Source of the DNA: a virus
Taxonomy: Duplodnaviria; Heunggongvirae; Uroviricota; Caudoviricetes
DNA length: 10,598 bases
IMG/VR virus record: IMGVR_UViG_2778261346_000012
Strand: one strand, 5' to 3'
In this document: one piece after another, positions 1 to 10,598 of the stretch
Position numbering within the stretch: position 1 is the first letter of the stretch
Layout of the letters: the number at the start of each line of letters is the position of its first letter
Made by a program: the position numbers and the translations under genes
The notes under the pieces: generated by a model
Seen by the model: the letters and a program-made list of their open reading frames with translations, nothing else
Database searches by the model: none
What the model was told of the DNA's origin: nothing

Positions 1-1164
1 ATGGCTCTAACCGATATACAAATCAAACGCGCAAAACCACAAGACAAACCATATACATTGAATGATGGGCAAGGCTTGTCATTACTCATCAACCCAGACG
101 GCTCAAAGGGATGGCGCTTCCGTTTTCGTTTTGCAGGCAAAGCGCGGCTAATGTCATTTGGTAGTTATGATCTTGTAAGCCTCGCGGAAGCACGTGAGAA
201 ACGCGATACGGCACGTAAACAGGTTGCAAACGGCATTGACCCAGTAGAAGAACGTAAGGCTCAGAAACTTGCTCAGAAATTATCAACTGAAAACTCTTTT
301 GAGGCCGTTAGCAGAGAATGGTATGCAGCAAAAGCAGACCGCTGGACAGTTGCCTATCGCGAAGAAATCATTAGGACGTTTGAACATGATGTTTTTCCTT
401 TTATTGGTAAACGACCAATATCTGAAATTAAACCGCTAGAGTTGCTTGAAGTACTTAAGCGTATAGAAAAACGTGGGGCATTGGAGAAAACAAGAAAAGT
501 ACGACAAAGATGCGGAGAAGTGTTTCGTTACGCGATCATCACTGGCCGCGCTGAATACAACCCGGCACCTGATTTAGCTATAGCGTTAGCCGCTCCAAAG
601 CAAAAACATCATCCTTTTCTCACTGCAGAAGAATTACCTTACTTCGTCAGAGATCTTGAAGCTTACACGGGCAGTATCATCACTAAAAATGCGACCAAGA
701 TTGTGATGCTTACAGGTGTAAGAACACAGGAAATGCGCTTTGCCACTTGGGAAGAAGTTGATTTAGAAAAAGGGATATGGGAAATACCTGCAGAACGTAT
801 GAAAATGCGTCGTCCTCACCTTGTCCCTTTGTCAACGCAGGTAATCGATCTTTTCAACCAACTAAAACCAATTACAGGACACTACCCATACATCTTCATA
901 GGAAGGAACAACCGCAGAAAACCTATCAGTAAGGAAAGTGTAAATCAAGTAATTGAACTCCTCGGGTATAAAGGAAGAGTTACAGGACACGGTTTTAGAC
1001 ATAGTTTATCGACAATCTTGCATGAGAAAGGCTATAACAGCAATTGGATAGAGCTACAACTAGCACATGTTGATAAAAACAGCATAAGAGGCACTTACAA
1101 CCATGCACAGTACCTCTTACAACGGAAAGAAATGCTTCAGTGGTATGCTGATTTTTTAATGTAA
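1..1164 (+). CDS. int: P4-type tyrosine integrase (site-specific recombinase)
   Basis: 387-aa ORF with ATG start and TAA stop. N-terminus MALTDIQIKRAKPQDKPYTLNDGQGLSLLINPDGSKGWRFRFRF is typical of the P4 integrase arm-binding domain. C-terminal catalytic signatures: GHGFRHSLST (H-x-x-R) and RGTYNHAQY (tyrosine nucleophile). Confidence 0.95.
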   Translation: MALTDIQIKRAKPQDKPYTLNDGQGLSLLINPDGSKGWRFRFRFAGKARLMSFGSYDLVSLAEAREKRDTARKQVANGIDPVEERKAQKLAQKLSTENSFEAVSREWYAAKADRWTVAYREEIIRTFEHDVFPFIGKRPISEIKPLELLEVLKRIEKRGALEKTRKVRQRCGEVFRYAIITGRAEYNPAPDLAIALAAPKQKHHPFLTAEELPYFVRDLEAYTGSIITKNATKIVMLTGVRTQEMRFATWEEVDLEKGIWEIPAERMKMRRPHLVPLSTQVIDLFNQLKPITGHYPYIFIGRNNRRKPISKESVNQVIELLGYKGRVTGHGFRHSLSTILHEKGYNSNWIELQLAHVDKNSIRGTYNHAQYLLQRKEMLQWYADFLM

Positions 1165-1173
1165 GGAGAAAAT

Positions 1174-3045
1174 ATGACTTATTTTACTAACACAGCAGTA
1201 AATATCGAAGGAAACAGAAAGTTAAGAACTCCTCAAATCGAGGCCTATATAAAAATAAGGGAGTTTTTCAGCGACCCTGAGCACCGTGAAGCTCTTGTGA
1301 TTCTACCTACAGGCACAGGTAAAAGTGGGTTAATTTCTATTGCACCATACGGTGTATCTCAAAAAAGAGTTTTGATTATTACACCAGGTCTTGTTACCAA
1401 AGATAGTATTAGAAAGACACAAGAAGTATTAGAAGATAACTTTTGGATAAATTATGACATTGTCTTCAGCAGTAAAGATATTCCTGTAGTTAGTGAATAT
1501 ACACCAGATATATCTTCTGAACACTTAGAACAAAGCCACATTATATTTTCTAATATACAACGTATATCTGGAAATAGAAAAAGCGCACTAATTAATAGAG
1601 TTCCAGAAGATTTCTTTGATTTTATTATCGTTGATGAAGCACATCATGCACCAGCCCAAAGCTGGCGTGATGCTCTTAAATATTTCTCTAAAGCAAAAGT
1701 TTTACATGTCACAGGAACCCCTTATCGTGGTGATGCTCAAGAAATCCCGGGAGAAATAATTCATGAAACACCATTGTCAGAAGTGATGAGAGCAAAATAT
1801 GTAAAATGGTTAAGAAAAGAAACTGTTAATGCTCATGAGTTGTACTTCACAACTCCAGATATACCTAACAAAAAACTAACTAAAGAAGATATTTTAGAAT
1901 TTAAAGATAAAGAATGGATTGAAAAAAGCATTGCCCTATCTCCGGAGTGTTCAAATGATGTGATTGAGCATAGTATTTTAAAACTAAATATACTTAAAGA
2001 AGCATCACCTAAAGTCCCACATAAAATTCTCGCTGTAGGATGTAGCATTACTCATGCCGAAGATCTAGCTAAATGGTATGAAGCAAAAGGTCTACGTGTA
2101 GTTATAATTCATAGTGAAATGGATGATGAAGTAAAAGCAGACGCTTTCCTTAACATTGAAAATCATAACGCCGATGTTGTTATATCGGTAAATATGTTAA
2201 TGGAGGGCTATGACCATAAGTATTTAAGCATTTTGGCAATCTTCAGACCTTACAGGAGCCTTAATGCATTTGCTCAAGTTGTTGGCAGAATTCTACGTGC
2301 GATTCCTGAAAACGAGATTACTGCATTTGAAATAGATAATAATGGAATTGTGATTTTTCATGAAGAAATTGGATTAAATCCAATGTGGGAAAAATTCCAG
2401 AGCGAAGTAGATAGAGCCAAAAGAACCATCAATCGAGAATATACATTTACTGATGATTATTATAGAGAAAGAGAAAACTTTTTGGCTGGTGTCGCAAGTG
2501 ATGGGGCTTACGTCAGTGATCAAGATTCTTATTTAGAAGATGTTGATTTTAACTCTTTATTCGAAGAAAAAAGAGCTGAAATAAACAAAAAAGTTGATGA
2601 ACAATTAGAAATATTCAGGAAGGCAAGTCTTGATGCAGGATTAACGTTACCTGATGACACTCTGAAATTGTTTAAAAGAGACTTAATTGAACAAGAATCT
2701 AGGAAAGCTGCTGGAGAAATAGATCAAGATCTAGTAGAAAAAAGGCCGCATCTTGCTCGTAAAAAAATGAGAGAGATCTTAACCGCTAAGATTAAAGAAG
2801 AGGCTTCTAACCTTCTGATAATAAATGGCCTCGATGAGAAAGGACAAGAACTGCAACCTATTTTTTCACCACATCTTAGGAATCTACAGACAACCGATGC
2901 AAATGATGCTATTATTGTAAAATTCATTTTGGGTAAATTGTATAGACAGTTTGGTCCTGTAAAAGATCGAGACAACCAAACTTTACAGAACTCAATTAAT
3001 TCAATACCTGAGATCTTAGCTGAAGTGTCGAGGATGTTAAAATGA
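1174..3045 (+). CDS. SF2 DEAD/DEAH-box (ResIII-like) helicase-family protein with ~240-aa C-terminal extension of unknown function; candidate defence protein
   Basis: 623-aa ORF. AGGAG RBS at 1164-1168, ATG at 1174, 9 bp after the int stop. Helicase motifs in order: PTGTGKSG (Walker A / motif I), IIVDEAHH (DEAH, motif II), VTGTP (motif III), SVNMLMEGYD (motif V-like), QVVGRILR (motif VI). C-terminal third is charged and low-complexity with no nuclease or other motif I recognise. AT-rich codon usage unlike the satellite core. Confidence 0.9.
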   Translation: MTYFTNTAVNIEGNRKLRTPQIEAYIKIREFFSDPEHREALVILPTGTGKSGLISIAPYGVSQKRVLIITPGLVTKDSIRKTQEVLEDNFWINYDIVFSSKDIPVVSEYTPDISSEHLEQSHIIFSNIQRISGNRKSALINRVPEDFFDFIIVDEAHHAPAQSWRDALKYFSKAKVLHVTGTPYRGDAQEIPGEIIHETPLSEVMRAKYVKWLRKETVNAHELYFTTPDIPNKKLTKEDILEFKDKEWIEKSIALSPECSNDVIEHSILKLNILKEASPKVPHKILAVGCSITHAEDLAKWYEAKGLRVVIIHSEMDDEVKADAFLNIENHNADVVISVNMLMEGYDHKYLSILAIFRPYRSLNAFAQVVGRILRAIPENEITAFEIDNNGIVIFHEEIGLNPMWEKFQSEVDRAKRTINREYTFTDDYYRERENFLAGVASDGAYVSDQDSYLEDVDFNSLFEEKRAEINKKVDEQLEIFRKASLDAGLTLPDDTLKLFKRDLIEQESRKAAGEIDQDLVEKRPHLARKKMREILTAKIKEEASNLLIINGLDEKGQELQPIFSPHLRNLQTTDANDAIIVKFILGKLYRQFGPVKDRDNQTLQNSINSIPEILAEVSRMLK

Positions 3046-3464
3046 TTAATGTAGCTCAAATTTTGAAAAATTTAGCTGCCTTTTGTTCAGTCAAGGGAGT
3101 TCAACCTGATGAACTTGTGACCGCTATATTTGAAAAAGAATATAAAAAAATTGAAACATACAAGGTCAATTGTCTTATTTATTTCATCATGGATTACTCC
3201 GAAAAAATTGATGATGATGAAACATTTATTTCTATGCGTTATATTTATGACGAGAATAAATCACTTATAAAAATAGAACAAAAGCTAAACAATGGACGTT
3301 ATCATACCCAGTGGGACAGAAATGACGCACTGAAGAAATATATAATAAATCAACTTTCTGAACTTCCATATCAGAAAAGAGACGAGGTCTATCAGACAAT
3401 TTTAGAAAATATACCTATTGATGCAAGTTACTCCTTACCTCCAAGGCTAAAGCTTGTTAGCTAA
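3042..3464 (+). CDS. Hypothetical 140-aa protein, translationally coupled partner of the helicase
   Basis: ATG at 3042 overlaps the helicase TGA stop (ATGA, 3042-3045). GAGGA RBS at 3030-3034. Same AT-rich composition. Followed directly by an intrinsic terminator. No motif recognised by eye. Confidence 0.75.
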   Translation: MINVAQILKNLAAFCSVKGVQPDELVTAIFEKEYKKIETYKVNCLIYFIMDYSEKIDDDETFISMRYIYDENKSLIKIEQKLNNGRYHTQWDRNDALKKYIINQLSELPYQKRDEVYQTILENIPIDASYSLPPRLKLVS

Positions 3465-3479
3465 GTTATAATTTCACTG

Positions 3480-3504
3480 AAGGCACCATTTGGTGCCTTT
3501 TTTT
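3480..3504 (+). terminator. Rho-independent terminator of the int-helicase-partner operon
   Basis: Stem AAGGCACC (3480-3487), loop ATTT, stem GGTGCCTT (3492-3499), merging into a 7-T run (3498-3504). Lies 16 bp after the 3464 stop. Confidence 0.75.
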
Positions 3505-3591
3505 CAATGCAAATATATCCAAACTCAATGTAATCTATAAAAACCGTTTTACCTCCACATTATGAATAATATAAATATACACTGGCGCGCA

Positions 3592-3610
3592 GTGCTTTCC
3601 CCGCCTCGCC
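3592..3610 (-). other. cos: cos site: 19-nt P2/P4 cohesive-end sequence
   Basis: Plus strand reads GTGCTTTCCCCGCCTCGCC, the reverse complement of GGCGAGGCGGGGAAAGCAC, which I recall as the P2/P4 cohesive end. The extended reverse complement GGCGAGGCGGGGAAAGCACTGCGCGC matches my memory of the P2 genome left end. Sits between the cargo and psu, as in P4. Confidence 0.8.
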
Positions 3611-3713
3611 CGCCCGCTTTGCAGGGCGGTTTTAATGCAGTTGCACAGTCACGCTCAGGCTGCGCCGGGAATGGCGCGGTCTGCAGAAAATGAGGCAGGA
3701 AAACGCATGCAAA

Positions 3714-3744
3714 GCCATGCACCTTATCGATGCATGGCTTTTTT
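3714..3744. terminator. Terminator-like hairpin between cos and psu; orientation ambiguous, possibly bidirectional
   Basis: Perfect 8-bp stem GCCATGCA (3714-3721) / TGCATGGC (3731-3738), 9-nt loop, then TTTTTT (3739-3744) on the plus strand. On the minus strand the same hairpin is followed only by TTTGCAT, so termination of psu here is weaker. Confidence 0.5.
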
Positions 3745-3774
3745 CAGTAAAAACGGGCGGATTTTCGGGGAATT

Positions 3775-4347
3775 TTACACAGACTGACGTGATGCCAGTT
3801 GCGCACTTTTACGCGAAAAAATCATGTTCTGCGCAGGGGTGAATTTTTCACGGCTGTCATCCACAGAAGCCGCGTCAGGCCTGAATCCGATAGTCGTTAA
3901 AATGTCGCTATCCTGTGCGGAATAATTAATTTTTTCACCCTTCGCAAGCCAGGACAGGAGGGCTTCACGCAGGGCATCTGTGGCACGCTGTATGGCACAG
4001 TTTCGGGCAATGACCGTCAGCTCACTGTAGCCCATCAGCTCCGGTGCCAGTGCCGCCGCCAGTGCTGTGCCGTGCTGCTGCATAAAATCATTCAGCCGGT
4101 CGCGGATGCTGATGTGCTGAACGGCTTCATGCGAACGAATATAACGACCGGCGGCCTGATTCACCTGCCATTTTCTGACTTCGATAATATTGCGTAATTC
4201 GTCCAGGCGGCTGACGTTTCTGCCTTCTCCTGACAGAAGCCGCAGATATTCCTGTTCGGCCGCTGCCAGCTCATTTTTGCGTTGCAGCCATGCTGCTTTG
4301 TTATTCTGACAGGTGTCAAAGGCCTGCTGTAAGGCTGTGCTTTCCAT
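3775..4347 (-). CDS. psu: Psu, polarity suppression protein (Rho antagonist / capsid decoration)
   Basis: 190-aa ORF, ATG start. Sequence MESTALQQAFDTCQNNKAAWLQRKNELAAAEQEYLRLL... matches my memory of P4 Psu in both sequence and length. Last gene of the sid-delta-psu operon, next to cos. Confidence 0.93.
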   Translation of the reverse strand: MESTALQQAFDTCQNNKAAWLQRKNELAAAEQEYLRLLSGEGRNVSRLDELRNIIEVRKWQVNQAAGRYIRSHEAVQHISIRDRLNDFMQQHGTALAAALAPELMGYSELTVIARNCAIQRATDALREALLSWLAKGEKINYSAQDSDILTTIGFRPDAASVDDSREKFTPAQNMIFSRKSAQLASRQSV

Positions 4348-4420
4348 CGTTATCTCTTTCTCATCATGCTGAAGAATAAAAATACGGTGTGCGGCGACGG
4401 CCGGGGTTAACCGGCAGCCT

Positions 4421-4921
4421 TCATTCCAGACGCAGCGAATATGATTGTGTTTTTAACCGTACTGGCGGCAGTTCCTGTTTTTCATGCAGGCGTTCTGCCA
4501 GTTCGTCCGGCGTGACCGGGCGGACAATGAAGCGGGTGATGGTCTGAAGCGTTTTAAACACCAGACCACAGCCCGGATCCGTGCACACATAAAAACGCTC
4601 GGTGACTTCCTGAGACAGACGCCGCGATGTTCTTGACAGTGCAAGGCCTTTACATCTCCGACAACAATATCCGGTAACAAGCATTCTTTTCGGGCGTTTC
4701 ATACTGCCGGAGGCTGACGTCAGTGAATCGCGGTATCTCTGTTTGCCTGAAATGTATTCCATTCCTGAATCTTTACAGTCAGAGAAAAAGCTTTCACTCG
4801 CTTCAAATGTCGCAGAGCAATAAATATTCCGGCACTGTGCAATCATTATCTTGGTGCCATCGTCCATGAAATGTGCGCGACGGGTGTGAGCAACATGTCC
4901 ACACGACGGGCAGTAAATCAT
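4421..4921 (-). CDS. delta: Delta, late-gene transcriptional activator (tandem Ogr-like zinc-finger domains)
   Basis: Chosen start is the internal ATG at 4921-4919 (MIYCPSCGH...), giving 166 aa, the P4 Delta length. It overlaps the sid TGA stop (ATGA) and has a GAGGA RBS about 10 nt upstream. The ORF-track start at 4978 is a GTG that would overlap sid by 60 nt. Two Ogr-like Cys clusters are present: CPSCGH...C..C and CCRRC...C..C. Confidence 0.88.
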   Translation of the reverse strand: MIYCPSCGHVAHTRRAHFMDDGTKIMIAQCRNIYCSATFEASESFFSDCKDSGMEYISGKQRYRDSLTSASGSMKRPKRMLVTGYCCRRCKGLALSRTSRRLSQEVTERFYVCTDPGCGLVFKTLQTITRFIVRPVTPDELAERLHEKQELPPVRLKTQSYSLRLE

Positions 4922-5652
4922 GACAGCAGTCCTCTGGCCTTCAGCTCTGCTCCCTGCTGGTCTATTTTGTCCTGCCACACCTTGCGCTGTGCCGGTGTGC
5001 CTGCCACCTCATAATCCATGTGCGGAAGTGTTGCCGCTGACAGTCCGGTCAGCCGGAGAACCGGCTCACCGGTGAGGCTGATTTGCATCTGTTTAATTTT
5101 CTGTTCCAGCGATGATTTCACCTGCTGCATGACAGCCTTTTCCGGTGCGACATAGCCCTGATGGCCGGTGGTGTTGGCGAGCGGATTTTCCTGTACCAGG
5201 ATGCTCAGATGCATTGCCCGGACAAGCGCCTCACAGGTTTCATTCAGGGCGTGTTCCAGCTCATGCTCTGCATACAGACTCAGAAGATGATGATGTGCCT
5301 TCCGGTAGGCGGTGGCCGTGCTGTCACACGCCCCTTTCAGGCGTTCACGTTCAAAATTCAGCACCACGGCCAGATTGTCATATTCCTGTACCAGCTCCCG
5401 GCGTGCCACGCGCTCAATGTGGCGCTGTTTCAGCTCGTCGCTCAGGACACCACCGGCTGCACGAAAGGCCGTGCGCCAGTCGTCAGCATCGTTTCCGTCG
5501 GCCTGCGTCAGCGCATTTTTTTCCTGCTCTGCCCGTTCAATGGCCGTGACGGTCTCATCCATCAGGCGGGCGTTCTCAAGATGAGCGACTCTGGCCTTTT
5601 CCAGTTGTGCCAGTGCGGGTTGCAGATATTCAGGGATGGTGTTGTCAGACAT
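4918..5652 (-). CDS. sid: Sid, capsid size determination (external scaffold) protein
   Basis: Start taken at ATG 5652-5650 (MSDNTIPEYLQ...), giving 244 aa, the P4 Sid length. GAGGAG RBS 8 nt upstream. The ORF-track start at 5670 is an upstream in-frame GTG. Confidence 0.9.
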   Translation of the reverse strand: MSDNTIPEYLQPALAQLEKARVAHLENARLMDETVTAIERAEQEKNALTQADGNDADDWRTAFRAAGGVLSDELKQRHIERVARRELVQEYDNLAVVLNFERERLKGACDSTATAYRKAHHHLLSLYAEHELEHALNETCEALVRAMHLSILVQENPLANTTGHQGYVAPEKAVMQQVKSSLEQKIKQMQISLTGEPVLRLTGLSAATLPHMDYEVAGTPAQRKVWQDKIDQQGAELKARGLLS

Positions 5653-5686
5653 TTTCCGGCTCCTCGTCACTTCAGGTTAAGAAAAT

Positions 5687-5742
5687 TGTGACGTACACCG
5701 GACAACAACACGACGCATTGCAGATGTGCCAGCCCTGACACA
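5687..5742 (-). promoter_or_regulatory. Psid late promoter region with two TGT-N12-ACA activator (Delta/Ogr) binding dyads
   Basis: TGTGCCAGCCCTGACACA at 5725-5742 and TGTGACGTACACCGGACA at 5687-5704, both TGT-N12-ACA, centred 38 bp apart. If the distal dyad is at about -55 the TSS falls near 5678, some 26 nt upstream of the sid ATG. TGT-N12-ACA at -55 is the established P2/P4 late-promoter activator site. Confidence 0.6.
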
Positions 5743-5821
5743 GGAGACTCATCCTCAGACCGGCAAGCCAGGAAAAGGTCGCAGGAAAAACCGGCTTACT
5801 GTTTGTTTTTTTATATTTTAC

Positions 5822-5925
5822 TGTTCACCTCTGTTCACCTTAATAAAAAAGATAAGTAATACAGTAAGTTAAAGGGTGAACAATCGCAGTAATGACTGTT
5901 CACCGTCTGTTCACCACTGTTCACC
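5822..5925. repeat. ori: Origin of replication (ori): six TGTTCACC type-I iterons (alpha-binding octamers)
   Basis: TGTTCACC at 5822-5829, 5832-5839, 5897-5904, 5908-5915, 5918-5925, plus an inverted copy GGTGAACA at 5875-5882. Direct copies are spaced 10-11 bp apart. Flanked by very AT-rich DNA (5805-5820 and 5935-6030). From memory, P4 alpha binds TGTTCACC octamers in ori and crr. Confidence 0.75.
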
Positions 5926-6083
5926 CGTTGATGGGCTTTTTGTGCTGTTTATTACTTTTTATTTTTATTAATTCACTGAAATAAATAAGAAAAAACGATT
6001 TGTATTTCACTATAATTTTTTCCAGCTCCTTCCAGAGCGTTTTAAAGCTATCTGGCGCTGATGTACAAAAAACGCACAGCCAT

Positions 6084-6101
6084 TGTAAGGCTGCCGGAAC
6101 A
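6084..6101 (+). promoter_or_regulatory. PLL late promoter activator site (TGT-N12-ACA dyad)
   Basis: TGTAAGGCTGCCGGAACA at 6084-6101. If centred at -55 the TSS is near 6147, about 57 nt upstream of vis and about 395 bp upstream of the predicted PLE start. That fits the literature statement, as I recall it, that PLL lies about 400 nt upstream of PLE. Confidence 0.55.
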
Positions 6102-6203
6102 AATCCCCCCTGTTGCGTCTGCCAAAAATATTCACAAAATAAAGCGCTACCCGAAGCCGGACGGACTTATCCGGTGCTGTATGGACATTAACGAGGTAGC
6201 CCG

Positions 6204-6470
6204 ATGCAAGCTGTTTTTTCTTCCCCGTCTCCCGCCCCTGTGACGCCACTGATGCCGCTGCCGGACATCACGCAGGAGCGTTTTTTACGTCTGCCGGAAG
6301 TGATGCACCTGTGCGGCCTGTCACGCTCGACCATCTATGAACTCATCCGTAAGGGGGAATTTCCGCCGCAGGTGAGTCTTGGCGGTAAAAATGTGGCCTG
6401 GCTGCACTCTGAAGTCACCGCATGGATGGCCGGCCGCATTGCCGGACGCAAACGGGGGTATGACGCATGA
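6204..6470 (+). CDS. vis: Vis, AlpA-family helix-turn-helix regulator / excision factor (P4 orf88)
   Basis: 88-aa ORF, GAGG RBS 7 nt upstream of ATG 6204. AlpA-like core [30 protein letters not shown]. Stop overlaps the eta start (ATGA). Confidence 0.85.
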
Positions 6471-7066
6471 TGATGCCCGCTCTGCAAAAACTCCCTTTTT
6501 CTGGCTTGCCTTTTTCCGGCATTTGCGGATATAGTCTTTCCGTTGCCGCAAAATCGGCAGCCGGGCGTGAGAACCCGTGTAGCTCGAAGGCGACATATGA
6601 CGCGCCATGCGTCTTTTTTTGTGTCGCAATCAATGCCACAGAGCGCCAGATTATGGTGTGGTGTGTGGTCAGTCGTGCAGATGGCATTCCGTGCATCCTG
6701 CCTGCGTCCGCTCATTATGCCGCAGAGTCAATGGTAGCTCAGGCGGGGCAGCCTCCGGGCTGGCCGGTATTCTTCGAGGCCGGTATTCTCACCCCCGTCT
6801 GGGCTATCGCCATCGAGCGTGAGAACTCCGGCGATAGCAGTTATTTGCTACTCGAAGGAGGCTGCCTTATGGCTACAACCCTTACCCCCTCACACCCTGA
6901 ATTTGTCTTTGTGTTTGCGGCTGTCCGTCGCGCAGACCGTCATCCCCGTATCTGTATGCTTCGCACCGTCGCCGGTGATGAACGCAGTGCCCGCCGTTCC
7001 CTTGTCCGTGACTATGTGCTCTCCCTTGCTGCCCGTCTGCCGGTGGTGGAGGTGTCCCGTGCGTAA
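6467..7066 (+). CDS. eta: Eta (P4 orf199); reading frame spans PLE, the cI RNA region and the nested kil gene
   Basis: 199-codon ORF beginning with three consecutive ATGs (6467-6475). This fits my recollection of P4 eta as 197-199 aa with three candidate start codons. Whether the whole frame is translated is uncertain because an RNA gene and promoter lie inside it. Confidence 0.6.
6506..6535 (+). promoter_or_regulatory. PLE, candidate constitutive sigma70 early promoter
   Basis: -35 TTGCCT (6506-6511), 18-bp spacer, -10 TATAGT (6530-6535). Predicted TSS near 6542, just upstream of seqA. Confidence 0.5.
6565..6590 (+). promoter_or_regulatory. seqA-like immunity target in the PLE leader
   Basis: GCGTGAGAAC...CTCGAAGG. 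Both blocks are complementary to the seqB core inside the predicted CI RNA (CTTCGAG...TTCTCAC at 6772-6792) and recur at 6817-6858. Confidence 0.5.
6737..6804 (+). ncRNA. cI: CI immunity RNA (P4 cI / C4-type antisense RNA), boundaries approximate
   Basis: A 12-bp closing stem (GCTCAGGCGGGG 6737-6748 pairs with CCCCGTCTGGGC 6793-6804, including 2 G-U pairs) encloses about 44 nt that contain the seqB-like segment complementary to the upstream and downstream targets. About 68 nt, close to the ~69-nt size I recall for P4 CI RNA. Lies between PLE and kil as in P4. Confidence 0.5.
6817..6858 (+). promoter_or_regulatory. seqC-like immunity target overlapping the kil translation initiation region
   Basis: GCGTGAGAAC (6817-6826) and CTCGAAGG (6851-6858) repeat the seqA blocks. 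The second block overlaps the kil RBS AAGGAGG (6855-6861). Confidence 0.5.
6869..7066 (+). CDS. kil: Kil, 65-aa protein nested in-frame in the 3' end of eta
   Basis: In-frame ATG at 6869 with an AAGGAGG RBS 7 nt upstream gives exactly 65 codons to the shared TAA stop. Matches my recollection of P4 kil as a 65-aa product and the first translated gene downstream of PLE. Confidence 0.6.
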
Positions 7067-7346
7067 TAAAAAAGCCCCTCAGACCGTCTCAGCGCGTCAT
7101 GACGCCCGTGAACACCTCAGCATTGAGGCTTACCATAAGCTCAACCGCGCCAGCGCCGTATCCCAGTTTGTTGGGGGTGATTTGATTCACCGTGAACTCT
7201 CCGGCCTGCATCAGCTCTACATTCCGCATATTTTCAGCTACCTGAATGAAGATATTGATTTTGTGCTGAATGAACTGAAAGCCAAAGGCCTGTGCCGCGA
7301 TTTTCTCGCCCAGCAGAAAGACCGGGGAGACAGGACGCATGTTTGA
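7059..7346 (+). CDS. epsilon: Epsilon, helper-prophage derepressor (anti-repressor of the P2 C repressor)
   Basis: GTG start at 7059 with a GGAGG RBS (7048-7052) 6 nt upstream, overlapping the eta/kil stop. 95 codons to TGA 7344-7346, matching the ~95 aa I recall for P4 epsilon. The ORF-track frame extends upstream to 6819 but overlaps kil and lacks a convincing start there. Stop overlaps the orf151 ATG. Confidence 0.55.
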
Positions 7347-7794
7347 TTTTCCCCAGCCCGGTGAGATTTACCGTTCTGCCGGTTTTCCCGATGTGGCCGT
7401 GGTCGGCATTCTGGAAGACGGTATTCCGTGGGAAATGCCGTACCGCTGCCCGGAAATTGTCTGGAACCCGTACCGCCGTAAATTCAGTATCCTTGTGCGT
7501 ATCCTCGCTGACGGACGCACCACAGACATCCCGCTGGGGCGTTTTCTGCGGGAATTTACCTGTGACCGTCCTGACCTGTTTAAACGCAGCCCCGTAAACC
7601 GGCATGCGGTACTGAAAGAAATGGCCGGAGACCCGGAATTACAGAAATGGCGGGAAAAATATCTGGATATTTACCCGCAGGACACTGTTCCGGTCAGCCG
7701 GGCAGCACCGGTGGCGCGGGAATGGCGGGAAATTCCCCGCACGGAGCCTGACCCGGAAACCACCCCGGATAACAGTTACCGCAATTATCTGTAA
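7339..7794 (+). CDS. Conserved P4 left-operon protein (orf151 equivalent), function unknown
   Basis: 151-aa ORF, ATG start overlapping the epsilon stop. Size and position match P4 orf151 as I recall it. Confidence 0.75.
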   Translation: MFDFPQPGEIYRSAGFPDVAVVGILEDGIPWEMPYRCPEIVWNPYRRKFSILVRILADGRTTDIPLGRFLREFTCDRPDLFKRSPVNRHAVLKEMAGDPELQKWREKYLDIYPQDTVPVSRAAPVAREWREIPRTEPDPETTPDNSYRNYL

Positions 7795-7929
7795 TTAAAA
7801 AACGACCCCCGAAAAATTAAATGTGCGTATTCGCGCAGGGATACGCACGTCTTCAGGAGACGCAGATATGCCTTATCAGTTAATGCAACCGGCACGGAAT
7901 GCAGTCATCTGTCACAGGGAGAAAAGCAA

Positions 7930-8250
7930 ATGAAAACACCCTTACCGCCCGTCTTACGCGCTGCCCTTTACCGTCGCGCTGTCGCCTGTGCCTGGCTGAC
8001 CGTGTGCGAACGTCAGCACCGCTACCCGCATCTCACCCTTGAGTCACTGGAGGCGGCCATCGCCGCTGAGCTGGAAGGCTTTTATCTGCGCCAGCACGGT
8101 GAGGAAAAAGGGCGTCAGATAGCCTGTGCCCTGCTGGAAGATTTAATGGAATCCGGCCCCCTGAAGGCCGCGCCGTCGCTGTCCTTTCTCGGGCTGGTTG
8201 TGATGGATGAACTCTGTGCCCGTCACATAAAAGCGCCGGTACTGCACTGA
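7930..8250 (+). CDS. Conserved P4 left-operon protein (orf106 equivalent), function unknown
   Basis: 106-aa ORF, AGGGAG RBS 8 nt upstream of ATG 7930. Immediately upstream of alpha. Confidence 0.7.
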
Positions 8251-8264
8251 AGGAGAACAACACC

Positions 8265-10598
8265 ATGAAAATGAACGTAACCGCCACCGTCAGCCATGCG
8301 CTCGGCCACTGGCCGCGTATTCTCCCGGCGCTGGGGATTCAGGTGCTGAAAAACCGTCATCAGCCCTGTCCGGTCTGTGGCGGGAGTGACCGCTTCCGTT
8401 TTGATGACAGGGAGGGGCGCGGCACCTGGTACTGCAATCAGTGTGGTGCCGGTGACGGCCTGAAACTGGTTGAAAAGGTGTTTGGTGTTTCCCCGTCCGA
8501 CGCGGCCGCAAAGGTGGCTGCCGTGACCGGCAGCCTGCCCACGGCTGACCCGGCAGTGACGGCCGCCGCCGGCGCTGAAACAGACGCTGCCCGGAAGAAC
8601 GCCGCCGCACTGGCACAAACCCTGATGGCAAAAACCCGTCCCGGAACCGGTAACGCCTACCTGACCCGCAAGGGCTTTCCCGGCCGGGAATGCCGGATGC
8701 TGACCGGCACACACAGAGCCGGTGGCGTGAGCTGGCGCGCCGGTGACCTTGTGGTGCCACTGTATGACGACAGCGGCGAACTGGTTAACCTTCAGTTAAT
8801 CAGTGCTGACGGCCGTAAGCGCACCCTGAAAGGCGGACAGGTCAGGGGCACCTGTCACACCCTTGAAGGACAGAATCAGGCCGGAAAACGTCTGTGGATA
8901 GCGGAGGGATACGCGACCGCACTTACCGTACATCACCTGACCGGTGAAACGGTGATGGTGGCGCTTTCTTCCGTGAACCTCCTTTCTCTGGCCAGCCTTG
9001 CCCGGCAGAAGCATCCGGCCTGTCAGATTGTCCTTGCCGCAGACCGTGACCTCAGCGGTGACGGCCAGAAAAAAGCCGCCGCAGCCGCAGATGCGTGTGA
9101 GGGCGTTGTTGCCCTGCCGCCGGTCTTCGGTGACTGGAATGATGCCTTCACGCAGTACGGCGGGGAAGCCACCCGTAAGGCCATTTATGATGCCATCCGG
9201 CCACCGGCTGAAAGCCCGTTCGACACCATGAGCGAAGCGGAGTTTTCCGCCATGAGTACCAGCGAAAAGGCCATGCGTATCTATGAGCATTACGGCGAGG
9301 CGCTCGCGGTCGATGCCAACGGCCAGCTTCTGTCCCGCTATGAAAATGGTGTCTGGAAGGTGCTGCCGCCACAGGACTTTGCCCGGGATGTGGCCGGGCT
9401 GTTTCAGCGTCTGCGCGCGCCGTTCTCCTCCGGGAAAGTGGCCTCCGTGGTGGACACCCTGAAGCTGATTATTCCGCAGCAGGAAGCCCCCTCCCGCCGC
9501 CTGATTGGCTTTCGTAACGGCGTGCTCGACACGCAGAACGGCACGTTCCACCCGCACAGTCCGTCACACTGGATGCGCACCCTGTGCGATGTGGATTTCA
9601 CCCCGCCGGTGGACGGTGAAACGCTGGAGACCCACGCCCCCGCGTTCTGGCGCTGGCTTGACCGTGCCGCCGGTGGCCGTGCGGAAAAACGCGACGTGAT
9701 TCTGGCCGCACTGTTTATGGTGCTGGCAAACCGCTACGACTGGCAGCTCTTTCTGGAGGTGACCGGTCCCGGCGGCAGCGGCAAAAGTATCATGGCCGAA
9801 ATAGCCACCCTGCTGGCCGGGGAGGATAACGCCACGTCGGCCACCATTGAGACGCTGGAATCCCCGCGTGAACGTGCCGCGTTAACTGGCTTCTCACTGA
9901 TACGCCTGCCGGACCAGGAAAAATGGAGCGGCGACGGAGCCGGACTCAAGGCTATCACCGGCGGCGATGCGGTGTCCGTTGACCCGAAATACCGGGATGC
10001 GTACTCCACGCATATCCCGGCGGTGATTCTGGCCGTGAACAATAACCCGATGCGCTTCACCGACCGCAGCGGCGGCGTGTCACGCCGGCGGGTGATTATT
10101 CACTTCCCGGAACAGATAGCCCCGCAGGAGCGCGACCCGCAGCTTAAGGACAAAATCACCCGCGAGCTGGCGGTCATCGTGCGTCACCTGATGCAGAAGT
10201 TCAGCGACCCGATGCTCGCCCGGTCACTGCTTCAGTCCCAGCAGAACTCAGACGAGGCACTGAACATCAAACGGGATGCCGACCCGACGTTTGATTTTAT
10301 CGGCTATCTGGAAACCCTGCCGCAGACCAGCGGCATGTATATGGGGAACGCCAGTATCATCCCGCGTAATTACCGTAAATACCTCTATCACGCCTATCTG
10401 GCCTACATGGAGGCAAACGGCTACCGGAATGTACTCAGTCTGAAAATGTTCGGGCTGGGGCTGCCGGTGATGCTGAAGGAATACGGACTGAATTACGAGA
10501 AGCGCCATACCAAACAGGGGATACAGACCAACCTGACACTGAAAGAGGAAAGCTACGGCGACTGGCTGCCAAAATGTGACGCCCCTGCAACAACCTGA
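8265..10598 (+). CDS. alpha: Alpha, multifunctional primase-helicase replication protein
   Basis: 777-aa ORF, the P4 alpha length. AGGAG RBS 9 nt upstream. N-terminal zinc ribbon CPVCGGSDRFRFDD...YCNQCG. Primase/TOPRIM-like WIAEGYATALTV and LAADRDLSGDGQ. Walker A VTGPGGSGKS in the helicase domain. C-terminal region is expected to bind the iterons. Confidence 0.95.
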   Translation: MKMNVTATVSHALGHWPRILPALGIQVLKNRHQPCPVCGGSDRFRFDDREGRGTWYCNQCGAGDGLKLVEKVFGVSPSDAAAKVAAVTGSLPTADPAVTAAAGAETDAARKNAAALAQTLMAKTRPGTGNAYLTRKGFPGRECRMLTGTHRAGGVSWRAGDLVVPLYDDSGELVNLQLISADGRKRTLKGGQVRGTCHTLEGQNQAGKRLWIAEGYATALTVHHLTGETVMVALSSVNLLSLASLARQKHPACQIVLAADRDLSGDGQKKAAAAADACEGVVALPPVFGDWNDAFTQYGGEATRKAIYDAIRPPAESPFDTMSEAEFSAMSTSEKAMRIYEHYGEALAVDANGQLLSRYENGVWKVLPPQDFARDVAGLFQRLRAPFSSGKVASVVDTLKLIIPQQEAPSRRLIGFRNGVLDTQNGTFHPHSPSHWMRTLCDVDFTPPVDGETLETHAPAFWRWLDRAAGGRAEKRDVILAALFMVLANRYDWQLFLEVTGPGGSGKSIMAEIATLLAGEDNATSATIETLESPRERAALTGFSLIRLPDQEKWSGDGAGLKAITGGDAVSVDPKYRDAYSTHIPAVILAVNNNPMRFTDRSGGVSRRRVIIHFPEQIAPQERDPQLKDKITRELAVIVRHLMQKFSDPMLARSLLQSQQNSDEALNIKRDADPTFDFIGYLETLPQTSGMYMGNASIIPRNYRKYLYHAYLAYMEANGYRNVLSLKMFGLGLPVMLKEYGLNYEKRHTKQGIQTNLTLKEESYGDWLPKCDAPATT

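What the first reader, a model, noticed from the sequence alone, without database searches (positions are those of the whole stretch)
1..3600. Sharp compositional break: AT-rich int-cargo module versus GC-rich satellite core, with the boundary at cos
Seen in sequence: the helicase and partner genes are strongly AT-biased (roughly one third G+C by eye, not computed), with AT-rich codons throughout. From about 3600 onward (cos, psu, delta, sid, alpha) the DNA is GC-rich. The int gene is intermediate. This suggests the cargo was acquired horizontally from a lower-GC donor and swapped into the hotspot by recombination between the conserved int and cos/psu flanks.
Basis: seen in the sequence. Interest (0 to 1): 0.5.

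Follow-up and report, generated by a model that had tools for sequence, protein, structure and literature searches.

The report
P4 satellite's AT-rich defence arm
The sharp GC step is real and marks cos, where the two ends of a P4-like phage satellite's packaged genome join: an AT-rich integrase-plus-antiphage-helicase arm meets the GC-rich core, a known defence hotspot rather than a new kind of feature.

Summary
Observation confirmed. GC is 0.42 (int), 0.345/0.31 (helicase/partner) and 0.56 (core). The change-point is at 3579, 13 bp from an exact P2/P4 cos 19-mer (3592-3610); GC jumps 0.28 to 0.68 across 3585.

The window is a P4-like satellite of E. coli O145. Its core is 98% identical to phage P4, and that match ends at the last base of P4's linear genome. 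This is the published psu-int defence hotspot (Rousset 2022), and this exact cargo is in their Table S1A. A close homologue (helicase 93%, partner 82% identical) gave 10^3-10^4-fold protection against T4 (de Sousa 2026, pFD408).

- The cos boundary holds.
- int is not a conserved flank. Alleles are 72-95% identical, each full-length allele occurs essentially only with its own cargo, and int's codon usage matches the cargo.
- A specific low-GC donor is not supported. All cargos here are 32-36% GC, and this helicase family stays at 34-38% GC in hosts of roughly 40-66% GC.

New detail: seven carriers share an att-to-cos block with 0-3 differences on at least three different cores. This suggests, but does not prove, arm reassortment through att and cos.

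The parts
1..1164 (+). int: tyrosine integrase of the tRNA-Sec (selC) type. GC is 0.424, falling from 5' to 3'. Belongs to the AT-rich arm.
   Evidence: Pfam Arm-DNA-bind_3, Phage_int_M and Phage_integrase. RefSeq WP_001218984.1. CAI 0.548, the same as the cargo. The allele is found at >=99% in 39 records only.
1174..3045 (+). Defence helicase: 623-aa SF2 ATPase/translocase with ResIII and Helicase_C domains, a disordered linker (415-457) and an all-alpha C-terminal domain. No nuclease domain was detected. GC 0.345.
   Evidence: Pfam. PADLOC and NCBIfam give only partial motor-domain hits far below cut-offs. AlphaFold model pLDDT 76. Foldseek top hits are RadD, XPB, RecQ and UvrB. 93.4% aa identity to the pFD408 helicase.
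3042..3464 (+). Partner: 140-aa protein of unknown fold, overlapping the helicase stop by 4 nt. Conserved next to the helicase in every context examined. GC 0.310.
3479..3508 (+). Intrinsic terminator-like hairpin plus T-run, ending the int-helicase-partner unit.
   Evidence: Terminator scan. Conserved in the pFD408 construct.
3465..3584 (.). Cargo-linked AT-rich spacer. It is homologous only between alleles of the same cargo and ends at the homology edge.
   Evidence: Unalignable between different cargos. 69% identical to the pFD408 allele.
3585..3610 (-). cos: the conserved GCGCGCA followed by the 19-nt cohesive-end core (3592-3610). It is the physical end of the linear packaged genome and the compositional and homology boundary.
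   Evidence: Exact 19-mer. All elements are identical from 3585 onward. The match to P4 ends at P4 nt 11624, and P4 nt 1-26 read GGCGAGGCGGGGAAAGCAC+CGCGCGC.
3775..4347 (-). psu: first gene of the GC-rich core arm.
   Evidence: Pfam Psu, E 3e-88. P4 match.
4421..10598 (.). Rest of the P4 core arm: delta 4421-4921(-), sid 4918-5652(-), ori about 5426-6149, ORF88/alpA 6204-6470, cI region with C4 RNA 6727-6814, epsilon 7059-7346, orf151, orf106, alpha 8265-10598. GC is about 0.56.
   Evidence: 98.0% identity to P4 X51522 nt 4636-11624. P4 annotation. Rfam. Pfam.

Best explanation
The window is a complete P4-like phage satellite, cut from int to alpha. The GC step is the place where the two ends of its linear, packaged chromosome are joined at cos.

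The left arm runs, in virion order, cos - cargo - int - attP. It is AT-rich, has non-host codon usage, and carries a two-gene anti-phage defence system: an SF2 helicase plus a 140-aa partner. The system follows int after a 9-bp gap and ends at its own terminator. The right arm (attP/crr - alpha ... sid - delta - psu - cos) is the GC-rich, host-like core needed for replication and for hijacking the helper phage P2.

Shown here: this is the known psu-int defence hotspot. The cargo family is the commonest one at that hotspot, and a 93%/82% homologue protects against phages. The AT-rich arm is inherited as a near-clonal block bounded by the att core and cos, and it sits on several different cores. 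The cores themselves are fine-scale mosaics.

Inferred: arms are reassorted when two P4-like genomes in one cell are joined at att by Int (attP x attP, or tandem integration) and then packaged cos-to-cos by the P2 terminase. That yields [int+cargo] of one element on the core of another without any crossover next to cos. Ordinary homologous recombination then further scrambles the low-divergence core. Older crossovers inside int also occurred.

The low GC is a long-maintained property of the hotspot gene pool, not the footprint of an identifiable low-GC donor.
For: Identity: 99.9% match to E. coli O145 RM9154, gene order int-helicase-partner-psu-delta-sid...alpha. The core is 98.0% identical to P4, and the match ends at P4 nt 11624. 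P4 itself has an AT-rich left arm (cargo 0.357, int 0.462) and a core at 0.561.

Hotspot: five other elements with near-identical cores carry different cargos, all alignable from 3585. Published by Rousset 2022 (PMC9122126), with this exact pair WP_000220867+WP_000611230 in Table S1A and the family listed as system #1 with 819 loci.

Defence: the pFD408 construct aligns to window 985-3770 at 86.5%. Its EOP (plating efficiency relative to the control strain) on T4 was 1.5e-4 and 1.2e-3, on Bas35 2e-4 and 2e-3, and about 1e-2 on several other phages.

Block inheritance: seven carriers show 0-3 differences in 1-3584 against up to about 600 in the core, with the first core difference at 3623 or 3661. 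The attL-int spacer shows 0-1 differences, while host DNA left of tRNA-Sec differs by 2.2-2.4%. The P' arm is polymorphic to within 12-49 bp of the att core. One carrier sits at a different chromosomal site, so recombination through host flanks cannot explain that case. The pattern replicates with the helicase+DUF2290 cargo.

int-cargo linkage at population level.

Composition is generic.
Against: The att/cos reassortment step is inferred from boundary positions only. Resolution is limited by marker density: no polymorphic site exists between 3585 and 3622.

The core is demonstrably a recombination mosaic. Repeated homologous exchange in the 1-3% divergent core and P' arm, together with suppressed exchange in the 7-8% divergent P side, could give the same picture.

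Across integrase families (P4 leuX type vs selC type) the variable module ends at crr, about 130 bp beyond the att core. attP x attP exchange cannot explain that.

Different int alleles share blocks that are 99-100% identical over the first 200 nt, so crossovers inside int do happen.

de Sousa 2026 report little linkage between defence genes and any core gene (Spearman <=0.2).

Defence activity was measured on a homologue, not on this allele.
Confidence: 0.72

Rival explanations
1. Edge-of-homology model. Cargo (with or without int) is exchanged purely by RecA-type homologous recombination in the conserved sequences flanking the variable module: cos-psu on one side and crr-alpha, the P' arm or the 5' end of int on the other. 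The sharp edges are only where homology starts, and cos and att play no active part.
For: Core SNPs are reticulate and patchy; for example the window and L002 are identical over 4421-6271 and 6609-9613, with differences clustered elsewhere. Between int families the module is bounded by crr, not by the att core. int alleles share 99-100% identical 5' blocks that then drop to 75%. The P side is 7-8% diverged, which alone would suppress exchange there.
Against: Carriers of the identical block differ at the first available markers on both sides (3623/3647 and P' -49/-12). That requires crossovers within roughly 40-60 bp of both homology edges in several independent backgrounds. There are no Chi sites to focus exchange. 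One carrier is at another chromosomal locus, so the host flank gives no homology on the left.
Confidence: 0.3
2. Recent foreign acquisition. The helicase pair arrived recently from a low-GC organism, and its AT-richness is an un-ameliorated donor signature.
For: GC3 of 0.23 is far below E. coli, and codon usage is non-host. The closest non-P4 homologues include Providencia and Proteus, which are lower-GC genera.
Against: All unrelated cargos at this site, P4's own gop-beta-cII, and int share the low GC. The family is 34-39% GC in hosts with flanking DNA from 39% to 66% GC, always below the host. Alleles diverged by 12-31% that have long resided in P4 hotspots keep GC3 at 0.23-0.26. No near-identical copy exists outside E. 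coli P4-like elements.
Confidence: 0.1
3. cos-end-initiated recombination. The double-strand end made by terminase at cos invades another P4-like genome and primes break-copy synthesis into the neighbouring cargo, concentrating junctions at cos, as with cut-cos hotspots in lambda Red crosses (recalled from established lambda genetics, not tested here).
For: The junction lies within 38-62 bp of the cos end in independent backgrounds. The hotspot lies next to cos in both P4 and P2.
Against: It does not explain the equally tight boundary at the att core. There are no Chi sites. There is no direct evidence.
Confidence: 0.15

Closest known systems
P4-like satellite psu-int anti-phage hotspot (Rousset et al. 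2022, PMC9122126; de Sousa et al. 2026, PMC13586616)
   Same: Same position between int and psu, directly next to cos. Unrelated cargos sit on near-identical cores. This exact protein pair is listed in Rousset's Table S1A, and Rousset's Fig. 1A legend already describes conserved and variable sequence at the cos-proximal region.
   Different: Neither paper mentions GC content. Neither reports that int co-segregates with the cargo or that the block is bounded by the att core; the 2026 paper leaves the exchange mechanism open.
'REase::RM Type 1' putative system, plasmid pFD408 (de Sousa et al. 2026)
   Same: Same synteny: int 3' end, helicase, partner, terminator, cos. The helicase is 93.4% and the partner 82.1% identical. 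It was experimentally protective.
   Different: It is a different allele, from a P4 lineage whose cos-psu spacer is only about 70% identical. This window's allele has not been tested.
Canonical phage P4 (X51522 / NC_001609) non-essential region gop-beta-cII-int
   Same: Same arm layout and the same compositional contrast (cargo 0.357, int 0.462, core 0.561). Same cos core followed by a GCGCGC tail.
   Different: Different cargo, and a different integrase family and att site (leuX type, 440 aa). Homology on the att side ends at crr.
Int-promoted recombination and cos-to-cos packaging in phage lambda crosses and tandem lysogens (classical lambda genetics, recalled from memory)
   Same: It would exchange the genome arms on either side of att, with the other boundary set by cos. 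That matches the att-to-cos block seen here.
   Different: Not demonstrated for P4-like satellites. Here it rests only on where sequence divergence starts.
Type III (Res/Mod) and Type I (HsdR/M/S) restriction enzymes, the labels given to this helicase in the two papers
   Same: Shares the SF2 ResIII-type motor domain.
   Different: No methyltransferase or specificity gene, and no detectable nuclease domain. Scores are far below the family cut-offs.

Membership tests
P4-like satellite | Core gene set int, psu, delta, sid, alpA, epsilon, alpha, plus a cos site | tested here: met
   Pfam hits; 98.0% identity to P4 nt 4636-11624; exact cos 19-mer; C4 immunity RNA.
P4 psu-int defence hotspot | Variable gene content between int and psu/cos on otherwise conserved elements | tested here: met
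   Five elements with cores 98-99.6% identical carry four other cargos; homology starts at 3585.
P4 psu-int defence hotspot | The cargo confers anti-phage defence | not testable with these tools
   The literature covers a 93%/82% homologue only: pFD408 had EOP of 1e-3 to 1e-4 on T4 and Bas35.
pFD408-type helicase + 140-aa partner system | An approximately 620-aa ResIII/Helicase_C protein followed by an overlapping gene of about 140 aa from the same partner family | tested here: met
   The pair is conserved in Yersinia, Providencia and Chromobacterium.
Type III restriction-modification (Res) | Adjacent Mod methyltransferase gene | tested here: not met
   Only two ORFs lie between int and cos. 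The partner has no methyltransferase family or fold.
Type III restriction-modification (Res) | C-terminal PD-(D/E)XK endonuclease domain | tested here: not met
   Residues 459-622 are predicted to be all-alpha. There are no nuclease Pfam or PDB sequence hits. The PADLOC REase_III hit has E 6.6e-6 and covers the motor only.
Type I restriction-modification (HsdR) | N-terminal nuclease domain plus HsdM and HsdS partners, and a score above the family cut-off | tested here: not met
   Helicase motif I is at aa 46-51, leaving no N-terminal domain. The NCBIfam EcoAI R-subunit model scores 58 bits against a cut-off of 550 and matches only aa 106-188. There are no hsdM or hsdS genes.
Crouga (de Sousa 2026) | Partner protein with DUF6156 (PF19653) | tested here: not met
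   The partner gives no DUF6156 hit at E<=0.01. The Crouga construct (pFD421) is a separate entry from pFD408.
Helicase + DUF2290 (Rousset 2022) | DUF2290 partner and a UvrD/AAA_19-type helicase | tested here: not met
   No DUF2290 hit. That system is present instead in L003 and L004 at the same site.

The most novel reading that the evidence does not exclude
The unit that P4-like satellites exchange is not the cargo alone. It is a whole genome arm, attP - int - defence cargo - cos. Arms reassort between co-resident satellites through two site-specific reactions, Int at att and terminase at cos, acting on attP x attP cointegrates or tandem lysogens that are then packaged cos-to-cos. Homologous or illegitimate recombination next to the cargo is not needed. 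This would supply a mechanism for the very rapid defence swapping that the 2026 study documents but leaves unexplained. It would also explain why the hotspot lies at cos, and why the arm-binding N-terminus of int is its most conserved part: it must still recognise the P' arm, which travels with a foreign core.
Probability: 0.4. Interest if true: 0.6.

Novelty: already known. Interest (0 to 1): 0.3.

Why it matters
The finding itself re-describes a published defence hotspot, so it changes little on its own. Three by-products are worth having.

1. The commonest cargo of the E. coli P4 hotspot carries the labels 'Type III REase' and 'Type I REase', yet it fails the defining tests for both. It is a two-gene helicase system with no recognisable nuclease, its mechanism is unknown, and a close homologue gives strong anti-T4 activity.

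2. Integrase and cargo behave as one linkage block, bounded by the att core and cos. This gives a concrete, testable mechanism for how satellites swap defences.

3. Low GC is a stable trait of the whole accessory arm in every host examined. GC-based 'foreign donor' arguments should therefore not be applied to such hotspots.

Tried and rejected
1. Polarised substitution test for amelioration. It gave an AT>GC excess (20:8 and 30:3). With saturated outgroups that are 76% AT, the parsimony rule alone predicts about 11.6:1, so the test has no power and I discarded it.

2. Promoter scan for a cargo promoter inside int. It found 9 sites against 11 expected by chance, and none upstream of the helicase start. 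Uninformative.

3. Chi-site search. No sites, so a RecBCD/Chi explanation for a cos-proximal hotspot is not supported.

4. Equating the cargo with 'Crouga'. Rejected: Crouga is a different construct, and its partner has DUF6156.

6. Look-up of a Sorangium homologue for a high-GC context. Not on record; Chromobacterium was used instead.

7. Explaining the O145 and EC93 difference by a chromosomal inversion between co-resident satellites. Rejected, because both flanks of the O145 copy (mscS and argO) are adjacent genes in E. coli K-12 (gene order recalled from memory, not checked here) and the junctions look like Int-type joints.
Full report

Yes. GC is 0.424 for int (1-1164), 0.345 for the helicase (1174-3045; GC3 0.232), 0.310 for the partner (3042-3464) and 0.561 from 3600 to the end (alpha 0.611, GC3 0.713). 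A two-segment likelihood scan puts the change-point at 3579 with LLR 185.5. The largest value in 500 base shuffles was 10.3, and in 500 shuffles of 300-nt blocks it was 94.4. GC is 0.28 in the 100 nt left of 3585 and 0.68 in the 100 nt to its right; cargo vs core gives z = -19.1.

Codon usage was scored against 12 flanking host genes. int, helicase and partner score 0.548, 0.549 and 0.554. Core genes score 0.645-0.719 and host genes 0.596-0.767. So int is intermediate only in GC, and by codon usage it belongs with the cargo. Its GC falls steadily from 0.46 to 0.38 towards the cargo. The left edge is therefore a gradient and the right edge a step.

**2. What is there?**

Pfam identifies an integrase, an SF2 helicase (ResIII + Helicase_C), Psu, Ogr/Delta, AlpA, Ash and a P4 alpha-type primase. 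The window is 99.9% identical to a chromosomal element of E. coli O145 RM9154.

The P2/P4 cohesive-end 19-mer is present exactly at 3592-3610. Phage P4 (X51522) matches window 3611-10598 at 98.0%, and the match stops at P4 nt 11624, the last base of the linear virion DNA. P4 nt 1-26 read cos 19-mer + CGCGCGC, the same tail as here. The GC step is therefore the cos junction of the two ends of the packaged chromosome.

P4 itself shows the same contrast: gop-beta-cII 0.34-0.37, int 0.46, core 0.56. Rfam finds the C4 immunity RNA and its targets at 6529-6814.

**3. Is it a swappable cargo?**

Yes. The backbone matches 2,364 of 5,426 complete E. coli genomes, but the cargo matches only 40. Elements with cores 98.4-99.6% identical carry different cargos at the same place:
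- GapS4a plus two small genes (L002, a second satellite in the same O145:H28 genomes)
- helicase + DUF2290 (L003, L004)
- a dCTP deaminase (L005)
- a diverged allele of the present pair (L006; helicase 69%, partner 42% identical)

All six sequences are unalignable to the left of window 3585 and identical from 3585 on, 7 bp before the cos core.

This is the psu-int hotspot of Rousset et al. 2022. Their Table S1A lists this exact pair (WP_000220867 + WP_000611230).

**4. What does the cargo do?**

de Sousa et al. 2026 synthesised a segment ('Syst.1_Rease_RMTypeI', plasmid pFD408) that aligns with window 985-3770 at 86.5%. Its helicase is 93.4% and its partner 82.1% identical to those here. Their infection table gives efficiencies of plating of 1.5e-4 and 1.2e-3 on T4, 2e-4 and 2e-3 on Bas35, and about 1e-2 on Bas11, Bas13, Bas63, AL505_P2 and lambda. 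A defence role is thus experimentally supported for a close homologue, though not for this allele.

How it works is unknown:
- The helicase model (pLDDT 76) has a RadD/XPB/RecQ-like motor, a disordered linker (415-457) and an all-alpha C-terminal domain, with no nuclease fold.
- The pair stays adjacent in Providencia, Yersinia and Chromobacterium.
- There is no methyltransferase or specificity gene, and restriction-enzyme models match only the motor, far below cut-off (58 vs 550 bits).

The 'Type III' and 'Type I REase' labels therefore fail their membership tests. My inference is an ATP-driven DNA translocase whose fast-evolving partner acts as sensor or specificity factor. This is not shown.

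**5. Was it acquired from a low-GC donor?**

Not supported as stated.
- Every cargo at this site is 32-36% GC, every selC-type int is 41-44%, and every core is 54-56%.
- The helicase pair is 34%/27% GC in Providencia (flanks 39-42%), 37%/32% in Yersinia (flanks 47-54%), and 38%/39% in Chromobacterium (flanking host genes 66%).
- Alleles 12-31% diverged, all resident in P4 hotspots, keep GC3 at 0.23-0.26.

Low GC therefore looks like a maintained trait of this mobile gene pool. A parsimony test for amelioration was biased by saturated AT-rich outgroups and was discarded.

**6. How is it exchanged?**

Seven carriers from unrelated lineages have 0-3 differences in the 3,584 bp of int+cargo but up to about 600 in the 7 kb core. 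They include at least five psu alleles and a different delta architecture. The first core difference is at 3623 or 3661 in five of them.

On the other side, the attL-int spacer shows 0-1 differences. Host DNA beyond tRNA-Sec differs by 2.2-2.4%. The P' arm next to attR is polymorphic to within 12-49 bp of the att core. The clonal block is therefore att core to cos, which is exactly one arm of the virion genome.

One carrier (O145) sits at a secondary site between mscS and argO, so homology in the host flank cannot explain the shared block. The pattern repeats for the helicase+DUF2290 cargo.

At population level, each full-length int allele at >=99% is found essentially only with its own cargo: 39 and 39, 128 and 129, 31 and 31. 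The dCTP-deaminase type is less clear: 36 records match at >=99% but only 12 at full length, and the 24 partial matches were not resolved. Over longer times int is mosaic, with 99-100% identical 5' blocks shared between alleles, so crossovers inside int do occur.

I favour arm reassortment: Int-mediated joining at att, followed by cos-to-cos packaging. This needs no crossover beside cos.

The main rival is plain homologous recombination in the low-divergence core and P' arm. In its favour:
- The core is a reticulate mosaic.
- The P side is 7-8% diverged, which would suppress exchange there.
- Between integrase families the module ends at crr rather than at the att core.

No Chi sites are present. 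The two models are not resolved here.

**7. Verdict**

The feature is a known one, and the element and its cargo are already catalogued. It is wrong about int as a conserved flank and is unsupported about a low-GC donor.

Interest is low for the finding as written. It is moderate for the att-to-cos linkage block and the mechanism it suggests, and for the mislabelled, mechanistically unknown helicase defence system.

Noticed in passing
L001:3820-4000 and L001:15060-15090 (flanks of the window's element in E. coli O145 RM9154): The O145 copy is integrated between mscS and argO with no tRNA nearby. Six other carriers with the identical integrase sit at tRNA-Sec. The junctions read ...GTGTTCCGCCATC|TTCCGCCAAACC and ...GACTCCTGTGATC|GGTGCTCGG, which looks like Int-mediated secondary-site integration. 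In O145:H28, selC is occupied by another P4-like satellite followed by the LEE island.
   Followed up: partly
window 6529-6814: Rfam finds the C4 antisense (P4 CI immunity) RNA at 6727-6814, its a1/b1 targets at 6529-6581, and isrK at 6542-6619. All lie inside the ORF 6467-7066 that RefSeq annotates as 'host cell division inhibitor Icd-like protein'.
   Followed up: no
window 5700-6150: A second AT-rich dip (GC about 0.38) lies inside the GC-rich core. By coordinate transfer from P4 (nt 9086-9809) it is the P4 replication origin and late-promoter region, not foreign DNA.
   Followed up: partly
window 3042-3464 vs 1174-3045: The 140-aa partner diverges much faster than the helicase: 42% vs 69% aa identity to the L006 allele, and 82% vs 93% to the pFD408 allele. 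This is the pattern expected of a sensor or specificity component under phage pressure.
   Followed up: partly
L001-L006 and L011, cargo segments between the int stop and cos: Unrelated cargos in five different cargo types are all 2.19-2.76 kb long. This suggests a packaging-size constraint on what the hotspot can hold.
   Followed up: no
L011:14591-15079 and L018 (P4) 4098-4635: Between integrase families (P4 leuX type vs selC type), homology on the alpha side ends at the start of crr (P4 nt 4291), about 130 bp before the att core. The whole attP with both arms thus belongs to the variable module at that depth. Within the selC family the P' arm is conserved across all int alleles.
   Followed up: partly
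window 1-200: The 5' part of int, which encodes the arm-DNA-binding domain, is its most conserved part (88-100% between alleles). Three alleles with different cargos share 99-100% identity there before dropping to about 75%.
   Followed up: partly
NZ_CP028746.1 (strain A29), equivalent to about window 1111: One carrier has an IS3-family element inserted near the 3' end of int. The match to the window is split into two pieces, and the int match stops at 1111.
   Followed up: no
L017:5001-11863 (Chromobacterium violaceum): The helicase+partner pair lies close to Tn7-like tniQ/tniB genes in a high-GC host. This shows the system also travels outside P4-like satellites.
   Followed up: no

Follow-up and report, generated by a model that had tools for sequence, protein, structure and literature searches.

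A P2/P4-type cos site, very likely functional, in a P4-like phage satellite that carries putative defence genes in Escherichia coli

The segment at positions 3585-3645 of the DNA analyzed here (hereafter the window, meaning the entire stretch of 10,598 nt) is very likely the functional cos site of a P4-like phage satellite. We base this view on an exact 19-mer that chance does not explain, a conserved block surrounding it, a backbone that is 98% identical to that of P4, full-length core genes, immunity RNAs, the crr element and a fitting genome size. Together with its defence genes, the element very probably still spreads in capsids that it would steal from P2-type phages.

The cohesive end, its conserved block and the GC hairpin

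The sequence GTGCTTTCCCCGCCTCGCC can be read directly from the letters at 3592-3610 of the plus strand; the window contains a single perfect copy (0 mismatches) of its reverse complement, GGCGAGGCGGGGAAAGCAC, where chance predicts only 0.01 matches even with three mismatches tolerated. The very same 19-mer makes up nt 1-19 of the P4 record (X51522 / NC_001609), is annotated as cosL/cosR of P2 (AF063097), and is quoted for P2-related phages as their 5' cohesive end (PMC3931495). The earlier note had read 3592-3610 as the exact reverse complement of the P2/P4 cohesive end; this is correct, with 0 mismatches to the P4 and P2 records. The 19-nt cohesive end, or close variant of it, that typifies P2/P4-type (Peduoviridae) cos sites is hence found at 3592-3610 on the minus strand. 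The last base of the P4 record aligns with window position 3611 and its first base restarts at 3610, which places the two sites at homologous positions. Terminase is predicted to nick between 3611 and 3610 on the minus strand and between 3591 and 3592 on the plus strand, two cuts 19 nt apart that would leave 5' overhangs of 19 nt.

The alignment with the P2 and P4 cos regions that the earlier note had proposed returned the 19-mer without a mismatch and, in addition, a common block. When the window and the circularized junctions of P4 and P2 were aligned three ways, this one block emerged (TGCA, TGCATTAAAACCGCCC, G and AAGCGGGCG, followed by the 19-mer and TGCGCGC), and no similarity among the three junctions was detected beyond it. 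The block occupies about 61 nt of the minus strand (3585-3645), reads TGCAACTGCATTAAAACCGCCCTGCAAAGCGGGCG, the nick, GGCGAGGCGGGGAAAGCAC and TGCGCGC, and corresponds to the published 55-bp cos, which we know from papers citing Ziermann and Calendar 1990 (PMC9594776, PMC3931495, PMC2231350). Matches in other elements of E. coli genomes start and stop at positions equivalent to 3585-3645, in agreement with the cited 55-bp cos.

P4 shares the entire 19-nt end and 59 of the 61 block positions with the window. In P4, too, cos follows psu at the corresponding place and includes the psu-distal hairpin. The two sites differ at 3623, in the stem/loop region, where P4 has C and the window T, and in the base following the 19-mer, which is T in the window and in P2 but C in P4. 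The 80 nt beside cos on the psu side hold six substitutions relative to P4, the C>T change at 3623 being the one within the conserved block and the other five being found farther into this side, at a distance of 25-70 nt. Across cos, past GCGCGC, P4 and the window are unrelated, with gop/beta/cII in P4 and the helicase cargo in the window; homology to other satellites likewise stops 7-9 nt beyond the 19-mer. P2 has the identical 19-mer and shares TGCATTAAAACCGCCC, AAGCGGGCG, the 19-mer and TGCGCGC with the window, whereas it has no homology to the window outside the block and lacks the upstream GTGCA half-site. The cos site of 186-type Peduoviridae has GGCGTGGCGGGGAAAGCAT.

A broader sample was obtained by scanning IMG/VR with GGCGNGGCGGGGANAGCA, which yielded 118 usable sites (93 on gpQ loci, 14 on psu loci and 11 unclassified). 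In an ungapped alignment of 95 distinct P2/P4-type cos sites (alignment A1), the window conforms to all invariant columns and to all those conserved to at least 90%, and the C>T change at 3623, which is also present in other P4-like contigs, was the sole deviation from P4 noted in the block. The block of about 55 bp characteristic of Peduoviridae cos sites (TGCATTAAAA and AAGCGGGC plus A or G, then the 19-mer and TGCGCGC) is present in the window. The exactness of the 19-mer and the agreement with the conserved columns of the 95 sites bear out the earlier view of a bona fide P2/P4-type cos. That the 19-mer arose by chance, or is the relic of a decayed island without any role in packaging, is an explanation of negligible probability, given the chance expectation of 0.01 matches, the homologous position of the 19-mer in a complete, 98%-identical P4 backbone, and the conservation of the 61-nt block around it.

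The outer edge of the block (3635-3646, minus strand) is formed by a short inverted repeat, GTGCA-AC-TGCAT, whose consensus in the 118 sites is atGCAacTGCAT and whose TGCAT half is conserved in alignment A1; it is a candidate protein-binding element. The family consensus of this repeat, ATGCA-NN-TGCAT (columns 1-10 of the alignment), is conserved in most P2/P4-type cos sites, and half of it is present in P2. The flanks beyond the 55 bp have been suggested to affect efficiency (PMC9594776). Further out on the minus strand (3651-3680, ACCGCGCCATTCCCGGCGCAG), an 8-bp GC inverted repeat of P4 (ACCGCGCC/GGCGCGGT) is cut down to 5 bp by two substitutions, and many P2-like sites have a GCCAG..CTGGC repeat about as far from the nick. 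Another inverted repeat, AGCCATGCA/TGCATGGCT, flanked by runs of A and T, is located between psu and cos (3713-3745) and is found in P4 as well (about 11496-11522). The exact P2/P4 cos 35-mer gave six matches in species-representative genomes and was restricted to Escherichia apart from bins of metagenome-assembled genomes (MAGs). These latter occurrences are on short contigs in MAGs of Bacillota, Clostridiales and Lachnospiraceae (L129, L130, L132), and most likely represent mis-binned Escherichia phage or satellite DNA.

Part of the cos block can be folded into a GC hairpin on the plus strand (3610-3633), which a scan for terminator-like patterns picked up; its arms are CCGCCC (3610-3615) and GGGCGG (3624-3629), separated by an 8-nt loop and followed by TTTT (3630-3633), and base 3610 is common to the 19-mer and the first position of the stem. 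The earlier note had presented this hairpin and its T run as an extra feature adjacent to cos. The coordinates are exact and the hairpin is real, but it is a part of the 55-bp cos and it is not structurally conserved. Its minimum free energy (−14.7 kcal/mol) corresponds to a z-score of −0.40, and 65 of 200 shuffled sequences fold at least equally well, a stability that is unremarkable for so GC-rich a stretch. Only 20 of the 118 related sites have all six pairs of the stem; most of the P2-like sites sampled have GGGCA, nick, G and CCGACC as their arms, which leaves the hairpin incomplete there. Across the 95-site alignment, 64.6% of the cells are paired in the stem as against 64.4% in shuffles, without an excess of compensatory double changes, and neither shuffles nor slid registers provided a signal, so that the stem has no covariation support. 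The 3' arm (GGGCG, nick, G) borders on the nick and has a conserved sequence, the 5' arm varies without compensation (CCGACC, GCGACC, GCGATG and others), and the A/T run is nearly invariant irrespective of whether a site can form the stem. No RNA family was found at cos in Rfam. The hairpin was consequently discarded as a conserved structure. Since the complete stem is rare, covariation is lacking and the stability is that of shuffled sequence, it is best viewed as arising incidentally from a conserved sequence that serves protein recognition and cleavage; judged from these comparisons, the hairpin and T run are the right half of the conserved recognition/cleavage block and no independent RNA or DNA structure.

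One may also ask whether 3610-3633 serves mainly as an intrinsic terminator against read-through from int and the cargo into psu in the antisense direction, with the overlap with cos being secondary. Its terminator-like pattern on the plus strand downstream of the cargo operon would fit such a role, as would the fact that P2 and P4 possess an identically oriented copy of this stem. Yet a much stronger terminator-like hairpin (3479-3500, plus strand; 9-bp stem, T7) already follows the cargo operon directly, and no terminator is annotated at the cos hairpin in the P4 or P2 records. With a stability no better than that of shuffled sequence, a full stem in 20 of 118 sites, no covariation, and a 3' arm and A/T run that are conserved as sequence, we consider a primary terminator function improbable. 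As a part of cos, the hairpin may still moonlight as a weak back-up terminator.

Architecture and chromosomal sites of the satellite

From position 3611 to its end at 10598, the window forms on the minus strand one continuous match of 98.0% to P4 4636-11624 (6,988 nt). All seven P4 core components by which P4finder/SatelliteFinder recognizes a Type A satellite are present (integrase, psu, delta, sid, alpA/vis, epsilon in the ash region, and alpha), and their order, int, then psu-delta-sid, then alpha, is that of P4. In tblastn comparisons, alpha, sid, delta, psu, epsilon and vis are full length and 97.6-99.1% identical to their P4 counterparts; with orf106 and orf151 included, the full-length set spans 97.6-100%, and the cI open reading frame is 91% identical. 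The helper-exploitation operon on the minus strand (3775-5652) consists of psu (3775-4347; Pfam Psu), delta (4421-4921; Pfam Ogr_Delta) and sid (4918-5652), none of them truncated and each 97.6-98.9% identical to its P4 counterpart. The left operon on the plus strand (6204-10598), whose members are 98.9-100% identical to P4 apart from the cI open reading frame, begins with vis/orf88 (6204-6470), assigned by Pfam and the P4 match, and continues with epsilon (7059-7346), orf151 (7339-7794), orf106 (7930-8250) and the alpha primase-helicase (8265-10598). It also contains three RNAs that score above the Rfam gathering threshold: c4-a1b1 (6529-6581), isrK (6542-6619) and the C4/CI immunity RNA (6727-6814).

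Both replication elements of P4 are represented. The ori region aligns with that of P4, with a diverged stretch of type-2 repeats, and crr, with 120-nt repeats at a spacing of 180 nt, follows alpha just outside the window in the near-identical copy of strain RM12581 (L004). Substitutions relative to P4 cluster at about 6017-6097 (P4 9138-9218; the ori type-2 repeats) and at about 6537-6609 (P4 8626-8698; the a1b1/isrK RNA region), and the rest of the backbone is diverged by about 1%.

The left part of the window starts with a full-length tyrosine integrase of 387 amino acids (1-1164, plus strand; Pfam Arm-DNA-bind_3, Phage_int_M and Phage_integrase) that is specific for selC (tRNA-Sec) and only 38.6% identical to P4 Int in tblastn comparisons. 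The same integrase protein adjoins tRNA-Sec in strains NCTC11151 and VG888-46E9. P4 gop/beta/cII are absent, and their place is taken by a hotspot cargo of 2.3 kb (1174-3464, plus strand) comprising an SF2 helicase of 623 amino acids (1174-3045; Pfam ResIII and Helicase_C) and its partner, a 140-aa protein that belongs to no family (3042-3464). The start codon of the helicase lies 9 nt past the integrase stop on the same strand (1164-1174), and the cargo may be co-transcribed with int. PADLOC gave weak matches of the cargo to models of Type IV and Type I restriction enzymes, and the NCBIfam and PDB matches of the helicase cover its motor domains only; about 220 C-terminal residues are without a recognized domain. 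A Table S1 entry of Rousset 2022 (PMC9122126) lists this pair as 'ResIII/Helicase_C + hypothetical WP_000220867 + WP_000611230', and the same source describes the defence hotspot of P4 as lying right next to cos in the interval from psu to int. The architecture of the window, with int, variable cargo, cos and psu-delta-sid, is the one described for P4-like defence hotspots (PMC9122126, PMC8628076, PMC13586616), and nothing essential differs from what these reports describe. The NAR 2026 study (PMC13586616) characterizes a system, Crouga, as a ResIII/DEAD/Helicase_C protein, a domain description comparable to that of the cargo helicase.

Nucleotides 1-3,800 of the window are 100% identical in at least 13 of the E. 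coli genomes listed, most of them O145 or O145:H28, and the whole window is 99.6-99.9% identical there; the element is a P4-type satellite of E. coli from cattle and outbreaks. Because the att sites fall beyond the window's ends, the boundaries of the element were analyzed on near-identical copies. In NCTC11151 and VG888-46E9, int, the helicase, the 140-aa protein and the P4 backbone directly follow tRNA-Sec, and a 21-nt direct repeat, GACTCCTGTGATCTTCCGCCA, which is the 3' end of tRNA-Sec, bounds the element at selC. The unit measures 11,249 bp in NCTC11151 (L134), 11,247 bp in VG888-46E9 (L137) and 11,255 bp at a secondary site in O145:H28. Flanked by att repeats and within the 10-12 kb expected of such satellites, this unit of about 11.25 kb compares with the 11,624 bp of P4 and with a limit of about 12 kb reported for the small capsid (PMC9122126), and P4 cosmids of 4.7-10 kb have been packaged (PMC2231350). 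Repeats of the form ATATGTATA-N3-ATGTGTATA (L004 10949 and 21986 in RM12581) were considered as the att core and rejected, the real core being the tRNA-Sec 3' end GACTCCTGTGATCTTCCGCCA; they are more likely arm-type sites of the integrase.

In O145:H28 strain RM12581, the element interrupts a hypothetical gene between mscS and argO, a secondary attB (L004 about 10830/10831 and about 22078). Its attL reads CCGCCATC joined to TTCCGCCA and its attR CTGTGATC joined to GGTGCTCG; in the sister outbreak strain RM12761 (O145:H28), the gene is uninterrupted and the empty site reads CCGCCATCGTTGTGCTCG (L126 about 1931-1935). The elements of RM12581 and VG888-46E9 differ at 8 of 11,226 nt (99.93% identity), and window 3585-3700 is identical in VG888-46E9, so that a near-identical element occupies two chromosomal sites in unrelated strains, tRNA-Sec in VG888-46E9 and mscS/argO in RM12581. 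Of the in silico findings, this presence of one element at two sites argues most strongly that it is not a decayed remnant; with the core genes all full length, it upholds what the earlier note had concluded on this point. Sequence identity, completeness, size, att sites and the two chromosomal locations are all direct observations, and at the level of sequence the element has every feature of a packageable satellite that was examined.

O145:H28 strains harbor a further element of this kind: in strain 16003 (L136 2840-13985), a second P4-like satellite resides at selC, directly upstream of the LEE island. Its cargo consists of GapS4a and two hypothetical genes, and its integrase is 90% identical to that of the window, with the first ~100 amino acids identical and the divergence following later.

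Predicted packaging, helper phages and excision

The packaging biology of P2 and P4 is known to involve closed-circle substrates, the terminase and a Sid-dependent capsid (PMC2231350, PMC9122126). Applied to the element in the window, Int and Vis would excise it and alpha would replicate it from ori/crr, giving a covalently closed circle of about 11.25 kb. The terminase (gpM and gpP) of a P2-type helper would recognize this circle and open it at cos by the two nicks, whereupon the linear DNA would enter a capsid reduced by Sid to the dimensions of the satellite. Once injected, the DNA would become circular again by annealing of its 19-nt ends. The helicase and the 140-aa protein, a putative defence cargo located beyond cos in the P4 hotspot, would travel with the element. 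Cleavage, packaging and transfer are thus predictions from the sequence.

The cos of phage lambda is also cut by terminase to 5' cohesive ends and also serves both packaging and re-circularization. It has 12-nt ends, a separate cosB/cosQ organization and concatemeric substrates, and we know of no sequence similarity between lambda cos and the P2/P4-type. P2/P4 cos differs from it in its 19-nt ends and in the use of closed monomer circles (PMC2231350).

Potential helpers are widespread, as a search with the WPhi Q-P-O-N-M module found a P2-type Q-P-O-N-M module in 1,759 of 5,426 complete E. coli genomes; no O145 record was present among the 60 matches listed of these 1,759 genomes. WPhi is a Peduovirus, and WPhi-like prophages classified as 'intact' have been reported in nearly all O145 strains (PMC6881001). 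Two further cos-like places exist in O145 chromosomes, and these, combined with that report, provide an indirect indication of a helper prophage in the same O145 chromosome as the satellite.

An intact cos may not by itself set this particular copy free. The satellite of O145:H28 sits at a secondary attB, which it would have entered because selC was already taken, and has almost no common att core; its excision could be so rare that the copy is effectively locked in the chromosome; given the preference of the P2 terminase for closed circles, a single unexcised cos would then yield no particles. The use of covalently closed circles in P4 packaging (PMC2231350) lends weight to this possibility. 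So does the occupation of selC in O145:H28 by the other P4-like element, followed by the LEE. The attL and attR of the secondary site share only ATC(G), some 3-4 nt of core, which is also all that these junctions have in common with the tRNA-Sec-type attP core, and the empty allele differs from attR by a 2-nt TT; for these reasons, excision from this site may be rare, inefficient or imprecise. The empty allele of RM12761 could be either ancestral or an excision product. The 99.93% identity to the copy at the primary selC site of an unrelated strain, however, indicates that the lineage moved very recently, and all genes for excision, replication and hijacking are intact. On balance, we regard a locked copy as rather unlikely, and favor a mobile element with a working cos.

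Sequence histories on the two sides of cos

Comparison of the elements in RM12581 and NCTC11151 revealed an abrupt change in relatedness. The left arm, comprising the att core, int, the cargo and cos, has 0 differences over 3,772-3,780 nt, whereas the remainder (cos, psu, alpha, crr and att) has 163-164 differences over 7,456-7,468 nt, or 2.2%; the first difference falls at window position 3623 and the last 46 nt before the att core. Since the T at 3623 is of the non-NCTC type, the junction of the two histories must lie within 3585-3622, a segment of 38 nt inside cos that includes the 19-nt overhang. Against DETEC-P836 the opposite holds, with about 30% divergence in the left arm and about 2% in the right arm, and the switch falls between 3584/3585 and 3646/3647.

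A second junction placed exactly at the att core was considered and then downgraded, as it is bounded on one side only by that last difference from NCTC11151. The position of the second junction varies, one pair having it close to att and another, that with the resident selC satellite, within int.

The right arm of the window differs from that of the resident O145:H28 selC satellite at 31 positions, none of them within 4421-6271 or 6611-9610. Between the window and RM12581, a patch at 6634-6724 contains 29 substitutions and a 9-nt indel, and here the window matches the resident selC satellite, which suggests gene conversion, possibly with a change of immunity specificity. This patch is situated between the isrK/a1b1 RNAs and the C4 immunity RNA.

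We tentatively entertain the idea, without holding it to be the probable one, that cos also acts as the physical junction at which the defence-carrying left arm (cos, cargo, int and att) is reassorted among P4-like satellites. The cohesive ends of two satellite genomes might join, or recombination might start at the terminase cut, and a second exchange near att or int would complete the event; such joining would yield chimeric circles that are directly packageable. Rousset et al. have speculated about cohesive ends as recombination substrates (PMC9122126), and the NAR 2026 study (PMC13586616) calls the mechanism of defence-locus swapping unresolved. That the hotspot has its boundary at cos was already known; added here is a single clean example where, despite homology in both arms, the switch falls within the first 38 shared nt. 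This reading draws on a handful of elements that are not independent of each other, and should in our view be treated as a lead and not as a result.

The cos site itself is an ordinary one, as expected for the well-studied P4 family, and elements of this type, including the present cargo, have already been described (Rousset 2022, PMC9122126). It turns an 11-kb island into a transducible unit. With cos intact and a P2-type phage active, a helicase-based putative defence can move among E. coli lineages, the Shiga-toxin-producing O145:H28 included. Spread enabled by cos is textbook P4 biology that has already been catalogued, and the only addition might be the switch of sequence history at cos. 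If true, reassortment at cos would account for how quickly defence loci are exchanged, and the sharpness of the switch offers a concrete and testable handle on the fast exchange of defence cargo among P4-like satellites.

Follow-up and report, generated by a model that had tools for sequence, protein, structure and literature searches.

The stretch of DNA analysed here, 10,598 nt in its full length (in the following called the window), carries the genes psu, delta and sid, an ori region and the genes from vis to alpha in the order annotated in the deposited records of phage P4. By megablast, positions 3611-10598 are 98.0% identical to P4 (X51522 / NC_001609), which makes the window a P4-type satellite phage integrated as a prophage in E. 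coli. The part from 4900 to 6480 matches a prophage of E. coli O145 RM9872 at 100% identity, and a near-identical copy of it is present in about 1,000 of the 5,426 complete E. coli genomes.

We mapped the window by Pfam and the deposited P4 annotation. An integrase gene, truncated by the window edge, occupies positions 1-1164 and is followed by an open reading frame (ORF) of 623 amino acids resembling ResIII/DEAD helicases (1174-3045) and by an overlapping ORF of 140 amino acids without a Pfam match (3042-3464). Both ORFs are missing in P4. A stretch resembling the P2/P4 cos site lies near 3585-3651. The genes psu (3775-4347), delta (4421-4921) and sid (4918-5652) follow on the minus strand, and sid is the first gene of the sid-delta-psu operon read from the leftward late promoter Psid; it lies in the 98%-identical region, where the P4 record annotates sid with 244 amino acids. 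The delta gene encodes a tandem Ogr/Delta zinc-finger activator of 166 amino acids with two stretches matching PF04606. Beyond the ori repeats, which are located between sid and vis, the plus-strand gene vis or ORF88 (6204-6470; AlpA family according to Pfam Phage_AlpA and the P4 annotation) is the first gene downstream of the rightward late promoter PLL. The cI/ash region, epsilon, orf151 and orf106 separate it from alpha (8265-10598, plus strand).

The int-cos segment of the window (1-3610) is unlike that of P4, with the helicase-like and the 140-amino-acid ORFs standing where P4 has cII-beta-gop. In P4-like satellites this position is the known hotspot for cargo and defence genes.

Three exact TGT-N12-ACA elements lie between sid and vis, at 5687-5704 (TGTGACGTACACCGGACA), 5725-5742 (TGTGCCAGCCCTGACACA) and 6084-6101 (TGTAAGGCTGCCGGAACA). 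All three had been listed at these positions in a preliminary description made from the DNA letters, and the spacing of 38 bp given there for the two dyads next to sid agrees with their centre-to-centre distance. Two more exact matches, at 6578-6595 and 10575-10592, were absent from that description. Over the whole window, the 5 matches stand against an expectation of 2.44, which is not significant (17 of 200 shuffles yielded at least 5). Within the 551 bp of the sid-vis intergenic region, three dyads compare with 0.20 expected (P(≥3) = 0.0015; 20,000 dinucleotide shuffles), and the probability of at least one exact match there by chance is P(≥1) = 0.18. From this clustering we conclude that the three dyads are real and non-random, and the comparative evidence presented below is stronger.

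The two further matches were rejected as functional sites, one because it sits in the alpha coding sequence (10575) and the other because it is missing from P4 and falls within the isrK-like leader RNA of the early promoter PLE (6578). The latter dyad, TGTAGCTCGAAGGCGACA, is located inside this leader RNA (6542-6619), just before a terminator hairpin at 6599-6613. Similar 18-mers occupy the same position in two diverged satellites (L012 and L021). The 6578-6595 dyad is probably incidental to the RNA sequence.

At Psid, the dyads were placed relative to a predicted transcriptional start. Starts were set 7 nt past conserved hexamers of the form CA.AAT, for which reason the dyad positions may be off by a few bases. 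The predicted -10-like hexamer of Psid is CACAAT (5685-5690, minus strand; CA(C/G)AAT is invariant in 15 distinct sequences), which puts the start at about 5678, 26 nt ahead of the sid ATG at 5652. The distal activator site (5725-5742, minus strand; TGTGTCAGGGCTGGCACA on the sid-sense strand) is then centred at about -55.5, and the proximal dyad (5687-5704, minus strand; sid-sense TGTCCGGTGTACGTCACA) at about -17.5, with its right arm overlapping the -10-like hexamer. These values bear out the positions near -55 and -17 proposed earlier. An invariant TGTTGT (5705-5710, minus strand) spans about -29 to -24 if the TGT at 5702-5704, which forms the left arm of the proximal dyad, is included. In the alignment, the region from the start of sid to beyond the ori type 1 repeats, both Psid dyads included, is base-for-base identical to P4. 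The P4 record X02534 carries a '-10' annotation from 1984 (Lin) that corresponds to about 5734-5740 of the window. We rejected it as the -10 element of Psid since the distal dyad encloses it, and neither the conserved CA.AAT hexamer nor the -55 geometry can be reconciled with it.

On the other side of the intergenic region, the predicted -10-like hexamer of PLL is CAAAAT (6135-6140, plus strand), located within AAAATATTCACAAAATA, which is nearly invariant across genera. The corresponding start lies at about 6147, 57 nt ahead of the vis ATG at 6204, and the PLL distal activator site TGTAAGGCTGCCGGAACA (6084-6101, plus strand) is centred at about -54.5. This dyad is therefore placed correctly for a rightward promoter, as had been suggested. 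Its arms are identical to those in P4, and three substitutions, all in the 12-bp spacer, distinguish it from the P4 dyad (GGCTGCCGG vs GACAGCCTG in P4; TGTAAGGCTGCCGGAACA vs TGTAAGACAGCCTGAACA for the whole dyad). Between dyad and hexamer lies a further element of the form TGT-N12-AAA with one arm mismatch (TGTTGCGTCTGCCAAAAA; 6111-6128, plus strand; TGTTGC...AAAA), centred at about -27.5 of PLL; none of the 15 PLL sequences departs from its TGTTGC or from the AAAA downstream. PLL may have here either another activator site, of imperfect form, or a weak -35-like element.

A consensus scan of 5600-6700 yielded a single sigma-70 promoter, TTGCCT-18-TATAGT at 6506-6535 on the plus strand, and no consensus match at Psid or PLL, as expected if these two are activator-dependent. 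The match corresponds to the constitutive early promoter PLE. Its start near 6542 is supported by the agreement with the Rfam isrK-type RNA, which begins at 6542; the C4/CI immunity RNA follows at 6727-6814. X02534 annotates a '-10' at the place equivalent to PLE. From the predicted start of PLL to PLE, which lies downstream, the distance is about 395 bp, in line with the value of about 400 bp in the preliminary description.

Two features of the window border on the PLL dyad. At 6076-6094, the minus strand carries a terminator-like hairpin with a T-run behind it (GCAGCCTTACAATGGCTGT GCGTTTTTTG), which overlaps the dyad from the opposite strand. Read from the aligned sequences, the stem needs the spacer allele of the window, and the P4 sequence does not form it. 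Just upstream of the dyad, 6016-6070 is a hypervariable block of about 50 bp, with at least three unrelated alleles in P4-lineage copies that are otherwise at least 96% identical. The window allele (TTCCAGCTCCTTCCAGAGCGTTTTAAAGCTATCTGG...) stands where P4 has its 'ori type 2 repeats', and the reverse complement of the P4 allele contains TTAAAGTCA / TTAAAGCCA, which presumably resemble P2 Cox boxes. The block may be a helper-specific Cox/Apl input to PLL.

As a reference we used the late promoters of P2; for PP, PO, PV and PF, the RefSeq record of this phage lists both the activator-binding sites and the transcription starts. The best 18-mers at these promoters are centred at -55.5 (PO, PP), about -56.5 (PV) and -57.5 (PF) from the annotated starts. 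Much like Psid and PLL, the four P2 promoters combine a site centred at -55.5 to -57.5 and a left half resembling TGT(T)GTG with the lack of a -35 consensus, and PO shares TGTGTCAG, the left half of the distal Psid site, identically. They differ in having one site each, where Psid has a second, promoter-proximal dyad, and in being imperfect, with a right arm CCA or CAA where P4 has ACA. None of the four annotated P2 activator sites contains an exact TGT-N12-ACA (NC_001895, L003: 3057-3087, 10239-10266, 17555-17583), and P2 has its five exact matches elsewhere in the genome. Because the P2 sites are inexact, the exact motif is a peculiarity of P4, neither necessary nor sufficient as a diagnostic, and scanning for it is a poor way of detecting Ogr-dependent promoters.

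The promoters themselves are not new. Psid and PLL were reportedly mapped by Dale et al. in 1986 and Deho et al. in 1988, the distance from PLL to PLE downstream being about 400 nt. In 1995, Julien and Calendar reportedly footprinted Delta on all six late promoters of P2 and P4, each time at about -55, and at Psid additionally near -18. PMC3931495 gives TGT-N12-ACA as the consensus shared by the P2 late promoters that depend on Ogr, with reference to Christie & Calendar 1985 and Julien & Calendar 1995. According to PMC7552001 and PMC8628076, the P4 genes delta, psu and sid are activated in trans by Ogr; Delta, a homologue of Ogr, activates late genes of both P2 and P4, and the two proteins are interchangeable.

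For the comparison across satellites we assembled 20 Psid loci, comprising the window, P4, three E. coli satellites of about 70% identity and the loci obtained by scanning one genome per species with a Sid seed, 15 of these 16 loci having enough upstream sequence. A four-sequence Sid alignment served as the seed, an alignment of 22 sequences being too diverse. A word-indexed protein search with Delta returned only relatives of 84-100% identity, which were unusable for footprinting. Twelve alleles of the P4 lineage were aligned separately by anchor-based extraction. The genera in the set, about ten, include Escherichia, Klebsiella, Raoultella, Enterobacter, Citrobacter, Kluyvera, Mangrovibacter, Scandinavium, Tatumella and others.

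Anchored on the hexamer, 15 distinct Psid sequences align without gaps. Invariant among them are TGTG.CA....T..CACA (-64 to -47), TCG, TGTTGT (-29 to -24) and CA.AAT (-12 to -7). The distal site extends to TGTGYCA-N4-TGSCACA at -55.5; its four central bases vary freely (GGGC, TTTT, GAAC, TGAC), its distance to the hexamer is fixed, and its distance to sid does not vary either. Invariant arms, a variable centre and a fixed distance from the core promoter are the signature of a protein-binding dyad. The PLL core AAAATATTCACAAAATA, the leader and the TGTTGC at about -36 to -31 are essentially invariant across genera as well.

The satellites with a single-domain Delta (Klebsiella, Raoultella, Enterobacter, Citrobacter, Mangrovibacter) share the Psid spacing of the window, with the distal TGTGCCA-N4-TGCCACA at -55.5, then TGTTGT, then CAGAAT, as well as the nearly invariant PLL core. 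They differ in their Delta of 67-81 amino acids, in a proximal Psid element that reads TGT-N12-AGA at the identical position (CAGAAT for CACAAT), and in a PLL distal site of which only the left arm, cTGTTGTGTG, is kept, the right arm being degenerate much as in the P2 promoters. The perfect proximal Psid dyad and the exact PLL dyad were found only in P4-type sequence. Among the 12 P4-lineage alleles both Psid dyads are invariant, and the arms of the PLL dyad are invariant with three spacer alleles; two alleles of this lineage (L025, L031) depart from the TGTTGT element by a base change at position 5705 of the window. The conservation of the proximal right arm is confounded with that of the overlapping -10 hexamer. 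Compared with P4 itself (X51522 / X02534), the window represents the same element, sharing Psid, the PLL core and arms, the gene order and the tandem Delta. Apart from the int-cos cargo, the differences are the three PLL spacer substitutions and the unrelated allele of the upstream block of about 50 bp.

Satellites are mosaic around the delta/sid junction (L031/L032, NZ_CP007133.1 4412500-4422500; L033; L006). One mosaic type, present in about 160 complete E. coli genomes, joins sid and intergenic DNA of the P4 type to a single-domain Delta of 81 amino acids and another psu. L006 is the converse case: its Sid is only 30% identical to that of the window, and the matched intergenic parts (37% of the query) are about 78% identical.

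Taken together, the three dyads are very probably the activator-binding sites of two divergent activator-dependent late promoters of a P4-type satellite, in agreement with the earlier proposal of Delta/Ogr-dependent promoters Psid (leftward) and PLL (rightward). Psid is identical to that of P4, as are the arms and core of PLL. A dyad lies about 55 bp upstream of each predicted start (-55.5 for the distal Psid site, -54.5 for PLL), followed by the conserved -10-like hexamers CACAAT and CAAAAT without a -35 consensus, and the element encodes an Ogr/Delta activator (delta, PF04606). Half-sites are constrained in the distal Psid arms (15 sequences) and, for PLL, in both arms within the P4 lineage and in the left arm beyond it.

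A chance origin of the three motifs as matches to a degenerate six-base pattern would fit their insignificant number in the whole window and the incidental look of the two further matches, but it is contradicted by the intergenic clustering (P = 0.0015), by the conservation of position and arms across genera and by the identity to characterised P4 promoters, leaving it a negligible probability. The dyads might instead bind other P4 or helper proteins, such as alpha at ori, Vis or P2 Cox. Indeed, the alpha-binding repeats of the P4 ori in this region, TGTTCACC, give TGT-N12-ACA matches with one mismatch, and Cox activates a P4 promoter according to the P2 record. Yet none of the three exact dyads falls within the annotated ori repeats, their spacing to the -10-like hexamers is that of the annotated P2 activator sites, the left arm of the distal Psid site is that of P2 PO, and the candidate Cox-box block is separate, upstream of the PLL dyad. 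We consider binding of these proteins in place of Delta or Ogr extremely unlikely. The proximal Psid dyad alone might be no activator site at all, being conserved as core promoter (-10 hexamer plus TGTTGT) with a coincidental palindrome in P4. Its arms do lie inside invariant elements, the right one in CA.AAT and the left one in TGTTGT, the dyad is imperfect outside P4-type sequence, and one exact match in this region could readily arise by chance (P(≥1) = 0.18). Against this, TGTTGT is the typical left half-site of Ogr-type sites, as in P2 PO and PP (TGTTGTGT) and in the distal PLL arm cTGTTGTGTG of other satellites, and arms and spacing are invariant with a free spacer, the pattern of a protein-binding dyad. 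The Delta footprint reportedly seen by Julien and Calendar in 1995 near -18 of Psid also counts against a pure core promoter, and we judge this explanation unlikely.

The preliminary description had further suggested that the tandem Delta may contact both Psid dyads. Spelled out, a single Delta molecule would bridge the two dyads with one domain on each, and the two-dyad layout would be an adaptation to the tandem protein. Delta, which is 98-99% identical to its closest database homologues, does contain two Ogr-like domains, and both halves align to P2 Ogr. Among the first 20 loci, moreover, the tandem Delta of 166 amino acids occurs in P4-type elements only, all others encoding single-domain proteins of 67-81 amino acids, and the perfect proximal dyad across genera is likewise confined to the P4-type Psid. 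This co-occurrence, however, represents one evolutionary event in a single lineage, and it breaks down in the mosaics. At a coverage of at least 80%, the mosaic query is matched by about 160 of the 5,426 complete E. coli genomes, and in the two in which we read the dyads, RM12761 (E. coli O145:H28) and strain LD39-1, an intact Delta of 81 amino acids (WP_000984201.1) lies directly downstream of a P4-type sid, and Psid has both perfect dyads despite this single-domain Delta. A perfect proximal dyad is thus not restricted to elements with a tandem Delta. Other single-domain-Delta satellites keep a proximal element with five of six arm positions at exactly the same place, the dyad centres are 38 bp or about 130 Å apart, and four half-sites need four domains, so that two tandem Deltas would be required anyway. 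Psid also answers to the single-domain Ogr of the helper (PMC7552001). The bridging of both dyads by one tandem Delta is therefore unsupported and, in our view, very unlikely. At the level of sequence, the mosaics show that the second Psid dyad is independent of the tandem architecture of Delta.

The reading of the dyads as activator sites of two divergent late promoters leads to the following model. Psid would drive sid-delta-psu leftward, and PLL would drive vis and the replication operon rightward. With neither promoter predicted to have a usable -35 element, the helper's Ogr or the satellite's own Delta would bind the dyad about 55 bp upstream and recruit the E. coli RNA polymerase. Infection by a helper would thereby switch on capsid-size redirection (Sid, Psu), the production of more Delta in a positive feedback, and the late functions in replication and excision. 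With two half-sites per dyad, the most economical stoichiometry would be one activator per dyad, either a single tandem Delta or a dimer of a single-domain protein, with one zinc-finger domain per half-site. The proximal Psid dyad at -17.5 most likely binds a second activator molecule that would modulate the promoter, and the dyad is probably unnecessary for activation. Going further, one may speculate that the perfect proximal dyad is an innovation of the P4-type Psid that turned a vestigial half-site into a second operator, through which the activator level would feed back on sid-delta-psu, an idea we regard as doubtful. If true, the proximal operator could, for example, cap the autoactivation of Delta at high Delta/Ogr levels, whether Delta is tandem or single-domain.

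Since the Psid sequence is identical to that of P4, textbook elements worked out in the 1980s and 1990s have been correctly recognised here, and the discovery value of the finding is small overall. It illustrates that the regulatory logic of a classic satellite phage can be recovered by a reader of the sequence alone. To this well-understood system it adds small refinements, namely a footprint of the activator site across genera and the independence of the second Psid dyad from a tandem Delta. For the E. coli prophage itself, it shows that the late-promoter circuitry is intact and that the element could probably be mobilised by a P2-type helper.

Follow-up and report, generated by a model that had tools for sequence, protein, structure and literature searches.

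A cluster of short repeats between sid and ORF88 raises the question of whether this locus is the replication origin of the element that carries it and, if so, which of its parts are held constant among related elements. We addressed this question for the window (the whole stretch of 10,598 bases of DNA analyzed here) by comparison with P4 and with P4-like loci in bacterial assemblies. Judged by sequence, the array is almost certainly the ori (ori1) of a P4-type satellite prophage. The preliminary description had read the region as a replication origin, and this reading is borne out by the identity of the array to the P4 ori, which is annotated as such in X51522. The origin is an already known one: it is the textbook, well-studied P4 ori, with no base change in the array, in a P4-like prophage of Escherichia coli O145.

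Window positions 3611 to 10598 are 98.0% identical to P4 (X51522, 11624 back to 4636). Over its entire length, the window is 99.6 to 99.9% identical to chromosomal sequences of E. coli O145, and many O145 genomes carry near-identical copies. In the best O145 match (NZ_CP031353), the window is a prophage that runs from the integrase gene to the alpha gene and is flanked by chromosomal genes. The window itself is bounded by the integrase start codon at its first end and the alpha stop codon at its last, and its overall GC content is 0.495. The P4 core open reading frames (ORFs) psu, delta, sid, ORF88, epsilon, ORF151, ORF106, alpha, and int are all full length in the prophage. ORF106 is presumably cnr, the copy-number regulator acting on alpha.

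Several observations concern other parts of the window. The cargo between int and cos differs from that of P4, which has gop/beta/cII at this place. In the window, the int-psu defense hotspot (1174 to 3464) instead holds a protein of 623 amino acids with ResIII, DEAD, and Helicase_C domains, which gives weak PADLOC matches to the helicase cores of type IV, I, and III restriction enzymes, and an overlapping second protein of 140 amino acids without a family match. The same three Pfam domains have been described for Crouga, a new candidate system of the P4 hotspot (PMC13586616; 2026, NAR), to which the 623-residue protein may belong. At positions 3578 to 3655, which correspond to the P4 genome end, the window is 83 to 89% identical to P2-like phages of Yersinia and Klebsiella, consistent with a shared cos packaging site. 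An Rfam search retrieved the immunity RNA system (c4-a1b1 targets, 6529 to 6581; isrK, 6542 to 6619; C4 antisense RNA, 6727 to 6814) and no known RNA family overlapping the origin, all three matches lying within 6529 to 6814. Because differences from P4 also cluster near these RNAs (10 in 6500 to 6599 and 11 in 6700 to 6899), the immunity specificity might depart from that of P4.

The iteron array and the annotated P4 origin

The repeat unit, TGTTCACC, occurs as six exact copies in the window, five direct and one inverted, all within 104 bp (5822 to 5925), and no further exact copy is present in the window outside the array. Dinucleotide-preserving shuffles contained a mean of 0.32 copies and reached at least six in 0 of 200 cases, which rules out chance clustering. 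The preliminary description had counted five direct copies and one inverted copy within about 100 bp and had placed the direct copies one helical turn (10 to 11 bp) apart. Both statements hold: the copies are where it had put them (Table 1), far beyond chance, and adjacent direct copies are spaced by 10, 11, and 10 bp, with 65 bp separating the two clusters. Relative to the first iteron, the sites start at offsets of 0, 10, 53 (inverted), 75, 86, and 96. As all six starts lie about 2 bp or less from multiples of 10.5 bp, the array can fairly be called phased, and the six iterons lie roughly on one helix face.

The correspondence with P4 is exact in this region. The feature labeled "origin of DNA replication" in X51522 (<9086..9809) equals window positions 5426 to 6149, and the six "ori type 1 repeat" features of that record map one-to-one onto the six window copies, so that the window holds six type I iterons in the P4 arrangement. 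An alignment with P4 is free of differences from 5650 to 5951, and in a full-length comparison, the 308 bases from 5644 to 5951, which include the entire array, show zero differences from P4. A full-text search of the literature for the iteron motif returned primer matches only.

A number of other iteron-like sequences were set aside. One-mismatch copies occur at chance level in the window (13 in total versus 8.26 expected), and the seven that are scattered beyond the array were therefore rejected as extra degenerate iterons that might represent crr or ori2. The iteron in reverse complement, GGTGAACA, is also found within the alpha gene of many related loci, at about nucleotides 1766 to 1769, and the window has it with one mismatch at 10034 to 10041. 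This sequence encodes the Val-Asn of the conserved AVNNN helicase motif and is for that reason regarded as a coding coincidence rather than an iteron. A "terminator-like" hairpin retrieved on the minus strand by the promoter/terminator scan (5875 to 5904) is merely the head-to-head pair of iterons 3 and 4.

Table 1. Coordinates of the origin region, its neighboring genes, and the initiator gene in the window
Feature	Position	Strand	Description
sid	boundary 5652, leftward	-	Same gene order as in P4
Two TGT-N12-ACA activator-type sites upstream of sid	5687-5704, 5725-5742	-	Pattern match; identical in P4
Left AT-rich flank	5799-5821		GC 0.17; family median GC 0.22, length fixed at 22-23 bp
Type I iteron 1	5822-5829	+	Exact TGTTCACC; 10-mer ACTGTTCACC from 5820; P4 9406-9413, "ori type 1 repeat"
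Type I iteron 2	5832-5839	+	Exact; P4 9396-9403, "ori type 1 repeat"
Internal AT-rich spacer, 35 bp, between iterons 2 and 3	5840-5874		GC 0.17; best candidate for an unwinding element
Type I iteron 3, inverted	5875-5882	-	Exact; P4 9353-9360
Type I iteron 4	5897-5904	+	Exact; P4 9331-9338
Type I iteron 5	5908-5915	+	Exact; P4 9320-9327
Type I iteron 6	5918-5925	+	Exact; P4 9310-9317
Right AT-rich tract	5945-6020		GC 0.16; holds 5949-5983
Divergent patch versus P4	5952-6066		Spans the position of the three P4 "ori type 2" decamers (window 6029-6058)
TGT-N12-ACA activator-type site upstream of ORF88	6084-6101	+	Pattern match; P4 keeps TGT/ACA, 3 spacer bases differ
ORF88	start 6204, rightward	+	87/88 identical to P4 ORF88
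ORF106 (DUF5375, Pfam)	7930-8250	+	106/106 identical to P4 ORF106; just upstream of alpha
Alpha, primase-helicase initiator	8265-10598	+	Intact 777-codon ORF; 769/776 identical to P4 alpha
Alpha origin-binding domain	residues 671-770, nt 10275-10574	+	Identical at every position to PDB 1KA8

Conservation across P4-like origins

To place the array in its family, we used alpha as a probe and retrieved 80 P4-like loci from bacterial assemblies sampled at one genome per species, with alpha identities of 57 to 100%. From these loci, 53 P4-like origins from many enterobacterial genera were aligned with the window as the reference. Where upstream DNA was available, the corresponding position held an array of the same layout, the most distant elements included, and the offsets listed above were kept within 2 bp even at alpha identities of 57 to 60%. 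Four loci (L005, L006, L007, and L040) are contigs of 4 to 6 kb whose alpha is 98 to 100% identical to that of the window. They come from metagenome bins labeled Ferruginibacter, Clostridiales, "bacterium," and Ruminococcus, but misbinning of E. coli satellite DNA is the most likely explanation.

In the 53 origins, identity to the window is 0.91 in the iteron columns, 0.68 in the spacers within the array, and 0.26 to 0.46 in the right flank. Selection of loci required three of the six sites but never made use of those at 5822 and 5918, and these selection-free sites are still conserved at 0.80 and 0.94, respectively. The values for the other sites are 0.91 (5832), 0.95 (5875), 0.90 (5897), and 0.94 (5908). 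Iteron 1 is thus the least conserved of the six and often reads TATTCAC elsewhere. Within the iteron, TTCAC is the invariant core of a conserved 10-mer unit, A-C-T-[G/A/C]-T-T-C-A-C-[C/T]. In a Pantoea-type clade (L046, L048 to L053, L056, and L076), most of the six sites systematically have CTTCACC rather than TGTTCACC; the alpha DNA-binding domain of this clade is about 61 to 70% (roughly 66%) identical to that of P4. This pattern could reflect covariation of the initiator and its iteron.

The same alignment bears on where the origin might open. The preliminary description had proposed that the very AT-rich DNA on both sides of the array could act as an unwinding element. Both flanks are indeed very AT-rich; conservation, however, favors a third, internal stretch, namely, the spacer between iterons 2 and 3. 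Local GC content is 0.15 to 0.20 at 5940 to 6019, 0.225 at 5840 to 5879, and 0.30 at 5800 to 5839. By duplex stability, the thermodynamically weakest DNA is in the right tract, with the minimum over all 35-mers at 5949 to 5983, whereas the conserved AT-rich DNA is the internal spacer, which ranks 21st lowest among 10,563 35-mers. Among the 53 origins, the spacer is fixed in length at 34 to 35 bp and well conserved in sequence, and its median GC content is 0.17; the right tract can be anything from 72 to 97 bp long, with a median GC content of 0.28 and poor sequence conservation. Because the spacer, unlike the right tract, is conserved across the family, we prefer it as the unwinding candidate, and it is more likely than the flanks to be the essential AT-rich element. 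Deletion mapping reportedly limited ori1 to 123 bp, in which an AT-rich region of 35 bp accompanies the six iterons, and small insertions are said to destroy ori1 function. The window has an AT-rich region of about this size at 5840 to 5874, and this internal spacer is probably the equivalent of the published region.

The right flank is also where the window and P4 part. A total of 141 differences from P4 are spread over 7 kb, and 34 of them fall within the 115 bp of the divergent patch (Table 1), a sharp mosaic boundary with the adjoining 308 bp that have none. At 6029 to 6058, only 15 of the 30 positions match the P4 type 2 decamers and no internal repetition is left, so that the three "ori type 2" decamers of P4 ori1 are absent from the window; this position is also the least conserved stretch of the family (0.26). 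In their place, the patch carries an imperfect palindrome, CCAGAGCGTTTTAAAGCTATCTGG (6032 to 6055). Among E. coli genomes with at least 80% query coverage, 374 have the patch allele of the window and 436 have that of P4; as both alleles are common in E. coli, we ruled out the patch as an unusual feature. Covariation of the patch with a neighboring regulator was ruled out by the match of ORF88 and ORF106 to their P4 counterparts (Table 1). As read from these alignments, the patch represents allelic variation of an ordinary kind next to a core that does not vary. The type 2 repeats, which have no known requirement in P4, are absent here and least conserved in the family, and the allele that replaces them is as frequent in E. 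coli as that of P4. A need for these repeats is therefore unlikely, and they would seem to be a P4-strain feature dispensable for origin function.

Initiator, crr, and proposed mechanism

The element encodes its own cognate initiator, alpha, with a C-terminal winged-helix domain, 2.4 kb from the array. PDB entry 1KA8, to which this domain is identical (Table 1), is the crystallized P4 origin-binding domain. P4 alpha binds the P4 origin repeats through its winged-helix domain, after which unwinding and priming follow (PMC4234260, a secondary source). That P4 alpha binds type I iterons at both ori and crr, as the preliminary description had stated, agrees with the repeats annotated in X51522, with PMC4234260 (for ori), and with the 1KA8 identity.

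[quoted passage not shown] Because the window ends at the alpha stop codon, crr is outside its view. A motif scan of the downstream flank, which had been suggested earlier as a way to find crr, located the expected cluster in the source genome 51 to 313 bp past the window end (window-equivalent 10649 to 10911; 14649 to 14911 in locus L003), with five exact TGTTCACC copies and several degenerate ones. This region is colinear with the P4 crr, from which it hardly differs over the length of both 120-bp repeats, and similarity to P4 stops directly after the second of these repeats, at the expected prophage end. A second cis site with type I iterons is therefore present about 4.5 to 4.8 kb away, downstream of alpha. 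The P4 crr uses the same TGTTCACC motif as the array, in both orientations, and, per the P4 annotation, is bound by the same protein; it differs from the array in arrangement, consisting of two 120-bp direct repeats with five sites each. With ori, alpha, and crr all located, the sequence components of the P4 replicon are complete.

In comparison with the P4 ori (ori1; X51522/NC_001609), the locus thus has the same six iterons, spacers, and left flank, the same position between sid and ORF88, the same initiator with an identical DNA-binding domain, and the same partner site, crr. It differs in that the 115 bp on the right are the other allele, in which the type 2 repeats of P4 are lost. Binding, unwinding, priming, and the crr requirement are carried over here from experiments on P4. 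By this analogy, alpha of the element (primase, helicase, and C-terminal winged-helix domain) would bind the six phased TGTTCACC sites and also their relatives in crr, at a distance of 4.8 kb. Opening of the origin would take place in AT-rich DNA next to the bound sites, with the 35-bp spacer that separates sites 2 and 3 as the most probable location; alpha would then unwind and prime, and host polymerase would replicate the excised circle.

Other replicons share parts of this design. Phased direct repeats, an element-encoded initiator, and adjoining AT-rich DNA are also found at the origins of pSC101, P1, F, and R6K and at lambda ori (O protein). P4 is unlike these plasmid and lambdoid iteron origins in that its initiator is itself helicase and primase and in that it also needs crr, a second iteron site located at a distance; P4 replication is reportedly independent of host DnaA, DnaB, DnaC, and DnaG. 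The origins of SaPI/PICI elements (Rep helicase, Pri primase) likewise combine a satellite-encoded initiator-helicase with short iterons flanking an AT-rich core. In contrast to P4, they employ unrelated proteins and motifs and consist of a single-site origin next to the rep gene.

Divergent promoters and alternative readings

The array lies between sid and the ORF88 (left) operon, transcribed leftward and rightward, respectively. TGT-N12-ACA, the recognition pattern of the Delta/Ogr late activators, is present on both sides of the array, in agreement with its earlier placement between divergent promoters. The window contains five matches to this pattern versus 2.44 expected, a count that is not significant; three of the five flank the array. 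From these matches, we infer that 5687 to 5742 is the late promoter region of sid and that 6084 to 6101 is the PLL promoter region. The sid promoter is, we assume, Psid, activated by Delta. Literature searches on Psid and PLL found nothing. In 49 of the 53 P4-like origins, the sid-side site is at a nearly fixed distance from the array, its center mostly 134 to 142 bp left of the inverted iteron (loci L008 to L081), while an exact site on the ORF88 side is present in only 8 of the 53.

The preliminary description had further inferred from this placement that origin firing and late transcription could be coupled. In such a scheme, alpha loading or origin firing would be tied to late transcription, with either divergent transcription helping to open the origin or iteron-bound alpha modulating the sid promoter. 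The location of the array between the sites at 5725 to 5742 and 6084 to 6101, the nearly fixed position of the sid-side site relative to the array, and the lack of any difference from P4 throughout 5644 to 5951 all speak for it. The absence of indels in a compact 90-bp interval could by itself fix the distance, however, and the ORF88 side is variable in length and sequence as well as in its exact site. In addition, P4 replication in vitro reportedly needs no RNA polymerase, so coupling would not be obligatory. A search of the literature found no paper on coupling of P4 origin firing with late transcription. Overall, we consider such coupling unlikely. The near-fixed distance of the activator site means that alpha on the iterons could tune sid-delta-psu transcription, and a version of the idea that unites the array with the late promoter of sid in a single conserved module, whereby alpha tunes this transcription or transcription tunes origin opening, seems to us slightly less probable still.

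Two further readings concern the nature of the array itself. The origin could be P4 type by descent while the prophage is a decayed relic in which the array no longer functions, given that P4-like elements are often defective and that the primase is their most often pseudogenized core gene (PMC13586616). In this prophage, every P4 core ORF is full length, alpha is 99% identical to that of P4, ori is identical and crr nearly identical to their P4 counterparts, and the near-identical copies in many O145 genomes (see above) point the same way, making decay improbable. It is far more doubtful that the repeats are operators for a regulator of the sid and ORF88 promoters rather than an origin. Their intergenic position between divergent operons would suit operators, as would the resemblance of the head-to-head pair 5875/5897 to an operator palindrome, but another cluster of the motif lies downstream of alpha, away from any promoter, and the activator sites at the promoters are a different motif. 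Moreover, X51522 marks the region as a mapped origin, and the protein known to read the motif is the replication initiator. We consider the operator reading barely credible and retain the identification of the array as the P4-type ori, against which no feature of the sequence speaks.

As such, the window is correctly annotated as a P4-type satellite prophage that looks complete: it contains ori, alpha, and ORF106, and crr lies just beyond it. If the array and the sid late promoter did form a module, genome amplification would be linked to capsid-size hijacking. Across the family, the constrained unit is the six-site layout together with the 35-bp internal AT-rich spacer, with TTCAC as the core, whereas the right flank and the type 2 repeats vary freely. 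Rather than a discovery, this comparative picture is a modest refinement for P4 phasmid engineering and for satellite annotation.

Follow-up and report, generated by a model that had tools for sequence, protein, structure and literature searches.

A probable CI-type immunity RNA with a switched specificity loop in a P4-like satellite prophage of Escherichia coli O145

The interval 6565-6862 of the DNA analysed here (the window, which is the whole stretch of 10,598 nucleotides of the virus record IMGVR_UViG_2778261346_000012) raises the question whether it holds an RNA-based immunity module, in which a structured CI RNA would pair with complementary targets on either side of it, and, if so, how its specificity relates to that of P4. 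The first part can be answered with considerable confidence: a P4-like satellite prophage very probably has its RNA immunity module in this interval. The module is ordinary in kind; the small-RNA immunity switch of P4 is already well known from Deho, Ghisotti and co-workers, and the P4 mechanism is unchanged by the present results. The second part turns on a short loop of the RNA and its matched targets.

The host element is a P4-like prophage of E. coli O145, and the window is complete from int to alpha. Comparison of positions 6200-7400 with P4 revealed 97.5% nucleotide identity with the gene order of P4. The module sits between vis/ORF88 and epsilon-orf151-cnr-alpha on the alpha strand, as does the P4 immunity region (PLE - seqA - cI - seqC - kil/eta). 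The promoter, leader, terminator, CI backbone and a sites are identical to those of P4, and the Kil protein, encoded by the first translated gene after PLE, is 100% identical to P4 Kil.

The CI RNA and its targets

The RNA at the centre of the module is made up of the following elements.

6727..6814, plus strand: CI RNA gene, matching the full Rfam C4 model (RF01695)
6732-6748 with 6793-6809, plus strand: closing stem, 99.9% paired, with three compensatory and nine one-sided pairs among 77 distinct loci
6749-6753 with 6758-6762, plus strand: hairpin 1 of the CI RNA, four of five pairs compensatory
6763-6767 with 6780-6784, plus strand: hairpin 2 of the CI RNA, invariant among the aligned loci
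6771..6778, plus strand: b', the specificity loop of hairpin 2, UCUUCGAG, pairing with b1 and b2
6786..6792, plus strand: a', the single-stranded junction UUCUCAC, pairing with a1 and a2 and the same in P4
6809..6812, plus strand: tRNA-like 3' tail GCCA after the closing stem (discriminator-like base plus CC), from the tail alignment

The original prediction had named a covariance search as its check, with the lack of a C4/CI match counting against it. The C4 covariance model was found to match 6727-6814 at 74.3 bits against a gathering score of 45, over model positions 1-87 of 87 (E 2e-13). Folding, also proposed as a check, gave -48 kcal/mol for 6727-6814 (z = -5.35 against shuffles) and z = -4.73 for 6733-6811. 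Taken together with the identity to P4, the shared gene order, the identical Kil and the covarying pairings described below, the Rfam match bears out the reading as a P4-type CI RNA. Our own model (R1) located the CI RNA ahead of alpha in 75 of 80 P4-like loci, which come from about 40 enterobacterial genera.

Some details of the element had to be revised. The 12-bp stem first seen (GCTCAGGCGGGG, 6737-6748, with CCCCGTCTGGGC, 6793-6804, including two G.U pairs) is present but forms only a part of a closing stem of 17 bp. The element itself exists and is longer than the 68 nt proposed, at about 79 nt (6733-6811, ends that we infer from those annotated for P1 C4) or 88 nt when taken as the Rfam match. 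The two segments singled out as complementary to the targets, CTTCGAG and TTCTCAC, lie inside the RNA at 6772-6778 and 6786-6792 as described. A 12-nt direct repeat, GGCCGGTATTCT, is likewise found at 6762-6773 and 6778-6789, but no more than 2 of 78 related loci have it in exact form, and it was rejected as a functional unit; it arises because the GCCGG/CCGGU stem is palindromic and the loop and the junction begin alike.

The 3' tail reads (A/G)CC(A/C) with an invariant CC across 78 loci. Together with G6733 at the stem start, the GCCA tail provides the sequence prerequisites of an RNase P hairpin substrate, so the RNA may be processed in the way of P4 CI and P1/P7 C4, which are RNase P substrates recognised via their 3' ends (PMC5499578).

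The partners of this RNA lie in a leader upstream of it and in the segment that precedes kil.

6506..6535, plus strand: putative PLE-like sigma-70 promoter (TTGCCT, 18 nt, TATAGT), the sole promoter-like site in a scan of 6150-7150
6542..6620, plus strand: leader RNA (the 'seqA' RNA of P4, an IsrK homologue), from Rfam isrK and c4-a1b1 matches
6567..6573, plus strand: target a1, GUGAGAA, complementary to a'; seven pairs, six changed on both sides, 99.8% of cells paired (77 distinct loci)
6583..6590, plus strand: target b1, CUCGAAGG, complementary to b'; eight pairs, six compensatory, 98.7% paired
6599..6620, plus strand: intrinsic terminator, stem GACGC/GCGUC plus U7, from a terminator scan
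6803-6811 with 6830-6838, plus strand: downstream hairpin GCUAUCGCC/GGCGAUAGC; nine pairs, three compensatory, 99.1% paired; its 18-nt loop displays a2
6819..6825, plus strand: target a2, GUGAGAA; seven pairs with a', six compensatory, 100% paired
6851..6858, plus strand: target b2, CUCGAAGG; eight pairs with b', six compensatory, 99.2% paired; overlaps the kil Shine-Dalgarno GGAGG (6857-6861)

The -10 element is conserved as TATAGT/TACAGT in the 78-locus alignment, and the promoter is predicted to drive the leader, the CI RNA and the kil operon. The isrK match starts at 6542, 7 nt 3' of the promoter. Scores for the leader were 65.5 bits for isrK (RF01394; gathering score 50) and 50.3 bits for c4-a1b1 (RF03163; 46.7). 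The leader runs from a hairpin (6542-6548/6555-6561) through a second hairpin (6562-6565/6574-6577) with a1 in its loop to b1 and the terminator. In the a1 hairpin pairing is 100%, one pair being compensatory, and the same holds for the terminator stem, whose T-run is invariant in 78 loci. By energy, the folds of the leader and of the spacer were not better than shuffles (z = -1.04 and -1.35). The position of the terminator presumably corresponds to t1 of P4. The isrK and C4 families have been equated with the 'seqA' and 'CI RNA' of P4 (Barquist et al. 2013, PMC3632133).

Both target sets were found where they had been predicted, GTGAGAAC at 6567-6574 and 6819-6826 and CTCGAAGG at 6583-6590 and 6851-6858, with the downstream copy overlapping the kil Shine-Dalgarno. 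Of the paired cores, one has 7 nt (GUGAGAA:UUCUCAC) and the other 8 nt (CUCGAAGG:UCUUCGAG, ending in a G.U pair); the last C of GTGAGAAC lies opposite A6785, with which it does not pair. The complementarity of the RNA to both sets holds beyond the window, as all four pairings covary in 77 distinct relatives, a pattern that is by itself compatible with pairing in trans or with cis pairing inside one transcript. In these P4-like loci the four real pairings are 98.7-100% paired, against 25-47% for slid controls. When each RNA was matched with its own flanks, all 30 intermolecular positions were paired in 94 of 103 loci, compared with 23 of 10,078 non-self combinations.

Each site on its own has a length of just 7-8 nt, and a chance or low-complexity coincidence would be conceivable for any one of them. 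For the set as a whole it can be given no weight: the composite motif GTGAGAAC-N(5-30)-CTCGAAGG occurs twice in the window against 0.00 expected (200 shuffles), and the sites hold fixed positions and covary across the 77 loci.

Structures are also predicted around the downstream target set. The hairpin at 6803-6838 and the CI closing stem share one strand, 5' in the former and 3' in the latter, and therefore the two structures are mutually exclusive; the hairpin is putatively functional. A candidate hairpin UAGCA/UGCUA (6835-6839/6846-6850) is 73.7% paired on the alignment, owing to a gap shift, and a hairpin of at least 5 bp was found without alignment in 68 of 77 loci. The MFE fold also suggests a candidate anti-Shine-Dalgarno pairing, CUCC (6826-6829) with GGAG (6857-6860), with which 93.5% of cells are compatible; the Shine-Dalgarno is invariant, so there are no compensatory changes.

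These arrangements bear on a reading in which the complementarities act in cis only, as an attenuator or processing switch in the nascent PLE transcript, with no free RNA acting in trans. The covariation would fit intramolecular pairing equally well, the partners all sit within 300 nt of a single transcript, and the competition between downstream hairpin and closing stem means that alternative cis structures exist. The RNA nevertheless has the hallmarks of an excised RNase P product in its 17-bp stem, invariant 3' CC and very stable fold; the P1 annotation treats c4 as a discrete RNA of 77 nt, and the homologous RNA of P4, P1/P7 and N15 has been described as a trans-acting immunity factor (PMC4825925; PMC12197685). 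We regard action in cis alone as very unlikely.

The overlapping reading frame

Two open reading frames on the same strand share the interval.

6467..7066, plus strand: eta-like ORF, 199 aa, from the ORF list; three ATGs at 6467, 6470 and 6473, with kil as its in-frame 3' end
6869..7066, plus strand: kil, 65 aa, Icd-like cell-division inhibitor (NCBIfam Icd-like NF033153, 76.1 bits), with its ATG at 6869

The longer ORF encloses the promoter, leader, terminator, CI RNA and both target sets. We take it to be eta, a name and role reportedly given by Forti et al. 1999. That the 199-aa 'Icd-like' ORF of PGAP is an over-call spanning the RNA genes was considered and rejected: relatives keep the frame, it starts with three ATGs, and kil forms its in-frame end, which fits P4 eta. 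Over at least the 330 nt that precede kil, 59 of 67 loci have the eta frame open; a neighbouring frame is open in 7 more and the third frame in none. Given an open and conserved ORF, the conservation of the region could be partly at the protein level.

Carried further, this would make the interval simply protein-coding (an eta, 'Ash' or Icd-like ORF, following PGAP) and its RNA features by-products. The indels of the relatives keep the frame, Pfam Phage_ASH covers aa 22-146 of the eta-like ORF, and RefSeq labels the whole of it an Icd-like protein. What such a reading does not accommodate is that sites as far as 220 nt from each other have undergone two-sided compensatory changes, which keep base pairing and not amino acids; moreover, three Rfam models match, the ORF contains a promoter and also an intrinsic terminator whose T7 run never varies, and the Icd-like domain is restricted to the kil part. 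The purely protein-coding account is thus extremely improbable. Protein and RNA readings are compatible: probably the ORF is translated from upstream transcripts and the RNA functions on PLE transcripts. The RefSeq annotation consists of the 199-aa 'Icd-like protein' only, and the interval deserves an additional label as a CI/C4-type immunity RNA with its targets.

Proposed mechanism and related systems

For the immunity RNA, the following course of events is modelled on P4. Transcription from the constitutive PLE-like promoter (6506-6535) would yield the leader (6542-6620), which carries a1 and b1 and would end at the intrinsic terminator. Read-through transcripts would hold the tRNA-like three-helix RNA of about 79 nt (approximately 6733-6811), from which RNase P and 3' trimming could excise a stable CI RNA, exposing b' (6771-6778) in the loop of hairpin 2 and a' (6786-6792) in the junction. 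In trans, a' and b' would pair with a2 and b2 (6819-6825 and 6851-6858) and cover the kil Shine-Dalgarno, leaving kil untranslated. With the C-rich kil RNA left naked, Rho could then terminate ahead of the replication genes (epsilon through alpha), which would amount to prophage immunity. Compatible with this step, the 5' part of the kil region, approximately 6840-6939, is C-rich and G-poor with a C/G ratio of 1.7-1.9 and is where a Rho-loading site is predicted to lie. Pairing with a1 and b1 would favour the stop at the leader terminator and feed back on CI synthesis, while transcripts from an upstream late promoter may translate the eta ORF across the region and so escape control. Processing, action in trans, Rho-dependent termination and leader-terminator feedback are drawn by analogy from what is known of P4, P1 and N15. 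The roles given to the leader terminator (t1) and to Rho (timm) are those reportedly described for P4 by Briani 2000 and Forti 1999. The P4 immunity mechanism has been summarised in several articles (PMC4825925, PMC3632133, PMC5499578, PMC12197685).

The c4 RNA of P1/P7 (immI: c4-icd-ant), the founding member of Rfam C4, has its family and architecture in common with the window. The curated P1 annotation gives a1 (7 nt, in a hairpin loop) and b1 (8 nt), then a three-helix RNA of about 77 nt, then a2 (7 nt) and b2 (8 nt, reaching into the icd Shine-Dalgarno), with order and site lengths as in the window. A downstream a2 hairpin is present in P1 too and is shorter than that of the window. BLAST with the Kil protein or the Rfam C4 consensus left P1 unmatched, the similarity being too low, and Rfam gave no isrK match in P1. 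The two systems differ in what they control: in P1 the ant antirepressor is under translational repression and a C1 operator, whereas the operon of the window leads to replication genes and would be controlled by premature termination, judging by P4. Heteroimmunity between P1 and P7 rests on differences between c4 alleles (PMC12197685).

In linear plasmid prophages of the N15 type (N15, PY54, phiKO2), the secondary immunity locus encodes a small processed RNA, followed by an icd-like gene and an antirepressor. Like the window, N15 has an isrK-like leader with a terminator, a C4 RNA (78.8 bits), a2 in a GCUACCACC/GGUGGUAGC hairpin and b2 adjoining the Shine-Dalgarno. Its annotation even has a 'putative rho-indep. 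terminator' at the place matching the leader terminator of the window, and its Icd/Kil homologue is 40-50% identical to the Kil studied here. N15 differs in its a and b sequences, and its RNA controls the antirepressor operon of a true temperate phage and not the replication operon of a satellite.

The leader points to a third relative, as its match to the isrK model recalls the Gifsy-1 locus of Salmonella (IsrK - orf45 - anrP, with STnc1160). To our knowledge, an IsrK-type role as a trans-activator has not been described for a P4-type leader. Salmonella IsrK binds Hfq and activates in trans, and in P4-like elements the leader may work differently. Gifsy-1 differs in that the short IsrK RNA activates translation of the long isoform in trans; P4 SeqA RNA has been called a structural homologue of IsrK, and STnc1160 was suggested to act like CI (PMC4825925).

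These comparisons offer a different account of the final step, in which the module would work not by termination but either as P1 does, purely by repressing translation of icd/kil and the downstream genes coupled to it, or as Gifsy-1 does, with the leader RNA as a trans regulator or CI sponge. The overlap of b2 with the Shine-Dalgarno is exactly that of P1, the leader matches isrK, whose Salmonella counterpart acts in trans on the long isoform (PMC4825925), and an IsrK-like element is required in P4-like prophages of S. Typhi (PMC3632133). On the other hand, an identity of 97.5% makes the P4 mechanism the default, P4 CI is reported to cause premature termination (PMC4825925), and translational block and Rho termination are normally coupled, which makes the disagreement one of emphasis. 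A mechanism without termination is therefore judged unlikely, and premature termination of the P4 kind is the reading that we keep.

Specificity alleles

Departures from P4 are concentrated in b', b1 and b2, which read CCUGUGAA:UUCACAGG in P4 and UCUUCGAG:CUCGAAGG in the window, with a few further differences in the spacer adjoining b1. Changed are 5 of 8 nt of b' and 4 of 8 nt of each b target; a', a1 and a2 are the same as in P4. The segments corresponding to seqB, seqA and seqC, whose identity to P4 would mark the same immunity specificity, are hence not identical. Placed on the b target of P4, the loop of the window has two central mismatches. Summed duplex energies were -41.0 kcal/mol for the RNA on its own targets, -19.6 kcal/mol for the CI RNA of the window on P4 targets and -27.4 kcal/mol for P4 CI on the targets of the window. 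Since the three b segments have switched in concert and the three a segments have stayed as in P4, we predict that the element shows whole or partial heteroimmunity to P4. Some cross-immunity may remain, since the a sites (7 bp, twice) are identical. The prophage, near-isogenic with P4 here except for an 8-nt loop and its matched targets, offers a natural minimal test case of how much pairing (b alone, with a shared) RNA immunity and heteroimmunity need. The P4-like retronphage phiR73 is reportedly (Sabbattini et al. 1996) heteroimmune to P4 through its seqA/B/C sequences. It has in common with the window the concept of a P4-like backbone in which CI loop and targets covary to give a new specificity.

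The survey of relatives shows a mechanism conserved across Enterobacterales, with specificity set by two short, independently varying segments: the sampled family has at least 18 b' and 6 a' alleles in 36 combinations, each of them matched at two target sites. The 5,426 E. coli genomes hold roughly 3,300 P4-like places. The sites are interleaved on the DNA in the order a1, b1, b', a', a2, b2, and therefore re-assortment of a and b needs multiple patchy exchanges or repeated convergent evolution. We tentatively suggest that P4-like satellites, and by extension the C4 family, might use a two-part combinatorial 'address code' for RNA immunity, a proposal that we hold possible although somewhat doubtful. 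If it were true, mismatched hybrids such as the locus L030 would be intermediates, frequency-dependent selection would favour heteroimmunity among satellites that compete for shared hosts and helpers, and the family would be a ready library of orthogonal RNA repressor/target pairs. The allele of the window would then be one common E. coli address, with a frequency like that of P4's own; the other four E. coli alleles have the loops CCGUUAGA, CCGAUAAC and UCGAUGGA.

Anatomy of the immunity module

The original prediction of a structured CI RNA with complementary targets on both sides was borne out by an Rfam scan of the whole window at the gathering threshold, which returned three matches, all on the + strand, with C4 matched over the full model. 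The seqA and CI RNA of the P4 literature are IsrK and C4 homologues (Barquist et al. 2013, PMC3632133). In P4, processing of an untranslated transcript yields CI RNA, whose pairing with seqA and seqC leads to premature termination (Hershko-Shalev et al. 2016, PMC4825925).

Features of the immunity region
6506-6535, putative promoter by sequence pattern, TTGCCT-18-TATAGT
6529-6581, + strand, c4-a1b1 (Rfam, 50.3 bits)
6542-6619, + strand, isrK (Rfam, 65.5 bits)
6562-6565/6574-6577, second of two leader hairpins, loop exposing a1
6567-6573, a1, GUGAGAA, in the leader hairpin loop
6583-6590, b1, CUCGAAGG, immediately 5' of the terminator
6599-6613 plus T7, stem of the intrinsic terminator, the sole such site in 6150-7150
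6727-6814, + strand, C4 antisense RNA (Rfam, 74.3 bits, threshold 45)
6732-6748/6793-6809, CI closing stem, 17 bp
6749-6762, CI hairpin 1
6763-6784, CI hairpin 2
6771-6778, b', UCUUCGAG, within the 12-nt loop of hairpin 2
6786-6792, a', UUCUCAC, within the 8-nt junction
6809-6812, GCCA tail after the closing stem
6803-6811/6830-6838, downstream 9-bp hairpin
6819-6825, a2, in the loop of the downstream hairpin
6851-6858, b2, overlapping the kil SD GGAGG (6857-6861)

The predicted elements were all located: the stem 6737-6748/6793-6804, the RNA segments CTTCGAG (6772-6778) and TTCTCAC (6786-6792), the targets GTGAGAAC (6567-6574 and 6819-6826) and CTCGAAGG (6583-6590 and 6851-6858), and the 12-nt repeat (6762-6773 and 6778-6789). 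The window has exactly two copies of the motif GTGAGAAC-N(5-30)-CTCGAAGG, where 200 shuffles give an expectation of 0.00, and CI RNA folds at -48 kcal/mol versus -31.8 ± 3.0 for shuffles (z -5.35). As a whole the prediction is correct and describes a known kind of system.

Identity to phage P4 (X51522 7834-9034) is 97.5% over 6200-7400, and a prophage of E. coli O145 RM9154-C1 matches the whole window at 99.9% identity. The genes, named by reference to annotated P4, run in the order int, helicase cargo, psu, delta, sid, ORF88/vis, immunity region, epsilon, orf151, orf106, alpha. Directly after the RNA module lies kil (6869-7066, 65 aa), whose ATG is 7 nt past the SD; its product is 100% identical to P4 Kil and belongs to the Icd-like family (76.1 bits). 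Between int and psu (1174-3464), where P4 carries other genes, are a 623-aa ResIII/DEAD helicase (Pfam ResIII, 82 bits; weak PADLOC matches to methyl-directed type IV restriction enzymes) and a 140-aa ORF that overlaps it and matches no family. The two genes could together form an uncharacterised anti-phage cargo placed in the P4 hotspot.

The 5' strand of the downstream hairpin doubles as the 3' half of the CI closing stem, so folding or excision of CI RNA and formation of this hairpin, possibly the P4 't4', are mutually exclusive. The hairpin may serve as a switch for processing or termination. It is supported by covariation, and counterparts are present in N15 (locus L113, 1141-1179) and P1 (locus L114, about 4410-4440). 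Just past a2, CUCC (6826-6829) is complementary to GGAG (6857-6860) of the SD; among relatives, 93.5% of cells allow this pairing, without compensatory support as the SD is invariant, and it is a possible intrinsic SD mask.

Pairing across relatives and parallels in P1 and N15

Two sets of loci were compared: 30 from IMG/VR, found by a pattern leaving the loop free, and 80 from one-genome-per-species contigs of roughly 40 enterobacterial genera, found via alpha proteins of 57-100% identity. A covariance model of our own, based on the Rfam structure, placed the RNA upstream of alpha and on its strand in 75 of the 80 loci (62-112 bits). In this RNA the variable stretches coincide exactly with the hairpin-2 loop and the junction. 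In every locus the 7-nt junction core has its exact complement at a fixed upstream place and again 3-5 nt past the RNA, while the 8-nt loop core has one complement upstream and another at +33 to +37 that extends into GGAG. All 30 positions pair with the RNA's own flanks in 94/103 loci, compared with 23 of 10,078 non-self combinations of RNA and flank (mean paired positions 29.8/30 versus 23.2/30).

Pair counts in the 78-locus alignment (77 distinct rows): cells paired; pairs with both-sided changes
a1:a', 99.8%; 6/7
b1:b', 98.7%; 6/8
a':a2, 100%; 6/7
b':b2, 99.2%; 6/8
closing stem, 99.9%; 3/17
hairpin 1, 100%; 4/5
downstream hairpin, 99.1%; 3/9

With partners slid by 1-3 columns, pairing was down to 25-47%, and the covariation score, 0.37-0.49 in register, was 0.05-0.10. 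The pairings are thus under selection; covariation fits their formation in trans or in cis alike. Four short contigs binned as Ferruginibacter, Clostridiales, 'bacterium' and Ruminococcus MAGs (L033, L034, L035, L068) carry an alpha 98-100% identical to that of the window, and are probably mis-binned enterobacterial or P4 DNA.

The curated P1 record has the same order: a1 (7 nt), b1 (8 nt), the 77-nt c4 RNA, a2 (7 nt), b2 (8 nt) and icd. Rfam C4 and c4-a1b1 both match there, P1 a1 likewise sits in a hairpin loop by its sequence, and P1 b2 is annotated as repressing icd-ant translation. In N15 an isrK-like leader, its terminator annotated, is followed by C4 RNA, with a2 within a GCUACCACC/GGUGGUAGC hairpin and b2 adjoining the SD of an Icd/Kil homologue. 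From the annotated P1 C4 ends mapped onto the model, we infer a mature window RNA of 79 nt (6733-6811). RNase P recognises P4 CI and P1/P7 C4, which are substrates of the hairpin type, via their 3' ends (PMC5499578); in the window family the two Cs 3' of the closing stem are invariant in the 78 loci.

Loop alleles and predicted immunity specificity

The few differences from P4 in the 461-nt aligned region cluster at three places: in and beside b1 (..GTGTAGCTCGAAGG in the window, ..GAGCAATTCACAGG in P4), in the loop (TATTCTTCGAGG versus TATCCTGTGAAG) and in b2 (CTACTCGAAGGAGG versus CTATTCACAGGAGG), whereas the a sites are the same. The P4 pairing is CCUGUGAA:UUCACAGG, that of the window UCUUCGAG:CUCGAAGG, ending in a G.U pair. 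Because the loop and both its targets are switched, the window element is a new member and no copy of P4.

Alignment-based duplex energies summed over the four sites (kcal/mol)
window CI on window targets, -41.0
P4 CI on P4 targets, -42.6
window CI on P4 targets, -19.6
P4 CI on window targets, -27.4
family mean, self, -40.9 ± 3.9
family mean, non-self, -16.5 ± 8.4

From the weak cross-duplex energies, the window element is predicted to be heteroimmune to P4, or cross-immunity to be at least weakened. P1/P7 heteroimmunity rests on c4 differences (PMC12197685).

Loop alleles on the window/P4 backbone (30 IMG/VR loci)
UCUUCGAG (window), 10 loci, targets matched
P4 loop, 6 loci, targets matched
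CCGUUAGA, 5 loci, targets matched
CCGAUAAC, 4 loci, targets matched
UCGAUGGA, 3 loci, targets matched
CCUAUGAC, 2 loci, targets decayed

The window allele is common, as its loop-centred 52-mer has matches in 249 of the 5,426 complete E. coli genomes compared, with 87 at 99% or more; the P4-allele 52-mer has matches in 277. Locus L030 (IMG/VR 2671181114_000016) is a natural hybrid with window-type loop and b2 and P4-type b1, and the two CCUAUGAC loci, L011 and L015, have a mismatched b1 and a degenerate b2; all three look like recombinants, intermediates or decaying modules. NZ_CP028379.1 and NZ_CP027362.1 have three P4-like places by whole-window comparison and two places that match the window-allele 52-mer, so one chromosome may house two elements with the same predicted immunity type.

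Among the sampled loci, 18 b' and 6 a' alleles occur in 36 combinations. They re-assort freely; loop CCAUUGAG, for example, is seen with every one of the six a' alleles. On the DNA the sites follow each other in interleaved order (a1, b1, b', a', a2, b2), so each re-assortment needs several exchange patches or convergent evolution. Tentatively, and with some doubt, we suggest a family-wide two-part address in which a' and b' alleles are combined despite this interleaving. No description of such an address was found in the literature searched; it would extend the established P1/P7 and P4/phiR73 precedent.

Proposed mechanism and the eta-like frame

The RNA family and structure, the four pairings, the geometry of SD occlusion, the promoter and terminator signals, the Icd-like target gene and the P4 context are direct observations. 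By analogy with homologues and the literature, RNase P would excise CI RNA, which would act in trans; blocked kil translation would then permit Rho termination in the C-rich 5' region of kil (C/G 1.7-1.9), and CI/seqA-assisted termination at the leader terminator would provide feedback.

A 199-aa eta-like ORF (6467-7066) encloses the promoter, leader, terminator, CI RNA and both target sets; it is opened by three ATGs at 6467-6475, ends with kil and is conserved in frame across genera. This frame is open at least 330 nt 5' of kil in 59/67 relatives, a neighbouring frame in 7 more and the third in none, and indels across the region are frame-preserving in the 78-locus alignment. P4 eta is reportedly translated only from the upstream late promoter, its translation preventing termination; the ORF fits this description. 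Pfam Phage_ASH covers aa 22-146, and because it coincides with the RNA region, conservation of this family may be largely RNA-driven. In seven Pectobacterium/Dickeya loci (L089, L091, L094, L095, L097, L098, L099) the long ORF is in the +1 frame relative to the chosen kil start, and this group has a 1-nt deletion near the ATG; the clade has either a different kil start or a different eta/kil frame relation.
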